Shown here: piece after piece, positions 1 to 64,000 of the stretch
Position numbering within the stretch: position 1 is the first letter of the stretch
Layout of the letters: every line of letters starts with the position of its first letter
Origin: a virus
IMG/VR virus record: IMGVR_UViG_3300024999_000045
Location: 32,001 to 96,000 of that record
Reading direction: 5' to 3' (one strand)
Length of the DNA stretch: 64,000 nucleotides
Notes under the pieces: model-generated
Database searches by the model: none
Seen by the model: only the letters and a program-made list of their open reading frames with translations
What the model was told of the DNA's origin: nothing
Program-made: the position numbers and the translations under genes

Positions 1-258
1 AATTTAAAATACCCAAAAAGTATTTTAACTTTTCAAAAACCTCATCCTTCTACTACTATACACCCAACACAGAAACCAGTCGAATGTTTAGAATGGCTAA
101 TAAAAACTTATACAAATGAAAATGAATTAATTTTAGATAATTGTGTAGGTTCTGGAAGCACAATTGTGGCTGCTATCAATACTAATAGAAATTATATAGG
201 ATTTGAATTAGAGGAAAATTACTATAAAGCAGCTTTAGAGAGAATTAATAAAATTTAA
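1..258 (+). CDS. DNA adenine/N4-cytosine methyltransferase, C-terminal part (5' truncated by window edge)
   Basis: Frame 1 reads ...HPTQKPVECLEWLIKTYTNENELILDNCVGSGSTIVAA...RNYIGFELEENY..., with the HPTQKP and D(F/C)xGSGS motifs of beta-class MTases; stop at 256-258. Confidence 0.9.
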   Translation, partial: NLKYPKSILTFQKPHPSTTIHPTQKPVECLEWLIKTYTNENELILDNCVGSGSTIVAAINTNRNYIGFELEENYYKAALERINKI

Positions 259-291
259 TAAAAATACTATTTTCTAAAAGGAGATTAAGTT

Positions 292-471
292 ATGGATAAT
301 TTATGTGCGTGGATTTCATTAATTAGTGGTTGTTATTTTATATTTTTTGCACTAATAGCAAACACAGAAAACTTTGCATCAGCTTTAATGTTTAAGGTAT
401 TCCCATTTTTCTTTGGGATTGGAAATGTATATGTGGCTTTAAAGTTATTTGATGTAATTATATTTAAATAA
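292..471 (+). CDS. small membrane protein (59 aa)
   Basis: AAGGAG RBS; MDNLCAWISLISGCYFIFFALI... with two hydrophobic stretches; absent from the ORF track. Confidence 0.7.
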   Translation: MDNLCAWISLISGCYFIFFALIANTENFASALMFKVFPFFFGIGNVYVALKLFDVIIFK

Positions 472-503
472 AAGGCAGAGTTTATTTAAAGAAAGGATAA
501 ATT

Positions 504-770
504 ATGAATAGCATTTCACAATTTTGTAGTATTTGTCATAAAGAAATAAAAGTAGAAGTTAGTATTTCTAATTGCTTATTTTATGAATATTGGTTTGATA
601 TAAAAAGGCATTATCATTATAAATTTAGGCATAAAAAGCAATTTTTCACAAGTAAAGGAATAATAAAAAGATGGTTTGGATTTATAATTTTATTGTTAAT
701 AACAGGTTTATTTGCACCTTTATATTTAATAACATATCCATTTAAAGCATTACACGAATACTTATTTTAG
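504..770 (+). CDS. hypothetical protein with C-terminal TM segment
   Basis: ORF track; AAAGGA RBS. Confidence 0.7.
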   Translation: MNSISQFCSICHKEIKVEVSISNCLFYEYWFDIKRHYHYKFRHKKQFFTSKGIIKRWFGFIILLLITGLFAPLYLITYPFKALHEYLF

Positions 771-782
771 AAAGGACAAATT

Positions 783-1037
783 ATGAATATTGACGAAGCG
801 AAAGACATTTTACAAGTATTTGTAGATATATATGAGTATGGTAAAGGTTTTGGTGAGAAAAATAGTAAGTTTGAAGCAATACACGATGAATATGTTGCAA
901 CAAAAACACTATTAGATCATTGTAAAACACTTGAAAAAGAAGTTACACAATTAGCAATTGAGAGTATTGAACGAGAAAAATTATTGGCAAGGCTTGAAGC
1001 TGAGATAATGGCGGTTATAAATCATAAAGAAATGTGA
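783..1037 (+). CDS. hypothetical protein
   Basis: ORF track; AAAGGA RBS. Confidence 0.7.
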   Translation: MNIDEAKDILQVFVDIYEYGKGFGEKNSKFEAIHDEYVATKTLLDHCKTLEKEVTQLAIESIEREKLLARLEAEIMAVINHKEM

Positions 1038-1071
1038 TAAAAGTAAAGTTTTATATAAAAAGGAGAAAATT

Positions 1072-1452
1072 ATGAGTGTAGAACATTATCATTGTGAAAG
1101 TTGTGAGGAAAGTATATATGAAGAATATGTAGGACATTGTGCTGAATGTCAAAAGAGAATATGTACTTTTTGTACAATAAATAATGAAATTGATTCAAAT
1201 TATGAATATGATTATAGGCTTAAATATGATGGCAGTAAAGAACAAAGAGAAGAATATGGATTTGATGAAGATTCATATGAAATAGGTGAACCCATTGAGG
1301 ATGTAGGGATTGACCCAAAATATTGTCCATTTTGTATTGGAAATCAATATACAAGTGATGATTTGTTAAATTATCTTTTGGCTAAATATAATTTGACTGA
1401 AGAGTCTGTGAAAGAAGAATATTTTAAAAATAGACAGTCTACAGTCCTTTAA
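1072..1452 (+). CDS. Cys-rich (zinc-binding) hypothetical protein
   Basis: Several CxxC pairs; AAGGAG RBS. Confidence 0.7.
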   Translation: MSVEHYHCESCEESIYEEYVGHCAECQKRICTFCTINNEIDSNYEYDYRLKYDGSKEQREEYGFDEDSYEIGEPIEDVGIDPKYCPFCIGNQYTSDDLLNYLLAKYNLTEESVKEEYFKNRQSTVL

Positions 1453-1530
1453 AATCAAGGGTTGTAAAATGAGATATTTAGATAAAATGATTTTTTTATT
1501 TAGATATTAAAGCATAAATATAATAATAAG

Positions 1531-3021
1531 GTGGATAATATGAAGAAAATAGAGGTTATTGAATTTTTTGCAGGTATAGGTAGTCAGAAAAAATCTTTAG
1601 ATAGACAAAAAATTGGAAATGAAGTAATAGCAATTTCTGAATGGGATGTAAATGCATTAATATCATATGACGCAATACATACTGACGATGGAATAGATTA
1701 TTCAAAAGGTTTAACTAAAAAGGAAATTTTAGAAAAGTTGAAAAATTTTACATTCTCAACCGATGGGAAGAAACCTTGTAATAAAGAGAGAATAAAAGAA
1801 AAAACTTTAAGGCAATTATATAATTGCCTTAAAGTTTTTAAAAATATGGGTGATATTACAAAAATTAATAAAACACCAAATGCAAATTTATGGACATATT
1901 CTTTCCCATGCCAGGATATCAGTCTGGCTGGAAAACAAGCTGGTATAAAAGAAGGAACTAGATCAGGATTATTATTCGAAGTTGAAAGATTATTAGAAAT
2001 TTGTAAAGCAAACGAAGAATTACCAGAGTATTTACTACTTGAAAATGTAAAGAATTTAGTAGGTAAAGAATTTAAATCAGATTTTAATATATGGTTAGAT
2101 AAGCTTGAACAACTAGGATACAATAATTATTGGAAAATAGTAAATGCAAAAGATTGTTTAATCCCACAAAATAGAGAACGAGTTTTTTGTATAAGTATAA
2201 GAAAAGATATTAATAAAGAGTTTGATTTTCCAGAAAAACAAGAATTAGTATTAAGATTAAAAGATATTTTAGAAGATGAGGTTGATGAAAAGTACTATAT
2301 AAATAAAAATTGGCACTTTTCAACTGATTTAGACGAAAAACATGACACAAATGAAATAGCACAAATAGATAATGTTAACTTTAAATCACTTAGAACTATA
2401 ACAGACTTAAATAAAATATGCCGGTGTTTAGATACGATGGGTGGTGGTCAGAGAGAACCTAAAATTATTTGTGAACAAAGAACAGATGAGGGTTTAAGAT
2501 TTTTTAAAGATAATATATATGGCACTATTAGAACCATTGATTCTGGTGGTGATAAAAGAGTAATAGAAATTGAAGAATCTACTATCATAGCCCAAAGAGG
2601 TCGTTATAATGATGATGGTGAAATTGAACAACAATTTGAGAAAAGAAAAGATGGTCTGACTAATACTATTGCCACAGTTCAAAAAGATAATTTAATTCTA
2701 GAAAAACAAGAGCCTAAAATAATAACTGTAGGTCAAGTCTCAAACGAAGGTAGTCAATCAGGCAAAGTTTATTCAGATGGAGGAATATTCCCTACAGTAT
2801 GTGCTTGTACTCATGGATATGCTATCGGAAATATTGAAACTAATTATCGCATAAGAAAACTTACCCCAAAAGAATGCTGGCGTTTAATGGGGTTTGATGA
2901 TGAAGATATTGAAAAATGTATTGCTAAAGGAATTTCTGATTCACAGTTATACAAGCAGGCAGGAAATAGCATTGTAGTTCAATGTCTAGATGGAATATTT
3001 GAAAACTTATTTTTAAAATAA
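1531..3021 (+). CDS. DNA (cytosine-5) methyltransferase with long variable region
   Basis: EFFAGIG (motif I), YSFPCQD (IV), LENVKNL (VI), QNRERVF (VIII), RKLTPKECWRLMGF (IX), YKQAGNS (X). Confidence 0.95.
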   Translation: MDNMKKIEVIEFFAGIGSQKKSLDRQKIGNEVIAISEWDVNALISYDAIHTDDGIDYSKGLTKKEILEKLKNFTFSTDGKKPCNKERIKEKTLRQLYNCLKVFKNMGDITKINKTPNANLWTYSFPCQDISLAGKQAGIKEGTRSGLLFEVERLLEICKANEELPEYLLLENVKNLVGKEFKSDFNIWLDKLEQLGYNNYWKIVNAKDCLIPQNRERVFCISIRKDINKEFDFPEKQELVLRLKDILEDEVDEKYYINKNWHFSTDLDEKHDTNEIAQIDNVNFKSLRTITDLNKICRCLDTMGGGQREPKIICEQRTDEGLRFFKDNIYGTIRTIDSGGDKRVIEIEESTIIAQRGRYNDDGEIEQQFEKRKDGLTNTIATVQKDNLILEKQEPKIITVGQVSNEGSQSGKVYSDGGIFPTVCACTHGYAIGNIETNYRIRKLTPKECWRLMGFDDEDIEKCIAKGISDSQLYKQAGNSIVVQCLDGIFENLFLK

Positions 3022-3139
3022 AATAAACTTTAAAAAACGTAGTATAAGCGAGTATGAGTGAGACTGAGAGAGTTTGATAATCCAATGTTTAAATAAAACA
3101 CAACTTTCATTTAATAATAAAATAAAGTAATTCACGTCA

Positions 3140-3168
3140 TTGACAAGCATTAAAAATTAGTATATAAT
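3140..3168 (+). promoter_or_regulatory. consensus sigma-A promoter (copy 1 of a duplicated promoter element)
   Basis: TTGACA 3140-3145, 17 bp spacer, TATAAT 3163-3168. Confidence 0.85.
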
Positions 3169-3205
3169 ATAAACATAACAACAATCGTGAGCAAGGAGGT
3201 TAAAC

Positions 3206-3451
3206 ATGAAAGTTAGAGTATTAAAAGTTACGGATACAAATGAAAAAAGTAAATATGAAAGAATTTGGAATAGCACAAGAATGCTACCATTTTTAGAAAT
3301 AGGAGCACCAATGTATTTAGAATATGCCGACGATCCTAATTTAGTAAGAACAACTAGTCAAGTAATTGGATTTCAAGAAAATTTAGATGAAAAAATTAAG
3401 ACAATACATACATTAAATAGTATTTATACGTTAGAAGTATTGGAGGAATAA
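3206..3451 (+). CDS. hypothetical protein
   Basis: GGAGG RBS; first gene after the promoter. Confidence 0.75.
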   Translation: MKVRVLKVTDTNEKSKYERIWNSTRMLPFLEIGAPMYLEYADDPNLVRTTSQVIGFQENLDEKIKTIHTLNSIYTLEVLEE

Positions 3452-3452
3452 G

Positions 3453-4055
3453 ATGAGAAATCCAGATAGAATTAAACCATTTTTAGAAGAAATAGAAAAA
3501 GTAGAAGAAGTTTGGAGCGATATTAAAGGATATGAAAATTTATATCAAGTTAATGTATTTGGAGAAATAAAATCAATTTATAATAATATAATTTTAAAAC
3601 CATGGATAAATTCTTGTGGTTATATGAATATAAAATTAAGTGTAAAAGGTAAAAGAAAAAACAAACAAATACATAGATTAGTTGCAGAAGCATTTATCAG
3701 TAATGATGAAAATAAAAAAGAGGTAAATCATATAGACGGAAATAAATCAAATAACAATATAAATAATTTAGAATGGGTTACTAGAAATGAAAATATTTTT
3801 CATGCTTATAAAATTGGATTATATGATAAAAATTTTAGAAAAATCATACAAATAAAAGACGATAAAATTATCAATATTTTTAATAGCATAAAAGAGGCGA
3901 GCGAAAAAACAGGAATTAATAATGGTTGCATTTGTTCATGTTGTGGAGAAAAATATAGATATAAAACCGCTGGTGGTTACACATGGAAATACTATGAAGA
4001 GACTGAGTTATTAATAGAATTAAAGAAATTTAAAGAAGATGTTTTAGGAAAATAA
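3453..4055 (+). CDS. NUMOD4-HNH-NUMOD1 homing endonuclease, apparently fused in frame into a small phage gene
   Basis: EEVWSDIKGYENLYQVNVFG (NUMOD4), HRLVAEAF...VNHIDGNKSNNNINNLEW (HNH), FNSIKEASEKTG...TAGGYTWKY (NUMOD1). Confidence 0.9.
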   Translation: MRNPDRIKPFLEEIEKVEEVWSDIKGYENLYQVNVFGEIKSIYNNIILKPWINSCGYMNIKLSVKGKRKNKQIHRLVAEAFISNDENKKEVNHIDGNKSNNNINNLEWVTRNENIFHAYKIGLYDKNFRKIIQIKDDKIINIFNSIKEASEKTGINNGCICSCCGEKYRYKTAGGYTWKYYEETELLIELKKFKEDVLGK

Positions 4056-4127
4056 TTAAGTAAAAGCAATATTTCATTTAAAAATATAAAAAATATGGGT
4101 TATGACCAACATAAAAGGAGAATTAAA

Positions 4128-4304
4128 ATGACAAATTTAATTAACAAAGAAATTACAAAAGAAAATCTTAATAAAGAAATAGATAATTCAAATATTATAT
4201 TTATAGAAGAAATTGATCCTAATGAAATTAAAAGGTTGTTTAATGAACTTCAAGAAAATTTAAGCAGTCTTTATAAAATATTTTTAAAAGGAAATTTAAT
4301 TTAA
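4128..4304 (+). CDS. hypothetical protein
   Basis: AAGGAG RBS favours ATG 4128 over the track start 4095. Confidence 0.6.
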   Translation: MTNLINKEITKENLNKEIDNSNIIFIEEIDPNEIKRLFNELQENLSSLYKIFLKGNLI

Positions 4305-4337
4305 AATATAAAAATGTCAATCAAAAAGGAGAAAATT

Positions 4338-4583
4338 ATGAGAATTTTATTTAAAGATATTAATAAAAAAGAATCAAATAGAAACGATATTGCTTTTATA
4401 AAATTAGAAATAAATGATAATTATTCAGAATTTATAAAAACCTTAAAAGAATTAAAAGAATTTGTTGATTATAATGACGGCAGTGTTTATAGAATAGATG
4501 GAATTAATTTAATTATACCTGGTTTTGAAATAGGCGTTCCAACTATTGAAGTTGTAGGACACGTTATTTTGGATCTTAAATAA
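4338..4583 (+). CDS. hypothetical protein
   Basis: AAGGAG RBS favours ATG 4338. Confidence 0.65.
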   Translation: MRILFKDINKKESNRNDIAFIKLEINDNYSEFIKTLKELKEFVDYNDGSVYRIDGINLIIPGFEIGVPTIEVVGHVILDLK

Positions 4584-4647
4584 ACTAAAAATATGGAGAA
4601 CTTGCAAGTAATAAAGTGTAGCTACACCTCCTAACGTGGGAGGAAAT

Positions 4648-5730
4648 ATGTCTAAAGAAGTTAAAATAATTTATTGTTATGATGAATTAGGTAATGCTAT
4701 ACATTATTTAAAAGTGATAAAAGGTAAAAAATATTTTTGTATAGATTGTGGTTCGGAATTAATATGTAAACATGGAACAAAAAAAATAAAACATTTATCG
4801 CATAAAAATACCGAAGAGTGTGGAGGAACAGGTGAATCAATATTTCATAAACATTGGAAAGAAAATTTATTTAAAGCAGGGATGTTTATAGATATTGCTA
4901 TTAGAATGAATAAGCCAGAAAATATAGAAATATTAGAGGTTTTAAATGAGGTTTCATTAAATAAAAGATATAATAAAGAGTGGGATATAGAAATAATTGT
5001 AGATGTATTACTTATTACAAATAAAGGTGATATTGTTGTTGAAATCAATTATAAAAATCCTAAAGATTGGATTAAACTAAAGCCATATTATAATGAATTA
5101 AATTTGTTGAGAATATATGAAGTTAAAGTAGATAAAAATATAAATACAAAGTTGGAATGGTTTAGTTTTGAAACAGAAGAAATAAAAAAAATAGAAGATC
5201 AAAAAGAAATAATAGAATATGAAAAACAAAAAGAAAAAGATAGAATAAAAGAAATAAAAATAGCGGAATATGCAGAGAAACGTGCAGAGATTAGAAAAAA
5301 AACAAAGATAGAAAAAAATCTAGAAAAAGAAAGAATTAAAAATGAATTATTATTAGAAAAAGAAAAAATCATTAAAGAGGAACGTGAAAAGATAAGAGAA
5401 ATGTTAAAAAATGGAACAGCAAAAAAATATAAAATATTTTTTAATTATAAAATTGATTTGCGAAAAATTGATGATAATTATTGTATGTTGCATTGTTTAT
5501 CAGAAATAAAGCCATCACAATATAAAAAAATAAAATTAAAGTTTAGCATTGATAAATTTAGTTATAAAATATTATATGAAAATTTTAATACATCTTATGG
5601 AATTAAATGCTGTGATGTTATTGTAAAAAACACACTTACAGAAGATAATTTTCATGAAGTTCTTGCCTTTGGTGTTAAATGTGATGCAATATATAATAAA
5701 CCTTTATATATACAATTGTGTAATATTTAA
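4648..5730 (+). CDS. CoiA-like zinc finger/nuclease-fold protein
   Basis: KYFCIDCGSELICKHGTKKIKHLSH...CGGTGESIFHKHWK matches the CoiA N-terminus; later VDVLL...VVEINY is PD-(D/E)xK-like; GGAGG RBS before ATG 4648. Confidence 0.65.
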   Translation: MSKEVKIIYCYDELGNAIHYLKVIKGKKYFCIDCGSELICKHGTKKIKHLSHKNTEECGGTGESIFHKHWKENLFKAGMFIDIAIRMNKPENIEILEVLNEVSLNKRYNKEWDIEIIVDVLLITNKGDIVVEINYKNPKDWIKLKPYYNELNLLRIYEVKVDKNINTKLEWFSFETEEIKKIEDQKEIIEYEKQKEKDRIKEIKIAEYAEKRAEIRKKTKIEKNLEKERIKNELLLEKEKIIKEEREKIREMLKNGTAKKYKIFFNYKIDLRKIDDNYCMLHCLSEIKPSQYKKIKLKFSIDKFSYKILYENFNTSYGIKCCDVIVKNTLTEDNFHEVLAFGVKCDAIYNKPLYIQLCNI

Positions 5731-5775
5731 TTATAAAATATAAACATTATAATAATAAATTAAAAGGAGGGTATA

Positions 5776-6132
5776 ATGAGTGTAAAATATAAGAGAAAAG
5801 CAAATAAGATGGTTAAAGAAATTAAATATATTTTTGGAGCTAGTAGAATAGAAGCCAAGCATCATTTGTTTGATGATTTATATAATACACTTGCAGATAT
5901 ATTTAATGATATTTTATGTGGAGATTTAATAAGTGATGACGCATATGAATTTTTTAATACATCAGAGGATGAGATAGATGTAATTCAGAAGTTATCAAAG
6001 ACCGAAACAGACGCAGACGAAAAATTTGAGATAAAAATAAATAAAGCTTGGGAAGAAAATTCAGACGAAGATATATTAGAATTTGTTGAACAATATAAGA
6101 TTTTTAGAATTTCAGAGTTTAGAGGGTTTTAG
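5776..6132 (+). CDS. hypothetical protein
   Basis: ORF track; GGAGG RBS. Confidence 0.7.
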   Translation: MSVKYKRKANKMVKEIKYIFGASRIEAKHHLFDDLYNTLADIFNDILCGDLISDDAYEFFNTSEDEIDVIQKLSKTETDADEKFEIKINKAWEENSDEDILEFVEQYKIFRISEFRGF

Positions 6133-6279
6133 ATAATAACATAAATAAAATAACAAAAGGAGAAAATATGAAAGCTTTAAAAAGTGATTTTGAAAATTTA
6201 TCTAAAGTTTGGGTTGATTTTAGTGAAGAAATGAAAGATTGTATTATAAATGGAATTTTAAATAAAATATAAAAGGAGA

Positions 6280-6621
6280 ATGAAAATGAAAGTTAATATA
6301 TTTAACATGAAAAAAGACAATGATGTATTAATACAATTAGGAGATTTATTTTTAGATGAAATTAATAAAGTTTATATGGTAGTTCAAAATAATAGTGATA
6401 ATCGAAAATGGCAGCTAATGAATTTAACTGATAATACCTTTTTAAATGGGTTATCTAGGGTAAAAGACGATGTTGGTATTTTACATAACGTATCTCTTAA
6501 TTTAGAAGGAATGACAGTTTTAGAAGCATATAAAAATATCTATGAAGTTTTTAAAAGAACAGATTTTACCATACATTATTCTGTTGATGAATATAAAATT
6601 AATTTATATATAAATGAATAA
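6280..6621 (+). CDS. hypothetical protein
   Basis: ORF track; AAGGAG RBS. Confidence 0.7.
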   Translation: MKMKVNIFNMKKDNDVLIQLGDLFLDEINKVYMVVQNNSDNRKWQLMNLTDNTFLNGLSRVKDDVGILHNVSLNLEGMTVLEAYKNIYEVFKRTDFTIHYSVDEYKINLYINE

Positions 6622-6654
6622 TAGATATATAAAAGAGACTAAAAGGAGAAAATT

Positions 6655-6900
6655 ATGTTAATTAAAGTTATAGATAACGCAACAGTTGACACAGGAGTGA
6701 TTGCGTATATAGACCACAAGAATCCTATTGAATTTATAAAAATAATTAAAGAGGTTAATAGAATAAATATTAAAGGAAAGACGTGGATATATACTGACTG
6801 TGATTTTAATCCAACTTTTGATTATATAAGTATAGACGTTGTTCGCATTTTTGTTGATGAAGAGGATGAAGACGAAAACGAATTTAATGATTATGAGTAG
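6655..6900 (+). CDS. hypothetical protein, acidic C-terminus
   Basis: ORF track; AAGGAG RBS. Confidence 0.7.
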   Translation: MLIKVIDNATVDTGVIAYIDHKNPIEFIKIIKEVNRINIKGKTWIYTDCDFNPTFDYISIDVVRIFVDEEDEDENEFNDYE

Positions 6901-6939
6901 TTTAAATAAAAAATACATTTTATCGAAAGGAAAACAAAT

Positions 6940-7827
6940 ATGGGAACAAATATTCAAGATTTATATCTTAAAGGTGAGAGAGTAGGAAATAAAATAGAAT
7001 ATATAACTACTAGTTCACCAATAAATAATATAAGTCGTGGTTGGAGAGCATTTAATGGTATTGAACCTAAAACATTTAGTTCTAGTTGCTCAGGGGATTG
7101 GTTAACAGCAGATTTTTCAAAAATAAAAACAGAGTTATCTAGAATATCAGATTATAATATAGGAGGAAACAACGTGAAAACAGAAGAACAAAAACAAGAT
7201 GAGTTACTAAAATTTATTGAGGAAAATGAAGTTGAACATGACGAAGAAAATGTTTATATGTACTTAGTTGTTGATTTAGAAGGTAAATCTCATAGATACT
7301 CAGAATTTAATTATAAAAAATGTGGATTTTATAGTTTATCAGACGCAGTTTATACACTTATTAGAAAAGACGCCGTTGAGAAAATAAAAGATTATTCAAA
7401 GAATGTATATGTGCATAAAAATGAAGTTATTAATACCAATTTTCTTTATGAAATAAATTATAAAATTATTAAGGTTAAAATTAATAAAAAAGATTTATTA
7501 GAAGTGTGTGGTATGGCATTAAAGTGTAATAAATTCGAAGTTATTTCAGAGGAAACTATTGAAAATTCATTTGAATTTGAAGTATTAGATATCGAATCTG
7601 ATAAAGAAACGTCTATACAATTAGCATTAGAGGGTATTTCAACTGATATATGCGTATACGAAACAAAACTAAAAAATACTGCAACTGGGAATGGTTTGAT
7701 ATTAAATATTTATGGGGAATTAAATATATCCCAAGAAGATATTAAGAAACTTATTGTCGATGAATTAGAAAGATTAAATAAAATATTTAACCAAAAACAA
7801 AATTTAAAAGGTAAAATAAAATTATAA
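6940..7827 (+). CDS. hypothetical protein
   Basis: ORF track; RBS; possible internal start at 7174. Confidence 0.7.
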   Translation: MGTNIQDLYLKGERVGNKIEYITTSSPINNISRGWRAFNGIEPKTFSSSCSGDWLTADFSKIKTELSRISDYNIGGNNVKTEEQKQDELLKFIEENEVEHDEENVYMYLVVDLEGKSHRYSEFNYKKCGFYSLSDAVYTLIRKDAVEKIKDYSKNVYVHKNEVINTNFLYEINYKIIKVKINKKDLLEVCGMALKCNKFEVISEETIENSFEFEVLDIESDKETSIQLALEGISTDICVYETKLKNTATGNGLILNIYGELNISQEDIKKLIVDELERLNKIFNQKQNLKGKIKL

Positions 7828-7845
7828 TAATAAAGGAGAATTTAT

Positions 7846-8160
7846 ATGATGGCATTGGGAATTATAGGAGTAATATGTATGGTGGTTATTTTATTACCAT
7901 TAGAAATATTATTAAATGGATTTGTTTTAACAAAATTATGGTTTTGGTTTATTAATCCAATATTTGGATTAGCATTATTGACATTACCACAAGCAATGGG
8001 CTTATCATTAATAATTAGTTTTTTAACTCATCAAATTGTCGATACAGAGCCTAAAAAAGAAAGTGCTACGACTAAAATAGCAACATCGTTGGTAAGACTT
8101 TTTATAACTCCATTATTATTTTTATTAATAGGATTTATTATAAAACAATTTATGGGATAG
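7846..8160 (+). CDS. membrane protein (3 TM segments)
   Basis: Hydrophobic stretches; AAGGAG RBS. Confidence 0.75.
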   Translation: MMALGIIGVICMVVILLPLEILLNGFVLTKLWFWFINPIFGLALLTLPQAMGLSLIISFLTHQIVDTEPKKESATTKIATSLVRLFITPLLFLLIGFIIKQFMG

Positions 8161-8169
8161 GTGATTAAT

Positions 8170-8379
8170 ATGGAACTTAAAGTAACGGGAATGGTTAGAA
8201 GAATAGATGATCTTGGGCGAGTTGTAATTCCAAAGGAAATAAGACGAACACTTAGATTACTCGAAGGCGATGCAATGGAAGTATTTATTACTGAAGATGG
8301 TGGAGTTTATCTTAAAAAGTGTGAATTTGAGCAAGAATTAGGAAGAATTGATGATACTTTGAATTTATTTAAGAATTAA
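8170..8379 (+). CDS. AbrB/SpoVT-family DNA-binding protein
   Basis: TGMVRRIDDLGRVVIPKEIRRTLRLLEGDAMEVF is the AbrB/SpoVT N-terminal signature. Confidence 0.9.
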   Translation: MELKVTGMVRRIDDLGRVVIPKEIRRTLRLLEGDAMEVFITEDGGVYLKKCEFEQELGRIDDTLNLFKN

Positions 8380-8617
8380 AAATAAAAATTATAAGGAGAT
8401 TGACATGAAATTATTTAAATTAATAGTATGTATTTTGTTAGTTATAGCAGGGACGATAAATTTGTTTTTAGCTTTTAAAAATCCTACAGTAGTTGAATAT
8501 TGGGGAAAATCAATATTAATGTTTTTACTTTATATTCATAATGATTTAGGAATGAAATTAGATGAAATAAAAGATTAAATAGAATATGTCATTTATTTAA
8601 AAGCGAAAGGAGAAAAT

Positions 8618-8980
8618 ATGATAGGTAAAACGTATAAAACAACAAGAATTAATGGAATATTTGGTGAAGTAAATATAGATTCTATTCAAATTGATAATGA
8701 ATATTCCAAAACAAGACACTATGAAGAAGAAATGGATATAGAAACAGGAAAAGAAATTAATTTTAAAGATGAAACACTTGGACTTCCAGACGGAATTAGT
8801 ATTGATACATATTTTAAAATGGCATTAATTCAGCAATTAGAGTCTATAAATAGAAGTTTGGGTGCTATAAATAAATATCCGCAAGTTACAGTAAAACTTG
8901 ATGAAGAAACTATTATTAAATTAAAAGATGGCAATGTAAACGATTTTATGAATACCTTAACAAGAAAAACAAAGAAATAA
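8618..8980 (+). CDS. hypothetical protein
   Basis: ORF track; AAGGAG RBS. Confidence 0.7.
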   Translation: MIGKTYKTTRINGIFGEVNIDSIQIDNEYSKTRHYEEEMDIETGKEINFKDETLGLPDGISIDTYFKMALIQQLESINRSLGAINKYPQVTVKLDEETIIKLKDGNVNDFMNTLTRKTKK

Positions 8981-8992
8981 AAAGGAGAAAAT

Positions 8993-9376
8993 ATGAACTA
9001 TCCAATATATCCAGATGATTTTGATGATAATAAAGATGGTGTTGCTATTAGCAATGAAAAAATTAATGAGTGGTTAATAGATGGTGTGATTTTTCTAGAA
9101 AGAAATAAAAATGAATTTAATTGGTTTTGTCAATCTGGTGATACAAGAGTTGAAGTTAGAAGAGTTTATTATGATAATAAAGGACTTGAACAAACTTACG
9201 AAGTAAATGTATTTAAGAAATTTGAATATGGTGGGTCAAATGTGTTTATGGTTGATAATCAAAACAAAGTATTGGACTGGTCGCTTTATAATAAAGAAGA
9301 GAATAAACGCCTAGAAATGTTAGAAGAAATAGACGAATTAGAGCAAAGAATCAAAGAATTGCGAGAAAGATTATAA
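8993..9376 (+). CDS. hypothetical protein
   Basis: ORF track; AAGGAG RBS. Confidence 0.7.
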   Translation: MNYPIYPDDFDDNKDGVAISNEKINEWLIDGVIFLERNKNEFNWFCQSGDTRVEVRRVYYDNKGLEQTYEVNVFKKFEYGGSNVFMVDNQNKVLDWSLYNKEENKRLEMLEEIDELEQRIKELRERL

Positions 9377-9394
9377 TTAAAAAGGAGAATAATT

Positions 9395-9613
9395 ATGACT
9401 AGATGTAAGTTTAATTGTGAATCAGTAACTAAGTTTGCAAATGGTTCTAAAGTTAATTTTAGAGCAGTAACTCATGGAAGTCCTGAAAACGAACAATTTT
9501 TTAAATGGACACCAAATGCAAATATGGAACTGCAATTAGTAAATGATGAAGTTGCAAAACAATTTGAACCAGGTAAAGAATATTATATTGATATTACAGA
9601 AGTAAATTTATAA
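9395..9613 (+). CDS. conserved phage hypothetical protein
   Basis: ENEQFFKWTP...FEPGKEYYIDIT pattern seen in many phage small proteins; RBS. Confidence 0.7.
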   Translation: MTRCKFNCESVTKFANGSKVNFRAVTHGSPENEQFFKWTPNANMELQLVNDEVAKQFEPGKEYYIDITEVNL

Positions 9614-9666
9614 TCAAACATAGATTTTATAAAAAATATAAACATAATAACAAGAAAGGAATATTA

Positions 9667-10236
9667 ATGGAAAAATACGAAGTTTTTAATAAGGAATTAA
9701 ATTATATTAAAAATGCAAAAATCAAAGAATTCACAACTGAAGTGTTAAAAATTGTACCAGATTATTTTTGGGAAGTTCCAGCTTCGAGTACGTTTAAGTA
9801 CCACCCCTCTCCATCTAGAGAGGTAGGGGGTTTAATTTATCATACTAAATCCGCTGTGAGATTCGCTGTCGAGATGTTTGGGTTTCATAGTATGCAAAGT
9901 TATGATAATACAATGCAAAGCATAATAATTTCTGCATTAATACTTCATGATATGGCAAAGTCAGGGATACCAAAAACACAATATACAGTAACAGAACATC
10001 CGTTAATTGCTGCTAATTATATAAGAGAGCACAAAGATATTTGTGAGATTTTAGATAAAGAAATTTTAGATAAAATTCTATCTGGAATAGAGACACATAT
10101 GACCGAATGGAATAAAGATTATAAGACAGGCAAAGAAGTTCTTCCATTACCGACTCAGGGATATCAAAAATACATTGGTATTTGTGATTATTTAAGTAGT
10201 AGAAAATGTATGACTTTGGATTTAGATGAGGATTAA
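9667..10236 (+). CDS. HD-domain phosphohydrolase
   Basis: PASSTFKYHP...GGLIYHT...ALILHDMAK...EHP...IETH...ICDYLSSR. Confidence 0.85.
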   Translation: MEKYEVFNKELNYIKNAKIKEFTTEVLKIVPDYFWEVPASSTFKYHPSPSREVGGLIYHTKSAVRFAVEMFGFHSMQSYDNTMQSIIISALILHDMAKSGIPKTQYTVTEHPLIAANYIREHKDICEILDKEILDKILSGIETHMTEWNKDYKTGKEVLPLPTQGYQKYIGICDYLSSRKCMTLDLDED

Positions 10237-10919
10237 TGGGTTTATTAAATAATATGGTTGGAAGAATTTTTGGAAAGTTAACGGTTATAGCAAGAGATGT
10301 TGATAAATTACAAAATACATATTGGATTTGTAAATGTAGTTGTGAAAGTGGCAAAACTAAATCAGTAAGAGGTTCACATTTAAAAGCAGGCAGAATTCAA
10401 AGTTGTGGGTGTTTATATAATAAAATAAGAGGTCAAAAACTGCCGAATAATCAGTTTATATTTAGAGATAATTATAAAATTGGAATAACTTATGACGGGA
10501 AAGAATTTTATTATGATGTTGAAGATGCTTATTTTATTGAAGAACATACTTGGTATTTTGATAAAGACGGTTATGTTATAACTAGAATTAATAACAAAGG
10601 TGTAAAAATGCATAAATTAATTATTCCAAGTAGCAGAAATGAAATTATAGACCATAAAAATCAAAATAAATTTGATAATAGAAAAGATAATTTAAGAAAA
10701 TGTGATTCTAGTCAAAGTGCTATGAATATTAGACGAAGAAACCACAATACAAGTGGTGTTACTGGAGTTGGGTGGCATAAAACAAGCAATAAATGGAGAG
10801 TTAGAATTAATTATAATAAAAAATCTGTTTTTCTTGGAGAATTTGAAAATTTCGAAGACGCAGTGAAAGTACGCAAAGAAGCAGAACAAAAATATTTCGG
10901 AGAATTTGCACCAAAATAA
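10236..10919 (+). CDS. HNH-AP2 homing endonuclease
   Basis: GRIFGKLTV...WICKCSC N-terminus, IIDHKNQNKFDNRKDNLR (HNH), SGVTGVGWHKTSNKWRVRI...EDAVKVRKEAE (AP2). Confidence 0.9.
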   Translation: MGLLNNMVGRIFGKLTVIARDVDKLQNTYWICKCSCESGKTKSVRGSHLKAGRIQSCGCLYNKIRGQKLPNNQFIFRDNYKIGITYDGKEFYYDVEDAYFIEEHTWYFDKDGYVITRINNKGVKMHKLIIPSSRNEIIDHKNQNKFDNRKDNLRKCDSSQSAMNIRRRNHNTSGVTGVGWHKTSNKWRVRINYNKKSVFLGEFENFEDAVKVRKEAEQKYFGEFAPK

Positions 10920-11005
10920 TAAAATATAAACATAATAATTAAATATAATTAGAGTTTATACTCTTTTATATAGATAAAAAACATAGATTAAACGGAGGAT
11001 ATAAA

Positions 11006-12181
11006 ATGGCTAAAAAAGAAGAAAAAAAGGCATTAAAAAAAGGTCAAGCAAATTTTCAATTAATTGGCAAAGTAAAGATTGGTGATTTTACTTATAAAAT
11101 CGACCAACAATCAAAAACTTCAGATTGGCTTTATAATCAAATGAACCTTGGTGTTGATTGTGGAGATGGTAATATTGTATATGCAGATATGATGGGTGGC
11201 TATGGCACAGAAAGAGACAACGTATTATATGTACATGGCAAGAAAAAATCAGATAATAGTGACAAACTTATTGATGACTATGAAAACAGATATACAATTT
11301 CTTGGGAAGATAGATTTGATGAAACATTAACTGAAGGTATTGGTGAAAATTGTTTTATAACAGTTGGAATAGAAAAAGATAGTAAAGGTAAAACATTTGC
11401 TAAAAAATTCTTATCACAATACGATGCAATAGAATATACAAAAGAACATTTAGAAGATGGAACTATTGTTAATGTTAAAGGTTCTTTAAAATATAGTGAA
11501 TATAATGAAAGTTTACAAATTAAAAAAGAAATAAACTCTATATTTTTATCAAAAGTTGAAAAAGAATCCGATTTTAAAGCAAAATTTACTCAAACAATAC
11601 TTGTTCATAGAGATAGTGTTAGTTTTGATAAAGATAGAGAAGTTTATAATATTGAAGCTTATATTGTAGACTTTCTTGGAAAACTTGATAATAGAAAGAT
11701 AAATGAAAATATAGTATATACAAAGGTTTTTGAAATGGCAGTTGACCAAACTAATCCAGAAAAAACTAATAAATTAATTTCTAAGATATTCAAAACTTCT
11801 AAAGGTCTTAAAGAAATTACAGTTGAAGGCGAATTAGTAGAAGGACAATCAATGACAAAAGTATCTGCCGATGATATTCCTAATGATATAAAAGAATTGA
11901 TTGAATATGGTGCAATTACACTTGAAGATTATCAAGGAAGAGCTGCTATTGGTGGAAATAAAGAAAAGAAAATGGTAATTAAAACTCCTTCAATTAAGTT
12001 TGTTGAAAAAGATGGAGCAAAATCTCCAGTTATTCTTATGGAAGAAAGTAAATATCAAGAAAGTGATCTAGTATTTTTACATCAATTTTTAGAAGAAGAA
12101 ATAGAAGAATTAGAAGAAGATAGTGACGAAGATGATAGTGAAGACTTAGATGATGATTTAATGAGTTTATTAAATGACTAA
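11006..12181 (+). CDS. putative single-stranded DNA-binding / replication protein
   Basis: First gene of the replication block; very acidic C-terminal tail typical of SSBs; function inferred from position and tail only. Confidence 0.45.
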   Translation: MAKKEEKKALKKGQANFQLIGKVKIGDFTYKIDQQSKTSDWLYNQMNLGVDCGDGNIVYADMMGGYGTERDNVLYVHGKKKSDNSDKLIDDYENRYTISWEDRFDETLTEGIGENCFITVGIEKDSKGKTFAKKFLSQYDAIEYTKEHLEDGTIVNVKGSLKYSEYNESLQIKKEINSIFLSKVEKESDFKAKFTQTILVHRDSVSFDKDREVYNIEAYIVDFLGKLDNRKINENIVYTKVFEMAVDQTNPEKTNKLISKIFKTSKGLKEITVEGELVEGQSMTKVSADDIPNDIKELIEYGAITLEDYQGRAAIGGNKEKKMVIKTPSIKFVEKDGAKSPVILMEESKYQESDLVFLHQFLEEEIEELEEDSDEDDSEDLDDDLMSLLND

Positions 12182-12209
12182 AATATAAATATAATAATAG
12201 GAGGTAAAT

Positions 12210-13187
12210 ATGGGATTCAGAGATTCTAATTCAAAACAAATAGGTGGTAAATTTTTAGTATATGGTGATACAAGTTCGGGTAAAAGTTTTTTTACCCTTA
12301 CTTTTCCAAAATTAGCTTCTGTTGATAGCGAAGCAGGACTTGCACATTACGAGGGTAGAGACGTTGTTATTAATAATAAAAAATACAACAATTTAGTTAT
12401 TGTTGATAATACTGCTGATTTAGAAGACTTAGAGGATAGCTTAGATGATTTACTTGATGGAAAATATGATGGTAAAATTGAAAGTTTTGCAGTTGATAGT
12501 GAAACAAAATTTTATAATACAATGCAAGTTGGTGCTATGGAAGTAGAAGAAAGAAGAGCAAGAAAAAAAGGTGAAGATGTTGACGATCAAACTGTATCAC
12601 AAAGGCAATGGGGTAGAATTAAATTAATCAATATGAAACTTCAACAAGCTAAAATAGATTTATCTACTAAAGGTGTTCACGTTGTTTCTGTTGCTCAAGG
12701 AATGGATTTAAGAGATAAAGCAGGTAAAAATGTAATAGGTGAAAAACCAGATATGCATAAATCAGTTCCATTTGATTATGATACTGTTTTAAGATTCTAC
12801 AAAGAAAAAGATAAAACTACTGGAAAAATAAAGTTCTTTGCAGAAGTTGAGAAAGATAGAACCGAAGTTACAAATATAGGAGATATTTTTGAAAATTGTA
12901 CTTTTGATGTTTGGAAAGATTATTACAATAAAAAATCTAAACTAGATAAAATGGTTACAAATTATACTAAAGACTTAAAAACTTCTACTGAAGGAATTAT
13001 GACTGATGCTGACAAAGCTGATGAATTAGTAAAAGAATTTAAGGAAAATTTGAAAAAAGTAGCACCTGAAAGTCAATCTTTGGTTAATTCAAAGATAAAA
13101 GAATTAGAACTTTCAGTTAAAAATTTAAATATTTCAGACACAAATAAACTTCAACAATTAGTTAATTATACAAAGTCATTAGTCTAA
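12210..13187 (+). CDS. AAA ATPase (Sak4-like ssDNA annealing protein)
   Basis: Walker A YGDTSSGKS, Walker B FAVDSET, QRQWG motif. Confidence 0.7.
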   Translation: MGFRDSNSKQIGGKFLVYGDTSSGKSFFTLTFPKLASVDSEAGLAHYEGRDVVINNKKYNNLVIVDNTADLEDLEDSLDDLLDGKYDGKIESFAVDSETKFYNTMQVGAMEVEERRARKKGEDVDDQTVSQRQWGRIKLINMKLQQAKIDLSTKGVHVVSVAQGMDLRDKAGKNVIGEKPDMHKSVPFDYDTVLRFYKEKDKTTGKIKFFAEVEKDRTEVTNIGDIFENCTFDVWKDYYNKKSKLDKMVTNYTKDLKTSTEGIMTDADKADELVKEFKENLKKVAPESQSLVNSKIKELELSVKNLNISDTNKLQQLVNYTKSLV

Positions 13188-13236
13188 ACACAATATGGTG
13201 GGGATATAAATTATATCCCCACACAATTATATTAGG

Positions 13237-13707
13237 GTGATTAAATTGAAAACAATAGATAAAGGAAAACAAAAAGACTGGCTTGAATTATGTGATTATG
13301 TACACAAAGAGATATTAGAGTATGAAGAAGATATGAAATTCCCTAAAAAATTAGCATTAAGATTAAAAGGGTTGTCTTCAGGACAATTTCTAGCAAATAA
13401 TACTTTGAAACCACAAGCAAATTATGAATATAAAACTATCCTTTATACTTTTAAAATATACAAAACTGAAATACTTCAGGCAGTGCAAAGAAAATGCTCT
13501 GACTTCAAAAGTGAAGAGCATAAATGGAATTATGTAATGGCTATAGTTGAGAATAAAATAAATGATGTAGTTATTATGTTAAAAAAGAATAAAAAATCTA
13601 TGCAAAAAACAGAAAATATAGATACTTCTAATCATTTTAATAATAGTGCAGAATATAAAAAGAAAACTATAGAAAAGAAAAATTCAACATTAAATAAACT
13701 GTGGTAG
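13237..13707 (+). CDS. hypothetical replication-block protein
   Basis: ORF track; overlaps the helicase start. Confidence 0.65.
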   Translation: MIKLKTIDKGKQKDWLELCDYVHKEILEYEEDMKFPKKLALRLKGLSSGQFLANNTLKPQANYEYKTILYTFKIYKTEILQAVQRKCSDFKSEEHKWNYVMAIVENKINDVVIMLKKNKKSMQKTENIDTSNHFNNSAEYKKKTIEKKNSTLNKLW

Positions 13708-15209
13708 GTGATACTTTGGCAAAGAAAAATGATAAACTATCCGCTTTTGAAGAGGAGTTATTAAAGGGTATAAAAAAAGTTAAAGAATTTAAACTATCTT
13801 GCGAGGCTAATATAGTTTCTATTTTATACAAAAATCCCGACTTATATTATGATTATGAAAGTATCACAATAAAAAACTTTTCTTATAATGAGTGGAAGGT
13901 ATATTTTCAAATAGGTTATGACATTATTGTAAAAGAAAATAAAAAATCACTAGATGAGATTACGGTGGGTTTATATTTAGAAAAGCACTCTAAATTAAAA
14001 GAAAAATATACTGAATATGGTGGATTTGACACTATAGAAAAAGCCAAAGAATATGTAAAAGAAAAAAACATAATTGGATATGTTAATGAACTTCATAAGT
14101 GGAATACTGTTTTAGAATTGTTAAATAAAAAATTCCCAGTTGTAGATAGAATAAAAGAATTTGTTGATATGTCTTTAGAAGAAATGTATAACGAATATGA
14201 AGCTATTTTAAATCATGTTTTCATAAATGCAGAGAGTGATGACGCTTGTTATGATATAGCAGATAATATATATGAATTAATTGATGAATTAAATGAAGGC
14301 TCTGCAATCGGTATGCCATTACATAATGCCCCACTTCTGTCTAAAGAAATTGGTGGAGATTTAGTAGGAAATATTACTTTAGTTGGTGGACTAAGTGGTT
14401 CTGGAAAAAGCAGCATGGTTAGAACAACAAAAATACCTAGTGTTATTGAATTTGGTGAAAAATTAGTCATTATGATCAATGAAGAAGGTTTAAAAAAATG
14501 GCAACGTGAACTAATTGTTTGGGTTTCAAACAATATTTTTAAAGAAGACCTTCAGAAATATATTGTAAGGGACGGAAAATACAGTAAAGAAACTAAGGAT
14601 TTATTACTAAAATGTGCAGAATGGATTAAAAGTAATAGTGGATTAATAAAAGTAATTCCATTTAAAAAATATTCAACTAACAAAGCCATAAAAGTGATTA
14701 AAAAATATTCAAGTATTGGTGTTAAATATTTTGTATTAGATACATTCAAAGCTGATTCAAAAAGTAGTAATAACGATGCATTTTGGATTAATATGCAACA
14801 AAGTATGGTTGATATATACGACACTATAAAACCAGACCAAAAAAATGTACATATCACAATTACATTTCAACTTAGTAAAAGTAGTTCTAAACAAAGATAT
14901 TATACACAAGAAAATGTTGGTATGGCTAAAAATATGATTGATGTAGCTTCAACTTGTATAATGATTAGACAATTGTTTGATGATGAGTTTGAAGGTGAGA
15001 AAAAAGAATTAAAAGTATATAGGTTAGAAGGTAAAAATAATAAAACTAAAATACCAGTAAAATTAACTAAAAACAAGCATTATCAAGTAATTTTTATTGT
15101 AAAAAATAGAGAAGGTGCTAGTAATGATTATCAAATAGTAGTTGAACATGATTTAAGTAGAAATACTTATAAAGAAATAGGAATTACGACTGTACCAGTA
15201 GATTTTTAA
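13701..15209 (+). CDS. dnaB: replicative DNA helicase (DnaB-like)
   Basis: Walker A GGLSGSGKS, Walker B FVLDTFK, ITFQLS, IVKNREG. Confidence 0.85.
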   Translation: MVGDTLAKKNDKLSAFEEELLKGIKKVKEFKLSCEANIVSILYKNPDLYYDYESITIKNFSYNEWKVYFQIGYDIIVKENKKSLDEITVGLYLEKHSKLKEKYTEYGGFDTIEKAKEYVKEKNIIGYVNELHKWNTVLELLNKKFPVVDRIKEFVDMSLEEMYNEYEAILNHVFINAESDDACYDIADNIYELIDELNEGSAIGMPLHNAPLLSKEIGGDLVGNITLVGGLSGSGKSSMVRTTKIPSVIEFGEKLVIMINEEGLKKWQRELIVWVSNNIFKEDLQKYIVRDGKYSKETKDLLLKCAEWIKSNSGLIKVIPFKKYSTNKAIKVIKKYSSIGVKYFVLDTFKADSKSSNNDAFWINMQQSMVDIYDTIKPDQKNVHITITFQLSKSSSKQRYYTQENVGMAKNMIDVASTCIMIRQLFDDEFEGEKKELKVYRLEGKNNKTKIPVKLTKNKHYQVIFIVKNREGASNDYQIVVEHDLSRNTYKEIGITTVPVDF

Positions 15210-15214
15210 ATAGA

Positions 15215-16300
15215 TTGGAGATATGTATGGACGCATTTGAATTAAAAAACTATATTATTCAAAATGAAAAAATTAAATACATATTAGAAAATCTAGAATG
15301 TCATAATATAAAACAATATTCAACAGAATTTAGATGTGGACTTCCAGGTCATTCAAACAAAACTTCAATTTCAGTAAAGATAGAAAGTTTATCTATTGGT
15401 ATATATCAATCTGAAGATGAGACGGTTAGAGGAGATATATTTACCTTATGTATGCATTTGAAGTCTATTTCTTTTCCAAAGTCAGTTAAATATATACATG
15501 AGATACTTGGTTTAGAATATAGTTATACTAAAAAAGAAGAGAAAAAAGAAAAAAGAGATCCCTTAGAAGTCTTTAAAAAAATCAAAAGAAAAAATCATTT
15601 CACAAGTAATTTTGAAATTTATGATGAAAATAGTTTAATAGATTATCTACCATACCCTCATATAGAATGGTTGCGAGATGGAATTTCTGCTAAAACATGT
15701 GAGAGGTTTAAAATAGGATATAGTAATAAACATAAAAGAATAGTTATTCCTGTTAGATATTGGTGCGGTAGTGAAAATGACTTCATAGGTGTTATAGGAA
15801 GAACTACAGTGAAGACATATGAGGAATTCGATATACCTAAATATTTTCCTTTAATAAAATATTCTAAGAGTCTGAATCTATATGGGTTGCAAGAAAATTA
15901 TAATGGCATTCAAACAAAAAACCAAGTTGTAGTTTATGAATCGGAAAAATCTGTATTAAAAAGATTTACTAGGTTAGATGAAACTGGGGTAGCTGTAGGT
16001 TCACATTCATTAAGTGAAGAACAAATAAGAATACTAATTGGTTTGAATGTTGATATAACTATTGCTTATGATAAAGATATACCACTACAACATATTAGGT
16101 CTGAATGTGAAAAGTTTTATGGAATTAGAAATATAAATTATATTTTTGATAAGAGAGGACTTTTAAAAGAAAAAGAAAGTCCAGCAGATGCACATAATAG
16201 AATATTTGAATACTTATTAAAAAACAAAATCAAATATGATGAAAAAGAACATGAATTATATATTAAAAGTCTAAAAAAGGAGTTAAAACTGTGGACTTGA
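15215..16300 (+). CDS. dnaG: DNA primase
   Basis: N-terminal Zn-binding CH/CG motif, TOPRIM VVYESEKS...IAYDKD. Confidence 0.85.
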   Translation: MEICMDAFELKNYIIQNEKIKYILENLECHNIKQYSTEFRCGLPGHSNKTSISVKIESLSIGIYQSEDETVRGDIFTLCMHLKSISFPKSVKYIHEILGLEYSYTKKEEKKEKRDPLEVFKKIKRKNHFTSNFEIYDENSLIDYLPYPHIEWLRDGISAKTCERFKIGYSNKHKRIVIPVRYWCGSENDFIGVIGRTTVKTYEEFDIPKYFPLIKYSKSLNLYGLQENYNGIQTKNQVVVYESEKSVLKRFTRLDETGVAVGSHSLSEEQIRILIGLNVDITIAYDKDIPLQHIRSECEKFYGIRNINYIFDKRGLLKEKESPADAHNRIFEYLLKNKIKYDEKEHELYIKSLKKELKLWT

Positions 16301-17031
16301 TAGGACAAAAATTTAACAGACTAACAATTACAAAAAAAACTCAAAAACCTTTAAATAGAAAATATAGTGGAACTTTTTGGTTATGTATATGTGATTGTGG
16401 TAATGAAAAAATTTTATCAACTGGTGAGATCAAAAGTGGAAACACAAAAAGTTGTGGTTGTTTAAATATAGAAAGAATAATTAATTATAATAAAGAGAAT
16501 AAAAAAAAGTATAATGTTTATGACCTAACAGGTGAATATGGCATTGGATATACCTCTAAGAACGAGGAATTTTATTTTGACTTAGAAGATTATGATAAAA
16601 TTAAGGATTATTCTTGGCATTTGGATAACAAAGGCTATGTTATTAATTCTAAAAATGAAAAACAAAAAATATGTTTTCACAGGTTAGTTATGAATTGCGA
16701 AGATAATTTAATAGTTGACCATAAAAATGGACACAAATCAAGAAATAATAATAGAAAAAACAATTTAAGAATATGTAGTCATAAAGAAAATGCTTGGAAT
16801 AGAAAGATTGTATCAAATAATAAAAGTGGACAAAATGGAGTTTGTTTTAGTAAAAAAGAGGCAAAGTGGAAGTCCTCAATCACAGTAAATAAAAAAAAGA
16901 TAAGTTTAGGTAGTTTTAATAATCTCGAAGACGCAATAAAAATAAGGCAAAAAGCAGAAATTGAATATTATGGAGAATATAAATATAATAACGAGGTATT
17001 AAAATATGAGAAAAACACAAAAACAACTTGA
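16291..17031 (+). CDS. HNH-AP2 homing endonuclease
   Basis: MDLIGQKFNRLT...WLCICDCG...KSCGC, VDHKNGH...NNRKNNLR, AP2-like SGQNGVCFSKKEAKWKSSI; overlaps both neighbours. Confidence 0.9.
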   Translation: MDLIGQKFNRLTITKKTQKPLNRKYSGTFWLCICDCGNEKILSTGEIKSGNTKSCGCLNIERIINYNKENKKKYNVYDLTGEYGIGYTSKNEEFYFDLEDYDKIKDYSWHLDNKGYVINSKNEKQKICFHRLVMNCEDNLIVDHKNGHKSRNNNRKNNLRICSHKENAWNRKIVSNNKSGQNGVCFSKKEAKWKSSITVNKKKISLGSFNNLEDAIKIRQKAEIEYYGEYKYNNEVLKYEKNTKTT

Positions 17032-18157
17032 ACAGATAAAAAAGAAATATAATATTAGTGAATTATGGAGTTGGAGCAAATATAATACATACAAAACAGA
17101 TAAATTTGAATATTTCTTGAAATACATCAAACAAACAAAACAAGATAGAAATGATTCTATATACGGTGCCAGTGGAAATGCTGCACATGATATTATAGAA
17201 AAGTTTTATAATAAAGAAATTAAATATGAAGAAATGATAGACGAATATGAAGACGCATTATTTAAATTTAATATAGCAAAATTAAAATATGATAGATGTG
17301 ATGAAGATAAAAATGAAAAAATAGCAAATAAATATGAAGAATGTATGAGACATTTTTTCTTAAATCATCAAATATTGCCTTATAAATTAATTTTAGAAGA
17401 GTTTTTATTAATAAAAGTTGGTGAATTTCTATTTCAATCATACTTAGACTGTGTTCATAAAGAAATTAGAGACGGAAAAGCAAAGTACCTAGTTACAGAT
17501 TTTAAAACATCGAGTATTTATACTGGTAAAAAAATAAACAAAGAACGTGGTCAATTAGTATTATATGCAGAAGGACTAAGGCAAAAATTAAATATACCAT
17601 TAGAAGATATAATAATAAGATGGGCATTTCTAAAATATGTTGAAGTTGAACAAATGCAAGCCAATGGCAAGGTCTCATATAGAAATATAGAGAGAAATAA
17701 AATTGGTGAAAGTTTAACTGCTGGTGCAAAAATGTGGTTAAAAAAAGAAAAATATAGTGAAGAAGAAATAGAAGACTTTATTTTTTTAATGGAAGAGACA
17801 AACAATATATTATGTTTACCAGAAAGTGTTAGAGAAAAATTTGTTATCAAAGATTGCTATGTTGAAATTCCACTAGATCAAAAAGTTATTGATGATTTAA
17901 AATCTGAAATCATAAGCACAATAATTGAAATTAAAAAACTTGAAAATGAATATATAAAAACTAAAAATGAAAAGTTATTTTGGCAAGATGTAGACAAAGA
18001 GCATTCATATTATATGGCTAATTTAAGTTCATATAGCAGAAATATACATAAACCATACGATGAATATTTAACAAATATTGAAATCATGAGTGGTGGAAGT
18101 AATAGTAAAAGAGATGATGACGATGATTTAAAAGATTTATTGAATTTACTTGACTAA
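17006..18157 (+). CDS. PD-(D/E)xK exonuclease (RecB/Cas4-like)
   Basis: WSWSKYN...GNAAHDIIE...YLDCV...VTDFKTS...QLVLYA. Confidence 0.85.
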   Translation: MRKTQKQLEQIKKKYNISELWSWSKYNTYKTDKFEYFLKYIKQTKQDRNDSIYGASGNAAHDIIEKFYNKEIKYEEMIDEYEDALFKFNIAKLKYDRCDEDKNEKIANKYEECMRHFFLNHQILPYKLILEEFLLIKVGEFLFQSYLDCVHKEIRDGKAKYLVTDFKTSSIYTGKKINKERGQLVLYAEGLRQKLNIPLEDIIIRWAFLKYVEVEQMQANGKVSYRNIERNKIGESLTAGAKMWLKKEKYSEEEIEDFIFLMEETNNILCLPESVREKFVIKDCYVEIPLDQKVIDDLKSEIISTIIEIKKLENEYIKTKNEKLFWQDVDKEHSYYMANLSSYSRNIHKPYDEYLTNIEIMSGGSNSKRDDDDDLKDLLNLLD

Positions 18158-18196
18158 ATATAAACATAATTATATAATAAATGAGGTGAAGGTTAT

Positions 18197-21100
18197 ATGA
18201 TATATAATAATTACCATAAACATGACCATTATTCAAATACTAGAACACCAGATGTTATAGTAAAACCAGAAGATTATATTAGTAGGCTATTAGAATTAGG
18301 TCATACACATTATTTTACAACTAATCACGGTTGTAGTGGAAATGTTTTTGAAGCTTATGATTTATGTAAGAAAAATGATTTGAAAATGGTTTATGGTATG
18401 GAAATGTATTATGTTGATGATAGATTTGAAAAAAACAGAAAAAACTTTCATATAATTGTAATCGGACTAACTAAAAATGCTTATTATCATATAAATAGAA
18501 TATCCTCAGAAGCTAATAAAACAGGTTTTTATTATCACCCAAGAGTAGACAGAGAATTATTATTAAGTTTACCTAAAGATGAAGTAATAATTACAACAGC
18601 ATGTATAAATAATAGAATATTTGGTGGTGAAAACGGCATTGAAGAGTTTTTAATTCCACTAAAAGAACATTTTAACAATAATTTTTTATTAGAAGTTCAA
18701 AATCACAATCACCAAATCCAAATTGAATGGAATAAAAAAATATTAGAATTATCAAAAAAATATTCAATTTCAATTATACATGGAAATGATTCACATTATA
18801 TTTATCCTGAACAATCTAAAGATAGAGTAGAATTTTTAAAAGGAAAAGGTATGAATTATGGAGATGAAGATTCTTTTATTTTAGATTTTCCAAATTATGA
18901 AACAATATTAAATAGATATAAAAATCAAGGAGTTTTAAATGATGAACAAATTTACCAATCTTTAGAAAATACTTTAATTTTTGATAAAGCTGAGGATTTA
19001 AATTTTACAAAAGAAATAAAAATGCCAACTATATATCCAAATTTAACACCACATGAAAGACTTTTAAAACTTAAAGACATAATAGTTGATAAATGGAATA
19101 AAGAATCTAAAAACATTCCAATAAATGAACACAAAAAGTATAAAGAAGCAATAAAATTTGAAATGAAGATATTAAAAGAAACAAATGAAGTTAAAACATC
19201 AGATTATTTTCTGATTAATGAAAAAATAATAGATATTGGTGTAAATAAATACGACGGAATTCTAACAAGGACGGGTCGTGGATGTTTTACAGAAGATGCA
19301 CTTGTTCACACAAAAAATACATTGAAATCAATCAAAGATATTAAAATTGGTGATGAAGTTATTACAAAAGATGGTAAATTTAATAAAGTAATAAATACTA
19401 TGGCGTATGACGTAAATGAAAAGTTAATTCAAATTAAACATTTATATGGTACTGATAAATATTATCCTACAATATGTACTTCAGACCACAAAATTTTAAT
19501 AAATAGAAATGGGAAAGTAGAATGGATTGCTGCCAAAAACATTATAAAATCAGATTTTGTATGTGTTCCAAAAATAAAAAGTCAATCAATATTGCCAGGG
19601 TATATTGATTTAAATAATTATAATATTTTTGGTTATGAATTTGATGAAAAATATATATATGAATATTCACCATATATTAATAATGAATATACATATTCTC
19701 CTACGGAAGTTTCTAGAACAATAGGAGTAGGAAAAAGTGTTTTTGAAAAATTTGCTAATGGAGATAAAAATGTTTTGACTAATAAAAAATATTGGGCAAG
19801 AGAAAAATTTTTTGAATTATTTCCTTTTAATACACAAGAAGATTATGTTAAATATATAAAACAGAAAAGAACGAAAAAAATTAATCGTTATATCAAATTA
19901 GATAAAACATTTAATCAATTTATAGGTTTAATGTACGGAGATGGATTTGCACCAAAAAATAGACCTTATACAATTGGATTAGCTATAAATAATACAACTA
20001 AAAAAGATGAAATTAACAGAAAAATATTTTTTGAGATTGCATATAAATTTAATATTGATGTTTATGAAAATAAAAGTAAAATAAAAAAATTATCTCAATT
20101 AACAATAAATTCAAATATTATTTCGAGATTTATTAGAGCTGATTTGTTTATATCTCAACAAAATAAAGAGAAACAATTTAATAATAAGTGGTTTAATCAA
20201 GATAAAAATAATTTGATTGGAATAATCGAGGGTTTAAGATTTTCCGATGGAAGTTTTCCATGTGAAAATCAAACAGATAGACGAATAAATTTTGATAATA
20301 CTTCTAAATCAATAGTGAATGCTTATAAAATTTTATGTTTAATGACAGATGAAGGTATTAACAGTCTAAATGTAAGACCTTCATGGTTAGATAAAAGTAA
20401 TTATAAATGTAAAGAAAGTTATAAATTAAGAATTAATAAAAATTCAGATGATGCAAAAAAAATAACAGAAAGAACTTTTCAAGATGATAATTATTGGTAT
20501 CTACCAATAAAAGAGGTTGTATTTTTACCAAAGCAAAAGACAAAAGTTTATGATATAACGGTTGAAAATGAACATAATTATCTATTAAATAATATGATAG
20601 TACATAATTCGGCAGTATCTTTTTATATTAATAAACTCTTAGGATTTACTGAAGTAGATAGATTAAAAGCAGATGTTCCATTATATCCAACAAGGTTTAT
20701 GAGTGTTTCAAGAGTTCTTGGTACTAAGTCAATGCCCGATATAGATTTTAACACTGCAAACCCTGAACCATTTATTAAAGCAAGTAAAGATGTTTTAGGT
20801 GAAGACGGCGTTTATTATATGATTGCTTATGGTACTATGAAAGAGTCTGGTGCTTTTAGAAATCTTTGTAGGGCTAGAGGTATGGAAGTTCAAGAATATA
20901 ATGAGGTAGCAAAAGATTTAGAAAAATATATAAATGACTCAAAATGGAAAGATTTAATAGAAGAATCCAAAAAATTTATAGGTGTTATTGATTCGATTTC
21001 ACCCTCTCCTTGTAGCTTTTTATTATTAGATAAACCAATATCTAAAGAAATAGGTTTAATAAGAGTAGGGAATGAAATATGTTGTTGTATAGATGGATAT

Positions 21101-22642
21101 ACATCAGATGTATGGAAGTTTTTGAAAAATGATATTTTAACTGTTAGTGTTTGGGATATAATTTCTAAGACATATAAATTGTTAAATAAACCAATACCAA
21201 ATATAGAAGAATTAAAAATGCAATTAAATGATGATGTTTGGGAATTATATAAGAATAAAATAACTGCAACAATGAACCAAGTTAATACTGAATGGGCGAC
21301 TAATTTAGTAAGTAAATATTCACCAAAGTCTGTTGCAGAGTTAACAGCATATGTTGCTGCCATTCGTCCTTCATTCTCTTCTTTATTAAATGGTTTCTTA
21401 AATAGAGAAGAATATTCTACGGGAACACCAGAGCTAGATGAATTATTAGAATCTTCATTTAATTATCTTTTATATCAAGAAAATTTGATGCAATATTTTA
21501 CTTGGTTAGGAATAGAAGAAGATATAACTTATGATTTGATTAAAAAAATTGCAAAAAAGAAGTTAGATGAAAAAGAATTAGTTAAATTAGAAAAAGTTTT
21601 ACATAAAAATTGGATAGATAAAATAGGCAATGACGATAAATTTAAAGAAACTTGGCAAGTAATACAAAACAGTGCAGAATATGGGTTTAATGCAAGTCAT
21701 GCATTATCAGTAGCATTAGATAGTTTATATGGTGCAAATTTAAAAGCTAAATATCCATTAGAATATTATACTGTAATATTAAATATGTATGAAACCAATA
21801 CAGAAGAAACTGCTAAAATATTGTCTGAATTAAAATATTTTAATATTGAATTAAAAAACATTCAGTTTGGTAAGTCAAGGTCAGAATATTCATTTAATAA
21901 AGAATTAAATACAATTCACAAAAGTATATCTTCTATAAAATTCCTTAACGCAAAAATAGCAGATGAGTTATTTGAATTATCAAAAGAATATAAATATAAT
22001 AACTTTATAGAATTATTAAAAGATATAAAAGAAAAAACTAGTGTGAATTCAAGACAATTAAAAATACTAACTGGATTAAACTTTTTTAGTGAATTTGGTA
22101 AAAATAAAAAGTTACTTGAAATAACTGAATTGTTTGAAAATTTTTATGAAAGAAAACAGATTAAAATAAATGAGATTGAAAAATTACAGATAGATTTAAA
22201 TGTTTTAGAACGTTGTAGTAATAAACAAACTGAAAAATTATATAAAGAATTAGATATGGAAAAATATTTAAAAATTGTGATTAAAGATATTGAAGATAAA
22301 GCACTTTCGATTAAAGATGAAGTAAAATTTCAAATGGAATATCTTGAATATACTGAATATACCAATGAAAAAATTGAAAGTAATATGTATATTGTTATAG
22401 AACATAAGACTTTTCAGGATAAAAGTAAACCATATATAACTTTAAAACAAATTAAAACTGGTCTAGAAATAAAGACTAAGGTAAAAAATTCTAAATTATT
22501 TATTGAAAATCAATTTAAATTATTTGATATTTTAAAAATTGATAAGTTTAAAATTCAAAAGAAGAAAAAAAATATTGGTGGAAATAATTGGGTTGAAACC
22601 GATGAAGATGAACAAATTTTAGATATATGGGAGGTGTTTTAG
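18197..22642 (+). CDS. dnaE: DNA polymerase III alpha subunit, intein-containing
   Basis: PHP domain HKHDHYS/TTNHG/GNDSHY; GRG|SA motif split by an intein; SMPDIDFN; KNDIL; YGFNASHA. Confidence 0.95.
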   Translation: MIYNNYHKHDHYSNTRTPDVIVKPEDYISRLLELGHTHYFTTNHGCSGNVFEAYDLCKKNDLKMVYGMEMYYVDDRFEKNRKNFHIIVIGLTKNAYYHINRISSEANKTGFYYHPRVDRELLLSLPKDEVIITTACINNRIFGGENGIEEFLIPLKEHFNNNFLLEVQNHNHQIQIEWNKKILELSKKYSISIIHGNDSHYIYPEQSKDRVEFLKGKGMNYGDEDSFILDFPNYETILNRYKNQGVLNDEQIYQSLENTLIFDKAEDLNFTKEIKMPTIYPNLTPHERLLKLKDIIVDKWNKESKNIPINEHKKYKEAIKFEMKILKETNEVKTSDYFLINEKIIDIGVNKYDGILTRTGRGCFTEDALVHTKNTLKSIKDIKIGDEVITKDGKFNKVINTMAYDVNEKLIQIKHLYGTDKYYPTICTSDHKILINRNGKVEWIAAKNIIKSDFVCVPKIKSQSILPGYIDLNNYNIFGYEFDEKYIYEYSPYINNEYTYSPTEVSRTIGVGKSVFEKFANGDKNVLTNKKYWAREKFFELFPFNTQEDYVKYIKQKRTKKINRYIKLDKTFNQFIGLMYGDGFAPKNRPYTIGLAINNTTKKDEINRKIFFEIAYKFNIDVYENKSKIKKLSQLTINSNIISRFIRADLFISQQNKEKQFNNKWFNQDKNNLIGIIEGLRFSDGSFPCENQTDRRINFDNTSKSIVNAYKILCLMTDEGINSLNVRPSWLDKSNYKCKESYKLRINKNSDDAKKITERTFQDDNYWYLPIKEVVFLPKQKTKVYDITVENEHNYLLNNMIVHNSAVSFYINKLLGFTEVDRLKADVPLYPTRFMSVSRVLGTKSMPDIDFNTANPEPFIKASKDVLGEDGVYYMIAYGTMKESGAFRNLCRARGMEVQEYNEVAKDLEKYINDSKWKDLIEESKKFIGVIDSISPSPCSFLLLDKPISKEIGLIRVGNEICCCIDGYTSDVWKFLKNDILTVSVWDIISKTYKLLNKPIPNIEELKMQLNDDVWELYKNKITATMNQVNTEWATNLVSKYSPKSVAELTAYVAAIRPSFSSLLNGFLNREEYSTGTPELDELLESSFNYLLYQENLMQYFTWLGIEEDITYDLIKKIAKKKLDEKELVKLEKVLHKNWIDKIGNDDKFKETWQVIQNSAEYGFNASHALSVALDSLYGANLKAKYPLEYYTVILNMYETNTEETAKILSELKYFNIELKNIQFGKSRSEYSFNKELNTIHKSISSIKFLNAKIADELFELSKEYKYNNFIELLKDIKEKTSVNSRQLKILTGLNFFSEFGKNKKLLEITELFENFYERKQIKINEIEKLQIDLNVLERCSNKQTEKLYKELDMEKYLKIVIKDIEDKALSIKDEVKFQMEYLEYTEYTNEKIESNMYIVIEHKTFQDKSKPYITLKQIKTGLEIKTKVKNSKLFIENQFKLFDILKIDKFKIQKKKKNIGGNNWVETDEDEQILDIWEVF
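19283..20608 (+). mobile_element. intein (442 aa, LAGLIDADG) in DnaE
   Basis: Begins CFTEDALVHT after GRG; ends YDITVENEHNYLLNNMIVHN before Ser; endonuclease motifs FIGLMYGDG and IIEGLRFSDG. Confidence 0.95.
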
Positions 22643-25600
22643 TGACAGAAAATATTATTGAGTTTGAGTGTGTGCCCGAAATATTAGTACATAACTCTGA
22701 GAATTACAAGATATATGGTGTTTCAGTTAATACAGATATATATAAAAATATTAAGATCAATAAGTATGGAAATGCAACTATTGTAGGTGATATCCATGAT
22801 TTGGGGATAGGTATAAATTATCAAGTAAAAGCAATTGAAGAAAGCAATAAGTTTGGAATAAGTTATAAAGTAATGAATATAAGAAGAGACGTACCAGTAA
22901 ATTCTGATTCAACAAGAACTTTTTTATCTGAAATTCTTACACCAATACAAGTTGATTCTATATTAAATGCTTATCCTGATATAATAGATAGAGTTATTAA
23001 AGGAAAAACAGATGATATTGACCTACAAAAAACACCACATATTAAAGAATATATATTTAATGTTATAAAAAGAAAGATAACCGAAAATTTTGTTTTTGCA
23101 GAATTAGTAGATACATTTAAAGGTTTAATAGACTTTAATACATTAAAGAAACTTTATGAGAAATATCCTTCATCAACACAGATTAAAAAAGCATTAAAAA
23201 CTCAACCTTATGAAAGTCTCTGCAAACTTTCTAGAGTTGGATTTAAAAGAGCAGATAGTATATTACTTGCTTATGATTTAGAATCAAAAGAATCTCTTAA
23301 AAAAGGTGAAGAAATACCATTTATATTCGAATTTGATTTAAAAACTTCTAAACAAAGAGGAAAATCGGCTTTAATGTATTTATTAGAAGAAAATGAGTCT
23401 AGTGGTAATACAAGAATTAGTCTATCAGAGACAAAAAATCAGTATGATAAATTGGTTCCAGCTTGTAAAGAACACTTTATTGATATAATAAAAACTGAAG
23501 AAGATATATATTTAGATAAAAATACTAAATGTTTGGCTTTAAAATCAACTTATGATATTGAAAGATATATTTCTGATAGAATTTTAGAAGGTTTAAAAAT
23601 TAAAAATGTTTGGGAATTTGATTGTGAAAAATATAGAATATTTGAAGAAATTTCATTAATAGATGAACAGACTAGTATTTTGTATAAAATATGTAATAAT
23701 AATGTTAGTATTCTTAATGGGTCAGCCGGATGTGTCGATTGTGATACAGAATATTTTAATGGTTTTCAGTGGAAAAAAATATCTGAATATAATGGTGAGA
23801 ATGTTTTACAATACAATAAAGACGGAACTGCAAATTTAATCAAACCATCTTTATACCATAAATATCCAGAAAAAGATTTTTGTTTTATAAATAATACGTC
23901 GGGTTCAATAAATCAAGTTTTATCGCCGGAACATAATATAGTTTATTTAACCAGTAGACAAAACATAAACATAATAACATTAGAAGAAATGCTTAGAAGG
24001 CATAATGAAAGTCCTTTGGGATTTAGTGGTAAATTTATTACAACTTTTAAATATAATGGAGAAGGAATTGATTTGAGCAACGAAGAAATCAAGCTTATGA
24101 TGGCAGTAATTTGTGATGGTCATTTTGCAAGTAATACTAACTTATGCAGAATAAATTTAAAAAAGCAAAGAAAAAAAGATAAATTAGAAAAAATATTAAA
24201 TGATTTGGGAATTAATTATAAAAAAACAATAAGTTCTACGGAAGGATATCATGTTTATAGTTTTATTTCGCCAAGAAGAGAAAAGTTTTTTTCTGAATAT
24301 TGGTATAAATGCTCAAAAGAACAGTTGTCGATTATAACAAACGAAGTTTTATTTTGGGACGGTGCAGTTGATAAAATGGGAAGAAAAAGTTTTTCAACAT
24401 CCAATAAGCTTACCGCTGACTTTATTCAATTTGCATTTAGTGCTTGTGGATATAGAAGCACAATAAATATCCGTGATAGAAGAGGCGAATCTAAAATTAA
24501 TAATTCTAATGGAAAAGAATATATTAGGAAATCTATTGAATACACAGTGATTATATGTAAAAACCTAAACTCAAGTGTAAGTATATGCGCTAGAGCACCT
24601 AAAGAAAAATGTATAATAGAGAAATATGAATCAATAGACAATTATAAATATTGTTTTACAGTACCTTCTGGAATGTTAGTTTTAAGAAGAAATGATAAAA
24701 TATTTATTACAGGTAATTGTGGAAAGTCACAAACAACAAAAGCAGTTATCAACCTATTAAAAGACAATAATAAATCATTTAAACTACTTTCTCCAACTGG
24801 TAGAGCTGCAAAAGTTCTACAAGGATATACTGGTGAACAAACATCTACTATACATAGAGGTTTAGGTTATCAAGGAGAAGATAATTGGACTTATAATGAA
24901 AACAAAAAATTAGATTATGACATAATTATTGTAGATGAAGTCTCTATGGTTGACATATTTTTAATGGAAAAGTTATTAAAAGCAATAGATTTTTCTAAAA
25001 CAAAACTTTTATTAGTTGGAGATGGGTTCCAAATACCTTCGGTTGGTGCAGGAAATGTTCTTTTCGACTTATCAAACTCTGAAATTATTCCTATTACCAC
25101 TCTTACAAAAGTTTTTAGGTTTGGTGAAGGTGGAAAAATGACTGTTGCAACTATGACAAGACTTGGTGATAAATTCATTAAAGATGAACAGTCAGAATTA
25201 ACCACTTTTGGTGATGATAAAGATTATGTATATATGCCATTAAGACAAACAGAAATGTTGAAAAATGTTAAAGCATTATATAGTAAACTTTTGACAAAAG
25301 GTAAAAAACCAGAAGATATTTTAATTTTATCCTCATATAATAAAGGTGAATATGGTTCTATAGCCATAAACAATGAAGTTCAAAAAATAGCAAACCCTAA
25401 TTATATGAGGTCTAAAAGTATTAAACATGGTGAAACAGTATATTATGAAGATGATTTAGTAATACAATTAGTTAATAATTATAAGGCCAAACCATATATA
25501 GAAAATGATACTCTTAATGATTTTGATACTATTCAAATTGATGAAGAATTTATAGATGAAGATGAAGAAATTTTCATACCTAATGGTGAAATAGGAAAAA

Positions 25601-25923
25601 TAGTTAAAATAAAAGGTAATTATATGGTTATTAAATTTGATAATGAATTAATTAAATATACTATTGGTGAATTAAACCAAATCAAACTAGCATATTGTAT
25701 AACACTTCACAAATCTCAAGGGGGATCCGTGAATACAGTTATATTATTAACACCTAAATCTCATACTTATATGTTGAATGCAAATTTACTATATGTAGGT
25801 CAAACTAGAGCAACAGATAAAGTTTATCACTTTGGAGAACCTAAAACTGTAAATTTGGCAATAAAAAAGAAAGCTAACTTTGATAGAAAGACATTTTTAA
25901 GAGATATGATGGTTAAAGTTTAA
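22642..25923 (+). CDS. recD2: RecD2-like SF1B helicase, intein-containing
   Basis: HhH N-terminal region; Walker A GSAG|CGKS split by an intein; IIVDEVSMVD, VGDGFQIPSV, LAYCITLHKSQG, YVGQTRA; GGAGGTG RBS favours GTG 22642. Confidence 0.9.
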   Translation: MTENIIEFECVPEILVHNSENYKIYGVSVNTDIYKNIKINKYGNATIVGDIHDLGIGINYQVKAIEESNKFGISYKVMNIRRDVPVNSDSTRTFLSEILTPIQVDSILNAYPDIIDRVIKGKTDDIDLQKTPHIKEYIFNVIKRKITENFVFAELVDTFKGLIDFNTLKKLYEKYPSSTQIKKALKTQPYESLCKLSRVGFKRADSILLAYDLESKESLKKGEEIPFIFEFDLKTSKQRGKSALMYLLEENESSGNTRISLSETKNQYDKLVPACKEHFIDIIKTEEDIYLDKNTKCLALKSTYDIERYISDRILEGLKIKNVWEFDCEKYRIFEEISLIDEQTSILYKICNNNVSILNGSAGCVDCDTEYFNGFQWKKISEYNGENVLQYNKDGTANLIKPSLYHKYPEKDFCFINNTSGSINQVLSPEHNIVYLTSRQNINIITLEEMLRRHNESPLGFSGKFITTFKYNGEGIDLSNEEIKLMMAVICDGHFASNTNLCRINLKKQRKKDKLEKILNDLGINYKKTISSTEGYHVYSFISPRREKFFSEYWYKCSKEQLSIITNEVLFWDGAVDKMGRKSFSTSNKLTADFIQFAFSACGYRSTINIRDRRGESKINNSNGKEYIRKSIEYTVIICKNLNSSVSICARAPKEKCIIEKYESIDNYKYCFTVPSGMLVLRRNDKIFITGNCGKSQTTKAVINLLKDNNKSFKLLSPTGRAAKVLQGYTGEQTSTIHRGLGYQGEDNWTYNENKKLDYDIIIVDEVSMVDIFLMEKLLKAIDFSKTKLLLVGDGFQIPSVGAGNVLFDLSNSEIIPITTLTKVFRFGEGGKMTVATMTRLGDKFIKDEQSELTTFGDDKDYVYMPLRQTEMLKNVKALYSKLLTKGKKPEDILILSSYNKGEYGSIAINNEVQKIANPNYMRSKSIKHGETVYYEDDLVIQLVNNYKAKPYIENDTLNDFDTIQIDEEFIDEDEEIFIPNGEIGKIVKIKGNYMVIKFDNELIKYTIGELNQIKLAYCITLHKSQGGSVNTVILLTPKSHTYMLNANLLYVGQTRATDKVYHFGEPKTVNLAIKKKANFDRKTFLRDMMVKV
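23731..24717 (+). mobile_element. intein (329 aa, LAGLIDADG) in the RecD2 Walker A motif
   Basis: Begins CVDCDTEYFNG; ends YCFTVPSGMLVLRRNDKIFITGN before Cys; MAVICDG and LFWDG motifs. Confidence 0.93.
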
Positions 25924-25986
25924 TTAATTTAATATTTATTGTATAAAACATAAATATAATAACAAATCATACCCAAGGAGGTCAAA

Positions 25987-26175
25987 ATGAAGCAAAATTC
26001 ACCAATACTAATTGCACAGTTAGAAAACGCAAATGCGAGCATAAATTTAGCACTTTCTGAAATCAAGAATGTAGTGGTACCAAGGGTTACAGGGTTCGAA
26101 TATTTAGATAAAATCACCATTTTATTGAAACACTCAGAAAATGTCATAAATAACGTCATAGAGCAATTAAAATAA
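25987..26175 (+). CDS. hypothetical protein
   Basis: GGAGG RBS; ORF track. Confidence 0.6.
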   Translation: MKQNSPILIAQLENANASINLALSEIKNVVVPRVTGFEYLDKITILLKHSENVINNVIEQLK

Positions 26176-26180
26176 CTAAT

Positions 26181-28628
26181 TTGGAGGAATTTGAGATGAA
26201 AATTGAAAATCCAGTCTTATACAGTATATGGGAAGATAGATATAAGAAAAATAATGAATCTTTAGATGATAATTTAAAACGTGTTGCAAAATATTGTTCA
26301 TATAATGAAGAAGAAGAAAAAAGTTTTTATGAGATGATGGATAAAGGTTTGTTTTTTCCAGCAGGTAGAACAATGAGTAATGCTGGTATTGGAATGGATT
26401 TAACTTTAAATAATTGTTTCGTTGCTCCACAAATAAAAGATAATTTAGATGATATATTTTCAAAAGTTGCTTTAGGAGCTAAAACACATCAAAGAGGTGG
26501 TGGAATTGGTTATGATTTTAGTCAACTAAGACCTAATGGTAGCCCAACATCTAATGACGCAATAGCTTCTGGATCAGTAAGTTTTATGGATGTTTTTAAC
26601 GCACAAACTTCGACGATATTGCAAGGGAATAGACGTGGAGCGAATATGGGAGTTATGAATATATATTCTATGGATATTGAAGAATTCATAACTTCAAAGT
26701 CAAAAGATGCAAATAAGTTAAATCATTTTAACATCTCAGTAATGGTAGACGATGATTTTATGATTGCCAAAAATAATAATCAAGATATAGAATTGCATTT
26801 CCCAGTATATGATGAAAATGGGAATATATTAAAAGATGAATCTAAATGGAAATACAAAAAAAGTATAAATGCTAAATATTTATGGGATTTAATAATACAA
26901 AATGCTTATAACACAGGGGAGCCAGGAGTATTCTACTACAATAATATGAATAATGATAATAATTTATGGTATATTGAAAAAATAGTTTGTAGCAATCCTT
27001 GTGCTGAATATTTAGCAGGAACAATATATGGTAAAAATCCACAAACTGGTAAAATATTAAATGCAAATGATTTCGGTGGAGCATGTAATTTAGGCAGCTT
27101 AATGTTACATAATTTTGTAGATAATGCTTTTAAAGAAAATGCAGTAATTAATTATGCATTATTAGAAAAAAGTATTGGTCATGCTGTGAGATTTTTAGAT
27201 AATATAATAGATATAAATAAATATCCAGATGAAATATATAAAAACTATCAAACTAATTTTAGAACAATAGGATTAGGTATAACTGGCTTAGCAAATATGT
27301 TAGTTATGCTTAATATAAAATATGGTTCAATTGAATCATTAGAATTTATAGATAAATTAATGAACTTTATAACTAAAAATATATACAAAGCATCAATTAA
27401 TTTAGCAAAAGAAAAGGGAAGTTTTAATTTTCTAGATAAAGATAAATTTATCCAAAGTCAATTTATTACTAAACATATTAAAATTGATCCAGAGTGGAAT
27501 GAAATACTTGAAGATATTAAAATATATGGAATTAGAAATTCAAAAATGATATCAGTAGCTCCTACTGGAACAATGAGTTTAACTTATGGTGGTAATTGCT
27601 CTTCTGGATTAGAACCAATTTTTAGTTTATCATATGAAAGAAAGGTTAAAATTGGAAGTCAATCAGATGAAGATATTCAAATAGTAAAAATGGAAGATTA
27701 TTCATATAAATTATGGCAAGAAGTTAAAGATGGAAATATAGTAGAAAAAAATAAATTTGCAACAGCTATGGATTTAACGGTTAAAGAACATTTGGAAATG
27801 TTAAAAACAATCAATTTTCATGTTGATATGTCTTCAAGTAAAACAATTAATATACCAATTAATTATTCTTTTGAAGACACAAAATTAGTATATGATTATT
27901 GTTGGGAAAATGGAGTAAAAGGATGCACTATTTTTAGACCAAATGAAATTAGACAAGGTATTTTAATGACTGATGTAAAAAAAGAAGATAAAGATGAAGA
28001 AAAAATTGTTGAAAAAACAAGTTATTCTCTCCAACGTGGAGATATACTTTTAACAGATGATGGTTTAATTGGTAGAAAGAGAAAATTAACTACTGGGTGT
28101 GGATCTTTACACATGACGGCATTTTTTGAGGCTTCAACTGGGGAATTTTTGGAATTGTTTTTATCAAAAGGGTCTTCAGGAGGATGTAATAATACACTTA
28201 CTGGGTTATCAAGAATGGTTTCTTTAGCAGCAAGAGGCGGAATAGATATACATTCTATAATCGACCAATTAAAAAGTAGTGGCACTTGCCCATCTTATGC
28301 TGTTAGAAAAGCATTAAAAAATGATACATCTATAGGAAGTAGTTGCCCAATTGCAGTTGGAATGGCTCTATTAGAAATGCATAAAGAGATACAAGAAGAA
28401 ATTGATGATGAAGAGTTTATTGAAGAAGTAAAATTTGTTAGTATTAAGGAGCCTAGTAACGTAAAAGAAGAAATTTTTTCACAAGAACAACTTGAAAAAA
28501 TAAAAAAATATGGGGAAATTAGTTTTGCTAAAGAATATAATATTTGCCCAAGATGTGCAACAAAACTAAATCATGTAGAGGGTTGTATTTCTTGTTTATC
28601 TGGGTGTGGTTGGTCAAAATGTGATTAA
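26181..28628 (+). CDS. nrdJ: class II (adenosylcobalamin-dependent) ribonucleotide reductase
   Basis: FPAGR, NNCF, GGGIG, RRGANMG, SNPCAE, CNLGS, VAPTGT; C-terminal TSCPD-like domain and Cys-rich tail. Confidence 0.93.
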   Translation: MEEFEMKIENPVLYSIWEDRYKKNNESLDDNLKRVAKYCSYNEEEEKSFYEMMDKGLFFPAGRTMSNAGIGMDLTLNNCFVAPQIKDNLDDIFSKVALGAKTHQRGGGIGYDFSQLRPNGSPTSNDAIASGSVSFMDVFNAQTSTILQGNRRGANMGVMNIYSMDIEEFITSKSKDANKLNHFNISVMVDDDFMIAKNNNQDIELHFPVYDENGNILKDESKWKYKKSINAKYLWDLIIQNAYNTGEPGVFYYNNMNNDNNLWYIEKIVCSNPCAEYLAGTIYGKNPQTGKILNANDFGGACNLGSLMLHNFVDNAFKENAVINYALLEKSIGHAVRFLDNIIDINKYPDEIYKNYQTNFRTIGLGITGLANMLVMLNIKYGSIESLEFIDKLMNFITKNIYKASINLAKEKGSFNFLDKDKFIQSQFITKHIKIDPEWNEILEDIKIYGIRNSKMISVAPTGTMSLTYGGNCSSGLEPIFSLSYERKVKIGSQSDEDIQIVKMEDYSYKLWQEVKDGNIVEKNKFATAMDLTVKEHLEMLKTINFHVDMSSSKTINIPINYSFEDTKLVYDYCWENGVKGCTIFRPNEIRQGILMTDVKKEDKDEEKIVEKTSYSLQRGDILLTDDGLIGRKRKLTTGCGSLHMTAFFEASTGEFLELFLSKGSSGGCNNTLTGLSRMVSLAARGGIDIHSIIDQLKSSGTCPSYAVRKALKNDTSIGSSCPIAVGMALLEMHKEIQEEIDDEEFIEEVKFVSIKEPSNVKEEIFSQEQLEKIKKYGEISFAKEYNICPRCATKLNHVEGCISCLSGCGWSKCD

Positions 28629-28858
28629 GGGTGAGCAGATATGCATGGTGATTGGGATAGTAGAGACCCTACACAAGACCAAAAGCAATGGCAAAATAAA
28701 TGGGTGTTGTGGGAATTATTAATTTTAAGAAGAAATAATGGAAGTAATAAAAAACAAAACGTAAAAAATACACTTCACCCTATTTTAATTTTAAATAAAA
28801 GAGCATTAAATTTAAAAAAGAATAATTAAATATAATTATAATAACAAAGGAGAATATA

Positions 28859-29422
28859 ATGAGAAAATTTGAAATAGCAAAAGGTTTTGAAGACCAAAAT
28901 ATCAATATTCCTACTAGAGCAACAAAAAACTCAGCAGGTTATGATTTTGAATGTGCAGAAGATATAATTATACCGTCTTATTTTGAGTTGATTAATGATT
29001 ATAATGATATTTTTAATAGTGGAGATATGTTAGAAATGATAACAGCTTCTTCATTACGAGATTATTTAGAAGGATTAGAAGAAAAACGAAAAAGCTTTAA
29101 TATAAAGCCCACTCTTGTAAAAACAGGCATTAAGGTACTTATGGGTAGTGATGAAGGTTTATATTTATATAATAGATCAGGTAACCCTTTGAAAAAAGGA
29201 TTAGTATTGGCAAACGGGGTTGGTATTATAGATTCCGACTATTATAACAACTCCGATAATGATGGACATATAATGTTTCAATTTTATAATTTTTCTCCTG
29301 AAGAGGTTGTTATTAATAAAGGAGAACGTATTGGACAAGGAGTTTTTCAAAAATTCTTATCAGTAGACAATGATAATGCAGACGGCGAGAGAACTAGTGG
29401 TTTTGGAAGTACAGGAATTTAA
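28859..29422 (+). CDS. dut: dUTPase
   Basis: PTRATKNSAGYDF, NRSG, GIIDSDYY, GERIGQG, RTSGFGSTG. Confidence 0.95.
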   Translation: MRKFEIAKGFEDQNINIPTRATKNSAGYDFECAEDIIIPSYFELINDYNDIFNSGDMLEMITASSLRDYLEGLEEKRKSFNIKPTLVKTGIKVLMGSDEGLYLYNRSGNPLKKGLVLANGVGIIDSDYYNNSDNDGHIMFQFYNFSPEEVVINKGERIGQGVFQKFLSVDNDNADGERTSGFGSTGI

Positions 29423-29544
29423 ATAAAACACAAATTTTAAATAAAGTCGGGTGTATGCATAGGGTGTAGACTATAATACGGGTGGCATACAAAAATAATA
29501 GTGTTGGCAGCTATTCATATTAAAAATAGAAATGAGGAATCTAA

Positions 29545-29778
29545 ATGTTCCAAAAAGGTGATAGATTTAAGTTTCCAACTGGAGTTATTCATGAAGTGAT
29601 TACCGTTTCTACAAAGAAAGGTAAAAACTTATATGGATTTATAGACTTTAAACATCTCATACCAGAAGAAGATTTGATGACATATAAACAGATAATTTAT
29701 AATCAAGCAGACATAAAAGCTATTAATAAAGACAGTCAACCCAAGAAAAAACGTAGACGACGAACAATCAAAAAATAA
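29545..29778 (+). CDS. hypothetical protein with basic C-terminus
   Basis: GAGG RBS; ORF track. Confidence 0.65.
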   Translation: MFQKGDRFKFPTGVIHEVITVSTKKGKNLYGFIDFKHLIPEEDLMTYKQIIYNQADIKAINKDSQPKKKRRRRTIKK

Positions 29779-29792
29779 AGTAATTCACGTCA

Positions 29793-29821
29793 TTGACAAG
29801 ACAAAATATTTAGTATATAAT
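29793..29821 (+). promoter_or_regulatory. consensus sigma-A promoter (copy 2 of the duplicated element)
   Basis: TTGACA 29793-29798, 17 bp spacer, TATAAT 29816-29821; flanks identical to those at 3121-3178. Confidence 0.85.
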
Positions 29822-29940
29822 ATAAACATAATAACAATTACATTAAATTCTAAATCCAAGGTGTGAATATGACAGATAAAATAAATATATTTAAAACCAA
29901 CACATTCTACATACAAGAGCAACTTAAATGGAGGAATAAC

Positions 29941-30192
29941 ATGAAAATAGTAAATCAGATGGAAAATTACACAAAATCAGAAATACTTAATAATATTCAA
30001 GGTAAAATGCATCAAAAAGAATTTAACAATTTAATTCTAAATGGCGAGAATAAAAAAGACAATAGTACAGAATTAAAACAAGAGCATTTGATCCTAAATA
30101 ATGTAAGAATGAACATTAAACAAAATTATACTCCTTGTGCTAACTGGCAAGTAGCTAAACAAACAGGATTAAATCTTAATCTAAAGGTGTAA
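29941..30192 (+). CDS. hypothetical protein
   Basis: GGAGG RBS favours ATG 29941. Confidence 0.6.
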   Translation: MKIVNQMENYTKSEILNNIQGKMHQKEFNNLILNGENKKDNSTELKQEHLILNNVRMNIKQNYTPCANWQVAKQTGLNLNLKV

Positions 30193-30194
30193 TT

Positions 30195-30419
30195 ATGGAT
30201 AATATGGCAAATAGAGATAAGTTTATTCAAGGTATTAAAACATTAGAAGTAGATAAACTTTTAACATATCCAAAACAAATAAGAATGAATAGCAGAACAT
30301 TTAGTAAAATTACTGGAATAACTAATCATTATACTGACGCAAATGGATTAATAGGTAATTACTGGACAATTAAAGTATATATTGATGATAGTGTTAAAGG
30401 TTATAATTTTGTATTTTAA
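30195..30419 (+). CDS. hypothetical protein
   Basis: ORF track; AAGGTG RBS. Confidence 0.65.
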   Translation: MDNMANRDKFIQGIKTLEVDKLLTYPKQIRMNSRTFSKITGITNHYTDANGLIGNYWTIKVYIDDSVKGYNFVF

Positions 30420-30624
30420 TATAAACATAATATGAGGTGTTAATATGTTATTTAGCATTTTTAAATCAGACAAAGAAAAAATATTACGAAAAGCAAGCAA
30501 GAATTGGGATTATTGGGATAGAAAAGTTAGAGAATATAATGAATTAGCTGATAATGCAGTACAAAAAAGACATGAATGTGGTGATATAATGGATAACTAT
30601 TATAAAAGTGGCAGGAGGTAAACA

Positions 30625-30939
30625 ATGATAAAGATAAACTATAAAGAAGTAACAGTAGAAAAAATCTTACAAACAATAAATAAATATTGCTTGCATAATT
30701 ATGTAACAGTGGCAGAACAAATACATAAATTATATACAGGAAATGAAAAAGAAATAGAAAGCATAGAGATAGACATACCACATTACAAACATAGAATATA
30801 TATTTATAAAGAACATGAAAATGAAATAGATTTTGGTATCGAAAAAATGAATGAAGAAAACGAAGCCTATGGAATGAGTTTTACTAAAGAAGAAGCAAAG
30901 GAACTAGCAAACAATATATTAAAAATGTGTGGTGAGTAG
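30625..30939 (+). CDS. hypothetical protein
   Basis: AGGAGG RBS. Confidence 0.7.
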   Translation: MIKINYKEVTVEKILQTINKYCLHNYVTVAEQIHKLYTGNEKEIESIEIDIPHYKHRIYIYKEHENEIDFGIEKMNEENEAYGMSFTKEEAKELANNILKMCGE

Positions 30940-30941
30940 AT

Positions 30942-31139
30942 ATGGAAAAGGAAAAAAGTTTGGCACTATTAGATAAATGTATTAATGAATTACGTAATAT
31001 GACACAGGAAAAATTTGATGAAAAAGATTTTAAAGTACAAGAAATGGCGCAAATAAAAGAACGTGTAGAAAACTTAGAAGAAGAATTATATAAATTAAAA
31101 GTTGGCGTTAAAGAGTTTGCGCGTATGCTTGAAAATTAA
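30942..31139 (+). CDS. hypothetical coiled-coil protein
   Basis: ORF track. Confidence 0.6.
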   Translation: MEKEKSLALLDKCINELRNMTQEKFDEKDFKVQEMAQIKERVENLEEELYKLKVGVKEFARMLEN

Positions 31140-31210
31140 AAAATATAACTAAAATATGAATTTTATTTAAAAACAAAAATATAACAACCGATTAAAAGGA
31201 GGAAACAAAA

Positions 31211-31843
31211 ATGGAATTAAGTATAACTAGAGCATTATCAGAATTAAAATTATTAAATGATAGGATTTTAAGAAAAGCATCTGAAGGTGTATATATTGCT
31301 GGGGCTAAAAAAAGTTCTAAAAAAATCAACAATATATATAGTAGAGAGGAATTTAATGAAAAGGTTAAATCAGATTATCAAAGTATAACAGCTTTAATTG
31401 AGAGAAGAAAAAGAATTAAATCAGCAATAGTTAGTTCAAATTCACAAACAAAAATTACTATAAGCAATAAAGAAATGACAGTTGCAGAAGCAATAGAAAG
31501 AAAAGATTCAATAGAATATGACAAATGTTTATTAAGAGAAATGAGCAATCAATTTAATGCAGTTTTATCAAACATTAGTCGTCAAAATGAAATGGTTAAT
31601 GCTAATTTAGAAAATCTATTAAACACTTCTTTTGGTAAAGAAAGAACTGGCAAGGTTGATGAAAGTGAAATTTTAGCAATAAGTAAACCTTATTTAGAAC
31701 AAAACGAGTGGGAAGTTATTGATGTATTAGCATTAAAAACTAAGATTGAAGATTTAAAAACTAGTATTGAAGATTTTGAATCAGAAATCGACTTCACATT
31801 AAGTGAAAGCAACGCAATTACTAAAATTACTATAGAAGACTAG
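31211..31843 (+). CDS. coiled-coil protein resembling the DIP1984-like (DUF6847) family
   Basis: MELSITRALSELKLLNDRI ... MTVAEAIERK ... EIDFTLSESNAITKI pattern; family name recalled from memory, not verified. Confidence 0.6.
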   Translation: MELSITRALSELKLLNDRILRKASEGVYIAGAKKSSKKINNIYSREEFNEKVKSDYQSITALIERRKRIKSAIVSSNSQTKITISNKEMTVAEAIERKDSIEYDKCLLREMSNQFNAVLSNISRQNEMVNANLENLLNTSFGKERTGKVDESEILAISKPYLEQNEWEVIDVLALKTKIEDLKTSIEDFESEIDFTLSESNAITKITIED

Positions 31844-31863
31844 TATTAAAAATCAAATATAAT

Positions 31864-32176
31864 ATTGTGGCTATTCGAAAACTATAAACTTAAATTCCCT
31901 TACACATTTGTGGGATAACAAATGTATACAAGAACAATTAGGACGTTACCTAATTAAAATCAAATGATGATTTTGATATTATAAAAGGATGCCCTCTGTG
32001 GCACAAAATTATAAAGATTAAAGTTTAGGTTTTAAAGTTCAAGTATGAAGATTTAAAGTTCTTTTTGATTAAGAATTAAGTTTTAAATATAAAATTTCGA
32101 TAAAATCCGAGATTAAAGGTTTGTCAGTGCTGATTTGATTGGCTCTTAGTTATCCTCTCGGCTGAATAGTCACAAT
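31864..32176 (+). ncRNA. candidate ~310 nt structured RNA with phased heptamer repeats
   Basis: 13 bp closing stem 31864-31876/32164-32176 (one G-U), five internal stems, 7-nt periodic tract 32012-32097; no credible ORF. Confidence 0.75.
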
Positions 32177-32188
32177 TTTTATATACAT

Positions 32189-32265
32189 CTCCGTATAGCC
32201 AAACTGGTTTAAGGCAAAAGGCTGCAACCCTTTGATTGTGGGTTCGAGTCCCTCTACGGAGTCCA
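32189..32265 (+). tRNA. tRNA-Cys (GCA)
   Basis: Acceptor CTCCGTA/TACGGAG, D arm GCC/GGC, anticodon stem AAAGG/CCTTT with loop CTGCAAC, T loop TTCGAGT, discriminator T, encoded CCA. Confidence 0.93.
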
Positions 32266-32290
32266 ATAAATACACACAAAGGAGACTAAA

Positions 32291-32455
32291 ATGGATTATA
32301 AAAATTGTAAAGAATTTAAAGAAGATGAATGGGGAGAATGTAAACATAAATTTCACCCTGAACACGATTGCAAAGATAATTGTTTTAGATATCCTACTGA
32401 GAAATTCGAAGAGTTTTACAATGAATATATAAATAATACAGAGAATGATAATTAG
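32291..32455 (+). CDS. small Cys/His-rich protein (54 aa)
   Basis: AAGGAG RBS; absent from the ORF track. Confidence 0.6.
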   Translation: MDYKNCKEFKEDEWGECKHKFHPEHDCKDNCFRYPTEKFEEFYNEYINNTENDN

Positions 32456-32472
32456 ATAAAATTAAGTTTTCA

Positions 32473-32688
32473 TTGAAGGAAGTGCTAAATATGTTTTCAA
32501 AATTAAAATTACTATATTATAAAATTTTCAAGAGTAAAAATATTTTAATAATGACTTGTTTAAATTGTAATGGAGTTCAATTCAAACGAATTAGTTATGG
32601 ATTCCAAAGTGAAGAGTTAGAATATAATGCATCTTATGAATGCATGAGGTGTAAATCTAAAGTTAAAGTAAGAGAGATTTGGAGTTAA
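32473..32688 (+). CDS. zinc-ribbon hypothetical protein
   Basis: CLNC...CMRC; true start may be ATG 32491. Confidence 0.6.
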   Translation: MKEVLNMFSKLKLLYYKIFKSKNILIMTCLNCNGVQFKRISYGFQSEELEYNASYECMRCKSKVKVREIWS

Positions 32689-32732
32689 TATTTTAAGTAA
32701 AATTTAGGTTTTATATAAAGGAGGAATTTCAC

Positions 32733-32921
32733 ATGAGTAAACCATTAATAGAATTAATAAGTAATAAAAGTGGAGACTGGGAAATTTTAAGAGTGAATGA
32801 AGATATTGAAATGCAAGGACATTCAATCAATAATCATATGTGGTGTGATTTATTAAGAACACTTGGATTTGAAGTTGAAAGAAAAGAGATATCTGATGAA
32901 GAAATGGAAGAATTAACTTAA
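32733..32921 (+). CDS. hypothetical protein
   Basis: AGGAGG RBS. Confidence 0.7.
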   Translation: MSKPLIELISNKSGDWEILRVNEDIEMQGHSINNHMWCDLLRTLGFEVERKEISDEEMEELT

Positions 32922-32945
32922 AATAAAAGGTAAGATTTATTTAAA

Positions 32946-33155
32946 TGTGGGATGGCGGAATGTAAAAACGCGCTTAAGACAATAATGCGTTGTGAAGTAA
33001 TGGTTCAGTTGATGAAAGCCCAGTATAGCCAAGTGGCAAGGCATACCTCTGAGTAAGAACGTAGGTTCAAATCCTACTATTGGTGAACGTACGGACGGTA
33101 CGTGTAGTCAAAGCCATAGTAACAACAACTGAGGGTTCAAATCCCTCTCCCACAT
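32946..33155 (+). ncRNA. tRNA-like RNA with a second tRNA-like module nested inside
   Basis: Outer acceptor TGTGGGA/TCCCACA, Leu/Ser-type D arm, T arm GAGGG-TTCAAAT-CCCTC; inner module 33019-33085 has its own D arm and T arm GTAGG-TTCAAAT-CCTAC. Confidence 0.75.
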
Positions 33156-33209
33156 TTTTAAACCAAATGTGAGTTTTATTTAAAATATAAATATAAAAGG
33201 AGAATTATT

Positions 33210-33647
33210 ATGGAAAATAAGCAAAAAGCAATATTTAAAGGCATAACAAGAAATTGGATAACTAAAAAAAGAGTTTATCTTGATAGAGAACCAGATTTAG
33301 AAATTGCTTATGAAGATAAAGTTAACGAGGATGTAATTATTGAGTGTAATTTAGAACAACCTTTTTTACAAGAAGGTGAAAGTGTTTTTATACCATCAAT
33401 AAATAAAACAGTCCATATATCTAAAGTTGTAAGAAGTATAAATAATGAAACTATATATTATACAAATCATATAGTTAAAGAAATTGGCATTGATTCTTCT
33501 AAATTTAAATATGAATTAATAGAGTTTGAAAATAGTTATTATAAATATATTAAATCATTAAAAGATGACCATTATGATGAAATAAGACAATTAGAAAAAG
33601 AATTGTATTCACTAAAAAGCAGAAAATGGTATCAGTATTGGAAATAA
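33210..33647 (+). CDS. hypothetical protein
   Basis: AAGGAG RBS. Confidence 0.7.
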   Translation: MENKQKAIFKGITRNWITKKRVYLDREPDLEIAYEDKVNEDVIIECNLEQPFLQEGESVFIPSINKTVHISKVVRSINNETIYYTNHIVKEIGIDSSKFKYELIEFENSYYKYIKSLKDDHYDEIRQLEKELYSLKSRKWYQYWK

Positions 33648-33670
33648 AATGAGACTTTTATCAAAAAATT

Positions 33671-33752
33671 TGGCACAGTAGTACAGATGCGTACAAACTT
33701 AAACCTTCGAGGTGAATTACGTTCTAGTAACGGCAAAACTAGTGCTGTGCCA
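33671..33752 (+). ncRNA. candidate multi-branched small RNA or attenuator
   Basis: 10 bp closing stem TGGCACAGTA/TGCTGTGCCA enclosing three hairpins, followed by a T tract. Confidence 0.55.
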
Positions 33753-33791
33753 TTTTTATAAAATAGTTCTTTCGTTGAAAGGGGAACAAAT

Positions 33792-34175
33792 ATGAATTAT
33801 CTTCCAAAAGAGGGCGAATTACTTGAGTTTAGAGGTGGGGTAGGTAATAAAATACAAGAACAATTAAAAAGACAAGATGGCGTTTTCTATAAAAGAAAAA
33901 ATCCTAATTGCCAATGGGTGATTTATGATTTAAAATGCTCGACTTGTGGTTATATACCAGATGAGGACGATATTATAAAAACTAATTATCATTTAAGTAA
34001 ATGTTCTTGTGGTCAAGAGAATGTTTGTGATTTATGTTTAATGGTTGAAGTTGGTTATAGAAAACCAATAGATTTCTCATTAGAACCTATTACAAGATGT
34101 CCTACGTGTTTTGGTGGAAATCAATTTCAAGGTAGTAGAAGTAGAAAATTTTGGTTAGAAAATGAATATAAATAA
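33792..34175 (+). CDS. Cys-rich zinc-finger hypothetical protein
   Basis: CSTC, CSC, CDLC, CPTC. Confidence 0.7.
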   Translation: MNYLPKEGELLEFRGGVGNKIQEQLKRQDGVFYKRKNPNCQWVIYDLKCSTCGYIPDEDDIIKTNYHLSKCSCGQENVCDLCLMVEVGYRKPIDFSLEPITRCPTCFGGNQFQGSRSRKFWLENEYK

Positions 34176-34205
34176 ATCAATCCTTCTATTTAAAGAGGTG
34201 TAAAT

Positions 34206-34562
34206 ATGTTTAAAGTGATAATAGCAGGTTCGAGAACATTTAATGATTATGAATTATTAAAAACTAAATTAGATCACATTCTTAAAAATAAAAAAGATAT
34301 AGTTATTATATCTGGAACTGCCAATGGTGCAGATAAATTAGGTGAAAGATATGCTAAAGAAAAAGGTTATGAAGTAATAAGAATGCCTGCTAATTGGGAA
34401 TTGTATGGAAAACGCAGTGGCTATATAAGAAATGAAGAAATGGCAAAGGTTGCTGATGGTTGCGTAATATTTTGGGACGGAATAAGCAAAGGCTCAAAAC
34501 ACATGGCTGATTTAGCAGAAAAATATAAATTACAATTAAAAATTATCAAATTTGAGGTGTAA
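34206..34562 (+). CDS. SLOG-family (YspA/DUF2493-like) protein
   Basis: KVIIAGSRTF...IISGTANGAD...YGKRSGYIRNEEMA...FWDGISKGSKHM. Confidence 0.85.
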   Translation: MFKVIIAGSRTFNDYELLKTKLDHILKNKKDIVIISGTANGADKLGERYAKEKGYEVIRMPANWELYGKRSGYIRNEEMAKVADGCVIFWDGISKGSKHMADLAEKYKLQLKIIKFEV

Positions 34563-34564
34563 AC

Positions 34565-34759
34565 ATGAAAAAGTTATTCCATATATACCTACCAACCTTA
34601 AGACAACGAACAATTGATTTAAGACGTTGGTATTATGTAGACATAGATGGTGAACGTATGGATTGGTGGGACTGTGAATGTTGCATAAAGGATACTAAAG
34701 AAAGATATCCAGAAGCTAAATTCACAAAAATACCATTATATAAAACAATATTAAAATAA
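34565..34759 (+). CDS. hypothetical protein
   Basis: GAGGTG RBS. Confidence 0.65.
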   Translation: MKKLFHIYLPTLRQRTIDLRRWYYVDIDGERMDWWDCECCIKDTKERYPEAKFTKIPLYKTILK

Positions 34760-34773
34760 TTAGAGGTGTTTAT

Positions 34774-35154
34774 ATGTTTACAAAACCAATTCATGGCTGG
34801 ACTACATTACAAATAGAAGGTTATAAATTCTCAGCAAGTTATTTAACTGACGTTCCAAATGATTGTATAGATGCATTTTATGGATTAAAAAACAACAGAC
34901 CAACAACAATATTCTTCGATGATGAAGGTAAAGAATGTTATTTAATTTGTGATACCTATACAAGTTATGTAATTTATATTGATGATTACAATAAAACAAA
35001 AGTTATTGAATTTAATAAAGGAATTAAAGAATTAGCACAAGAATTTATAAATAATATTGAAGAAAACTTTGAAGATTGGCAACTTTGGGAATGTTATCAC
35101 AATGAATTATTAGAAATTGATCTTACTGAATTAAAAGAACTTCTAAAAGTTTAA
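34774..35154 (+). CDS. hypothetical protein
   Basis: GAGGTG RBS. Confidence 0.7.
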   Translation: MFTKPIHGWTTLQIEGYKFSASYLTDVPNDCIDAFYGLKNNRPTTIFFDDEGKECYLICDTYTSYVIYIDDYNKTKVIEFNKGIKELAQEFINNIEENFEDWQLWECYHNELLEIDLTELKELLKV

Positions 35155-35172
35155 ATACAATAAATGTTTCGT

Positions 35173-35703
35173 TTAAAGTTTATTTATTAATTTATTTAAG
35201 TGATTTTCTATTTTTTTAAAGTCGATTTTTTGTTTCTCATTATTAAAATATAATTCAATATAGTCTTTATGCAAGTACATTTTAGCATATTCTAAACATA
35301 AAAAAATTGTCATATTTAATAAATTTTCTTCTTCTATATTTTGAGGATTATGTTTTACCTTTCTTTTAATTTTTTTATATACCTTTTTATTCTGGATTAT
35401 ATTTGTTGTATTGAGTTCTGATATTTTTATTTTTAATAACTCTATTTGTCGGGTATCAGTTTCTATATTATCACTATTCCCTAACAAATAATTATTATTT
35501 ATTCCAAAAGCACTAGATAATATTTTTACTTCAATATCCGTTGGTGATTCTAAGCCACAAATATATTTATCTATTTGAGTTTGTTCTATATTAGAAATTT
35601 GTGCTAATAAATTAGTATTTAGATTATATTTAAATAATTCATGTTTTAATCTTTTAATAAATATTTCTTTATTCATAAAATCACCTCTAATATAGAATAC
35701 CAT
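35173..35703 (-). CDS. XRE-family HTH regulator, oriented against the surrounding operon
   Basis: LAQISNIEQTQIDKYICGLESPT...LSSAFGINNNYLLG HTH pattern. Confidence 0.7.
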   Translation of the reverse strand: MVFYIRGDFMNKEIFIKRLKHELFKYNLNTNLLAQISNIEQTQIDKYICGLESPTDIEVKILSSAFGINNNYLLGNSDNIETDTRQIELLKIKISELNTTNIIQNKKVYKKIKRKVKHNPQNIEEENLLNMTIFLCLEYAKMYLHKDYIELYFNNEKQKIDFKKIENHLNKLINKL

Positions 35704-35965
35704 ATTTTATATTACAATAAAACTAATTAAATAAAAATTATATTTGAAAGAGGTGGGATGCATGAGTTATATTCCAGAAAGTCCATTATGTATGCTTATA
35801 GGGTTGGCGGATTGGTCGCAAAACGAATTAAAGAATGGAAGTAGAATTAAAGCTAGTAAAATACATAGAGTGTTAAAAAGAATAAATAAAAGAAGAAAAG
35901 ATCATGGTTTAGTACATTTTTAATTTAAATGAAATTAACTTTTTAATTTAAAAAGGAGATATAAA

Positions 35966-36079
35966 ATGGCAATATATGTTGGATTTATGATTTGCGACAA
36001 CTGCAATGTACATTCAAATTGGGGTGAAAGTTGGCACTGCCCTTTTTGTGGATGTGAAGAAGGTAAAAGAGATGAATAA
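35966..36079 (+). CDS. 37 aa zinc-ribbon protein
   Basis: MAIYVGFMICDNC...HCPFCG; AAGGAG RBS. Confidence 0.6.
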   Translation: MAIYVGFMICDNCNVHSNWGESWHCPFCGCEEGKRDE

Positions 36080-36473
36080 AAATAATAAATATTGGATTCT
36101 AACATGCTTTATAGGAATAGTTATAATATACTCGCTTTGCATGTATCTAATGGTTAAAAATTTAGAAATACCTACGAGAAACTCTCTTACAATAATTCAG
36201 CCTAATATTCAAAACTTTTATAAAACAATTGATGTTCAAATAACAGATATTCAAACAGTTTGGGCAGATAATAGAATAAAAAAATATAAAATTTTAGTAT
36301 GGAATGAAGAATATAATTTAGAACAAACATTTTACATAAGCAATTGGGATAGGTATGGTTACGAATTAGAGAGTGGCCAACTAAATAAAAAAGATATAAT
36401 AAAAGCTGAATTATTATCAAAAGTTTTAGAGGACAAAGTAATATCAAGAAATATTGAACAATTAGGATATTAA
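36072..36473 (+). CDS. membrane-anchored hypothetical protein
   Basis: N-terminal TM segment; ATG 36072 overlaps the preceding ORF. Confidence 0.65.
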   Translation: MNKNNKYWILTCFIGIVIIYSLCMYLMVKNLEIPTRNSLTIIQPNIQNFYKTIDVQITDIQTVWADNRIKKYKILVWNEEYNLEQTFYISNWDRYGYELESGQLNKKDIIKAELLSKVLEDKVISRNIEQLGY

Positions 36474-36483
36474 GGAGAAAATT

Positions 36484-36813
36484 ATGTGCAGAGGAACAAC
36501 GAATAGTAAAGATGTATATTTAATAAAAGTATCAGAAGAAACAAAGAAAAGATTGTCCAGAACTAATCCTAAATGGATAGATGGCCACGGTGGAATAATA
36601 GTAGATTTGTGTATTGGTAAAGAAGTTGAATATTTAGTAAATCATAGGGTAATTACTTTAGGTTGTTGTTGTGGACATGGCATAGAAAAAGCTGAATGTT
36701 TAATAGATAGTTCAAGTAAAGAATTATGTGAAATCTTAGGTTATCACGCACACGAATATAGTAAAGAACATACAGAAAATAATATATTGGAAATATATTT
36801 AAAGAATATTTAA
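36484..36813 (+). CDS. hypothetical protein with CCCGHG motif
   Basis: VDLCIGKEVEYL...ITLGCCCGHG; AAGGAG RBS. Confidence 0.65.
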   Translation: MCRGTTNSKDVYLIKVSEETKKRLSRTNPKWIDGHGGIIVDLCIGKEVEYLVNHRVITLGCCCGHGIEKAECLIDSSSKELCEILGYHAHEYSKEHTENNILEIYLKNI

Positions 36814-36845
36814 ATAAAACTAATTTTTTATCAAAAGAGAGGAAG

Positions 36846-37046
36846 ATGAATATGAATAAACAAGAAGAGTTATTTAATAGATTTAAAAGTTTAGGACTTA
36901 GATTAACTAGTTTAGGTTCATTTGTTCAAAATGAAGGGTTTAATCCAACGTCTGAACAATTACTTGAGTTTGTAAACTTAACAAATGAAAATTTAAGTGA
37001 TTTAAATAAATTAAGAGAAGATGTGTTAAGATTTTACCAAAACTAG
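36846..37046 (+). CDS. hypothetical protein
   Basis: GAGG RBS. Confidence 0.65.
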   Translation: MNMNKQEELFNRFKSLGLRLTSLGSFVQNEGFNPTSEQLLEFVNLTNENLSDLNKLREDVLRFYQN

Positions 37047-37162
37047 ATTTAAACGTATATTTTGAAAAATCAAAAAATCAAGAATGTAGTAATAGCAAGG
37101 GTTGTAGGGTTTGCATATTTGAATAAAAGAATCATTTTACATAAATAAAAGGAGGAAACTAT

Positions 37163-37405
37163 ATGATATATATAAATTGTTTAATATTTTTAATATTAGG
37201 AATATGTATAGGGTTATTAATAAAAGAATTAAAAAAACCAAAACAATATACATTTTGTTATTGTCCAGAATGTAAAAATGAACTTTGTGGGAGTGATAGT
37301 TTTATAGGTTACACCAAAGACGGATTAGTGCTTTATAAGTGTTCTAAGTGTGAAAAGGAAACTAAGTGGTATTTTGATACACCGGCACCATTTATTATAG
37401 ATTAA
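37163..37405 (+). CDS. TM-anchored zinc-ribbon protein
   Basis: N-terminal TM, CPEC...CSKC. Confidence 0.7.
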   Translation: MIYINCLIFLILGICIGLLIKELKKPKQYTFCYCPECKNELCGSDSFIGYTKDGLVLYKCSKCEKETKWYFDTPAPFIID

Positions 37406-37429
37406 ATTACTGACTTAAAGGAGATAAAT

Positions 37430-37936
37430 ATGGATATTTGGTTTATTTCAGACACACATTTTGGACATACAAATATGATTGCATATGAAAATAGACCATT
37501 TAGTTCTACTGAACAAATGAATGAAGTTTTAATTGAAAACTGGAATAAATGTGTTAAACCAAATGATATTATTTATCACCTTGGAGACATATTTTTATGC
37601 AGCGTTGTAAAAGAAAAAGAAATTGCAAGTAGATTAAATGGAAATAAAAAGTTATTTCTAGGTAATCACGACAAAGCAACACTTACTCATTATGAAAAAT
37701 TAGGATTTAATGTTTTGTGTGATAGAAATTATTCATATTATGATGATTTTAAATACAAAGACTTTAATCCAGCACTAATGCATAGACCTATATTTATAAA
37801 TAATAGATTTGTTATTCATGGTCATGTACATAGTAATATTAGTGAGTATGAGAAAACATATCCAAACTCATATAGGTGTGTAAGTGTTGAAAATATAGGG
37901 TATAAACCTATACATATTGATGAGATATTGAAATAG
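37430..37936 (+). CDS. calcineurin-like metallophosphoesterase
   Basis: SDTHFGH, HLGD, GNHD, HGHVH. Confidence 0.9.
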   Translation: MDIWFISDTHFGHTNMIAYENRPFSSTEQMNEVLIENWNKCVKPNDIIYHLGDIFLCSVVKEKEIASRLNGNKKLFLGNHDKATLTHYEKLGFNVLCDRNYSYYDDFKYKDFNPALMHRPIFINNRFVIHGHVHSNISEYEKTYPNSYRCVSVENIGYKPIHIDEILK

Positions 37937-37974
37937 AATAAGTTTTTTATTTAAAGATTAAAAGGAGACTAACA

Positions 37975-39264
37975 ATGGAAAATTTAAGAGAAATCAGAGA
38001 AATATTCGATTTAATTGGCTCAACACCAAGCAAGAATGAAAAGAAAGAAATTCTTGATAAGCATAGAGACAATGAGTTATTAAAAACTATATTAAATTTC
38101 ATTTATAATCCGTTCATTTTAACAGGTATATCTAGTAAGAAAATTGATAAAAAAGTGAATATGGATTGGTGTCACGCAGCTACGATAGATAATAATATTA
38201 CAAGTCTTATAAATTATCTAACTTTAAATAATACTGGTAAAGACGAAGATATAGTTGCGTTAAAAGTTTTTATTAGAAAACAAACTGAGGAATCACAGGA
38301 ATTTATAAGAGGAATTATAACTAAAAACATAAAAGTTGGTATGACTTCATCAACAATAAATAAGGTTTTTGGTAAAGATTTTATACCTGAGTTCAAGGTT
38401 ATGTTAGCGGAGAAATATAAAGACTATAAAGATAAATTAACTGGTGATTTTATAGTTACACAGAAGCTTGACGGAGTAAGATCAGTTTTTATCAAAGAAA
38501 ATGGTAGTGTTAAAGTATTTAGTAGGCAAGGTCAACCTATTGAAGATTTAATTGAACTACTACCTGAATTTGAAAATTTCCCAGATAACACTGTATTTGA
38601 TGGTGAATTATTAGCAGTTAATAACGAAAACTTAGATAGCAAAACTCTTTATAGAAAGACTGTTAAAATAACTCAATCAAAAGGTAATAAAACTGGAGTT
38701 GAATTCCATGCTTTTGATATGGTGCCACTAGAAGATTTTAAGCAAGGAAAATCAAATATTATATGTATAGTAAGAAAAAGAGGGCTTGAGTCTTTATTAG
38801 ATTCAGGATATAAGTATATTAAATACGTTCCAGTGTTATATTATGGAAATGATAAAAGTAAAATAGAGCCATTATTACAAAAGGCGAGAAATGAAGGCAA
38901 CGAAGGGATTATGGTTAATTTAGCAAATGCACCTTATAGTTGCAAAAGAACAAAAGATATTCTTAAGGTTAAAATTATGGAAAGCGTTGACTTGAAAGTT
39001 ACAGGATATGAAGAAGGTGATAATAAATATACTGGAATGCTAGGTGCTTTAGTTGTAGATTATAAAGGATTTACTCTTAAAGTTGGTGGTGGTTATACAG
39101 ATGTTGATAGAGTTGAAATATGGAAAAATAGAGATGATATGATTGGAAAAATTATTGAAGTGAGTTATTTTGAAGAAAGTGAGAACGAAAGAGGGGGTCT
39201 TAGTTTACGCTTTCCTGTTTATAAAGGGGTAAGAAATGACAAGACTTCGCCTTCATATAATTAA
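37975..39264 (+). CDS. lig: ATP-dependent DNA ligase
   Basis: QKLDGVR (adenylated Lys), FDGEL, FHAFD, EGIMVN, LKVK, LRFPVY. Confidence 0.93.
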   Translation: MENLREIREIFDLIGSTPSKNEKKEILDKHRDNELLKTILNFIYNPFILTGISSKKIDKKVNMDWCHAATIDNNITSLINYLTLNNTGKDEDIVALKVFIRKQTEESQEFIRGIITKNIKVGMTSSTINKVFGKDFIPEFKVMLAEKYKDYKDKLTGDFIVTQKLDGVRSVFIKENGSVKVFSRQGQPIEDLIELLPEFENFPDNTVFDGELLAVNNENLDSKTLYRKTVKITQSKGNKTGVEFHAFDMVPLEDFKQGKSNIICIVRKRGLESLLDSGYKYIKYVPVLYYGNDKSKIEPLLQKARNEGNEGIMVNLANAPYSCKRTKDILKVKIMESVDLKVTGYEEGDNKYTGMLGALVVDYKGFTLKVGGGYTDVDRVEIWKNRDDMIGKIIEVSYFEESENERGGLSLRFPVYKGVRNDKTSPSYN

Positions 39265-39317
39265 ACGAAATTAATCTTTTATTGAAATAAAAATATAATA
39301 ACAGAGGAGAATGAAAA

Positions 39318-40428
39318 ATGGAATTTGTTTTAACAAAAATATCAGGTATTGATGATGCAATGGTTTCTTTAAGAATGTCGAAGAGGGCATATACTAAAGA
39401 AGTTTCAAATGATTTACGTGAATTAGTTAGAAATAATCTAGATAACAATGGATTTGCAACAAAAGAATTAGATGAACGATACATACAAGAGTTAAAAAAA
39501 TTAGAGAAATATGGTATAGAATTTAATCATAACGTGCTTTTAAAGTTTATTGATTTTACAATTGAAACTACTGGTCTACATAGAGGTGCTCAGGATTAAT
39601 TATTTTACTAATTAGTAGAATATAACGGTCGTCTTAATTAGAAATAATTAAGATTACGAGGTGGTGAACCTGCAAATGCAGGGTGTGGTACAAATGTACT
39701 GCTAACGGTGAACACCTAAGCTCCCAATGGGAGTATGGCAATACCGTGTGAAGCACTTTATATAAAGTGAACATGTAACGACTATTCCAAAGGGAAGTAG
39801 TTTGTAGGCGAAATTCCTACTTACGAAGCGCCACCCACCTTAACGTAAAGACGAAGGTGAAGAGATAGTCTATTCCCTGATAAATATCTCGAAAGAGAGG
39901 GTATAAAAGGATCTTGATGCACATGCCCAACGTATGAATAATAGAATAGTTCGTTCATCAACAAGGCTTGCTAGATTTGAACAAGGTGAAAAATCAGATT
40001 ATTATAAAGATAAAATCCTATTCTTTGATGAAGTTATGGATTTCCCAAATGCAATAACTAATAATGATGGATTGGAATATATAAAAGCACCTTATGGATA
40101 TGTAAGAAAAGATTTAAGAGAAGATAATGATGTTTTACGAGGTAATTATCCATTATCAATTCCTTCTGATTGTATATGGAAATGTGATTATCCAAGTCTA
40201 AAGCATATATATAAAATGAGAAATAAATTTAGTCATGCTAATCCAGAACTAAGAGATGGAATTGAAATGTTAGCAAACCAAATTGAAGCACAACTTCCTA
40301 TATTGGGTAAATATATCAGACATGATTTAGCACGAACACAAGAAGGAGTGCAACCTACACATTGTATGGATACAGTAACTATCTCAAAAGAATATTTAAA
40401 ATCATTAGAAAGAGCTGATAATAAATGA
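39318..40428 (+). CDS. thyX: flavin-dependent thymidylate synthase (divergent phage ThyX), join(39318..39596,39910..40428), 265 aa
   Basis: Splicing restores HRGAQD|DLDAHAQRMNNRIVRSSTRLA; exon 2 has YPSLKHIYKMR. Confidence 0.8.
39597..39909 (+). mobile_element. group I intron (313 nt, no ORF) in thyX
   Basis: Core elements CTGCTAACGGTGAA, AATACCGTG, GTAACGACTA, GAAGAGATAGTCTA; 5' exon ends in U, intron ends in G, frame restored. Confidence 0.92.
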
Positions 40429-40976
40429 TAAATTTATTTTTGGATTTAGATGCAACTATTGTAGACTCATCAAAAGCATATTGTGCCGTATATAATACAT
40501 ATTATTCACACTTAGAAGGATTTAAACCAGCAGACCATACAAAAGTGTATCAATATAACTTCTCAGATGAATGTCTATTAGCCTTACAAGATAAAAGTAA
40601 AATATTTGGGAATCAAGACTTCTTTGATAATTTAATATTATTCGAAAATGCTTATGAAGTTTTATTATCATTAAAAGATAAATATAACATTATTATTTGC
40701 ACTTTAGGTGATAATGACAATATTTCACTCAAATCACAGTGGATTAAAGAAAACTTGCCATTTGTTAATAACTGTATATTCATTAATAGCAATGGTATTA
40801 ATAGTAAAAGTATAGTAGATATGTCTGGTGGTATATTTATTGATGACCACCAGGACAATTTATTTAGTAGTAATGCAGAATATAAATATTGTTATGGTGA
40901 AGTTAAAGGTTGGAATGATAAATGGGATGGTATTAGGTTAGAAAATTGGTTAGAAATTAAAGAGTGTGCACTATGA
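40425..40976 (+). CDS. HAD-family 5'(3')-deoxyribonucleotidase
   Basis: LFLDLDATI, KSQWIKENLPF, IFIDD. Confidence 0.85.
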   Translation: MINLFLDLDATIVDSSKAYCAVYNTYYSHLEGFKPADHTKVYQYNFSDECLLALQDKSKIFGNQDFFDNLILFENAYEVLLSLKDKYNIIICTLGDNDNISLKSQWIKENLPFVNNCIFINSNGINSKSIVDMSGGIFIDDHQDNLFSSNAEYKYCYGEVKGWNDKWDGIRLENWLEIKECAL

Positions 40977-41413
40977 AAATAAATATAATAATTAACAAAC
41001 AAATTATGAAATTATATGAAGACGATTATTTTATATTATATCCAAGAAGAAGAAAATTTCCTAAATACTTTAATAATCCCATACCAATGTCTCTTAATAA
41101 ATTTATAGCAATGAAGCGCATGGCTCAGAATGATGTTAAACAAAAATATAAATATTTCGCGATATGGTTAGCAAAATATTATAATATAGAAAATTTAAAT
41201 TTAAAAAAAGCGATATTTACATATAGTTTTTATTTTGGAAACAAACAAAGGCATGATATAGATAATTACACACTTACACAGAAAATACTCGGAGACGGGT
41301 TTGTAGAAGCAAATGTTTTAGAAGATGATAATAGTAATAATTTATGGTTAAAATTTAATCCTTTTCAATACGATAAAGAAAATCCAAGAGTAGAAATATT
41401 CATAGAAAGTTAG
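40964..41413 (+). CDS. rusA: RusA-like Holliday junction resolvase
   Basis: SLNKF, RHDIDNY, DGFVEANVLEDDN, PRVEI. Confidence 0.85.
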   Translation: MCTMKINIIINKQIMKLYEDDYFILYPRRRKFPKYFNNPIPMSLNKFIAMKRMAQNDVKQKYKYFAIWLAKYYNIENLNLKKAIFTYSFYFGNKQRHDIDNYTLTQKILGDGFVEANVLEDDNSNNLWLKFNPFQYDKENPRVEIFIES

Positions 41414-41420
41414 GATATAT

Positions 41421-42566
41421 ATGTCTAAAAAGTATACCATACAAGAAATAAAAGATTATTTAAAGATATTTAATTGCAAATTATTAATAGAAGAATATAA
41501 AGATGTATTTTCGAAATTAAAAATAGAATGCTCTTGTAAAAATATATTTTATAGAGGGTTTAAAGACTTTAAATCAAGTGGCGGGACATGTAATATATGT
41601 ACACAAAAAAATACAAATAATAAAACAAAATTAGATAAAAATATTGTAAAAAGTACAATTAATAAAATGGGCTATGAATTAAAGTCTTTAGACTATATTA
41701 ATGCTAATTCAAAAATAGAAATAGAATCATATGAGGGTTATAAATATAAAGTTGTTTATGGTAGTCTACAACAAAGTCACATTCCAGACGCTTTTTCTAT
41801 AACTAACCCTTTTTCTATTTATAATATTAATATATGGACAGAAAAAAATATTAAACCGTTTTTATTAATATCCTATAAATTTTTAGGTTCAAATTCAAAA
41901 TTAACTTGGGCATGTAAAATATGTGGTGAAAACTGGGACGCAACATGGTCAAGTATTTATTCTAGTAAAAGTGGGTGCCCATATTGTGTTAATCAAAAAG
42001 TTAGTAAAAATAATAATTTATCAATTACTCACCCAAATTTATTAGAAGAGTGGCATTATACTAAAAATAAAAAGTCACCAAATTTATATACTCATGGTAG
42101 TGATTCTATAGTGTGGTGGGAGTGTAATACTTGTAGGTTTGAATGGAAAGCACGAATTGCCAACAGGACTAATGGGCGAAATTGCCCAAATTGTATGTTG
42201 TCTAAAGGTGAATTAAAAATATATGAATATTTAAAGAAAAATAATATCAATTTTGAACAACAATATGAGTTTAATGATTTATTATCAGAACTAGGAAATC
42301 CACTAAAATTTGATTTTGTTATATTTAATAATAATGATAACATTAGCTGCTTAATCGAATTCGATGGAATACAACATTTTAAACCCGTAGACTATTTTGG
42401 TGGCGAAAAAGGGTTTATGGCACAACAAATCAGTGATGAAAGTAAAAATGAGTATTGCAAAAACAACAATATTAAACTTAAAAGAATATCTTATTTAGAA
42501 TTTGATAATATTGAAGAAATATTAACATACTTAATAAAAGAGTGTAATATGCCTTGGATAAAATAA
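41421..42566 (+). CDS. free-standing endonuclease with zinc-ribbon repeats and a DUF559/Vsr-like C-terminal domain
   Basis: WACKICG...GCPYC, WWECNTC...CPNC, SKGELKI...FDF...IEFDGIQH...DESKNEYC. Confidence 0.75.
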   Translation: MSKKYTIQEIKDYLKIFNCKLLIEEYKDVFSKLKIECSCKNIFYRGFKDFKSSGGTCNICTQKNTNNKTKLDKNIVKSTINKMGYELKSLDYINANSKIEIESYEGYKYKVVYGSLQQSHIPDAFSITNPFSIYNINIWTEKNIKPFLLISYKFLGSNSKLTWACKICGENWDATWSSIYSSKSGCPYCVNQKVSKNNNLSITHPNLLEEWHYTKNKKSPNLYTHGSDSIVWWECNTCRFEWKARIANRTNGRNCPNCMLSKGELKIYEYLKKNNINFEQQYEFNDLLSELGNPLKFDFVIFNNNDNISCLIEFDGIQHFKPVDYFGGEKGFMAQQISDESKNEYCKNNNIKLKRISYLEFDNIEEILTYLIKECNMPWIK

Positions 42567-42678
42567 AAACATAAAAACAAAATAAATTTACTCTTTATGT
42601 ATTGACATTATTTGTTATATAATATATTATATTTATATTGAATATGACAAATAATGTCAACAACAAAGGAGATTCACA

Positions 42679-44004
42679 ATGTTTAAAGAGTTTTTACAGA
42701 ATTTAGTGGTTAATGTGCCATATATTACATTTATGATTTTAGGTTTTATATTTTTATTTGGATATAGAGATAAATTTTCAAAATCAAAAGTTATAACTTA
42801 TATAATGATAGGTTCAATTTTAGATAGTGTAATACAAATATATTTAGAGAAAAACGCTTATATGTTTATCAGCATTTTAATTTCTATAATTTTAATTAGA
42901 ATTATGTTTAAAATAAACCCATTAGCAACAATTGTATCCTACTTAATTTTATTTTTTATAGACTTCGTTGTGCAGATAATAATGTATATTATTTTAGCAT
43001 TAGGTTTTAAACTAGATATTAATATATTTTCACATCAAGTATATTTTACCTTATGTTATATAATAGTTTGGGTTTTGGCATTATATAATATTATTAAATC
43101 TAATTTTGTAATATTAAATATGCAAAAGTATAATATATTTTCAGATAAAAAATTTAATAAATTTATTGATGATAATGTAAAAATATTACTAACAACATTT
43201 TTAATCTTTATGATAGTAAATTGTATTAATTTATTAGTATATTATTATGGATTATCAAATCATAAGTCGTTTGAACCATTAACATATCTCACCTTGTTAT
43301 TTTTTAACACAATTATTTTTGCAACTATGATAATTTGGTTGATAAGTAAATTATATTCCTTAAAACAATACCAAATAAAATACAATTTAAGAAAAAAATA
43401 TTCTAAGAGCATTAAACACTTAATTAAAGGACTAAAATACGAAAAAAGAACTTTTTCTAATTATTTAAATGTTATAAATGGATATGTATCATTAGGAAAA
43501 TGTAATGAAGCTCAAGAATATATACAAAAAATACACAAATCTATTGTTACCGATAAAAAAGATGACAAATCTGAAGATGGATTAGATATTATAAATATTA
43601 TTAATTCAAAAATCATAGCAGCAGAACAAAAAAATATTAATATACAAGTAAATAATGACGCCAATATGAAAATAAATGCATTCGAAATTGAATATGCTGT
43701 TACAATAATTATTGATTTTATATTTAAATATGTTGAAGTATTGAGTATTAGTAAAAGAAATATTAATGTAAATACTTATTCTGATGACCACAATTATTCC
43801 TTAGAGTTTGATTTTACTGGAGAGCAAATACCAGAAAATTATTTATTAGATGAAAATGAAGATTTATATATTTCAAAATACATAATCAATACCAATAATG
43901 GCAATATGCAACTAACATATGAAAAAAATGATTTCAATTTTTACAACAAAATAAAAATATTATTTCCTAAAGAAGATGGTGCAAATGAACTTATTAAATA
44001 TTAA
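42679..44004 (+). CDS. agrC: AgrC-like membrane receptor, predicted catalytically dead histidine kinase
   Basis: Multi-TM N-terminal half, then DHp- and GHKL-like region; H box reads LKYEKRTFSNYL (His replaced by Arg) and N/G1/G2 boxes are degenerate; lies upstream of agrB and agrD. Confidence 0.75.
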   Translation: MFKEFLQNLVVNVPYITFMILGFIFLFGYRDKFSKSKVITYIMIGSILDSVIQIYLEKNAYMFISILISIILIRIMFKINPLATIVSYLILFFIDFVVQIIMYIILALGFKLDINIFSHQVYFTLCYIIVWVLALYNIIKSNFVILNMQKYNIFSDKKFNKFIDDNVKILLTTFLIFMIVNCINLLVYYYGLSNHKSFEPLTYLTLLFFNTIIFATMIIWLISKLYSLKQYQIKYNLRKKYSKSIKHLIKGLKYEKRTFSNYLNVINGYVSLGKCNEAQEYIQKIHKSIVTDKKDDKSEDGLDIINIINSKIIAAEQKNINIQVNNDANMKINAFEIEYAVTIIIDFIFKYVEVLSISKRNINVNTYSDDHNYSLEFDFTGEQIPENYLLDENEDLYISKYIINTNNGNMQLTYEKNDFNFYNKIKILFPKEDGANELIKY

Positions 44005-44557
44005 ATATTATGCTTTTAGTTTATCAAATTTTATAGCAAAAACAAGAAATGAAAGCCATGCAAAAAGATATGAATATTATTATGGCTCATTAATATTATT
44101 AGAGACAATATTTCAATTAGTGTTATTTCTGGTAATTGGACTAGCTTTTAACATTTTAAAAGAAGTTATGATATCTTTATTAGCATTTGGAACTTTAAGG
44201 TTTTATGCAGGCGGCTATCATGCTAACACTTTTAAAAAATGCACTCTATTTAGTCTAGTTATTATCTTATCTTCAGTATTTTTATCACAATATATATTGA
44301 ATTTTATGAATATTATATTGATAATTATTTCCATTGTAGTATTATATATTTATGCTCCAACCGATCATAAAAACAAGCCAATAACAAATGAAGCTCAGAG
44401 AAGTAAATTTAAGATTATATCTATTTTTATATTCGTTATTTGGATACTGCTAGGCACATTTTTATTAAAAGACTATTCCTTACTAATTAATATATCGTTG
44501 CTTTTTGAAAGTTTAAGTTTAATTAAGGTTTCAACCATGCCGAAATTTGGCAAATAA
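43976..44557 (+). CDS. agrB: AgrB peptide-processing protease
   Basis: LRFYAGGYHANTFKKCTLFS keeps the catalytic His and Cys; YAPTDHKNKP motif; multi-TM. Confidence 0.92.
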   Translation: MVQMNLLNIKYYAFSLSNFIAKTRNESHAKRYEYYYGSLILLETIFQLVLFLVIGLAFNILKEVMISLLAFGTLRFYAGGYHANTFKKCTLFSLVIILSSVFLSQYILNFMNIILIIISIVVLYIYAPTDHKNKPITNEAQRSKFKIISIFIFVIWILLGTFLLKDYSLLINISLLFESLSLIKVSTMPKFGK

Positions 44558-44577
44558 CATATAAGGAGGAACTAAAA

Positions 44578-44700
44578 ATGTTAATTTTTCTAGCTGATGT
44601 TTTAAGTGCGTTATTATCTGCCGTATCAACTCTTGATATGTCTATAATGTCACCTGTAATTATCCACCAACCAAAAGCACCAAAATCTTTAATTAAGTAA
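44578..44700 (+). CDS. agrD: AgrD autoinducing peptide precursor (40 aa)
   Basis: AAGGAGG RBS; MLIFLADVLSALLSAVSTLDMSIMSPVIIHQPKAPKSLIK with the clostridial HQPxxPxxL tail; absent from the ORF track. Confidence 0.88.
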   Translation: MLIFLADVLSALLSAVSTLDMSIMSPVIIHQPKAPKSLIK

Positions 44701-44759
44701 TATGAATTAAACTCGACATTATAAGAAGTTTGACATAATAATAAGAAGTTTGTACATAG

Positions 44760-44793
44760 CACAAGCTCATTATATAATTTTAATGAGCTTGTG
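44760..44793 (+). terminator. stem-loop after agrD
   Basis: 13 bp perfect stem CACAAGCTCATTA/TAATGAGCTTGTG; weak T tract. Confidence 0.7.
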
Positions 44794-44848
44794 ATTACTT
44801 CTTAAATAACATAAACATAATAACGTATAATATAAAATTTACATATAT

Positions 44849-45541
44849 ATGGAGGTAATTATGAAAGGTAAAGTAATTGTTTTAGAATCACCAGACGGTT
44901 GTGGTAAAGCAACGCAAACAAAATTACTATATGATAAATTAAAATCTAAAGGCTATAATGTAATGCATTTAGATTATCCAAGATATAGTATGCCATCTTG
45001 TTTATTAGTGGAATCATATTTAAACGGTGAATTTGGTACTAATGCTCAAGAGATTAGTCCTTATATGGCGTCAAGTTTTTATGCAATAGACAGATATATA
45101 AGTCATCTAGTTGAATGGAAAGAATTTTATGATAATGGTGGAATTATGATTTTCGACCGCTATTCTAGCAGCAATATTTTACACCAAACAAGCAAAATCA
45201 AAGATAAAGTTGAAAAATATAAACTTATTAATTGGTTGGAACAACTAGAATTTGAAACATATTCATTGCCTAGACCTGATGTGGTGTTCTATTTAAATAT
45301 GCCAATTGAACAAAGTATTAAACTTATGGAGAACAGAAAGAACAAAATTAATGGTGAAGATAAAAAAGATATCCATGAATCAGATAAACAACATTTAATT
45401 GATGCTCATGAGAATGCTACGGATATTATTAATATATACGAATGGACTGTAATTGATTGTATGGATAGGGATAAGAAACTTAAAAGCATTGATGATATAC
45501 ATGAAGAAATTTATGAATTGGCGGTTAGTTATTTAGAATAG
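44849..45541 (+). CDS. tmk: thymidylate kinase
   Basis: VIVLESPDGCGKATQ, YAIDRY, IFDRY, LPRPDVVFYL. Confidence 0.92.
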   Translation: MEVIMKGKVIVLESPDGCGKATQTKLLYDKLKSKGYNVMHLDYPRYSMPSCLLVESYLNGEFGTNAQEISPYMASSFYAIDRYISHLVEWKEFYDNGGIMIFDRYSSSNILHQTSKIKDKVEKYKLINWLEQLEFETYSLPRPDVVFYLNMPIEQSIKLMENRKNKINGEDKKDIHESDKQHLIDAHENATDIINIYEWTVIDCMDRDKKLKSIDDIHEEIYELAVSYLE

Positions 45542-45643
45542 CATTAAAGTATAAACATAATAATTATTATTTATATATATCAACAGACATATTTAAAGAG
45601 AAAATGAATATAGTTTAAAAACTATTAATAAAGGAGATCAATA

Positions 45644-45862
45644 ATGAAAGTTGAAAATATAATATTGGAAGGTAAAAATACATATTTAATTTGGGTTAAT
45701 AATCAAGAAAAAAACCTACCAAATATCCAAGATGATATAAATAAATATAAAAACATAAACACGAGGGTTGTTGTTTTTTATTCTGGTGATAAATATACCT
45801 TGCAAGAATCAACACAAAAACTAATAGAAGGATTAAACAACAATATTACAAGTATATTTTAA
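45644..45862 (+). CDS. small protein preceding the serine integrase
   Basis: AAGGAG RBS; VVVFYSGD motif. Confidence 0.65.
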   Translation: MKVENIILEGKNTYLIWVNNQEKNLPNIQDDINKYKNINTRVVVFYSGDKYTLQESTQKLIEGLNNNITSIF

Positions 45863-45868
45863 ATATAC

Positions 45869-45897
45869 TTGTTTTTTTTACTTAAATTGGATATAAT
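45869..45897 (+). promoter_or_regulatory. sigma-A-like promoter for the integrase
   Basis: TTGTTT 45869-45874, 17 bp spacer, TATAAT 45892-45897. Confidence 0.55.
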
Positions 45898-45934
45898 ACT
45901 TTATTATAACACACTATACAAAGGAGTTACTGAG

Positions 45935-47497
45935 ATGGAAAATGCAGTTGGATATATTAGATTAAGTAGGGACGAAGATAAACAAAATTATAGTTCAATT
46001 ATTAATCAAAAAAATATAATTATTGATTATTGTGAAAAAAATAACATTAAAATTATTGATTTTTATATTGATGATAATTATAGTGGATATACATTTGAAA
46101 GACCCTCTTTTAAAAAAATGTTATTAGATTTAGAAAATAAAAATATTGACGTGATAATAGCGAAAGACCTTTCTAGAATTGGCAGACATAATGCAAGAAC
46201 ATTATTATTTTTAGAGTCAATAACAGAATTAAATAAAAATATTATTTTAATTGATGAACAAAGCGGTGGATATAATTTAAAAAAAGACGACGATAGTATG
46301 ATAGGAATCAAAACATGGGTAAATGAAATGTATGTAAAAGATATTTCAAAAAAAATAAGAAGTAGTTTTACATCTAAACAAAAAGAAGGAACTTTGGTTT
46401 TTAAGGCACCATTTGGATATAAAAAAGACAAAATAAGTAAATCAGATTTACTTATAGACGAAGAAACATCTCAATATGTAAAATTAATTTTTGAGCTATA
46501 TCTTCAAGGAAATGGTTATATTAAAATATGTAATATTTTAAATGATAAAAATATACCAACACCCTCTATAGTACAACAAAGAGATTTGTCTAATAACGGG
46601 AAAATATTTAAGAATAAGGTTTCTAAAATATGGCAGTCCCATCATATTCAAAGAATTATTAAAGACGATGTATATACGGGTAGTTTAAGGTGTGGAAAAA
46701 CAAGAAAACAGGCAATTAAAGGTAAAACAATTTATCAAGATAAAGATCTTCATATTTTACACGAAAACCATCACGAGCCAATAATTTCTTTAGACGACTT
46801 TTCTATGGCACAAGATGTTAAAAATAAAAGAAATAAAACTCATTATAAAGGTGGGTCTAAAAATACGTATATGTTTTCTGGATTTGTTTTTTGTAATGAT
46901 TGTGGTGGATATATGATTGGAAGGACATATAAAAATGGTGTAAAATATTATGAATGTGGTAAATATAGTAAATATGGCCTTAAACAATGTACTACACATT
47001 ATATAAAAGAAACATTGCTTATTAATTTGTTTAAAATATATTTACAAAAAGTAAAAAACCAAATTGAAGAATTTATAAAAGATATTAATATTGAAAATCA
47101 TGAAAAAGACATAAATGAAATAATTAAAACACTTAAAAATGAATATATAATTAAAAAAGAAGAATTAAAGACAATATTATCTGAAAAAATAAAAGCATTA
47201 ATAAATGAAAAAAAAGACGAATATAAAGATATAGTAGAACAAAGTTATAAAGAAATTGAAGAAGAAAAAAAAGAAGAAATTAATTTTATATCAAATAGAT
47301 TAAATAAACTTAATAACACAAAAGATGATGATATTTATATTAAAACTAAAAATTCAATTGATTTATATTCCAATTTAATTGAATCTAATAATTTTAAAAA
47401 AAAGGAATTAGAATTGATTTTAGATAAAATAATGGTTAACCATCAAAGAGATGTAGATATAAATTTAATATCAAATATTAATGATTTTATTGGGTAG
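45935..47497 (+). CDS. large serine recombinase (integrase)
   Basis: AVGYIRLSRDE (catalytic Ser), DDNYSG...RPSF, AKDLSRIGR, APFGY, recombinase domain, FSGFVFCNDCGG zinc ribbon; AAGGAG RBS favours ATG 45935. Confidence 0.93.
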   Translation: MENAVGYIRLSRDEDKQNYSSIINQKNIIIDYCEKNNIKIIDFYIDDNYSGYTFERPSFKKMLLDLENKNIDVIIAKDLSRIGRHNARTLLFLESITELNKNIILIDEQSGGYNLKKDDDSMIGIKTWVNEMYVKDISKKIRSSFTSKQKEGTLVFKAPFGYKKDKISKSDLLIDEETSQYVKLIFELYLQGNGYIKICNILNDKNIPTPSIVQQRDLSNNGKIFKNKVSKIWQSHHIQRIIKDDVYTGSLRCGKTRKQAIKGKTIYQDKDLHILHENHHEPIISLDDFSMAQDVKNKRNKTHYKGGSKNTYMFSGFVFCNDCGGYMIGRTYKNGVKYYECGKYSKYGLKQCTTHYIKETLLINLFKIYLQKVKNQIEEFIKDINIENHEKDINEIIKTLKNEYIIKKEELKTILSEKIKALINEKKDEYKDIVEQSYKEIEEEKKEEINFISNRLNKLNNTKDDDIYIKTKNSIDLYSNLIESNNFKKKELELILDKIMVNHQRDVDINLISNINDFIG

Positions 47498-47502
47498 ATT
47501 TT

Positions 47503-47548
47503 ATACTTTATAGTAGCACATTCACCTGAGAGTGCAATGATAAAGTAT
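47503..47548. other. candidate attP site
   Basis: 21 bp imperfect inverted arms (16/21 match, outer 9 bp ATACTTTAT/ATAAAGTAT perfect) around ACCT, 5 bp after the integrase stop. Confidence 0.7.
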
Positions 47549-47619
47549 GAGTGTACAACCCTTGATTTTACTACATTTATATAATATAATTATATAATAC
47601 CATAAAAGGAGTGACCCAT

Positions 47620-47955
47620 ATGTTATTTAAATCATTACTTAAATGTTCAAATTGCAACTATACATTCAGAGCAAGGAAAGAACGCAATCATATAAAATAT
47701 CGCTGTAGTAATAGATTAAAAAATGGAATAAATTCTTGTTCAAATGACAGCGTAATAACTGAAGAAGAACTTATTTACCATACAAAAAAACAATTTGAGT
47801 TATATGAGATAGATTTTAACTTAGATAATGAATATTTAAAAACTGTAATTAAAGATATTATAGTTCAACCAAATAATAATTATATGATTAATTATAAAAA
47901 CAAATCATTTGACTCAACAATAATATCTGACACTAAGATTTATTGGGGAAATTGA
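47620..47955 (+). CDS. stand-alone recombinase-type zinc-ribbon protein
   Basis: LFKSLLKCSNC...KYRCSNR...C resembles the ZD of large serine recombinases; AAGGAG RBS. Confidence 0.75.
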   Translation: MLFKSLLKCSNCNYTFRARKERNHIKYRCSNRLKNGINSCSNDSVITEEELIYHTKKQFELYEIDFNLDNEYLKTVIKDIIVQPNNNYMINYKNKSFDSTIISDTKIYWGN

Positions 47956-48069
47956 GATTTTAAAGGGGACAACAAAATATAATAAATTAAAATATAAGAA
48001 GGTAAAGTGAAAGGTTTATAATAAAAGGCTTTTAATAATTTTTATAGGGACAACAATACAAAACATTTA

Positions 48070-48098
48070 TTGACAAAATGCGACATGATTGATATAAT
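48070..48098 (+). promoter_or_regulatory. consensus sigma-A promoter with extended -10 and no downstream ORF
   Basis: TTGACA 48070-48075, 17 bp spacer, TG-A-TATAAT 48090-48098. Confidence 0.75.
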
Positions 48099-48162
48099 TA
48101 AATTCTGAAATTACTAAGCTATAATGTGTTCTGTCAAGCTCAGTTTTAATCTTTTTTAAGAC

Positions 48163-48199
48163 AGCCCAAAACCCGTAAACTAATTACGGGTTTTGGGCT
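48163..48199. terminator. stem-loop at the convergence of the two transcription arms
   Basis: 16 bp perfect stem AGCCCAAAACCCGTAA/TTACGGGTTTTGGGCT. Confidence 0.85.
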
Positions 48200-48204
48200 A
48201 AACA

Positions 48205-48876
48205 TTATTTTTTTTCTAGTAATCCTACTCTATCTAAAATGGTCAATAATTCACCCCATGTTATATTGGAATACAAATCTTTTCCATTTTGAATTAATCC
48301 ACTTAATATTGCTTTATCTAGAACTGGTTTAGCCCAGTGTTCTGTTTTAGGTGTAATCATTTTATCTTCTCCTTTTTTAAATATGAAATATTTTTGGCAT
48401 TGCTGCTTAAAAGTACTAATACTAGCCTTTGTTCTTACGGTACTATTAGGATCATGCACAATAATATTTCCATCCTTGACATCGTAAGCTAATATAAAAT
48501 GTCCTCCTTGGGTAAAGTAACCCTTAGTCATACTACAAACTACTAGAGCACCTTCTTGTAAATGTTTAACCACATCATCAGTTTTATATGATTCAATTAA
48601 TTTTAAATTATATTTCTTAGCAATAAATGGAAAGAATTTAAAATCAGTCCCAGAATTCACAGTTCTATACCCATTATCAACACATAATTTAGCAACAAAA
48701 TCAGGTAATATAGTAGTGTCATTCAGCAATGTTGATAATATCATAGCAGCACAAGTAATTCCACAACCACTTGAACCTATAGTTTGTTTTGGATTATTAG
48801 TAGAGGTGAAGCGTATTAAGCTCCACCTTTTGTTTGTTTGTAAATAATAATTTGGTTTAATTTTCATAATATTCAC
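48205..48876 (-). CDS. endolysin, C39-like peptidase with SLH-like C-terminus
   Basis: YYLQTNKRW, SGCGITCAAM, GGHFI, HDPNS; HWAK...ITWGELLTIL; next to the holin. Confidence 0.8.
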   Translation of the reverse strand: MNIMKIKPNYYLQTNKRWSLIRFTSTNNPKQTIGSSGCGITCAAMILSTLLNDTTILPDFVAKLCVDNGYRTVNSGTDFKFFPFIAKKYNLKLIESYKTDDVVKHLQEGALVVCSMTKGYFTQGGHFILAYDVKDGNIIVHDPNSTVRTKASISTFKQQCQKYFIFKKGEDKMITPKTEHWAKPVLDKAILSGLIQNGKDLYSNITWGELLTILDRVGLLEKK

Positions 48877-48895
48877 CCTCTTATCTAAGTTTTAA

Positions 48896-49093
48896 TTAAA
48901 ACTTAACTTTATCCGTTGGATTATTAGTTACTCCAACAATTCCTGCAATACCAAAAATAGTATCAACAATTGCTCTTAATGTTCCTTCTGGCATTCCAAT
49001 TACATCATAAAATCCATAATTACCCATTATTAAAAATACAATTGACGCTAAACCTGTCCATAATACTGGACTTTTTAATCTTGATTGATTCAT
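48896..49093 (-). CDS. holin
   Basis: 65 aa, two TM segments, SRLKSPVLW...GVTNNPT pattern. Confidence 0.85.
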   Translation of the reverse strand: MNQSRLKSPVLWTGLASIVFLIMGNYGFYDVIGMPEGTLRAIVDTIFGIAGIVGVTNNPTDKVKF

Positions 49094-49095
49094 AA

Positions 49096-49440
49096 TTATC
49101 CCTCCAATCCTTTTTTTATGAAATAATATGCTAAACCTATGCCACCACTAACCACTGCGGTGCTAATAGTAATAAAAAACCATTTAGTAACACCACTAAT
49201 AACATCATTAATAGTTTTTGTAACTTCTTTCATATTTTCATTAATTGTCTCAGTAATGCTATTAATAGTTACAACTAAATCATCTATTTTCCCACATAAA
49301 TTATTAATATCTTTTGAGTGACCAAGACCCTCGAGTTTTAATTTCATTATTTCTTCCTCGTGTAATTTTAATTCTTCAGTATGCCCCTTTAATTCTTCAG
49401 ATATATTCTTATGTTTTTCTTTGCACAATTCTTCGTTCAT
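49096..49440 (-). CDS. XhlA-like lysis accessory protein
   Basis: Coiled coil plus C-terminal TM directly upstream of the holin. Confidence 0.65.
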   Translation of the reverse strand: MNEELCKEKHKNISEELKGHTEELKLHEEEIMKLKLEGLGHSKDINNLCGKIDDLVVTINSITETINENMKEVTKTINDVISGVTKWFFITISTAVVSGGIGLAYYFIKKGLEG

Positions 49441-49557
49441 CTGTGATCTACCTTTCTCTCAAAGAGCATAAAATTAGATTAATAAGTAAAATATATGAAA
49501 CCTTACGGTATAATTGAGAAATTTATATAAAAGAACTAAATGTTCTGGAATAAAATA

Positions 49558-49591
49558 AAAAGACAACAATATTTCAATTCTGTTGTCTTTT
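49558..49591. terminator. stem-loop
   Basis: AAAAGACAACA/TGTTGTCTTTT. Confidence 0.6.
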
Positions 49592-49626
49592 TTATAATAT
49601 TTTGAAGTTTTTAGTATAATTTAAGC

Positions 49627-49670
49627 AAAACACACTAAAATCACCATTTTCCTTGATTTTAGTGTGTTTT
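49627..49670. terminator. stem-loop downstream of the tail genes
   Basis: 17 bp perfect stem AAAACACACTAAAATCA/TGATTTTAGTGTGTTTT. Confidence 0.7.
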
Positions 49671-49806
49671 GAGGTATTTTTGTTATTTTTCAGAAAATCG
49701 AAAATCAAGAATGTAGTCGTACCAAGGGCTGCGGGGTTCGTGTTTTTTGATAAAATAAGCATTTTATTTAAAGTGTTAAATTATAATTTAAATTAATAAA
49801 AGCACC

Positions 49807-50028
49807 CTAGATGGATGCTTCTTCAACTGGTATATCTACATACTCATACCAAACTTCTTCAGTTTCTTTTCTTGCTTTTAATATTGCATACTTGCCTTCT
49901 ATTTCGTCTGCAATTGGTAATGTTTCTATCTGTATTGCTTGCAACTTTTCTTCTTCAGTTAATGTATTACCTTGTACAATTACACTTGCAAAATTGTCTT
50001 TACCATCAAATATATATATCATTATCAA
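49807..50028 (-). CDS. small tail-associated protein (possible chaperone)
   Basis: EGKYAILK...EVWYEYVD pattern; follows the propeller gene. Confidence 0.55.
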   Translation of the reverse strand: MIMIYIFDGKDNFASVIVQGNTLTEEEKLQAIQIETLPIADEIEGKYAILKARKETEEVWYEYVDIPVEEASI

Positions 50029-51032
50029 ACCCTCCCATATCCTAGTAAATTATAAAAATTGTTATATCTTCTTATTGTGTTTGTAGTAGAACCTCCAGCA
50101 TACAGATATTTACCATCTAATGCTATGCCCCACACACTACCACCATAATCTGATGTTGAGGTAATGTTAGTATATGTGGTTTTGCTATATTTTTTAACAA
50201 CATTAAAGGTATCACCACCGACATAAAAATAGTCATCATCAAGTATTATTTTTTGAATAATGCCGCCAACATTTGGTGTTGAAGCAATATATGCTAATGT
50301 TGATTTATTATATTTTCTAACAGTTTGAATTGTATCACCACCTGCATAGATATAAGTGTCATCAACTGCTATCGAATTTATTTGCCCTCCATAACTAGCT
50401 GTTTCCCCTACATATGCTAATGTGGATTTATCATATTTTCTAACAGTTAGAGTTGTAGCACCACCAACATATACATAAGTGTCATCAACTGCTAAAGCAT
50501 AAATCCCAGCTCCATAACTAGCTGTTGTCCCTACATACGCTAATGTGGATTTATCATATTTTCTGACCATAGCGTAGGCGTGAGAACTCACATAAATATA
50601 ACTATCATCATCAACCATTGAATGTATAGCAGTAGCAAAAAGAGGTGACTCGCTTATATATGCCAGTGTTGATTTCAAATATTTTCTAACAGTTAGAGTT
50701 GTAGCACCACCAACATATACATAAGTGTCATCGACTAGTATCGAATTTATTTGCCCCCCATAAGACGGGGTTTCCCCAATATAACTTAAATCTGATTTCA
50801 AATATTTTCTAACAGTTAGAGTTGTAGCACCACCAACATATACATAAGTGTCATCAACTGCTAAAGTATAAATCCACCCACCATATGTCACACTTGCAAA
50901 CGAATGAGCGGAAGTTAATGTTCTATCCATAATTGCTTTATATACATTATCATCAACGTCTACAACAACGCCTTTAGATACATCTACTGCACTTTTTACA
51001 CTTTTAACCTTACCTAAAACAACTGCATCCAT
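50025..51032 (-). CDS. beta-propeller repeat protein, putative receptor-binding protein
   Basis: About seven 41-aa repeats of SYGGQINSIAVDDTYVYVGGATTLTVRKYDKSTLAY; distal end of the tail module. Confidence 0.7.
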   Translation of the reverse strand: MDAVVLGKVKSVKSAVDVSKGVVVDVDDNVYKAIMDRTLTSAHSFASVTYGGWIYTLAVDDTYVYVGGATTLTVRKYLKSDLSYIGETPSYGGQINSILVDDTYVYVGGATTLTVRKYLKSTLAYISESPLFATAIHSMVDDDSYIYVSSHAYAMVRKYDKSTLAYVGTTASYGAGIYALAVDDTYVYVGGATTLTVRKYDKSTLAYVGETASYGGQINSIAVDDTYIYAGGDTIQTVRKYNKSTLAYIASTPNVGGIIQKIILDDDYFYVGGDTFNVVKKYSKTTYTNITSTSDYGGSVWGIALDGKYLYAGGSTTNTIRRYNNFYNLLGYGRV

Positions 51033-51530
51033 CTAACTCACCACCGTATCTGTATAATTTCCGTCAACATCAAAATTATATTCCAATGTGACAGTTTCTA
51101 ATGTACTTAAAGTTCTTACTTCTGTAATTTTAGTTGCTGTGTAAGTGAAATTATCTGTTCTGATTATGTTAGTTAAATTACCTGTTTCCTTGTGTTCTAC
51201 TTTGGTTATATCTTCACCTGTGTAAGTCGGAATTTGGGTTGTTCCTTGGATGCTGTCATTATAAAGCAAATTATATTTATTTATATTATTCGATATTTCA
51301 TCAACATTACTTTGTTCTGCCTTATTATTAAAATCAGTAGCAGTAGTAAGATAAGGCTGTAAAACTGTAAATAATTGTGATAATAAATCACTTTCATTAG
51401 TATAAGTATATGTGGTTCCACTACTTATACTAATATAAGACCCAGATATAACCCCAAGACTTTCTTTAAAAGCCAGTTCATTGTATTTCTTTGCTTCACT
51501 TTTTAATGATGATAGTAAGTCATATTTCAA
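51033..51530 (-). CDS. tail/baseplate protein
   Basis: Position; IIRTDNFTY...ITEVRTL motif. Confidence 0.55.
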   Translation of the reverse strand: MKYDLLSSLKSEAKKYNELAFKESLGVISGSYISISSGTTYTYTNESDLLSQLFTVLQPYLTTATDFNNKAEQSNVDEISNNINKYNLLYNDSIQGTTQIPTYTGEDITKVEHKETGNLTNIIRTDNFTYTATKITEVRTLSTLETVTLEYNFDVDGNYTDTVVS

Positions 51531-51545
51531 ATCAATTTCTCCTTT

Positions 51546-51845
51546 CTATTTAATAAAATCTATAATAATATTATTTAATGAATTTCCTATTGCAAGAACA
51601 TAACACTCCCAACCAGTAGCAACAGATAATCCTTGACGTATTTTTACATTTGGAATTATATTTTCACTGCCCATTAATTTAATATTAGCTGTACCGTCCC
51701 CGTTGTTTATAACTATTTTAGCTGGATAATGATTATCGAATTTTACTTTTTTTAATTCTTTTTGAACATTTTCATGTATAATATCTTTAAACCAATTAAT
51801 AAATCTTGGGTCATCAAAACTAATTTGTTGTTTATAATCACTCAT
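51546..51845 (-). CDS. small baseplate protein
   Basis: Position; YPAKIV...GDGTANIKL OB-like pattern. Confidence 0.5.
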   Translation of the reverse strand: MSDYKQQISFDDPRFINWFKDIIHENVQKELKKVKFDNHYPAKIVINNGDGTANIKLMGSENIIPNVKIRQGLSVATGWECYVLAIGNSLNNIIIDFIK

Positions 51846-51857
51846 TTAATCACCTTT

Positions 51858-52961
51858 CTATTCCCAAATTTGGCGTCCTTTCCATACATTCATAGACATT
51901 TGTCCATCATTAAGCAGAGGAAATGAAACACTTTTAACTAAATAACGGTCATTTAACCCATTCCCAGAATCCACAATTGAAATTACACTTCCACCTTCAA
52001 TAATATCTATAGGTATAGATTCAACATCAACTGATTCGACTATTGATATTCTATTTAATAATTCGTACGCTGCTCTCTGCTCACATAAATTTACAGTGGA
52101 TATTAAATCATCTGTAATAACTTCTACTTTTTCACCAATTAAATCAACTCTTGTTGGAGAATTAGGATTTGTATCAGAACTTGTTGCAGAAACTAATACA
52201 CCATTTACGTTATCACCCAAAATTTTAATGAAATTCTTTACCTTACTAAATTCAAATCTTCTGCTAGATCCTAAATAGTTAACTTCAGTAGTTTTAAATT
52301 CCCAAACTACACCTTTAGTTAAATAATCAGGTTGTGGTTCAAACCTAGGAAATCCATCATTGTCAAAATAGCATGTGTAAGATAACATTTGCGATAACTT
52401 AATTAATATATCTGCAAATGTTTCTCCAGCGGAAACTATCAAAGTATATGGTGAAATTTCATTTGTTGGATAAATAATAGGAACCTTAACTTCGCCAGCC
52501 TCTTGGAAAACACCTTTAATTGCAGCTTGAATACTAGTTCCTACTGGGATTATATAATCATTTTTTAATGGATTTTCTAACAATACCCACTTATCATATA
52601 ATTGAACACTCATTGATTTGTCAGATAATTTTGAAGTTACTTCTGGTTCACCAGTTACAAATATTCCTCTTGAAACATAATAAGGTTCGCCATTAACAAT
52701 ATGTCCTGAGAACACTTTTATTTTAGAATTGATCCAGAATAATTTTTCTGGGTCTGGTGTATATAAACCTTTTGAATTATCTAGACTTAGATTACAGTTT
52801 CGCCGAGCGCCGAGATTGTCACTCATTTGCAAATCACCAGATATTAAATCTCTAGTAATTTCACTAACAACATTCTCGAGTCCATCTAAAATTTGGATTT
52901 TACAAATTCTTTTTGCACTTGCAGCCTTCATTGTGGTTACGAAATCAGAAAATAAACTCAT
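51858..52961 (-). CDS. baseplate hub / tail-associated protein
   Basis: Position after Dit-like genes; YVSRGIF...LYDKW...YFDNDG pattern. Confidence 0.6.
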   Translation of the reverse strand: MSLFSDFVTTMKAASAKRICKIQILDGLENVVSEITRDLISGDLQMSDNLGARRNCNLSLDNSKGLYTPDPEKLFWINSKIKVFSGHIVNGEPYYVSRGIFVTGEPEVTSKLSDKSMSVQLYDKWVLLENPLKNDYIIPVGTSIQAAIKGVFQEAGEVKVPIIYPTNEISPYTLIVSAGETFADILIKLSQMLSYTCYFDNDGFPRFEPQPDYLTKGVVWEFKTTEVNYLGSSRRFEFSKVKNFIKILGDNVNGVLVSATSSDTNPNSPTRVDLIGEKVEVITDDLISTVNLCEQRAAYELLNRISIVESVDVESIPIDIIEGGSVISIVDSGNGLNDRYLVKSVSFPLLNDGQMSMNVWKGRQIWE

Positions 52962-53806
52962 TATTCTTCACCAACTTCCACCCATTTGAAGCTAATGGAA
53001 TAAATTTGACTACCTAATTTGTCATTATATTTAATACTAAATCCATGAGTAATTACTTTTGCGGAGAATCCATTTCCGTTTTTCAATATCTTAACTTCAC
53101 CATCATAGATAAAATTTTCTATAGCTACTAATAAATCATTATTGATTACTAAATCTCCGTCGTTTAATTGGTATGGTATCGCAGTAATTCCACCGACTTT
53201 GTACCTGCTCTCGCCAAATCTAACTGCTGCATATTTAGTGTTGTTTTTATATATATTAACGTCATCCTCATTATTTATAGAGTCTGTTTCAACTTCCATA
53301 TCAAATGTATAACTAATTTGTGAATCTAAACTTGTTAATATCCAATTATCAAATACCACCATATTTTGTGCCTCCAATCCGAGTCCTTCTATTGAATTAC
53401 TTACTGGATAAATTGTGTAATCATATTCAGTTGAACTTTTTGGTGTATAATCAATATAAGAAGAATCAATACTAGAACTATTTAAAGTAGCAATTAATTT
53501 ATAAATCTGCTCGTTTTTTTCTTTTCTTCTTATTTTCCATTGAGTTATTGGTAGTCCATCATTTTGTAGATTTCCACCTTCAAGGTTTTCATTGAAATTT
53601 GCCAAAAATAAACTATCTAAATTCCATTGTTGTTCAATATTTGTGTTGATTATTTCATCATCAGATATAGTAATTCTTTTCATACTGATATTATCTAAAT
53701 AACACTTACCAACAAATTTAACTGAATTATATTGTTTTTGAGGTGGTATAGCAGTCACATTTATACTGTCCCCAAGCACATTTATAGATAAAAACATTAA
53801 TACCAC
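52961..53806 (-). CDS. distal tail protein
   Basis: Position; FN3-like segment WKIRR...YIDY...YDYTIYPV. Confidence 0.55.
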   Translation of the reverse strand: MVLMFLSINVLGDSINVTAIPPQKQYNSVKFVGKCYLDNISMKRITISDDEIINTNIEQQWNLDSLFLANFNENLEGGNLQNDGLPITQWKIRRKEKNEQIYKLIATLNSSSIDSSYIDYTPKSSTEYDYTIYPVSNSIEGLGLEAQNMVVFDNWILTSLDSQISYTFDMEVETDSINNEDDVNIYKNNTKYAAVRFGESRYKVGGITAIPYQLNDGDLVINNDLLVAIENFIYDGEVKILKNGNGFSAKVITHGFSIKYNDKLGSQIYSISFKWVEVGEE

Positions 53807-53809
53807 CCC

Positions 53810-54850
53810 TTATTCTAAAATTTCTGTGTAAGTTTCTGTTACAATAATAACTTTGTTATGTTTAACTCCAATTAAAAAATAGCCTTCTGGAATTATCCTT
53901 GGGCTACCTGCTGTAATTCTATATTGATTTTTGAAATAATATCTCTGACCATCATATCCAAAACTAAAATCATCATCTAGTTTAAATAAATCACCATTAA
54001 AATCACTTAATAATTTTATATAATAAACACAAGTAAATTCTTGTGGAATTAAGGTATTAAAAGATAAAATTGAACCACTTTCTAATTCTAGACTATAATT
54101 ATATTTACCTAATGCAAAACTATAATCACCTTCAACTTCACCTATTATTTGAACTAGATTTGACCATTCTAATTTTAATGCACCATATTTTTCAATCGGC
54201 GTTATATAAAATTCAGGTATGTTATCTGGATATGAGTAGTTTGAAGTAAAATTAAATAATTCACTTTCTGCGCTCATATCATTTTGGTCAATAATAAATA
54301 CTTTGATATTATATGTTAAACCACTAACCATCCCAGTTATTTCATGATTAATAGTGGTATTTGGAACTGAAGAATTAAATAGAAATCCAGTGTCAAATAC
54401 AATCCCATTGACTAATTCATTATCATATAAAACAACCTTATAAGATTTTAAATTAACACCATTTAAGTGATTATATAAGAATGAAAAAGTGTAATTTTGT
54501 GAACTTATACTAGATGGAACACTCATTGTAATTGTAGGTTTTAATCTTGCTTGAAATAATACCCAATCGGATTCTACATATTCTGTGTCATTATAATAAA
54601 CTCTAACTAAATATTTATAATCGTTAGCATTAATTAAAGTGTTTGCAATTAAAGTTAGCGTTTCTTCAGATGATATTATTTTTGTAGAGTCATAAACTTG
54701 AACATTATCATCATTTTTTCTTATAAAAAGTTGAAATGCAACAGATTGAGTTTCGTCTGTTGCATTAACTTCCCATGTAAATATTATGTTTTGTGTCGCA
54801 TCTACCCCAACACTGTTAGAAGGGGATAAAAAGGTTGGTGAATACATCAT
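53810..54850 (-). CDS. tail protein with Ig/FN3-like repeats
   Basis: Directly downstream of the tape measure gene; beta-rich repeats. Confidence 0.55.
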   Translation of the reverse strand: MMYSPTFLSPSNSVGVDATQNIIFTWEVNATDETQSVAFQLFIRKNDDNVQVYDSTKIISSEETLTLIANTLINANDYKYLVRVYYNDTEYVESDWVLFQARLKPTITMSVPSSISSQNYTFSFLYNHLNGVNLKSYKVVLYDNELVNGIVFDTGFLFNSSVPNTTINHEITGMVSGLTYNIKVFIIDQNDMSAESELFNFTSNYSYPDNIPEFYITPIEKYGALKLEWSNLVQIIGEVEGDYSFALGKYNYSLELESGSILSFNTLIPQEFTCVYYIKLLSDFNGDLFKLDDDFSFGYDGQRYYFKNQYRITAGSPRIIPEGYFLIGVKHNKVIIVTETYTEILE

Positions 54851-54868
54851 TATATTTTACCCCTTTCT

Positions 54869-57800
54869 TTATGATCTAGTTTTTCTAGTGATTTGGTGCA
54901 TAAAATCAGTTACATCATTAGTTTGAACATTAACGCTATCTTTGCCAAAGTTAAAGTTATTTTCTATAGTTTGACCACCAATCCCAGCTAAAGTAGTAGG
55001 CATATTGAATGTTGGAAGTTTAATATTTGCAACTATATCTTTTACAATATTTAAACCTTCTAAGAAATTAGGAGTATCTGTATCATTTAGTAGTAATTCT
55101 TTTTTATGAACATACATTAAGCCTTCTTGGTTTCCAGTATATAAACCAGTTTCACCAGTTACAAGACTACTTTTATATGAACCGTCAGCTTTAACTCCTG
55201 TTATTTTATAATCTCCACCAGCAGTTTTCACTATAGTTCCTACACTTAAACCTTTTTGTGCCGTTCCATCTGCTTGGGCTTTTACTACTGTTGGGGCTGT
55301 AGATTTAGAACCATTATTTAGAATATTTCCAATAATTTCTTTCCCTTTGTCAATGAAACTTTCAACTTTATCAACAGTATTAGATACAAAAGTTCCTCCA
55401 CTACTTTTACTAGAACCACCAGATGAAGGTATTTTACTTGGGTCAATATTATCACCAGTTAATAATGCATTTTTAGCAGTTAATTTAGCAAATTCAGCGG
55501 CTTCATATTTAACCATTGCATCTACATTACCTTTAAATTTAATAAATAAATTAGAATAGTGTATGTCGTATATTTTTTCAATACCAGCAAAATGTTTATC
55601 AAGTTTAATCTTTTCTTCGTCATTAGCTTTTTCAATAACATTACTTTGCTCATCAAATGCTTTCTTTTTAGTATCAATTAAACCTTTTTGATAATCAATT
55701 TCTGCTTTTAAACCATCTTGTTGTTTTCCAAATGCAATGTCTTTTTCCCAGTCAGCATAATCGGATTCCATACCGTAAAGAGTTTCGGTTTCTTGTTTTA
55801 TCTTACGTGGATCACTAACCCATTCCCAAGCACCATTTTGAAAGATTTTAACGTCTTTCTCAGCTTTGATATTTGCAAGTTTTAACCTTTGTTCTTCTAA
55901 GTCAAGAAGTTTTTTAGCTCTCGTCTCTTCTTCTTCTTTTTCCTTATTAGTAGCAACAAGTATATCAAGTTTTTCTTGAAGGGCGTCTATTGTTGCATTA
56001 ACACTATCTTCATAATCACTTTGGTTAGAACCATATATATCTTCTTCAATATTAGCAATTTTTTGTTTTTGTTTTTCCTCAAGTTGAAGATATTTATTTT
56101 CTTTATCTAAATCAACTATGCGTTTTGATAGTGCTTTTGCATTTTCTACCATATTAAGATTTGTTTCTTTAATTTCTTGATTTGTAGACTTTAAAACCGA
56201 TTCAAGTTTCTCTTTAGTGGAAATAAATATATCATCTGTCTTATTTACCTCAGAAGTTGTACTTTCTAACTCAGAAAGTGATTTTGTGGTTTCTTTAACA
56301 ATAGAATTATTAGCTGATAATTGTGCTTTTAAATTCTCATATTTTCCACTAAAATCATCGTCTTTTAGTAGTTTTTCGTTGTCTTTTAGCGTTTCTAACT
56401 CATTATTGAACGGTTTTAGAGCGTTTTCAGAGTCTTGAAATAAAATGGATATTTTATTTGAAGATATTGTTTGATTAAGAGAGAAAATCTCTTTATTTAA
56501 TGCCATTCCAGCGTTTTCGTTGTCTTTATACAAATCTTTTAAAGTTTTAAGAGTATTTTTAACACCTTCGACTCTATCTTGTTCGTCAGGATTATCTATT
56601 AGTGAATTAAATAAATTTTTATAAGTGTCTGTTTCATTATTATTCTCATCAAACCATTCATTGCTATTGTCATATCCAGAAGATTTTCTAACACTATCCG
56701 CTGTTTTTGATAAATTATTATTTGCAATATCAAGTTGGCCTAATTTGATTTTTCTGTTTTCAAGTAATTCAAGTGTTTTTTCTTCTTCTTTATTGTAATC
56801 TTTTTGTTGTTTGGCAATTTCAATTTGATATTCTAAAATTTCTGCTTTACGTTCTGTTTGTAATTGATCATAACTTATTGAATTTATGATATATTCCTTT
56901 GAATCTTTTAATGACCCTTTTGAGGAAGTATCTTTATCGGGATCGGGATCTGGAGTTCCATTTCCCACAATTGGATCCTTTATCACTACAGGGTCATTTA
57001 TTTCTTTAATAAGTTTTTCTATATCGGTTATTTGGTCTAAATAGTCTTGAGCTTCCTGTACTAATTCTCCAGATTTAATACCTTTAGTTAAAAATGCCTC
57101 TTGCATTTTTTTTGTAGATTCCTCGTTTAACTCCCAAACAAAATCTTTTTCATTTTTATATTTTTCATCTTTTAATTTTGCTCCCAAAATTTCATTAGCG
57201 AAAATACTTGCGGGATCAGACATTCCAAAATTAGTAGATTCAACCCCATAGTTAGCGGCTAAACTAGCCATTTGATTATAAGTTACAGTTTTTTTACCTT
57301 TAACAGATTCCCCTGCATTATAATATTTTCCACCAAGCGCAGATTCATCTACAACTACTTTTTCATAATGTTTTTTTTCTAATGCTAATAATTTCTTTTT
57401 AGCATCAAGAGACTCTATATAAGCAGCTTTCTCTGCATTGCTAAATGCTTTTACTTTATTTGTTGCTTCAACATATGAATTTCCTAATATATCTACTTTA
57501 TCTGCTAATTGTGGGAATAATTTTGCCATTTCAATTTGAATACTATGAAGTTTTTGTTCTTCCTCTTTTGTTCCTTTAGAAGCTTTTTTTAGTTCATCAT
57601 ATTCAGATGCAAGACTATCTAAAGTTTTTATTTTAGAATTGTTCCCTTTTATTTCTTCTGCTGTACTTTTGGCGGATTTAAGATTTTCCTCGTGTAATTT
57701 TTTTGCATTATCCGCTGCTTTTTGTGATGCATTACCCCACAACATTAATCCACCAACTATTGCACCTATTAATAATGGTATTCCGCCAACTAATATATTC

Positions 57801-60123
57801 ATAATTGTTAATTGTGTATTTAATGCGCCAGTTGCCGTACTAGCTCCAAACATAATTGGTATTAATGCTTTTAATGCATTACTCCAAGATAATATACCTT
57901 GTGCAGCTAATTGAATATTAATTGCTTTTAATGATAATGAAAGTTTTATAGCAATCCCCATAATTACTATAAACAAAATATTTAATGAACCAAATTTTTG
58001 ATTTAATCTATCTAACACTTCAACCATAGCAATTCCAAAATCAACAATTTCTTTTATTGAATCTGATTTTACTAATCCTTGCCAAAATTTAGTAACAGTT
58101 TCTTTGAAAGTATTTACCTTTGCATTTATTGAAGTCATATAAGTTTCTTGTTCCTTAGCGCTACTTCCGGCACTATTTAATGCAGATTCTGTTGCTTTAA
58201 TTCCATCCTCAATATTATTTAATAACGATGCAACTACAGTACCTTGTCTTTTACCCGCAATCATCTCTAAAAGTGTAGCACGTTTTTTATCTGTCAAATC
58301 TTTCCATACTTGGGAAACATCTTTCATAATTTCAAATGTAGATTTAAAACTATCATTATCTTTCATAATTTCTACACCAGATAATAATTTTATAGATTTT
58401 CTAAGTTCTGGGATTAATTCGCCTGACTCTTCATTTATTCCACGAAGCCTCATAGACACAGTTTTTAGGGCTGTTCCTACAACTTCGGGATCTTGAATTG
58501 CCTTTATACCCTCGGTTTCCCGATATTTTTTAGGGGAGTAGACTATACCACCATCCTTTTAAAAGGACGCCCTTCGGTAGTCGTTGAGGGGAGTTAGTTT
58601 AAATAACTCAGCCCTGCTGATTGCCCAATCCTTTAAATTGTCACACTTTGGTATTAAAGGCTCTAAGGGGTTTCCAGCATATTCAGGGTTTTCTATATAT
58701 ATTACTATATATAGGCACTAGTATGTTAATGCATTTGCAGCCGTAATTAATCCGATACTTTCTTCTAATGTATTTCCAGCTTCATATAATGAGGCTGAAC
58801 TTCTCTTTAATGCATCTCCAATTCCACCTGATGTTATTGCGAAATTATTCAACTTTGTTATCCTAAAGGCTTTTTATCCTCTAGTTCTTATAGTTTCCTA
58901 TAAGTTCAGCATATCTTTTCACCCTTAATATTACTTAGTGGGGCGCCCCTGCCTCTTGGACGAATTATAGTCTACTTTCATAGTATCATCGTCTATGCGT
59001 TGCGGCTGGTTAATATTTTAATATTAACCTTCACCTCTGATTAGCTTATATTTTTATACTTAGCTTTCCAGATTTTTTCAGGAGTTATCATTAGTATCTT
59101 AAGATACTAAGCGGCAATAAATTTACCGACTTCATTCGCGGCATCAATTAAGTGGGCGGTTTCAGATATTTCTAAATTGAAGCCTTTTAATGTTGAAATA
59201 ATTGATTCAGTTGCTTCATCAATTCCAATATCGCCAATGTTACTATAAATTAAAGCTTGTTTTGCTAATTCAGCAGATTCTTTTATACTATAGTTTAATT
59301 TTGCAAATGAAGTGGTAGCATCAATTGCAGCTTTACTGCTATGTCCAACTTCAATAGCCATGCTATTAGCAGTTTTTAGAAATTTATCATAAGATTCTTC
59401 TGTCTCATCCGTAACTTTTTTCAAATTTACGATTGATGTATCTAATTGTGTAATTGTAGAAATTGCAGATCTTATAGCACGTACTGTCCCAAAAATGGCT
59501 GTTCCAGCAGCCGCCCACATGAGCATTTTTTTGGTATTTTTTGCAAACTCATTAAACCCACCTTCTGCATTAACTTTAGTTTCTTTTAAACCCGTGTTAA
59601 GAGTTTTTACAGACATATTTATTTCTTTCATTCTGGCAGACGCTGCTTTTGGTGCTAATCCATCTAAACTAGAGAGATTCTTTTTAATATTATTAATTTC
59701 ATTTTGAACTGGAATATTATTTACTTGACTTTTATAACTTGCCTGAGTACTTCTTAATTGCAACTCAATCTTTTGTTTATATAGAGCAACTTGTTCTTTT
59801 AATTTTAAATTTGTTTGTTGTTCTGCATTACGTATTTTATCTGCATTTGATTTTGCAGTATTACCTAATTTTACATGCGCTGCTCTTGTTTTTTCTATTT
59901 CTTTGTTATCAACATTAGCAACGATTTTTATAGGTTTAATATTTTTATTTAGTTCTTTTATTTGCCTATTGATATCGCTTACTTTTGTTTTATTAATATC
60001 AATAGAAATGCTCAATGGTTTTAATTTTTTACTAAATTCTTTTAATTCTTTATTAAAAGAATTTATTGATTTGGAACTTTGATCCAGTTGTGACCTAATT
60101 ATAATACTTAAATCATTTATCAT
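54869..60123 (-). CDS. tail tape measure protein, complement(join(54869..58500,58729..58849,59125..60123)), 1583 aa
   Basis: Splicing restores DAANEVG|NNFAITSGGIGDALKRSS...ITAANA|SIQDPEVVGTALKTVSMRLRG, a TMP core; exon lengths 999+121+3632 = 4752 nt, in frame. Confidence 0.9.
58501..58728 (-). mobile_element. group I intron 2 in the tape measure gene (228 nt, no ORF)
   Basis: P1 GCAU|UA...UAGUGC with a U-G pair at the splice site; ATGCTGGAAA/AATCAGCAGG, CTCAACGACTA, GGTATAGTCTA; 3' end GAGGGTATAAAGG resembles the thyX intron end. Confidence 0.9.
58850..59124 (-). mobile_element. group I intron 1 in the tape measure gene (275 nt, no ORF)
   Basis: P1 CGGU|...GCCG with a U-G pair; ATCTGGAAA/AATCAGAGG, GCAACGCATAG and AAGATATGCTG (covarying P7); ends in G. 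Confidence 0.9.
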
Positions 60124-60216
60124 AAAATTACCTCCTTTTTGAAGTATAAAAAATATCTCTACATCTCAATTCACAAAAAATATGAATTCAAATATAGAGA
60201 TAAAATTGCATTAAAA

Positions 60217-60242
60217 AAGAAGTAGATTTTAGTCTACTTCTT
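60217..60242. terminator. stem-loop between the endonuclease and tape measure genes
   Basis: AAGAAGTAGA/TCTACTTCTT. Confidence 0.6.
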
Positions 60243-60267
60243 CAAAACTTTTATTTGATTTTTATAT

Positions 60268-62040
60268 TTAACTTGTTCTATATTTCATATAACAATCTCT
60301 ATTACAAAAATGTAATTTACTGTTTTTAAAACGACCTTCAGTTATCTCAAATTCACTAGAACAATTATCACATTTTATTATTTTAGAACCCAATTTCTGA
60401 TGTTCTAAGTGACATTTTTTAGAACAAAAATTTAATTTTCCTTCTTTACAATTAATAATATATGTTTCATATTCTTGGCCGCAATTATTACAATTTATTT
60501 TATTTTTTTTAGTTTCATCTGTATTATAATCATAAGAACATTTTCGACTGCAAAAATGTTTCTTTGTTCTATTATATAAAGAAATAGACTTTTCAACATC
60601 TTTATAACAATTATCACATTTAAATGTAATTAATTTTCGTATCTTATTTCTTTCTGTACGATCAAGTAAATTATCAATATCTTTGGCTTTATATTCTATA
60701 TATGGCTTAATAATATTATTATTTAAAACCAATTGATTGTTTATTATAGAATAATTAAAACTATTATATTCTAATAAATTCCCATTGTTTTTTATATAGA
60801 ATTTAATTAAATGTTCGCATAATTTAATATTATTCATAATGTCTGTTTCCCATAAATACAATATTTCTATTTTATAATATTTTTTTATATATGTGTGCTT
60901 GGATTTATCTCTCTTTATATCTTTTTGTTGCATTTGATTTAAACAATTATATTTTAATGGATTACTATGGAAATAATCTCCCATAACTTCAATACACAAA
61001 TTATGTTCTAATATATAATTATCTACAGAATAATATTTATAATTATATTCATTCTCATATTTTATGTCTAATTTTTTTAGTAACTTATTTACTTCTTTTT
61101 GTGGTTTCGTTTGTCTATCAAAAATACCAGTTGAATACATTTTTGTTGTCAATATTCTTTGAGCATTTCTTTGTTTTGCCGTATGTTTTGTGCCAAATTG
61201 AGAGTGTTTTTCTCCTAAATAATATTTAGATCTATACTCCCAATAACATGTTTGACTACAAAAATTATGATTATCGTTATATTTATTTTTCTTATTATAA
61301 TCATAAGGAATAACTTCTATGTCCAAATTACAATTTGTGCATTTTGTTTCTATTCTATTATATTGATAACTATCTTCGCCTTTAGGCTCAAATTCTTTTT
61401 TATATTTCCAATAACAATTCGAGCTGCAAAAAGTATTTTTACTTTTTAAATATACACTTAAAAAATCAACAGTTTCTTTTTGACAATATTTACAGTTTGA
61501 TTTAACATTTAATGCTTTATTTGCTATTATTAAATCTGTACTTAGTAATAAAGTGATATCTTTAAAAGATTTACTTGGAACTTTATCGACTAATTCATTA
61601 ATAAAAACTATTTTATTATTTATAATTGAATCTATAATAATTTTGTATTCATTTAAATTCCAATTTTCTTTAATAATTAAATTGCTTTTTCTTTTTAAAT
61701 AACTACAAACCTTACACGAATAAACATATCCGCCACACGTTTTAACATCTTTATTAAATTCTTCTAAAGGCAACAATAAATCACAAGTACTGCATTTTCT
61801 GTAACCTTCTTGCACTTCAATAAAAAACTCTGGAATAAATTTGTTACATATTTCTTTATATGTCATTTTAAAATGCTTTTGCAAAGGAAACATACTAAAA
61901 CCTTTATTTTTCATTTTTTCGTATTCTGTTCTATATGGATGTCTATTTAATAGCTCTGATAATTCTTTTATCTCTTTTATTGAAACGTCCATTCTTTCTT
62001 GGTCTGATAAATCACAAAATTTAGAAAATTGATTTGCCAT
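60268..62040 (-). CDS. free-standing endonuclease with many CxxC/FCSxxC zinc fingers and a DUF559/Vsr-like domain
   Basis: Repeated CxxC...FCSxxC units; YSVDNY...CIEVMGDYFH...KDIKRD...ILYLWETDI. Confidence 0.75.
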   Translation of the reverse strand: MANQFSKFCDLSDQERMDVSIKEIKELSELLNRHPYRTEYEKMKNKGFSMFPLQKHFKMTYKEICNKFIPEFFIEVQEGYRKCSTCDLLLPLEEFNKDVKTCGGYVYSCKVCSYLKRKSNLIIKENWNLNEYKIIIDSIINNKIVFINELVDKVPSKSFKDITLLLSTDLIIANKALNVKSNCKYCQKETVDFLSVYLKSKNTFCSSNCYWKYKKEFEPKGEDSYQYNRIETKCTNCNLDIEVIPYDYNKKNKYNDNHNFCSQTCYWEYRSKYYLGEKHSQFGTKHTAKQRNAQRILTTKMYSTGIFDRQTKPQKEVNKLLKKLDIKYENEYNYKYYSVDNYILEHNLCIEVMGDYFHSNPLKYNCLNQMQQKDIKRDKSKHTYIKKYYKIEILYLWETDIMNNIKLCEHLIKFYIKNNGNLLEYNSFNYSIINNQLVLNNNIIKPYIEYKAKDIDNLLDRTERNKIRKLITFKCDNCYKDVEKSISLYNRTKKHFCSRKCSYDYNTDETKKNKINCNNCGQEYETYIINCKEGKLNFCSKKCHLEHQKLGSKIIKCDNCSSEFEITEGRFKNSKLHFCNRDCYMKYRTS

Positions 62041-62150
62041 AAATAATCCTCCTGTAGGGTTTTAATTCCTGAAATATAAAATTGAGGAAGAACTCAGGAT
62101 GTTCTTGTCAAAATAATCGATCAAATTATTTCTATCCCCAAAACTTTAAA

Positions 62151-62470
62151 TTAACTATTATAAATTCTAACATCTATATCATTATTCAATACCAAAATTG
62201 AATCATTATAACCCTCATAATTTTCTACTTCAATTATTTTACTTATGTAATTTATATCAATATCAAATCTACTTTCATCTTCATTTGAATATAAGGTTAA
62301 TATATCAAGTTTATCAACGCCCCAGTATTCAAAATCTTCTAAAAATAACACTGTTTTAATACAATTGGAAATCTCGATTACTAACATTTTACCTTCTGAT
62401 TGCTTAAGTCTTTTCTCTAAATCATTAATACTAATCTCTTTGTTTTCTTCATAAGTATTTTTTCTCATAA
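62151..62470 (-). CDS. hypothetical protein
   Basis: AGGAG RBS favours ATG 62470 (MRKNTYEE). Confidence 0.65.
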
Positions 62471-62535
62471 AAAATCTCCTATAGTATATGATGTTAAAGT
62501 AAAGGTTGCGCAACCATTAATACTTTACAAACATT

Positions 62536-62570
62536 ATTCTATAAGAGATTGTCTTGAGTGTCAAGACAAT
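62536..62570 (-). promoter_or_regulatory. sigma-A promoter with an operator-like palindrome over -35
   Basis: TTGACA 62564-62559, 17 bp spacer, TAGAAT 62541-62536; ATTGTCTTGA-gtg-TCAAGACAAT at 62548-62570. Confidence 0.65.
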
Positions 62571-62608
62571 TTTCAATTTATTTTTCCATAATATAAGAAA
62601 TATTTTTA

Positions 62609-62803
62609 TTATTCTATATAAAATATACTTTCTACTGGTGTATTAAGCATTTTACTAATATTTAAACCGACTTCCAAACTTGTGTTATATTTATTTAATA
62701 TTATATTTGATAATGTTTTATGAGATATTCCAATTTTTTCAGCTAACCAAGTTTGTTTAATACCACGTTCTTTTAAAATTTCTTTTAACTTATTTTTTAC
62801 CAC
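62609..62803 (-). CDS. Cro/XRE-family HTH protein
   Basis: NKLKEILKERGIKQTWLAEKIGISHKTLSNII...PVESIF. Confidence 0.9.
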   Translation of the reverse strand: MVKNKLKEILKERGIKQTWLAEKIGISHKTLSNIILNKYNTSLEVGLNISKMLNTPVESIFYIE

Positions 62804-62887
62804 AATAATAAAATCCTTTCAAAATTTAATATATCAATAAAAATGTTGGATATTCCAAATAAAAGTTTAGTTTATTGATATAAAACT

Positions 62888-62916
62888 ATTGTAAGGCAAA
62901 ACTTTTATCTTGTCAA
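62888..62916 (-). promoter_or_regulatory. sigma-A-like promoter for the HTH gene
   Basis: TTGACA 62916-62911, 17 bp spacer, TACAAT 62893-62888. Confidence 0.6.
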
Positions 62917-62940
62917 TTAAGATTTTTGGTTTAATAATTT

Positions 62941-63756
62941 TTATTCTTTATCTTCTAAATACAACTTACAACTATGAACACCGTCATCATAAACTATTCC
63001 CTCAAGGTTTACAAAACTATCATAAAATATATAACCACCAACCGTAGATTTTGAATTTTTTAAAGATTCAAAAAAATCTACTTCTCGTAATTCTTCTTTA
63101 CTTGAAATATTTTCAGAATAGTTTGTTATTGTTAAAGGATAATATTTTTCTCCAATATAGTCACTAAATCCAACAATATTAATTTTTTTATTTTCTAATT
63201 CTGTTTTTTCTTTATTCCACACATGTAAAAAGATACCCTCTTTATTATTATAATCATGTTTAGCTATATTAACAGCTACTACAAAACCATCTTCAAATAC
63301 ACATGTATTATAAGTTATATTTCCTAGAGGCATAAATTTTTGTATAGAAATTTTTACTGGAGTATTAGTATTTTCTACCTTAACTTCCTCAACCACTGGT
63401 TCAACTTTAGCTACTTCCTTAACTTCTTCTTTAACTACAGGTTTAACACTAGCCTCAATGTCCTTAGTAGGCAAAACGTCAGCCCCACCAACTTTATCAT
63501 TGATGCTAACCGTTCTTGTAGTTTCATTCCAAATAATATTCTTATTTAATAATTCTCCAACGGATCGGAGTGGAATATACGTTGTACCTTCCAAAATAAA
63601 ATTATCTGAATCAACTTTCTTACCATTAACCTCAACATTTACCGAATTCATAGCAACATCAATACTCTTCCAAACACCATTTGCTAACACAGGAACCGTC
63701 AAAGTCACCAACAACGTAACTACCATACCTAAAATAAAACCTTTAAAAACTTTCAT
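62941..63756 (-). CDS. secreted protein with copper amine oxidase N-terminal (stalk) domain
   Basis: Signal peptide, then VEVNGKKV...FILEGTTYIPLRSVGELLNKNIIWNETTRTVSI. Confidence 0.8.
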   Translation of the reverse strand: MKVFKGFILGMVVTLLVTLTVPVLANGVWKSIDVAMNSVNVEVNGKKVDSDNFILEGTTYIPLRSVGELLNKNIIWNETTRTVSINDKVGGADVLPTKDIEASVKPVVKEEVKEVAKVEPVVEEVKVENTNTPVKISIQKFMPLGNITYNTCVFEDGFVVAVNIAKHDYNNKEGIFLHVWNKEKTELENKKINIVGFSDYIGEKYYPLTITNYSENISSKEELREVDFFESLKNSKSTVGGYIFYDSFVNLEGIVYDDGVHSCKLYLEDKE

Positions 63757-63880
63757 AATTTAACCTCCATATATAATATTATTATTTACAATATCAAACA
63801 TTATATTACATATGGGAATTTATTGCAACGTTGTCAATAGGTTTTATGGAATTTTAGTCGTTTTGGTTGATGTTATATTT

Positions 63881-64000
63881 TTATTTATCTTTTAAATCAC
63901 TCATCATTTGTTTGATTTTATCTCTTGTTTCAGCTTTAGACTTAGGTTTAACATAACTCTGACGAGTGGTTTCTATTGATTTATGATTTCCAATTTCAGC
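63881..64000 (-). CDS. tyrosine recombinase, C-terminal end (5' truncated by window edge)
   Basis: AEIGNHKSIETTRQSYVKP matches box II (H-x-S-x-x-T-T-x-x-x-Y) with the catalytic Tyr; stop at 63883-63881. Confidence 0.75.
   Translation of the reverse strand, partial: AEIGNHKSIETTRQSYVKPKSKAETRDKIKQMMSDLKDK

What the first reader, a model, noticed from the sequence alone, without database searches (positions are those of the whole stretch)
31211..32176. Coiled-coil protein gene paired with a ~310 nt structured RNA carrying phased 7-nt repeats: candidate ribonucleoprotein system
Seen: 20 bp after the stop of the 210-aa gene, ATTGTGGCTATTC (31864-31876) pairs with GAATAGTCACAAT (32164-32176). Inside are hairpins ACATTTGT/ACAAATGT (31904-31925), AATTAGG/CCTAATT (31936-31955), ATCAAA/TTTGAT (31959-31977), TGCC/GGCA (31990-32003) and CCGAGA/TCTCGG (32107-32161). 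Between them lies a tract with no obvious pairing and strict 7-nt phasing: TAAAGAT TAAAGTT TAGGTTT TAAAGTT CAAGTAT GAAGATT TAAAGTT (32012-32060), then TAAGAAT TAAGTTT TAAATAT AAAATTT (32070-32097). tRNA-Cys starts 12 nt after the closing stem, so RNase P cleavage could release the 3' end. The protein resembles the uncharacterised DIP1984-like (DUF6847) family, from memory. Inference: the protein oligomerises on the repeats, one subunit per heptamer, forming an RNP scaffold or filament, or a protein-RNA toxin-antitoxin or anti-defence pair reminiscent of type III TA repeats. I know no named RNA family matching this.
Basis: partly seen in the sequence, partly recalled or inferred. Interest (0 to 1): 0.85.

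Follow-up and report, generated by a model that had tools for sequence, protein, structure and literature searches.

The report
Knotted heptad-repeat RNA with partner protein
Right behind a small helical-protein gene, this groundwater phage encodes a real, multiply knotted 313-base RNA with about eleven evenly spaced 7-base units; the same gene-plus-RNA pair recurs in hundreds of phages (T5 included) and in some Bacillus-type chromosomes, matches no catalogued RNA family, and its job is unknown.

Summary
Window 31864-32176 (+) is a 313-nt structured RNA lying 20 nt after the 210-aa gene and 12 nt before tRNA-Cys.

- **Co-occurrence:** a homologous element lies on the same strand, a median of 12 nt after the homologous gene, in about 155 of about 160 related loci.
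- **Structure:** on 67 non-redundant copies, 29 base pairs are 91% paired, against 31-43% when partners are slid. They show massive compensatory change, wobble pairs that fit only the + strand, and two pseudoknots.
- **Repeat tract:** it is a conserved array of U-Y-A triplets spaced exactly 7 nt apart (about 7, then 4).
- **Protein:** it belongs to phrog_1491 (3,382 clusters) and is only a remote structural relative of DIP1984.
- **Distribution:** T5 has the pair (T5.085), unannotated. In the B. pumilus and Lysinibacillus loci examined it is a stand-alone cassette, with a terminator right after the RNA in the B. pumilus copies.
- **Catalogues:** no Rfam family matched and I found no paper.

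Most likely this is an undescribed protein-RNA particle. Binding of the protein to the heptads is inferred, not shown. This scan has noted the same pair before on other DNA. Its claim of a RAGATH-27 match was not reproduced here.

The parts
31211..31843 (+). Gene for the 210-aa helical partner protein (phrog_1491 family; T5.085 homolog)
   Evidence: ORF. PHROG match E 3.6e-64 over the full length. AF2 model with pLDDT 89, an elongated helical bundle with small beta elements. 3,382 clusters at 50% identity; the 150 best listed are 188-231 aa.
31864..32176 (+). The whole 313-nt structured non-coding RNA
   Evidence: nhmmer finds homologs directly downstream of the homologous gene in about all related loci. 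Covariation. Fold z -4.0.
31864..31876 (+). P1 closing stem, 5' arm
   Evidence: 13 pairs, 98.5% paired over 67 sequences, 3-6 pair types at every position. The set was chosen for P1 pairing. A set chosen by nhmmer coverage only gave 85-100%.
32164..32176 (+). P1 closing stem, 3' arm
   Evidence: U.G is the commonest pair at one position (38 of 67), which would be a C.A mismatch on the opposite strand.
31876..31880 (+). Near-invariant CGAAA junction after P1
   Evidence: G16, A17 and A18 are invariant in alignment A3.
31880..31884 (+). P2, 5' strand (AACUA); pairs with 32147-32151
   Evidence: Alignment columns 22-26/583-587: 79% paired, all 5 pairs change on both sides. In the window the register is shifted by one base, giving 5 perfect pairs.
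32147..32151 (+). P2, 3' strand (UAGUU)
31891..31896 (+). P3, 5' strand (UAAAUU); pairs with 32132-32137
   Evidence: Six pairs, 77-82% paired, 4-6 pair types each.
32132..32137 (+). P3, 3' strand (GAUUUG)
31897..31925 (+). 5' H-type pseudoknot: S1 CCC 31897-99 with GGG 31912-14; S2 31904-11 with 31918-25
   Evidence: The same topology, with unrelated S2 sequences, is found in 65 of 67 elements against 16% of shuffled segments.
31936..32003 (+). Variable region with three local hairpins, not conserved in sequence; in other phages it holds extra hairpins or a whole tRNA
   Evidence: Alignment A3 columns 100-300. Embedded tRNAs in L065 and L084.
32011..32062 (+). Heptad array I: U at 32018/25/32/39/46/53/60, with A two bases later. 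Consensus U-Y-A-R-n-n-n, preceded by an AAAG unit.
   Evidence: The U and A columns are 93-100% conserved at exact 7-nt spacing, almost without indels in 67 sequences. The modal run is 7.
32069..32099 (+). Heptad array II: U at 32069/76/83/90/97, shifted by 2 nt from array I across a CUU-plus-variable spacer
   Evidence: Column conservation.
32097..32108 (+). Near-invariant UCGAUAAAAUCC block
   Evidence: Columns 510-521 are 76-100% conserved, apart from one variable base.
32107..32111 (+). Pseudoknot helix, 5' strand (CCGAG); pairs with 32157-32161 and crosses P2 and P3
   Evidence: 97.9% paired; 4 of 5 pairs change on both sides.
32157..32161 (+). Pseudoknot helix, 3' strand (CUCGG), followed by the conserved CUG
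32189..32265 (+). tRNA-Cys(GCA), 12 nt after P1; probably defines the RNA's 3' end through RNase P cleavage (inferred)
   Evidence: ARAGORN and Rfam, 57 bits. It is one of only two tRNAs in the 130-kb contig. In 7 of 57 viral loci a tRNA starts within 20 nt of P1.

Best explanation
This is an autonomous two-part module. The 210-aa helical protein gene and the 313-nt RNA are made as one transcript. The gap between them is too short for a promoter of its own.

The RNA's 3' end is set here by processing of the abutting tRNA-Cys. In the bacterial copies it is set by an intrinsic terminator.

The RNA folds into a closed, doubly pseudoknotted scaffold: P1, P2, P3, a crossing CCGAG/CUCGG helix and a 5' H-type pseudoknot. 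This scaffold presents two rows of U-Y-A triplets at exact 7-nt spacing, about 7 and then 4.

I think the most likely mechanism is that several copies of the partner protein dock side by side on these triplets, one per heptad. Docking would use the protein's conserved polar and basic tip, the KSAIVxSNA and AEAIERKxS motifs. The result would be a ribonucleoprotein particle of fixed size.

Its cellular job is not known. The setting is the tRNA clusters of large lytic phages, plus stand-alone cassettes in some Bacillales chromosomes. That points to RNA, tRNA or translation biology rather than virion structure.

Shown: the RNA, its fold, its strand, the array, and the obligate gene-RNA linkage.
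Inferred: co-transcription, RNase P release, binding of the protein to the array, and stoichiometry.
For: Linkage:
- The element lies on the same strand directly after the gene in all but 3 of about 160 loci from viral and bacterial collections, at protein identities down to 35%.
- The gap from stop codon to P1 has a median of 12 nt.
- All 11 elements found by RNA-first pattern scans have the gene directly upstream.
- No other neighbouring gene is conserved; the next-commonest neighbour occurs in 26 of 112 loci.

Fold:
- 91.3% of cells are paired, against 31-43% with slid partners.
- The covariation score is 0.815, against 0.10-0.15 slid and 0.23 shuffled, with 0 of 500 shuffles reaching it.
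- The 5' pseudoknot is present in 65 of 67 elements.

Strand: U.G wobble pairs dominate at some P1 positions, which fits only the + strand.

Transcript end:
- A terminator-like hairpin lies within 120 nt after P1 in 39 of 81 loci; in the bacterial copies it starts 2-33 nt after P1.
- tRNAs lie on the same strand within 150 nt in 16 of 57 viral loci.

Array:
- U and A are 93-100% conserved at 7-nt spacing, while the spacer bases vary freely.
- In GC-rich members only U-C-A persists.
- This is the pattern expected of a repeated protein-contact triplet, as in HutP (UAG plus 4 nt) and TRAP (own knowledge).

Protein:
- The length is nearly constant (188-231 aa among the 150 best clusters) with no fused forms among them.
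- The invariant polar residues are K70, S76, N77, K98 and S100.

Leaders: two or more phased UYAR motifs lie upstream of the gene's own start codon in 8.5% of loci against 2.0% of control genes, p = 5e-4. This hints that the protein reads this motif. The window's own leader shows no such array.
Against: - There is no direct evidence that the protein binds the RNA.
- No RNA-binding domain is recognised.
- The C-terminal half of the protein is acidic.
- Thermodynamic folding does not predict the array to be clearly less paired than the rest: unpaired probability 0.43 against 0.38 overall, and 0.32 against 0.38 in the window.
- Perfect AAAGTTC arrays occur in intergenic regions of three GC-rich phage fragments that show no copy of the protein in the DNA held. 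A different reader of the motif is therefore possible.
- In locus L008 the gene is split by a frameshift while the RNA is intact.
Confidence: 0.55

Rival explanations
1. Sponge or decoy. The UYA array is read by a host single-strand RNA-binding factor rather than by the neighbouring protein. The RNA would titrate that factor during infection, as CsrB titrates CsrA. The neighbouring protein would act as a folding, stabilising or processing helper.
For: - Identical heptad arrays occur in unrelated GC-rich phage fragments with no copy of the protein in the DNA held.
- The protein has no recognised RNA-binding domain.
- In L008 the RNA is intact while the gene is frameshifted.
Against: - The gene-RNA linkage is near-absolute across hosts from Pseudomonadota (E. 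coli, Pseudomonas, Vibrio) to Bacillota (Bacillus, Clostridium). That is hard to explain by one host factor.
- This phage has no other array that could be a competing target.
- The GC-rich fragments are only 14-29% complete.
Confidence: 0.17
2. RNA-only assembly of the GOLLD/ROOL kind. The knotted RNA multimerises by itself into a cage or lattice, the heptads form RNA-RNA or tertiary contacts, and the protein is accessory.
For: - The genomic habit matches that reported for GOLLD and ROOL: phage-borne, abutting tRNAs, sometimes with a tRNA embedded (10.1101/2024.12.08.627333 for the cages; PMC5737381).
- The fold is ornate, with several pseudoknots.
Against: - GOLLD and ROOL have no obligate neighbouring protein gene.
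- No covariation was found between array positions and any other column.
- Neither family matches.
Confidence: 0.1
3. Cis-acting 3' untranslated region. The structure only stabilises or autoregulates the mRNA of the upstream gene, and no free RNA or particle exists.
For: - The RNA is co-transcribed, with a 12-nt median gap.
- Phased motifs are modestly enriched in the gene's own leader.
Against: - 313 nt with two pseudoknots and a fixed repeat array is far more than mRNA 3' protection needs.
- An abutting or embedded tRNA implies processing into a separate RNA.
- The window's own leader has no array.
Confidence: 0.08
4. Toxin-antitoxin or defence/anti-defence pair, reminiscent of type III systems, in which the repeat RNA neutralises a toxic protein.
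For: - It is a two-part cassette found both in phages and as an isolated, patchily distributed chromosomal locus: 16 of 91 Bacillaceae species, single copy in the three genomes checked.
- The RNA carries repeats.
Against: - The RNA lies downstream of the gene, not upstream.
- The unit is 7 nt, not about 36 nt, and sits inside a large scaffold.
- No nuclease fold was found, and there is no significant PADLOC match.
- Most carriers are large lytic phages.
Confidence: 0.07
5. DNA-level element: iterons of an origin, a packaging site or a partition site, or a miniature mobile element with inverted ends.
For: - Heptad iterons are known on DNA, for example the omega-protein sites of pSM19035 (own knowledge).
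- The ends are an inverted repeat.
Against: - The wobble pairs fit only one strand.
- Pseudoknots and long-range compensatory changes are present.
- A terminator follows directly after the element.
- There is a single copy per genome.
- It occurs inside bacterial chromosomes between housekeeping genes.
Confidence: 0.02

Closest known systems
HutP bound to the hut leader RNA of Bacillus subtilis
   Same: The RNA target is a row of conserved triplets (UAG) separated by 4 variable bases, so the period is 7 nt, with one triplet per protein subunit (own knowledge). Here the triplet is U-Y-A with 4 variable bases.
   Different: HutP is a small alpha/beta hexamer acting on a terminator in a leader. 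No HutP family match was found. Here there are about 11 triplets inside a 313-nt knotted scaffold that lies after the gene, not in a leader. Binding is not shown.
TRAP and the trp leader (11 G/UAG repeats on an 11-subunit ring)
   Same: A fixed number of phased triplets matches a fixed number of subunits. The count here is also about 11.
   Different: TRAP spacers are 2-3 nt and the protein is a beta-sheet ring. No family match was found. The role of TRAP is attenuation.
GOLLD and ROOL large phage-associated RNAs
   Same: These are ornate RNAs without a known job, carried by phages and prophages, next to tRNA genes, sometimes with a tRNA inside (PMC5737381; 10.1101/2024.12.08.627333). The habit is the same here.
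   Different: They are 580-800 nt, have no dedicated protein gene and no heptad array. Neither Rfam model matches.
Ro60 (Rsr) with Y RNA (YrlA) modules of bacteria and phages
   Same: A protein gene sits with an adjacent dedicated non-coding RNA gene, and tRNA-like parts are nearby (own knowledge).
   Different: The protein fold (Ro60 is a HEAT-repeat ring) and the RNA are unrelated. YrlA gave only sub-threshold matches at tRNAs in two loci.
DIP1984 / DUF6847 proteins (PDB 3kdq, function unknown)
   Same: It is the best structural match of the partner protein: VIA Z 11.3 over 151 of 152 residues, Foldseek probability 1.0. Weak sequence signals exist.
   Different: Scores are far below the family cut-offs. 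DUF6847 proteins are about 150-160 aa. Twelve DUF6847 loci have no heptad RNA downstream and are not hit by this family's profile.
RAGATH-27 (Rfam RF03100), named by earlier notes of this scan as covering the first 86 nt
   Same: Earlier notes report a match on other genomes. I could not see it.
   Different: There is no match at E up to 10 in window 31700-32400. There is none in 44 related loci at gathering score or at E up to 0.1-1.

Membership tests
phrog_1491 (phage protein family, labelled 'tail fiber protein') | Full-length match to the family profile | tested here: met
   E 3.6e-64, residues 2-209 on profile positions 4-210 of 211. The 'tail fiber' label is not supported by context: nucleotide-metabolism and tRNA regions, and bacterial housekeeping loci.
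DUF6847 / DIP1984 family (PF20935, NF038048) | Score above the curated cut-off | tested here: not met
   Pfam 14.1 bits against a cut-off of 27. NCBIfam 16.7 bits against a cut-off of 70.
DUF6847 / DIP1984 family (PF20935, NF038048) | Shared fold with the solved member 3kdq | tested here: met
   VIA Z 11.3, 151 residues aligned, next row 7.9. Foldseek E 0.015, probability 1.0. The rmsd of 7.9 A shows it is remote.
Any Rfam 15 family, including GOLLD, ROOL, 6S, tmRNA and RAGATH-27 | Covariance-model match at the gathering score, or any match at E up to 10 | tested here: not met
   Only tRNAs reach threshold in the window. In 31700-32400 at E up to 10 there are only chance-level rows. Nothing falls on the element in 44 related loci.
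Type III toxin-antitoxin (ToxIN, CptIN, TenpIN) | Repeat RNA gene upstream of the toxin gene, separated from it by a terminator | tested here: not met
   The RNA lies 20 nt downstream of the gene. The terminator follows the RNA.
Type III toxin-antitoxin (ToxIN, CptIN, TenpIN) | Tandem units of about 34-40 nt, cut by the toxin into single units | tested here: not met
   The units are 7 nt and embedded in a non-repetitive scaffold. Cleavage cannot be tested with these tools.
Type III toxin-antitoxin (ToxIN, CptIN, TenpIN) | Toxin with a ToxN/AbiE-type endoribonuclease fold | tested here: inconclusive
   No such family appears in the Pfam or PADLOC scans or among the fold matches. The model is an all-helical bundle.
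HutP or TRAP RNA-binding attenuation proteins | Membership of the HutP or TrpBP protein family | tested here: not met
   Neither family appears among the Pfam matches at E up to 1. The likeness lies in the layout of the RNA target only.
Miniature inverted-repeat mobile element | Several copies per genome | tested here: not met
   There is one copy in the 130-kb contig and one per bacterial genome.

The most novel reading that the evidence does not exclude
A previously undescribed class of ribonucleoprotein. A doubly pseudoknotted RNA 'ruler' holds about eleven copies of a helical protein in a fixed 7-nt register. The particle is built in cis from a single transcript. It is carried by large tRNA-bearing phages, from T5 to Clostridium and Bacillus phages, and is retained as a chromosomal cassette in some Bacillales. 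It would act on tRNA or translation during infection.
Probability: 0.4. Interest if true: 0.9.

Novelty: categorically new. Interest (0 to 1): 0.8.

Why it matters
- **A missing annotation:** the pair occurs in 739 deposited phage genomes, including the model phage T5 and many therapy-candidate phages of Salmonella, E. coli, Klebsiella and Pseudomonas. The gene is labelled hypothetical or, wrongly, 'tail fiber', and the RNA is not annotated at all.
- **Rarity:** large conserved bacterial and phage RNAs with a dedicated protein are rare, and each one understood so far opened a field.
- **A testable design:** the fixed array of triplets gives a clear hypothesis about how a protein oligomer is measured out on RNA.
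- **Ready systems:** T5 with E. coli, and B. pumilus or B. licheniformis, allow genetics and biochemistry at once.
- **A link to an open question:** it also touches on why large phages carry tRNA clusters and the odd RNAs that sit among them.

Tried and rejected
- **Rfam:** nothing falls on the element in the window or in 44 related loci. The RAGATH-27 match reported by earlier notes was not reproduced.
- **Literature:** searches on T5.085/T5p083/ORF080, T5 stable RNAs, heptamer-repeat RNAs, DUF6847/DIP1984/phrog_1491, and T5 or PAK_P3 transcriptomes found no paper on this pair.
- **Phage K long RNAs next to tRNAs (PMC9241854):** the region of the long RNA next to tRNA-Met (13595-14229) matches neither the RNA profile nor the protein profile; the second long-RNA region was not fetched.
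- **PAK_P3 small RNAs:** they are about 100 nt and were not pursued.
- **Sequencing runs:** no RNA holder is listed; only groundwater and sediment DNA runs hold the stretch.
- **PADLOC:** only chance-level rows.
- **DUF6847 genes in 11 Bacillota genomes:** no heptad array or element is nearby.
- **RNA-first pattern scans of viral contigs:** most hits were chance matches. The 11 true elements all had the gene.
- **Other arrays in this phage as possible mRNA targets:** none.
- **Heptads in the gene's own leader:** a weak enrichment across loci, absent from this window.
- **Unpaired probability of the array from partition-function folding:** not informative.
- **Promoter and terminator scans of the window:** uninformative in 26% GC DNA.
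- **A small hairpin between the two arrays:** not supported by my column counts.
- **The only stronger 7-nt periodic tract in the window (about 5141-5290):** it is Lys/Glu-rich coding sequence.
Full report
**Setting.** The window is part of a 130-kb, 26.5% GC virus contig estimated to be 69% complete. It is held in groundwater and sediment DNA runs. Around the finding lie a ribonucleotide reductase, a dUTPase, a SLOG-family protein and many small ORFs without family. This is an early or nucleotide-metabolism region, not a virion module.

- The 210-aa ORF ends at 31843.
- A 13-bp stem (31864-76 with 32164-76) closes a 313-nt stretch.
- tRNA-Cys starts 12 nt later.
- The stretch folds better than all 100 shuffles, z = -4.0.
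- The 7-nt periodicity of 32005-32100 has z = 5.2, with 0 of 5000 shuffles reaching it.
- It is the only run of four or more phased UYAR motifs in the entire contig.
- The element is single-copy, so it is not a repeat family.

**The gene and the RNA are a fixed pair.**
- The six closest viral loci (57-60% protein identity) all carry a recognisably homologous element after the gene. They show compensatory changes in the closing stem and the same phased tract.
- I then fetched 80 viral and 80 bacterial loci with a protein profile.
- Three rounds of nhmmer found the element on the same strand directly after the gene in all but three of them. This held down to 35% protein identity.
- The gap from stop codon to stem has a median of 12 nt, interquartile range 8-22.
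- No other neighbouring gene is conserved.
- Scans that started from RNA motifs gave mostly chance matches. All 11 true elements they recovered had the gene directly upstream.

**The fold.** I worked on 67 non-redundant elements (alignment A3) and named five helices, 29 pairs in all. The table gives the tool's counts.

| Measure | Named structure | Partners slid 1-3 columns | Shuffled |
|---|---|---|---|
| Cells forming a standard pair | 91.3% | 31-43% | 60.2% |
| Covariation score | 0.815 | 0.10-0.15 | 0.23 |
| Shuffles reaching the observed value | - | - | 0 of 500 |

- The sequences were selected for a paired closing stem, which inflates its percentage. An earlier set, chosen by nhmmer coverage only, still gave 85-100% for that stem.
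- The other helices were not used in the selection.
- Nested helices in window coordinates are P1 31864-76/32164-76, P2 31880-84/32147-51 and P3 31891-96/32132-37.
- CCGAG 32107-11 pairs with CUCGG 32157-61 and crosses P2 and P3, so it forms a pseudoknot.
- A second, H-type pseudoknot lies at 31897-31925. It recurs with unrelated stem sequences in 65 of 67 elements, against 16% of shuffled controls.
- U.G is the commonest pair at one P1 position, and G.U is frequent at another. The structure therefore belongs to the + strand transcript and not to duplex DNA.
- Between the 5' pseudoknot and the array lies a variable region. In this window it holds three local hairpins. In L065 and L084 it holds a complete tRNA.

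**The array.**
- Column statistics show a U and, two bases later, an A. Each is 93-100% conserved and recurs every 7 nt.
- Y sits between them, a purine usually follows, and three bases vary freely.
- In the window the U's of array I are at 32018, 25, 32, 39, 46, 53 and 60.
- After a CUU-plus-variable spacer, which shifts the phase by 2, the U's of array II are at 32069, 76, 83, 90 and 97.
- Array I has almost no indels among the 67 sequences. The modal strict run is seven triplets.
- In GC-rich members only U-C-A survives.
- No column outside the array covaries with it.
- Energy-based folding does not clearly predict the array to be open. The case for a single-stranded display therefore rests on conservation pattern, not on energy.

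**Transcript ends.** The short gap leaves no room for a separate promoter, so co-transcription with the gene is inferred.
- In the bacterial copies a canonical terminator-like hairpin with a U-tract starts 2-33 nt after P1. Within 120 nt one is found in 39 of 81 loci.
- In viral loci tRNAs take that place:
  - 36 of 57 loci have tRNAs within 2.5 kb.
  - All 160 tRNAs found in the surveyed loci lie on the same strand as the module.
  - 16 loci have a tRNA within 150 nt of P1.
  - 7 loci have one within 20 nt of P1.

**The protein.**
- It matches phrog_1491 over its full length.
- A profile search finds 3,382 clusters at 50% identity. The 150 best listed are 188-231 aa, and none is fused to another domain.
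- The AlphaFold model (pLDDT 89) is a long helical bundle with small beta elements.
- Its only outstanding solved relative is 3kdq, the DIP1984-like protein of unknown function: Z 11.3 against 7.9 for the next row, Foldseek probability 1.0.
- Sequence scores are far below the family cut-offs.
- True DUF6847 genes in 11 Bacillota genomes have no such RNA and are not hit by this family's profile.
- Viral structure matches are all uncharacterised phage proteins.
- Conserved polar and basic residues (K70, S76, N77, K98, S100) sit in the KSAIVxSNA and AEAIERKxS motifs. I take this as the likely contact site. That is an inference.

**Distribution.**
- tblastn finds the gene in 739 deposited phage genomes. 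They include T5-like, Felix O1-like, Vibrio, Pseudomonas, Klebsiella, Erwinia jumbo, Lactococcus, Bacillus and Clostridium phages.
- In T5 the gene is T5.085. The 363-nt gap after it holds the element: a 16-bp closing stem, CGAAA, about 12 heptads and GGCUG. It is not annotated, although T5's record lists eight other stable or tRNA-like RNAs.
- In Bacillus phage Kioshi the gene follows an 18-tRNA array. In Clostridium phage D-1873 it follows tRNA-Trp.
- In B. safensis and Lysinibacillus the pair is a stand-alone cassette between housekeeping genes. There is a single copy per genome. It is present in 16 of 91 Bacillaceae species, in two tight groups.

**Interpretation.** The RNA, its fold and its linkage to the gene are as secure as comparative analysis can make them. 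What the pair does is open.
- I favour a particle in which copies of the protein sit on the phased triplets (0.55).
  - The conservation pattern is that of a repeated protein contact.
  - The array length is fixed.
  - The only universally co-inherited partner is this protein.
  - Its own leader sometimes carries the same phased motif: 8.5% against 2.0% of controls, p = 5e-4, though not in this window.
- The rivals are a decoy for a host factor, an RNA-only assembly, a mere 3' UTR, a toxin-antitoxin-like pair and a DNA site. They are weighed in their own sections.
- The DNA reading is effectively excluded.

**Relation to earlier notes of this scan.** The same pair has been reported on other genomes.
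- I confirmed independently the T5 case, the pseudoknots and the fixed linkage.
- I found only weak support for the leader-heptad idea.
- I could not reproduce the RAGATH-27 match on this window or on 44 loci.
- As far as the notes shown tell, the following are additions:
  - the stand-alone chromosomal cassettes with terminators;
  - the absence of the RNA at true DUF6847 genes;
  - the absence of other arrays in this phage.

Noticed in passing
window 32943-33159: A 10-bp inverted repeat (AAATGTGGGA / TCCCACATTT) encloses about 215 nt. The enclosed stretch holds a tRNA-like element at 33019-33085 (Rfam tRNA, 43.7 bits, shortened anticodon arm, not called by ARAGORN) and a second T-arm-like hairpin at 33133-33149. 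The fold z-score is only -1.9. It may be a tRNA-like stable RNA of the kind annotated in T5.
   Followed up: partly
L052 2145-2232, L062 2142-2229, L107 3522-3650, L176 7273-7380, L068 3547-3695, L157 87-144: Other orphan RNA motifs sit next to the module. skipping-rope RNA lies before it in L052 and L062 and after it in L107. drum RNA follows it in Clostridium phage D-1873. RAGATH-36 lies directly after it in L068. A twister-P5 ribozyme lies upstream in L157. The module is part of phage 'RNA islands'.
   Followed up: no
L065 3200-3274; L084 3206-3281: A complete tRNA (Ser in L065, Ile in L084) is embedded in the variable region of the element. L074 and L064 show T-arm-like sequences at the same place.
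   Followed up: partly
L157 3124-3422 and 3450-3780: Two complete elements stand in tandem after one gene, each with its own closing stem.
   Followed up: no
L008 2472-3100 (minus strand): The partner gene is split into ORFs of 126 aa and 75 aa by a frameshift, while the RNA after it is intact and flanked by tRNAs. This is either an assembly error or a decaying gene.
   Followed up: partly
L194 2854-2895 and 7978-8030; L214 881-920; L225 11064, 11337 and 11646: GC-rich phage fragments carry near-perfect AAAGTTC x 3-7 arrays in intergenic regions. One lies directly before a Shine-Dalgarno sequence. No copy of the partner protein is in the DNA held, but the records are only 14-29% complete.
   Followed up: partly
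L117 (B. safensis) and L129 (Lysinibacillus): The chromosomal cassettes lie between housekeeping genes, not in prophages. In L117 the neighbours are an amino-acid permease and a subtilase. In L129 they are an MFS transporter and a tRNA U5-methyltransferase-like gene.
   Followed up: partly
L178 (T5, AY543070 40848-41566): T5 'RNAX', an annotated 719-nt stable RNA of unknown function, abuts tRNA-Arg about 2 kb from the T5.085 module. It is a different RNA.
   Followed up: no

What the first reader, a model, noticed from the sequence alone, without database searches (positions are those of the whole stretch)
32946..33155. A tRNA-like RNA nested inside another tRNA-like RNA
Seen, outer shell: acceptor TGTGGGA (32946-32952)/TCCCACA (33148-33154), a Leu/Ser-type D arm GCG-GAATGTAAAAA-CGC, an irregular arm GCTTA-AGACAA-TAATGC with no canonical anticodon loop, and T arm GAGGG-TTCAAAT-CCCTC (33131-33147). 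The variable-arm position holds ~140 nt closed by GTTGT/ACAAC and ATGGTT/AGCCAT. That insert contains a second module (33019-33085) with acceptor-like CCCAGTA/TATTGGT, D arm GCC-AAGTGGCAA-GGC, a shrunken anticodon arm TAC-CTCTGA-GTA and T arm GTAGG-TTCAAAT-CCTAC, plus hairpin ACGTAC/GTACGT (33087-33103). Neither module looks able to decode, and there is no CCA. The element is bracketed by boundary palindromes (32924, 33163) like a cassette. Established: bacterial Y RNAs and tmRNA use tRNA-mimic elbows. Inference: a double tRNA-elbow mimic, possibly a decoy for anticodon nucleases, a T-box or uncharged-tRNA sensor ligand, or a Ro60-type scaffold.
Basis: partly seen in the sequence, partly recalled or inferred. 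Interest (0 to 1): 0.8.

Follow-up and report, generated by a model that had tools for sequence, protein, structure and literature searches.

The report
Phage tRNA-Leu shell holding tRNA-like insert
This 210-base phage gene keeps the upper body of a leucine tRNA but, where the codon-reading parts should be, carries a long stem ending in a second, crippled tRNA-like fold; it is an unusual one-off member of a large, little-described family of non-decoding tRNA-shaped phage RNAs whose job is unknown.

Summary
At 32946-33155 (+) a 7-bp acceptor stem, a Leu-type D arm and a canonical T arm enclose a short hairpin and a 16-bp interrupted stem. That stem carries a 67-nt module scoring 43.7 bits on Rfam tRNA, plus a 6-bp hairpin. 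Neither module has a usable anticodon arm and no CCA is encoded.

The element is a sharp GC island: 44.8% against 26.5% for the genome. The nested fold lies 2 kcal/mol from the optimum.

It is not a new class. My scans show that anticodon-less "tRNA-Leu shells" with unrelated inserts are abundant in uncultured phages (96 of 112 pattern hits close with a perfect acceptor stem). Phage T5 RNA1, a "tRNA-like stable RNA with unknown functions", has the same frame. A 184-nt gut-phage group with a nested tRNA-like insert shows compensatory changes. This scan has noted the shell family before on other DNA.

This copy is a singleton, so nothing here has covariation support. It lacks the D-loop GG and A73. 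The decoy, T-box and Ro60 ideas have no support.

Best reading (0.6): a stable, non-decoding, tRNA-framed RNA matured by tRNA-processing enzymes. The framing is supported; the maturation and the function are inferred.

The parts
32946..32952 (+). Outer acceptor stem, 5' strand (TGTGGGA); pairing extends to 32943
   Evidence: Pairs perfectly with 33148-33154. A 10-bp inverted repeat 32943-32952/33148-33157 is 100% complementary. Present in the MFE and the centroid fold.
32953..32971 (+). Outer positions 8-9 and Leu-type D arm (TG GCG-GAATGTAAAAA-CGC); D loop without GG
   Evidence: TGGCGGAAT...ACGC matches the D-arm motif of tRNA-Leu and of the phage shells, 14 of 19 positions against TGGCGGAATTGGTAGACGC. 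Aligned as the D arm by shell model R1.
32972..32988 (+). 17-nt hairpin at the anticodon-arm position (GC+TTA / TAA+GC with a bulged T, 6-nt loop AGACAA); contains CTTAAGA, which reads like a Leu(UAA) anticodon loop but has no stem in register
   Evidence: Sequence. Formed in the constrained fold. ARAGORN reads it as a poor arm with anticodon ACA only after artificial deletion of the insert.
32989..33018 (+). 5' strand of the long stem: GTTGT, internal loop GAAGTA, ATGGTT, bulge CAG, TTGAT, then GAAAG junction
   Evidence: Pairs with 33107-33126 in the constrained fold. Co-fold of the flanks has z = -2.9; 8 of 1000 shuffles reach it.
33019..33085 (+). Inner tRNA-like module: acceptor 6 of 7 pairs with a C-U mismatch at 1-72, D arm GCC-AAGTGGCAA-GGC, shrunken anticodon arm TAC-CTCTGA-GTA, T arm GTAGG-TTCAAAT-CCTAC, discriminator G
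   Evidence: Rfam RF00005 43.7 bits, E 5e-6 over the whole window. ARAGORN reports tRNA-?(Arg|Gln)(ct) only at -ps90. Isotype not assignable by comparison with 1598 tRNAs.
33087..33103 (+). Hairpin ACGTAC-GGACG-GTACGT at the distal junction
   Evidence: Perfect 6-bp inverted repeat. Present in the MFE, the centroid and the constrained folds.
33104..33130 (+). 3' strand of the long stem (GTCAA, AGCCAT, internal loop AGTA, ACAAC) and 4-nt linker AACT
33131..33147 (+). Outer T arm GAGGG-TTCAAAT-CCCTC
   Evidence: Second hit of shell model R1 ends exactly at 33155 (G000 65032-65155, 17.2 bits).
33148..33155 (+). Outer acceptor 3' strand TCCCACA and discriminator T; no CCA; followed by TTTT
32918..32945 (.). 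Upstream boundary palindrome TTAAAATAAA-N8-TTTATTTAAA (ATAAAA..TTTAT type)
   Evidence: I4. One of 34 ATAAA-N4-10-TTTAT sites in the window, against 20 +/- 4.8 expected.
33151..33185 (.). Downstream AT-rich hairpins. CACATTT/AAATGTG overlaps the last four bases of the acceptor. AAATGTG at 33165 repeats the element's 5' edge (32943).
   Evidence: I9, I2.

Best explanation
The element is a gene for a stable, non-decoding RNA built on a leucine-tRNA frame. It keeps the acceptor stem, D stem and T arm of a class II tRNA-Leu.

A degenerate 17-nt hairpin sits at the anticodon-arm position. The variable-arm position holds a 138-nt 'cargo': a 16-bp interrupted stem that ends in a three-way junction. 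That junction bears a tRNA-like module with a shrunken anticodon arm, and a 6-bp hairpin.

It belongs, as an atypical singleton, to the large family of anticodon-less tRNA-Leu shells of phages. Phage T5 RNA1 is the one annotated, experimentally seen example.

How it most likely works (inferred, not shown):
- The frame makes the transcript a substrate for the host's tRNA-maturing enzymes: RNase P at 32946, a 3' endonuclease or exonuclease after 33155, and CCA addition.
- The frame also shields the ends, as engineered 'tRNA scaffolds' do, so the cargo accumulates as a stable RNA.
- The inner module has its own acceptor/T minihelix. It may also be cut out by RNase P and RNase Z, leaving the two outer pieces held together by 7 + 16 base pairs.
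- Neither module is expected to read codons.
- The outer one is unlikely to be charged by LeuRS, because it has U73 and no G18 G19.

What the cargo binds or does is unknown.
For: Shown here:
- All twelve helices of the nested model are present, and the model lies 2.1 kcal/mol from the MFE.
- The non-tRNA flanks pair better than 992 of 1000 shuffles.
- The element is a GC island with sharp edges: 44.8% against 26.5%, top 0.017% of windows. Every sub-part is at 37-52% G+C. That is what a structured RNA under selection looks like in an AT-rich genome.
- It fills the gap between two + strand ORFs and is on their strand.

The family is real:
- A capped scan of viral contigs for the Leu D-arm motif, 62-92 nt, then a T loop gave 112 usable hits. 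Of these, 96 have a perfect 7-bp acceptor at the correct offset, against 0-4 at other offsets.
- That is 87-88 distinct RNAs of 110-140 nt with unrelated inserts and no anticodon arm.
- In single-sequence folds, 31 of 89 sequences folded (87 of them shells) show four branches, many of them a small hairpin followed by a large domain, as here.

Precedents:
- T5 RNA1 is annotated 'tRNA-like stable RNA with unknown functions' and has the same D arm, T arm and acceptor.
- A tRNA-like insert inside a Leu shell recurs in a 184-nt group from viral and metagenome contigs. Its RNAalifold consensus is a nested fold, with 8 of 52 pairs showing compensatory changes.

A covariance model of 42 shells, built without this element, hits only this element in the whole 130-kb record, at 20.2 and 17.2 bits.
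Against: - No relative of this particular element or of its phage was found. None of its stems has covariation support, and its expression is untested.
- It departs from the typical shell: the D loop lacks GG, and the discriminator is T (6 of 87 shells) rather than A (66 of 87).
- The shell model aligns only outer-5' to inner-T and inner-D to outer-3'. It never spans the full 210 nt.
- GC richness and intact stems would also be seen in a recently acquired, not yet decayed insertion scar.
- The scaffold role of the frame is an analogy with engineered tRNA scaffolds, recalled from memory. No function is known for any family member, including T5 RNA1 and T4 RNAC/RNAD (PMC9697503).
Confidence: 0.6

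Rival explanations
1. It is an insertion scar. A small DNA cassette carrying a tRNA gene landed in a resident tRNA-Leu gene and broke it, as in the 'replacement tRNA' cassettes of CPR bacteria and the nuclease-plus-tRNA cassettes of phages. Both genes have since lost their anticodon arms. The RNA has no function of its own.
For: - Nested tRNA-Leu-in-tRNA-Leu genes, with an inverted-repeat helix flush against a complete inner tRNA, are common in metagenomes and in CPR, Bacteroidota, Ignavibacteriales and other genomes.
- In some of them (L188) the inner and outer copies are near-identical, as expected of a recent duplication or insertion.
- Here the insert ends are imperfect inverted repeats.
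- An AAATGTG repeat flanks the element (32943 and 33165).
- Both modules are defective as decoders, and the outer D loop has lost GG.
- The sequence CTTAAGA at 32973-32979 looks like a stranded Leu(UAA) anticodon loop.
Against: - In those cassettes the inner tRNA is complete and of the same isotype as the shell. Here it is neither.
- In a 26.5% GC genome a dead 210-nt stretch should drift towards AT and lose pairs. Instead every helix is intact, including the 16 bp and the hairpin that belong to no tRNA, and GC is 37-52% throughout.
- There is no second copy of the insert in the genome.
- No nuclease gene is adjacent, judged by Pfam on the flanking ORFs.
Confidence: 0.2
2. It is an interrupted but functional tRNA gene. 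The tRNA-shaped insert is an intron removed by RNase P and RNase Z, and the exons are rejoined by an RNA ligase to give a working tRNA-Leu. This has been proposed for the 'enigmatic' tRNA introns of Lak megaphages and similar phage inserts.
For: - Devoto et al. 2019 (PMC6784885) report phage tRNAs with introns, one of which 'itself may encode a tRNA'.
- Earlier notes of this scan describe tRNA-shaped inserts between positions 34 and 35 of phage tRNA-Leu(UAA) (untested here).
- The inner module here has an RNase P/Z-type minihelix.
- An ATP-dependent ligase gene lies 5 kb downstream, with a weak RNA_ligase match.
Against: - Removing the inner module, or the whole insert, does not restore an anticodon arm. 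The hairpin left at that position has a 6-nt loop without U33, and CTTAAGA has no stem in register.
- The many 'tRNAs' ARAGORN calls after artificial deletions change isotype with the junction, so they are artefacts of the strong shell.
- The insert sits at the variable-arm position, not in the anticodon loop, and does not end in CCA.
- No RtcB or T4 Rnl1-type ligase is in the record (the Rnl1 search had no positive control).
- U73 and the missing G18 G19 argue against leucylation; these LeuRS identity rules are recalled from memory.
Confidence: 0.07
3. One reading: a double tRNA-elbow mimic that works as a decoy for tRNA-targeting defence nucleases, as a ligand for T-box or uncharged-tRNA sensors, or as a Ro60-type scaffold.
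For: - The inner module keeps a full D/T elbow and an acceptor/T minihelix.
- It is phage encoded.
- Phage tRNAs are known to counter tRNA-cleaving defences (general knowledge; one example seen in passing, PMC13096335).
Against: - Anticodon nucleases, T-boxes and RelA-type sensing all read the anticodon region, which is defective in both modules.
- The outer elbow lacks the D-loop GG.
- There is no YrlA or Y RNA match and no TROVE gene in the record.
- Shells of this family carry many unrelated inserts, which fits a generic frame better than a dedicated double-elbow design.
Confidence: 0.08

Closest known systems
Phage T5 RNA1 (NC_005859 30501-30644, 144 nt, 'tRNA-like stable RNA with unknown functions') and the uncatalogued anticodon-less tRNA-Leu shells of uncultured phages
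   Same: - A 7-bp acceptor closes the whole RNA.
- TG plus a Leu-type D arm: T5 has TGCCGGAATTGGTAGACGG, the shells TGGCGGAATTGGTAGACGC, and this element TGGCGGAATGTAAAAACGC.
- A canonical T arm abuts the 3' acceptor strand.
- There is no anticodon arm, and a structured insert lies between the D and T arms.
- Phage encoded, near tRNA genes (tRNA-Cys lies 680 nt upstream here).
   Different: - The insert here is longer (155 nt against 60-90) and contains a tRNA-like fold.
- The D loop has lost GG.
- The discriminator is T.
- This is the only shell in its genome, whereas earlier scan notes describe phages with several.
- No sequence relative is known.
184-nt nested RNA group of gut-type metagenome and viral contigs (L006, L056, L136, L144, L152-L172)
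   Same: - A Leu shell encloses a long stem that ends in a tRNA-like module with its own D and T arms and a non-canonical anticodon arm.
- Neither module can decode.
- The same 6-mer GAAGTA forms the 5' side of an internal loop after the first helix of the stem.
   Different: - There the stem leaves from the anticodon position and a normal class II variable hairpin follows. Here a hairpin comes first and the stem sits at the variable-arm position.
- There the inner acceptor is 3 bp, the outer D loop keeps GG, the discriminator is A, and a tRNA-Gln(UUG) follows within 65-100 nt.
- That group has covariation support (8 of 52 pairs). This element has none.
'Enigmatic' tRNA introns of Lak megaphages (Devoto et al. 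2019, PMC6784885)
   Same: A tRNA-like fold lies inside a phage tRNA gene, in an AT-rich (26% GC) phage genome, and is unexplained.
   Different: - There the host tRNA (Thr, Tyr and others) keeps an assignable anticodon, and sequences with and without the insert align.
- Here no functional tRNA can be restored, and the insert is not in the anticodon loop.
Nested tRNA-Leu-in-tRNA-Leu genes of CPR and other bacteria (for example L195 Methylomirabilis, L186 Roizmanbacteria, L188 Ignavibacteriales)
   Same: An outer Leu frame has a long helix in place of the anticodon loop, and the helix encloses a tRNA.
   Different: - There the inner tRNA is a complete, decodable tRNA-Leu, flush with an 11-13-bp helix.
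- They sit in cellular genomes.
- The outer keeps A73 and a class II variable arm.
T4 RNAC and RNAD (species 1 and 2 RNAs)
   Same: Stable phage RNAs encoded beside the tRNA cluster. RNAC (rnaC) ends in a tRNA-type T arm and acceptor strand; I did not inspect rnaD's ends. Function is still unknown (PMC9697503).
   Different: No Leu-type D arm and no closing 7-bp acceptor were evident in rnaC on inspection. No nested tRNA-like fold.
tmRNA and bacterial Y RNA (YrlA)
   Same: They use a tRNA-like domain as one part of a larger RNA.
   Different: - No match to either Rfam family at E <= 10.
- No G3-U70, and no tag reading frame with a resume codon context.
- No Ro60 gene.

Membership tests
Phage anticodon-less tRNA-Leu shell RNAs (T5 RNA1 type) | A 7-bp acceptor stem closes the whole RNA, with the 3' strand directly after the T arm | tested here: met
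   7 of 7 Watson-Crick pairs, 32946-32952 with 33148-33154. In the family, 96 of 112 are perfect at this offset.
Phage anticodon-less tRNA-Leu shell RNAs (T5 RNA1 type) | Leu-type D arm TGGCGGAAT..GG..GACGC with a 3-bp stem and G18 G19 in the loop | tested here: inconclusive
   The stem and the flanking motif TGGCGGAAT...ACGC are present (14 of 19 positions), but the loop reads GAATGTAAAAA without GG. My family sample was collected with the full motif fixed, so its natural variation is unknown.
Phage anticodon-less tRNA-Leu shell RNAs (T5 RNA1 type) | Canonical T arm (5 bp, loop TTCRANT) | tested here: met
   GAGGG-TTCAAAT-CCCTC at 33131-33147.
Phage anticodon-less tRNA-Leu shell RNAs (T5 RNA1 type) | No canonical anticodon arm; a structured insert lies between the D and T arms | tested here: met
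   A 17-nt hairpin with a 6-nt loop, plus a 138-nt insert.
Phage anticodon-less tRNA-Leu shell RNAs (T5 RNA1 type) | Recognised by a covariance model of the family | tested here: inconclusive
   Model R1 (42 shells) hits only this element in the 130-kb record. It does so as two partial alignments of 20.2 and 17.2 bits (E 0.003-0.03), neither spanning all 210 nt.
Phage anticodon-less tRNA-Leu shell RNAs (T5 RNA1 type) | Accumulates as a stable processed RNA | not testable with these tools
   No RNA run holds the locus. All holders are DNA contigs from groundwater and sediment metagenomes.
Canonical tRNA (Rfam RF00005): inner module | Cloverleaf above the gathering score, with a 5-bp anticodon stem and a 7-nt loop | tested here: not met
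   The score of 43.7 bits passes the gathering score, but the anticodon arm is 3 bp with a 6-nt loop (12 nt instead of 17). Positions 1-72 are a C-U mismatch. It is tRNA-like, not a decoder.
Canonical tRNA-Leu: outer module | Anticodon arm, A73, G18 G19, class II variable hairpin | tested here: not met
   No 7-nt loop with U33, discriminator T, no GG in the D loop, and the variable position is occupied by the 138-nt insert.
tRNA-shaped introns of phage tRNAs (Lak type) | The insert lies in the anticodon loop, and its removal restores a normal tRNA | tested here: not met
   The insert follows a closed hairpin. No deletion restores a consistent anticodon arm.
Replacement-tRNA cassettes (nested tRNA-Leu of CPR; nuclease-plus-tRNA cassettes of phages) | The inner tRNA is complete and of the same isotype as the broken outer gene; a nuclease gene or a flush inverted-repeat helix is present | tested here: not met
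   The inner module is not Leu type and not complete. There is no nuclease next to it, judged by Pfam on the neighbours. The helix is interrupted and not flush.
YrlA / Y RNA and tmRNA | Match to the Rfam model; partner Ro60 (TROVE) for Y RNA; G3-U70 and a tag ORF for tmRNA | tested here: not met
   No match at E <= 10. ARAGORN finds no tmRNA. No TROVE gene. Pair 3-70 is U-A.

The most novel reading that the evidence does not exclude
The RNA is a natural 'tRNA inside a tRNA scaffold' delivery device. The Leu frame gets the transcript processed and stabilised. RNase P and RNase Z then release the inner 67-nt mini-tRNA, which cannot decode. The mini-tRNA, or the nicked two-piece shell left behind, titrates a host tRNA-binding factor during infection, for example a defence nuclease, a modification enzyme or the CCA-adding enzyme. 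That would give a first function to the old class of phage tRNA-like stable RNAs (T5 RNA1, T4 RNAC/RNAD).
Probability: 0.12. Interest if true: 0.8.

Novelty: new variant of a known kind. Interest (0 to 1): 0.55.

Why it matters
Phage 'tRNA-like stable RNAs' have been known since the early T4 and T5 work, and still have no function (PMC9697503).

No Rfam family covers them.

This element shows how far the design stretches. The frame can carry a whole second tRNA-like fold on a long stem. It can also lose the features needed for charging (A73, G18 G19) while every stem stays intact. That argues that what is selected is the shape and the processing signals, not leucylation or decoding.

If the frame is a natural counterpart of the engineered tRNA scaffold, the inserts would be a library of small phage RNAs waiting to be assigned functions. 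The nested examples would offer a direct test of whether RNase P and RNase Z can cut a tRNA out of a tRNA.

As a single uncultured copy, this element is a weak entry point. T5 RNA1 and the 184-nt gut-phage group are better ones.

Tried and rejected
Searches for relatives of this element or its phage:
- blastn of the element and of 7.5 kb around it against 50,697 phage records. No match to the element; only an unrelated SLOG gene matched.
- The flanking 145-aa protein has no relatives in viral contigs or among 5.8 billion proteins, except identical copies.
- The DNA polymerase has no close relative in viral contigs.
- Exact-motif scans: outer T arm plus acceptor, none; inner D arm, none; outer D arm, one chance match inside a coding region.

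Sequencing runs: five DNA holders, from groundwater (one study) and sediment (a second study). Every contig piece that aligned without mismatches matched the reference exactly, so there was no variation to use. No RNA holder is listed.

Folding and gene callers:
- Whole-element fold z-score is only -1.74, as is usual for tRNA-like RNAs.
- ARAGORN with intron options finds nothing at default settings and only noise at -ps80.
- Weak ARAGORN 'tRNA-Leu' and 'tRNA-Cys' calls at G000 109-110 kb are 24-29% GC false positives, not a paralogous locus.
- Artificial deletions of the insert give many 'tRNAs' whose isotype depends on the junction. Rejected as evidence for an intron.

Other:
- Isotype of the inner module: comparison with 1598 tRNAs gave no clear winner (Thr, Trp, Cys and Asn on top), and blastn against phages gave only T-arm matches. 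A resemblance of its D arm to Firmicute tRNA-Gln is from memory only and is not claimed.
- GAAGTA is shared with the 184-nt group but is not a family motif: it occurs inside the insert in 2 of 87 shells.
- The mixed alignment of short shells with nested RNAs misaligned the T arms and was not used.
- The Rnl1 search had no positive control.
Full report
**1. What is there**

The window is part of a 130,449-bp IMG/VR virus record with 26.5% G+C. It encodes a tape measure protein and other tail proteins, a DnaB-like helicase, a large DNA polymerase, ribonucleotide reductase, a ligase and a serine recombinase.

The element lies on the + strand. It fills the gap between a 62-aa ORF (32733-32921) and a 145-aa ORF (33210-33647). 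A normal tRNA-Cys(GCA) lies at 32189-32265.

The outer acceptor pairing is perfect and can extend to 10 bp.

The inner module 33019-33085 is the only other Rfam hit in the window. It matches tRNA at 43.7 bits, with the anticodon arm aligned as 6 nt where the model has 11. ARAGORN accepts it only at a relaxed threshold, as a tRNA with a two-base 'anticodon'. No other Rfam family matches the region, even at E <= 10.

**2. Is it more than chance?**

That model includes a third helix of the long stem, TTGAT/GTCAA. Its energy is -55.0 kcal/mol, against -57.1 for the unconstrained optimum.
- The two flanks of the inner module, taken alone, co-fold at -20.7 kcal/mol. Dinucleotide shuffles give -13.3 +/- 2.5, and 8 of 1000 reach the real value.
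- The 210 nt are 44.8% G+C. Only 0.017% of 210-nt windows in the genome reach this. The 100 nt on either side are 23% and 19%, and each sub-part, including the non-tRNA stem and hairpin, is at 37-52%.

In so AT-rich a genome this pattern is typical of a structured RNA kept by selection, or of very recent arrival.

**3. No close relatives**

Neither the element, nor its neighbours, nor the phage's polymerase has a close relative in the collections searched. The one exact match to the odd D arm is a chance hit in a coding region.

Five DNA runs from groundwater and sediment hold the locus. The contig pieces that aligned cleanly were identical to the reference, and no RNA run is listed. Nothing in this particular element can therefore be tested by covariation, and its expression is unknown.

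**4. The architecture recurs**

*Nested Leu frames in metagenomes and genomes.* A pattern asking only for a Leu-type D-arm start and two T loops too close together for tandem tRNAs found 55 metagenome and 27 genome loci. In most of them the seven bases before the D arm pair perfectly with the seven bases after the second T arm, across 172-210 nt, and the acceptor sequences differ widely. They fall into three kinds:

- Tandem repeats of tRNA-Leu 3' ends, which are not nested.
- GC-rich cellular loci, many from CPR bacteria. Here an 11-13-bp helix in place of the outer anticodon loop, or starting in the outer D loop, encloses a complete tRNA-Leu.
- A 184-nt group in viral and gut-type contigs. 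Its insert is a tRNA-like module that cannot decode.

For that last group RNAalifold returns the nested fold. Eight of 52 pairs show compensatory double changes, four of them in the outer acceptor stem. A tRNA-Gln(UUG) follows 65-100 nt downstream.

*The frame alone.* Prompted by earlier notes of this scan, I tested whether the Leu frame by itself is common in phages. A capped scan for the full D-arm motif, 62-92 nt, then a T loop gave 112 usable hits. Of these, 96 have a perfect 7-bp acceptor at the right offset, against 0-4 at nineteen other offsets. They represent 87-88 distinct RNAs of 110-140 nt, with unrelated inserts and no anticodon arm.

- Discriminators are A 66, G 10, T 6, C 5.
- Single-sequence folds often show a small hairpin followed by a large domain, as here.
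- Rfam has no family for them. Some score 36-48 bits as over-long tRNAs.

*An annotated example.* Phage T5 RNA1 is annotated 'tRNA-like stable RNA with unknown functions' and has the same frame. It is missed by Rfam. T4 RNAC and RNAD are also still of unknown function (PMC9697503). The Lak megaphage paper reports phage tRNA introns, one of which may itself encode a tRNA (PMC6784885).

**5. Where this element fits**

It has the frame: acceptor, D stem with the TGGCGGAAT...ACGC motif, T arm, and no anticodon arm. A covariance model built from 42 shells without it hits nothing else in the whole 130-kb record.

It is atypical in several ways:

- The model aligns it only as two halves, outer 5' with inner T arm and inner D arm with outer 3' end.
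- The D loop lacks GG, and the discriminator is T.
- The insert is larger than in my sample and sits after a 17-nt hairpin.
- That hairpin contains CTTAAGA, which reads like a Leu(UAA) anticodon loop but has no stem in register. This is a possible trace of descent from tRNA-Leu(UAA).

The element does not meet the tests for three other classes:

- It is not a tRNA-shaped intron. No deletion restores an anticodon arm, and the ARAGORN calls after artificial deletions change isotype with the junction.
- It is not a replacement-tRNA cassette. The inner module is neither complete nor Leu, and no nuclease is adjacent.
- It is neither Y RNA nor tmRNA.

**6. Mechanism**

Shown: the fold is plausible and significant, the composition points to selection, and the frame is a recurrent phage design.

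Inferred: the frame recruits RNase P, 3' processing and CCA addition, and protects the RNA. The inner module may be released in the same way, leaving a two-piece shell held by 23 base pairs. Neither part decodes. By the LeuRS identity rules as I recall them (A73, D-loop G18 G19), the outer part is probably not leucylated.

The function of the cargo is unknown.

No RtcB, T4 Rnl1-type ligase or Ro60 gene was found in the record. The record is about 69% complete, and the Rnl1 search lacked a positive control.

**7. Verdict**

This is a real and unusual RNA gene. It is a new variant of a known but unexplained kind rather than a new class. The same scan has already noted the shell family and nested tRNAs many times on other DNA.

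As a singleton with no relatives and no expression data, it is a weak entry point. The conserved 184-nt group and T5 RNA1 are the places to test what these RNAs do.

Noticed in passing
window 32943-32951 and 33165-33173: The element's 5' edge AAATGTGGG recurs as AAATGTGAG ten bases after its 3' end. The downstream copy also pairs with CACATTT (33151-33157), the end of the acceptor strand, and would compete with acceptor-stem formation. It could be a target-site-like duplication, a weak terminator or chance in AT-rich DNA.
   Followed up: partly
window 33000-33056: An 18-codon frame (ATG ... TAA) runs from the long stem through the 5' half of the inner tRNA-like module. It has no evident ribosome-binding site and is probably chance in a GC-rich stretch poor in stop codons.
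   Followed up: no
L131, L142, L170, L141, L195, L188, L190, L179, L193, L200, L203, L124, L151, L132/L186, L134, L173, L164/L182, L150, L122, L183, L196 (coordinates): Complete tRNA-Leu genes are nested inside a second tRNA-Leu frame. An 11-13-bp helix showing compensatory changes between loci replaces the outer anticodon loop or starts in the outer D loop. They occur in CPR (Roizmanbacteria, Saccharibacteria, Niyogibacteria), Bacteroidota, Ignavibacteriales, Methylomirabilis and Gammaproteobacteria MAGs. The outer frame has no anticodon but keeps A73.
   Followed up: partly
L006:7915-8098(-), L056:7996-8179(-) and 12 further loci: A conserved 184-nt phage RNA: a Leu shell, a 12-bp stem, a tRNA-like module with a 3-bp acceptor and a 10-nt 'anticodon' loop, then a normal variable hairpin. 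Eight pairs show compensatory changes. It is followed by tRNA-Gln(UUG), whose D arm equals that of the inner module.
   Followed up: partly
L167, L154, L176, L139, L140, L180, L181, L189, L192, L198, L199, L201: A tRNA-Leu is followed by two tandem copies of its last 45-65 bases with a spacer. It is seen in Acidobacteriaceae (including Granulicella), Verrucomicrobiae, Thermoanaerobaculia and Actinomycetes MAGs, and in unassigned metagenome contigs. It looks like stacked attachment-site remnants of elements that integrate into tRNA-Leu.
   Followed up: no
L037:1687-1839(-), 2535-2626(-), 2777-3009(-): One 53-kb viral contig carries three insert-bearing tRNA-type genes. The inserts at the anticodon region are 94 and 25 nt. 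The third is a 233-nt Leu frame that also has a 22-nt insert in its D loop.
   Followed up: no
L185 (Streptomyces sp. E11-3), element: A tRNA-Leu(GAG-type loop TTGAGGT) locus has the 5' two-thirds and the 3' part each duplicated in a nested arrangement. It is found in a cultured Streptomyces genome.
   Followed up: no
window about 39655 and 58417 (G000 71655 and 90417): Two other GC islands are as strong as this element (45% in 210 nt). The second lies inside the tape-measure gene.
   Followed up: no
L204:1002-1145(-) (phage T5 RNA1): T5 RNA1 is not detected by any Rfam 15 family at gathering score, although its frame is clearly tRNA-Leu-like. Several uncultured-phage shells are reported by RF00005 as 116-139-nt 'tRNAs'.
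   Followed up: yes

Follow-up and report, generated by a model that had tools for sequence, protein, structure and literature searches.

The agr operon described here, with a receptor predicted to be a dead kinase and an AgrA-like regulator encoded next to the lysogeny repressor gene of the same large clostridial phage, looks like an undescribed form of phage peptide sensing. It lies in a window of 64,000 nucleotides (positions 32,001 to 96,000 of IMG/VR record IMGVR_UViG_3300024999_000045; coordinates are those of the window unless stated otherwise), while the phage record as a whole comprises 130,449 bp and is rated 69% complete. To our knowledge, mechanistic detail on phage peptide communication comes almost only from arbitrium, and phage agr genes, although reported (phiCDHM1), have never been explained. 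The present phage offers a testable circuit, consisting of a signal synthase, a putative dead-kinase receptor, an intact LytTR regulator whose gene adjoins that of the master repressor, and a candidate regulator site before the integrase. If functional, the pseudokinase shows a two-component receptor turned into a contact-signaling device and would suggest that AgrC-like receptors with Arg for His make up a broader family in Bacillota that has escaped annotation. It also bears on how clostridial agr cassettes lacking a regulator relay their signal.

A self-contained operon for a cyclic peptide

Positions 42602 to 44793 (+ strand) form a single, self-contained phage operon with a promoter, an agrC-like gene (agrC*), agrB, agrD, and a terminator (Table 1). 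The promoter scan predicted TTGACA-17-TATTAT at 42602 to 42630, with 11 of 12 positions matching. It falls within a long, imperfect palindrome whose arms (42591 to 42627 and 42635 to 42671) contain a perfect 14-bp core, TTGACATTATTTGT (42602 to 42615) and ACAAATAATGTCAA (42647 to 42660). In the 130-kb record this 14-mer is matched at up to two mismatches by its two arms only; the palindrome is a candidate operator, or a candidate hairpin that would mask the ribosome-binding site (RBS) in read-through transcripts. Both agrC* and agrD have a strong RBS (AAGGAGG in the case of agrD), and the overlap of the 3' end of agrC* with agrB suggests translational coupling. The true start of agrB is possibly an alternative ATG at 43985.

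Table 1. Features of the agr operon and its downstream neighbors (window coordinates)
Feature	Position	Strand	Description
Operon promoter region	42591-42671	+	Promoter scan, sequence, inverted repeat
agrC*	42679-44004	+	441 aa; polytopic membrane receptor with DHp and CA-like domain; predicted pseudokinase, HPK10 (AgrC-type) homologue
agrB	43976-44557	+	193 aa; AgrD-processing membrane peptidase; PF04647 match
agrD	44578-44700	+	40 aa; autoinducing-peptide precursor; TIGR04223 match
Two direct repeats	44718-44752	+	Perfect 12-bp core ATAAGAAGTTTG at 44721 and 44741; 20-bp period
Intrinsic terminator of agr operon	44760-44793	+	13-bp perfect stem, 8-nt loop, T-rich tail
Thymidylate kinase (tmk)	44849-45541	+	PF02223
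72-aa ORF	45644-45862	+	Downstream neighbor
Large serine recombinase	45869-47497, probable start 45932	+	PF00239, PF07508, and PF13408

Downstream of agrD, the second direct repeat overlaps a −35-like TTGTAC that stands 17 bp ahead of TATAAT (44773 to 44778), the latter falling within the terminator loop. The repeats are a candidate LytTR-type regulator site combined with a candidate promoter facing tmk and the recombinase, their likeness to LytTR sites being one of geometry only. Perfect direct repeats of at least 12 bp at 17- to 25-bp spacing occur three times in the whole record versus ~0.2 times per shuffled genome; two lie within coding regions, and the only intergenic one is that between agrD and tmk/int. 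Outside this site, the genome shows no enrichment of the 12-mer ATAAGAAGTTTG (49 matches at up to two mismatches versus 45 expected), and no regulon could be defined from it. The agrD stop and the recombinase ORF are separated by 1.17 kb, with tmk and the 72-aa ORF in between, in agreement with the preliminary description, which had placed the cassette within 1.3 kb of the integrase, with tmk and one small ORF separating them. The end coordinate given there for the cassette, 44793, is accounted for by the terminator.

The operon is predicted to make an Agr-type cyclic peptide through AgrB and AgrD, both of which had been described as intact and prove to be so at the level of conserved residues and family models. 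AgrB matches PF04647 with an E value of 1e-38, and its catalytic His82 and Cys89 are invariant with 8 to 22 clostridial AgrB sequences; R75, G79, G80, Y81, T85, P128, D130, N133, and K134 are likewise invariant with clostridial AgrB. AgrD matches TIGR04223 at 31.2 bits (cutoff, 19). It contains no Cys; the ring residue is presumably Ser25 (S-P-V-I-I), by alignment to clostridial AgrD, and the phage peptide would probably be a Ser-lactone. The AgrD tail, HQPKAPKSL, carries a P-x-x-P motif (PKAP), which is a criterion for AgrD (PMC3901668).

A receptor without catalytic motifs

AgrC* descends from an HPK10 sensor kinase. Its polytopic sensor is retained, and so are the helices of the DHp domain and the fold of the CA domain. 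It aligns over its full length with intact HPK10 kinases at 24 to 31% identity, with E values of 2e-29 to 4e-16 against the intact kinases P0003 to P0006; the HMMER matches to P0003 to P0005 span residues 3 to 427 (E of 2e-29 to 7e-25). The sole match in the domain search was the DHp model SPOB_a (29.4 bits; cutoff, 28.1), while the HATPase models PF14501 (E ≤ 10) and PF02518 (E ≤ 1) matched neither AgrC* nor anything else in the record. An AF2 model built with an alignment, one made mostly of intact kinases, reached a pLDDT of 86; single-sequence AF2 was uninformative (pLDDT of 44.5). Foldseek matched the AgrC* model to DHp-CA kinases, including Staphylococcus aureus AgrC (6E52 and 6E95), and the ESM Atlas model gave a TM of 0.70 to 0.73 to HATPase_c_5 kinases. 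The PDB sequence search returned only a TPR-like match to the DHp hairpin, which was discarded as spurious.

The preliminary description held that the sensor and the DHp/GHKL scaffold are kept while each catalytic motif is lost, and alignment to the nearest relatives bears this out motif by motif. The H box reads LKYEKR257TFSNYLNV versus LRxQKHGFINHLNV in the nearest relatives, so that Arg257 occupies the phospho-His column, where all 68 intact relatives have His; Phe259 and Asn261, two and four residues past the lost His, are kept. The N box is IIIDFIF versus NIIDNAF (N343I and N347F), and G1 is FDFTGEQIP versus IxNTGKTIP (N379F, with Gly381 kept). The F box (GFSTK) and the G2 lid are deleted (ENYLLDENE-DLYISK versus FEEGFTTK..DHGFGLYISK), with N and D at the G2 positions G393 and G395. 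Judged from these residues, AgrC* is predicted neither to bind ATP nor to take phosphate on the canonical His.

The losses are selective. Only 1 of 17 conserved catalytic or ATP-binding columns is kept, versus 19 of 34 other conserved columns (Fisher p = 6e-4). Among GTDB relatives, the H box ([EQ]KHDF[AS]NH[IL]N) and the N box are intact in 32/32 and GxGL in 30/32, and the motifs are also present in all six AgrC genes found on viral contigs other than this one. Since ~16 motif columns and two deletions are involved, and the Arg257 codon (AGA) is at least three nucleotide changes away from CAY (His), the losses must be old. The agrC* frame has nevertheless remained open through 441 codons in DNA of 20% GC (P ~ 2e-21 by composition), versus 15 to 60 stops in the other reading frames. 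The protein is identical on all six contigs that carry it; with only these identical copies and nearest relatives that are ~30% identical, dS is saturated and constraint within the lineage is unmeasurable. The phage collection contained no match to the cassette or the receptor by blastn or tblastn, and a word-index protein search with AgrC* gave none either. Scans of viral_contigs and metagenome_contigs for AgrC*, P0008, P0004, and the recombinase were likewise negative. Relative to intact kin, the cytoplasmic domains of AgrC* have diverged more than the sensor (ratios of 0.52 to 0.60 versus 0.73), which fits altered function and relaxed constraint as well.

A second lineage of AgrC-like proteins with Arg in place of His is constrained in its dead module. 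Within the family of P0008 and P0059 to P0061, the DHp domain is 86% identical and the CA-like domain 79%, versus 61% for the sensor; therefore, such pseudokinases can be functional. P0034 has the stretch ERREFRNKLQV in common with this family. In a quick tree, AgrC* groups with the intact P0003 to P0006 (aLRT of 92), apart from the P0008/P0034 clade (aLRT of 98); a single origin is compatible with this tree as well. The DHp core of AgrC* resembles that of P0008 (39%) no less than that of its nearest intact kin (31 to 38%), numbers too small to separate convergence from common descent, and an LGKC hairpin turn is common to AgrC* and P0008. The context of the P0008 family is known from one 2-kb contig (L036), which has no agrB directly downstream; P0008 was absent from 399 Clostridia genomes and from the 3 Clostridium genomes searched. 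The selective column loss, the open frame, and this second lineage argue for AgrC* as a selected pseudokinase rather than a product of neutral decay. The preliminary description had suggested as much from the open 441-aa frame with its motifs lost. AgrC* is a full-length HPK10 homologue that retains the fold and is predicted to be catalytically dead, not a fragment.

A phage-encoded regulator and the possible readings of the circuit

The phage is SPβ-like, as judged by its MrpR-family repressor, large serine recombinase, and size of ~130 kb. The MrpR-like repressor matches PF22822 (E of 9e-15) and PF22823, and a helicase-like protein of the record is nearest to those of Enterocloster phages and Clostridium phage c-st. 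A search of the record for AimR (PF22871) at E ≤ 1 was negative; the Bacillus subtilis control passed the cutoff. Directly after the repressor gene, 60.6 kb from the cassette, lies a gene with its own predicted promoter that encodes a REC+LytTR (AgrA-like) regulator (Response_reg E of 2e-17; LytTR E of 5e-16); its LytTR domain is the only one matched in the record (record positions 13787 to 14053). The phospho-acceptor pocket is intact, and CheY aligns with it at the acceptor Asp, the Thr, and the Lys. Thus, the earlier statement that no agrA/LytTR gene is in the window is correct but does not extend to the whole phage, and the "non-phosphorelay" character proposed for the system is not established, as a host kinase may phosphorylate this regulator. 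A word-index protein search with the regulator returned, besides the query, a single relative at 29%, and its best matches in three Clostridium genomes have only 26 to 33% identity. Complex prediction for an AgrC* (206-441) dimer with the receiver domain of the regulator gave a score of 0.11 (mark, 0.32), which speaks neither for nor against an interaction. As to how AgrC* might act, the preliminary description had proposed signaling through protein-protein contact, poisoning of host AgrC in heterodimers, or sequestration of the peptide.

The reading that we prefer, tentatively and with somewhat less than even confidence, is that AgrC* is a non-catalytic, peptide-gated receptor, that its client is the phage REC+LytTR regulator, and that the output is lysis-lysogeny or integration. 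AgrC* would be retained by selection and would signal by protein contact via its DHp surface, its most likely client being the phage's own regulator. Because the record contains no competent kinase, phosphate would reach the regulator from a host kinase or from acetyl phosphate. Depending on the level of the phage peptide, AgrC* may then hold the regulator, release it, or dephosphorylate it. The outcome would be a lysis-lysogeny or integration decision, possibly taken through the direct-repeat site ahead of tmk and the recombinase, and an agr-type system would then occupy the place that arbitrium has in SPβ. The operon anatomy, the intact AgrB and AgrD, the selective losses and kept fold of AgrC*, the second lineage, the phage regulator, the absence of AimR and HATPase matches, and the candidate site all appear to favor this reading. 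Against it, AgrC* and the regulator are tied only by their common genome, 60 kb apart; bacterial relatives with no neighboring regulator may signal elsewhere, e.g., to an unlinked AgrA or Spo0A (PMC8748961); and a kinase could sit in the DNA missing from the record. The intact kinases that dominate the AF2 alignment, the saturated dS, the greater divergence of the cytoplasmic domains, and the purely geometric likeness of the repeats to LytTR sites also weigh against it.

It is tempting to go further, in a version that we regard as doubtful when taken as a whole. An SPβ-like clostridial phage would have swapped arbitrium for an agr-type cyclic peptide, and its Arg-for-His pseudokinase, by trapping or releasing an AgrA-like regulator that can still be phosphorylated, or by acting on it solely as a phosphatase, would gate this regulator through contact, so that host-kinase input and the peptide count would together decide lysogeny or integration. 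The His-to-Arg HPK10 pseudokinases (AgrC*, the P0008 family, and P0034) would then constitute an undescribed class of non-catalytic peptide receptors.

It is rather unlikely that AgrC* instead serves host-directed jamming or lysogenic conversion, acting on host proteins and not on the phage regulator. It would form dead heterodimers with host AgrC-type kinases, or bind or dephosphorylate a host regulator (possibly Spo0A or an unlinked AgrA); the peptide may cross-inhibit host receptors, and the phage regulator would be a separate eavesdropper on host kinases. RetS-type inhibition through heterodimers counts for this alternative, as do the moron-like cassette, with its own promoter and terminator beside the recombinase, and the DHp core, which is the best-kept cytoplasmic part of AgrC*. 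Pseudokinases acting by contact are known, as in DivL (PMC4211667), and agrC-agrB with no adjacent regulator is the norm in Clostridium (PMC8748961). However, the identity to the bacterial kinases found is only 20 to 28%, low for specific heterodimerization, and a phosphorylatable AgrA-like regulator beside the repressor of a kinase-less phage is left unexplained.

It is improbable that agrC* is a relic, a dead gene still undisrupted, with only AgrB and AgrD mattering and the peptide made as by the agr1 agrBD pair of Clostridioides difficile. Such a relic would agree with the loss of every catalytic motif, with the greater divergence of the cytoplasmic part, and with the lack of support for purifying selection from close relatives, none of which were found in our searches. 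It sits poorly with a 441-codon frame kept open at that GC content and with more than half of the scaffold columns kept although the losses are old. The strong RBS of agrC* and its overlap with agrB, the continuing homology of the sensor half to intact receptors, and the clear constraint on the parallel His-to-Arg family also speak against it.

Still less probable is a split receptor, in which AgrC* is the peptide-binding membrane half and a separate sensor-less kinase, from the host or an unassembled part of the phage, phosphorylates the phage regulator. This would suit an intact receiver in an incomplete, kinase-less record, but no candidate soluble kinase was seen, and the longest contig with the identical AgrC* protein is only 4 kb longer than the record. 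That AgrC* is still an active kinase through unconventional residues is very unlikely, for although other cytoplasmic His residues are present (H246, H286, and H370), AgrC* has lost Asn347, which binds Mg/ATP, together with Asn343, the Asn of G1, and the entire G2 lid, and a HATPase match is lacking at a limit as loose as E ≤ 10.

Relation to known agr, pseudokinase, and arbitrium systems

In the literature, we found no paper describing an AgrC-like pseudokinase or a kinase-less phage agr cassette. The closest phage counterpart is the agr3 cassette of C. difficile phage phiCDHM1 (Hargreaves et al. 2014), which is likewise phage-borne and low in GC, has the order agrC-agrB-agrD with no adjacent regulator, and encodes an AgrD with P-x-x-P (PMC3901668). 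Its AgrC keeps HATPase_c, however, and phiCDHM1 lacks any response regulator (PMC3901668), whereas in the present phage the receptor is by prediction catalytically dead and an intact REC+LytTR regulator is encoded elsewhere in the record. As a precedent, which the preliminary description took it to be, phiCDHM1 holds for the regulator-less gene order and not for the state of the kinase.

Among bacteria, the clostridial Agr "System 1" of C. autoethanogenum, C. ljungdahlii, C. ragsdalei, and C. drakei has agrD1-agrC1-agrB1 and no regulator (PMC8748961). It shares the kinase subfamily and provides the nearest bacterial relatives of AgrC* found (20 to 28% identity). In the bacterial relatives of the cassette, agrB directly follows agrC, and the surrounding 6 kb contain no regulator gene. 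Because regulator-less agrC-agrB is the norm in this clostridial subfamily (PMC8748961), the missing adjacent regulator of the phage operon is not unusual. "System 1" differs in that its kinases have kept G2, the N box, and an H box that mostly reads EKHDFANHIN, and in having agrD upstream of agrC, while in the phage agrD is downstream of agrB.

With S. aureus AgrC/AgrA (agrBDCA; 6E52 and 6E95), the phage system shares the polytopic sensor-DHp-CA architecture, a matching fold, and an AgrB/AgrD peptide pathway together with a REC+LytTR regulator in one genome. It differs in lacking the phospho-His and ATP site, in its unlinked regulator, and in a predicted ring Ser instead of Cys. DivL of Caulobacter, a pseudokinase working by contact (PMC4211667; bioRxiv 10.1101/812529), likewise keeps the histidine kinase fold with the phospho-His replaced, and in both cases the proposed function is to bind a response regulator without phosphorylating it. 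DivL belongs to another kinase family, however, has Tyr for His, keeps its CA domain, and is neither a peptide receptor nor phage-borne.

Arbitrium (AimR-AimP-AimX) operates in SPβ-group phages together with the MrpR/yopMNOPQR repression operon (PMC10516654). Common to both are a phage-made peptide, a large temperate phage, an MrpR-family repressor, and a signal-responsive regulator gene adjoining the repressor operon, a role that the REC+LytTR regulator would fill here. The regulator gene is downstream of the repressor gene in the present phage and upstream in arbitrium phages. The present phage has no AimR, and in place of an imported hexapeptide it would use a cyclic peptide that AgrB processes and that is perceived at the membrane.

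The agr operon of the phage

The preliminary description took agrB and agrD of the phage cassette to be intact, and the family searches agree. AgrB matches PF04647 (E 1e-38) and has the invariant residues of clostridial AgrB proteins (R75, GGYH82, T85, C89, P128, D130, N133, and K134), while the 40-aa AgrD scores 31.2 bits against TIGR04223 (cut-off, 19); we assign both to the agr family on these matches. AgrD lacks Cys, and we infer that its peptide ring would be a Ser-lactone. The tail, S25-PVII-HQPKAPKSL, carries the P-x-x-P motif used for AgrD by Hargreaves et al. (PMC3901668). With its own promoter, strong ribosome-binding sites, and a terminator, the operon is an autonomous transcription unit.

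The promoter sits within an imperfect palindrome whose arms are 37 nt long and whose perfect 14-bp core occurs nowhere else in the record. The palindrome could be an operator, or it could form a hairpin masking the ribosome-binding site of the receptor gene in read-through transcripts. In the gap separating the palindrome from the 381-aa gene just upstream, no terminator was detected; the product of that gene carries a pair of DUF4379 domains (treble-clef zinc fingers) and a weakly DUF2726 nuclease-like C terminus.

Features of the agr operon, its surroundings, and the distant repressor module (window positions unless marked; G000, the whole record; L037, the stretch of it around the repressor module)
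Feature	Position	Remark
381-aa gene	41421-42566	just upstream of agr operon
agr promoter	42602-42630	near-consensus TTGACA-17-TATTAT
agrC-like receptor ORF	42679-44004	co-directional with agrB and agrD
agrB ORF	43976-44557	co-directional with receptor gene and agrD
agrD ORF	44578-44700	co-directional with receptor gene and agrB
agr operon terminator	44760-44793	13-bp stem
114-aa zinc-ribbon ORF	47611-47955	directly after 542-aa serine recombinase
Gene-orientation and GC-skew flip	~47950-48200	
Promoter in gap at the flip	48070-48098	perfect consensus, TTGACA-17-TATAAT with TG
Repression module, SPbeta-type	G000:C1:9788-14071 = L037:2789-7072	outside window, 18-22 kb before its start
REC+LytTR regulator gene	G000 13361-14071	60.6 kb before receptor gene
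ClpX-like gene	L037:10079-11854 = G000:C1:17078-18853	

Catalytic loss and retention of the receptor

In Pfam, the receptor matches only the DHp model SPOB_a, and HATPase models are absent from the entire record (PF14501 at E<=10; PF02518 at E<=1). An exhaustive HMMER search with the receptor over 1.84 billion representatives gave 56 hits. Its nearest relatives (P0003-P0006; 24-31% identity, full-length ones 468-471 aa) are ordinary SPOB_a plus HATPase_c_5 kinases, aligned with receptor residues 3 to 427. Columns were assigned to the H, N, G1, F, and G2 boxes from established histidine-kinase knowledge. In the alignment, Arg257 occupies the phospho-His column (His in 68/68 intact relatives); the Asp that follows is replaced by Thr, and the second His by Tyr. 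The N box has Ile for N343 and Phe for N347, Phe also replaces the G1 Asn, the F box (GFSTK) has been lost by deletion, and the two G2 glycines have become Asn and Asp. The loss of catalytic motifs claimed earlier is thus borne out: among the 17 conserved columns for catalysis or nucleotide binding, only Gly381 survives, against 19 identical among the 34 other conserved cytoplasmic columns, where most remaining changes are conservative (Fisher p=6e-4). Because three defining features that were tested are lacking, we regard the receptor as homologous to the AgrC kinases but probably not as one of them in function.

The receptor retains the fold without a phospho-His or an ATP site. An AlphaFold model made with the alignment, which leans on intact homologues, has a pLDDT of 86; in it, six to seven membrane helices are combined with a DHp hairpin and a CA-like domain of alpha/beta type. 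Foldseek matched it to DHp-CA kinases, among them S. aureus AgrC (6E52/6E95), and the ESM Atlas's own model aligns to HATPase_c_5 kinases (TM 0.70-0.73). By ESM Atlas features, the cytoplasmic half comes closest (0.95) to two clusters of 58-64 "hypothetical proteins" from Bacillota, 226-267 aa long and sharing no Pfam family, which may be further unannotated dead-kinase modules.

Such loss appears exceptional. With a pattern that allowed Arg at the His position, the H and N boxes were intact in 32/32 bacterial relatives fetched (EKHDFANHI/LN exact in 29/32; GxGL in 30/32). On other viral contigs, AgrC next to AgrB keeps its motifs in 6/6 cases, with a regulator directly upstream in 5/6, and the AgrC of phage phiCDHM1 has HATPase_c (PMC3901668). 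One viral AgrC-like gene with motifs (L041:3360-4730, contig IMGVR_UViG_3300006213_001383) has a single in-frame stop in the CA-domain region, perhaps through an error in sequencing or because the gene has recently become a pseudogene.

The phage frame is open over 441 codons at 20% GC, a composition that predicts a stop every ten codons (P~2e-21), and the five other frames have 15-60 stops. Since some 16 motif columns are lost, two deletions have occurred, and the Arg257 codon, AGA, is at least three nucleotide steps from any His codon, the motif loss is old, yet scaffold and frame persist. The identical protein is encoded by six contigs, which come from three sources and reach 134,554 bp in length. 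No diverged close relative was found, and the nearest homologues are saturated for dN/dS. Relative to intact kin, conservation is higher in the sensor (ratio, 0.73) than in the DHp (0.60) and CA (0.52) domains.

Arg also replaces the phospho-His in the metagenome proteins P0008 (437 aa; EQREFRNKLQV) and P0034 (ERREFRNKLQV), both without N box and G2. P0008 has three relatives of 66-74% identity (P0059-P0061), none with a HATPase hit. Identity within this family is 61% in the sensor, 86% in linker plus DHp, and 79% in the CA-like domain, which is a pheromone receptor's pattern, with a diversifying sensor and a constrained signaling module. Because the DHp and CA-like domains are more conserved than the sensor, a catalytically dead module of the HPK10 (AgrC-type) class can evidently be under purifying selection. 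Counted from the lost His, all three Arg lineages have kept Phe at +2 and Asn at +4; phosphatase action in other kinase families depends on the position +4 from the phospho-His. A quick tree groups the phage receptor with the intact P0003-P0006 and places the P0008/P0034 group elsewhere, which tentatively suggests two origins of His-to-Arg receptors rather than one. The DHp core of the phage receptor is 39% identical to that of P0008, as close as to its nearest intact kin, and both have an LGKC hairpin turn; this possible affinity serves as a lead only. On the one P0008-family contig recovered (L036:1-1311), agrB is not directly downstream.

A phage regulator and its candidate site

The preliminary statement that agrA/LytTR genes are absent from the window is correct, but the whole record contains a single LytTR gene. 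Its product is an intact AgrA-like REC+LytTR regulator (Response_reg E 2e-17; LytTR E 5e-16), with the acidic pair, acceptor Asp, Thr, and Lys aligning to CheY. The gene closes a repressor module in which genes for a tyrosine-recombinase-like protein (362 aa, PF00589), a 431-aa protein, and an MrpR-like protein (312 aa; PF22822 E 9e-15, plus PF22823) are followed by a terminator hairpin and then by the regulator, which has its own extended -10 promoter with three tandem 10-bp units (ATTATAATAA) just upstream. A similar layout is seen at the yopP-yopQ-yopR end of SPbeta's repression operon, in which MrpR is the master repressor and arbitrium lies alongside (PMC10516654). Neither AimR (B. subtilis control positive) nor a kinase domain was found in the assembled record.

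A perfect 12-bp sequence (ATAAGAAGTTTG) is directly repeated at a distance of 20 bp in the stretch from the agrD stop to the terminator, and its second copy overlaps a candidate promoter, TTGTAC-17-TATAAT, whose -10 falls in the terminator loop. The record has three such repeats, versus ~0.2 per shuffled genome, and the other two are within coding regions. Sites of LytTR regulators such as AgrA and VirR are usually direct repeats with ~20-21-bp spacing that abut the -35. Spacing and position fit this geometry, and by analogy we propose a candidate regulator-dependent promoter for tmk, a 72-aa ORF, and the serine recombinase. Occurrences of the 12-mer in the record define no wider regulon.

The 114-aa ORF beyond that recombinase has a recombinase zinc ribbon (PF13408, E 8e-10) and could be either a piece of a second recombinase or a C-terminal part that was split off. 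The adjoining flip region is likely an attP plus divergent-promoter region.

Modes of action and known systems

The window spans bases 32001-96000 of its source, an IMG/VR virus record that is linear, 130,449 bp long, and 69% complete (CheckV). A low-GC Clostridium is the most likely host, given the 22-30% GC, a helicase-like protein closest to those of Enterocloster phages and Clostridium phage c-st (35-45% identity), and bacterial receptor relatives that are nearly all Clostridium or Clostridiaceae (scan of one genome per species). Also in the record is a gene for a ClpX-like AAA+ unfoldase (zf-C4_ClpX + AAA_2), after which comes a DUF1256/germination-protease-like gene, an odd pair for a phage of a spore-former.

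Our tentative preference is that the receptor works without catalysis, its DHp surface acting on the pathway of the phage regulator. A host kinase or acetyl phosphate would phosphorylate the regulator; depending on peptide level, the receptor would keep it bound, let it go, or remove its phosphate, and the output would be control of lysogeny or integration.

Among bacterial relatives, agrB directly follows the kinase at 26/32 loci, and no receiver or LytTR gene lies within 6 kb at any of the 32. This layout matches Agr "System 1" of C. autoethanogenum, C. ljungdahlii, C. ragsdalei, and C. drakei, which is likewise regulator-less and for which no regulator is known (PMC8748961). Thus, absence of a neighboring agrA is normal for the clostridial subfamily of the receptor; what is unusual in this case is that the kinase is dead and that the phage has a regulator of its own. 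Candidatus Clostridium eludens has at least five paralogous AgrC-type kinases (L004, L005, L007, L008, and L017) with the identical H box EKHDFANHIN, agrB after at least two, and a nearby regulator at none, suggesting that several peptide channels converge on one unlinked regulator. It is possible, if rather unlikely, that the phage receptor acts instead on host kinases or on the host regulator of such cassettes. That a receptor with persisting scaffold and frame is a relic, with AgrBD alone in use, seems improbable, and a split receptor feeding a kinase unseen in the assembled record is a fairly distant prospect. Residual kinase activity, with Gly381 the one catalytic column left, is hardly credible.

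The anatomy of the locus is solid and unusual, its function is predicted, and the lineage is a single phage so far. Literature searches on AgrC as a "pseudokinase" returned DivL papers and reviews only, and in a 2025 review of phage quorum sensing (PMC11945551), the agr genes of phages figure solely as kinase cassettes that lack a regulator. The phage operon is like agr3 of phiCDHM1 in gene order, its receptor is like DivL in principle, and the system is like arbitrium in genome position.
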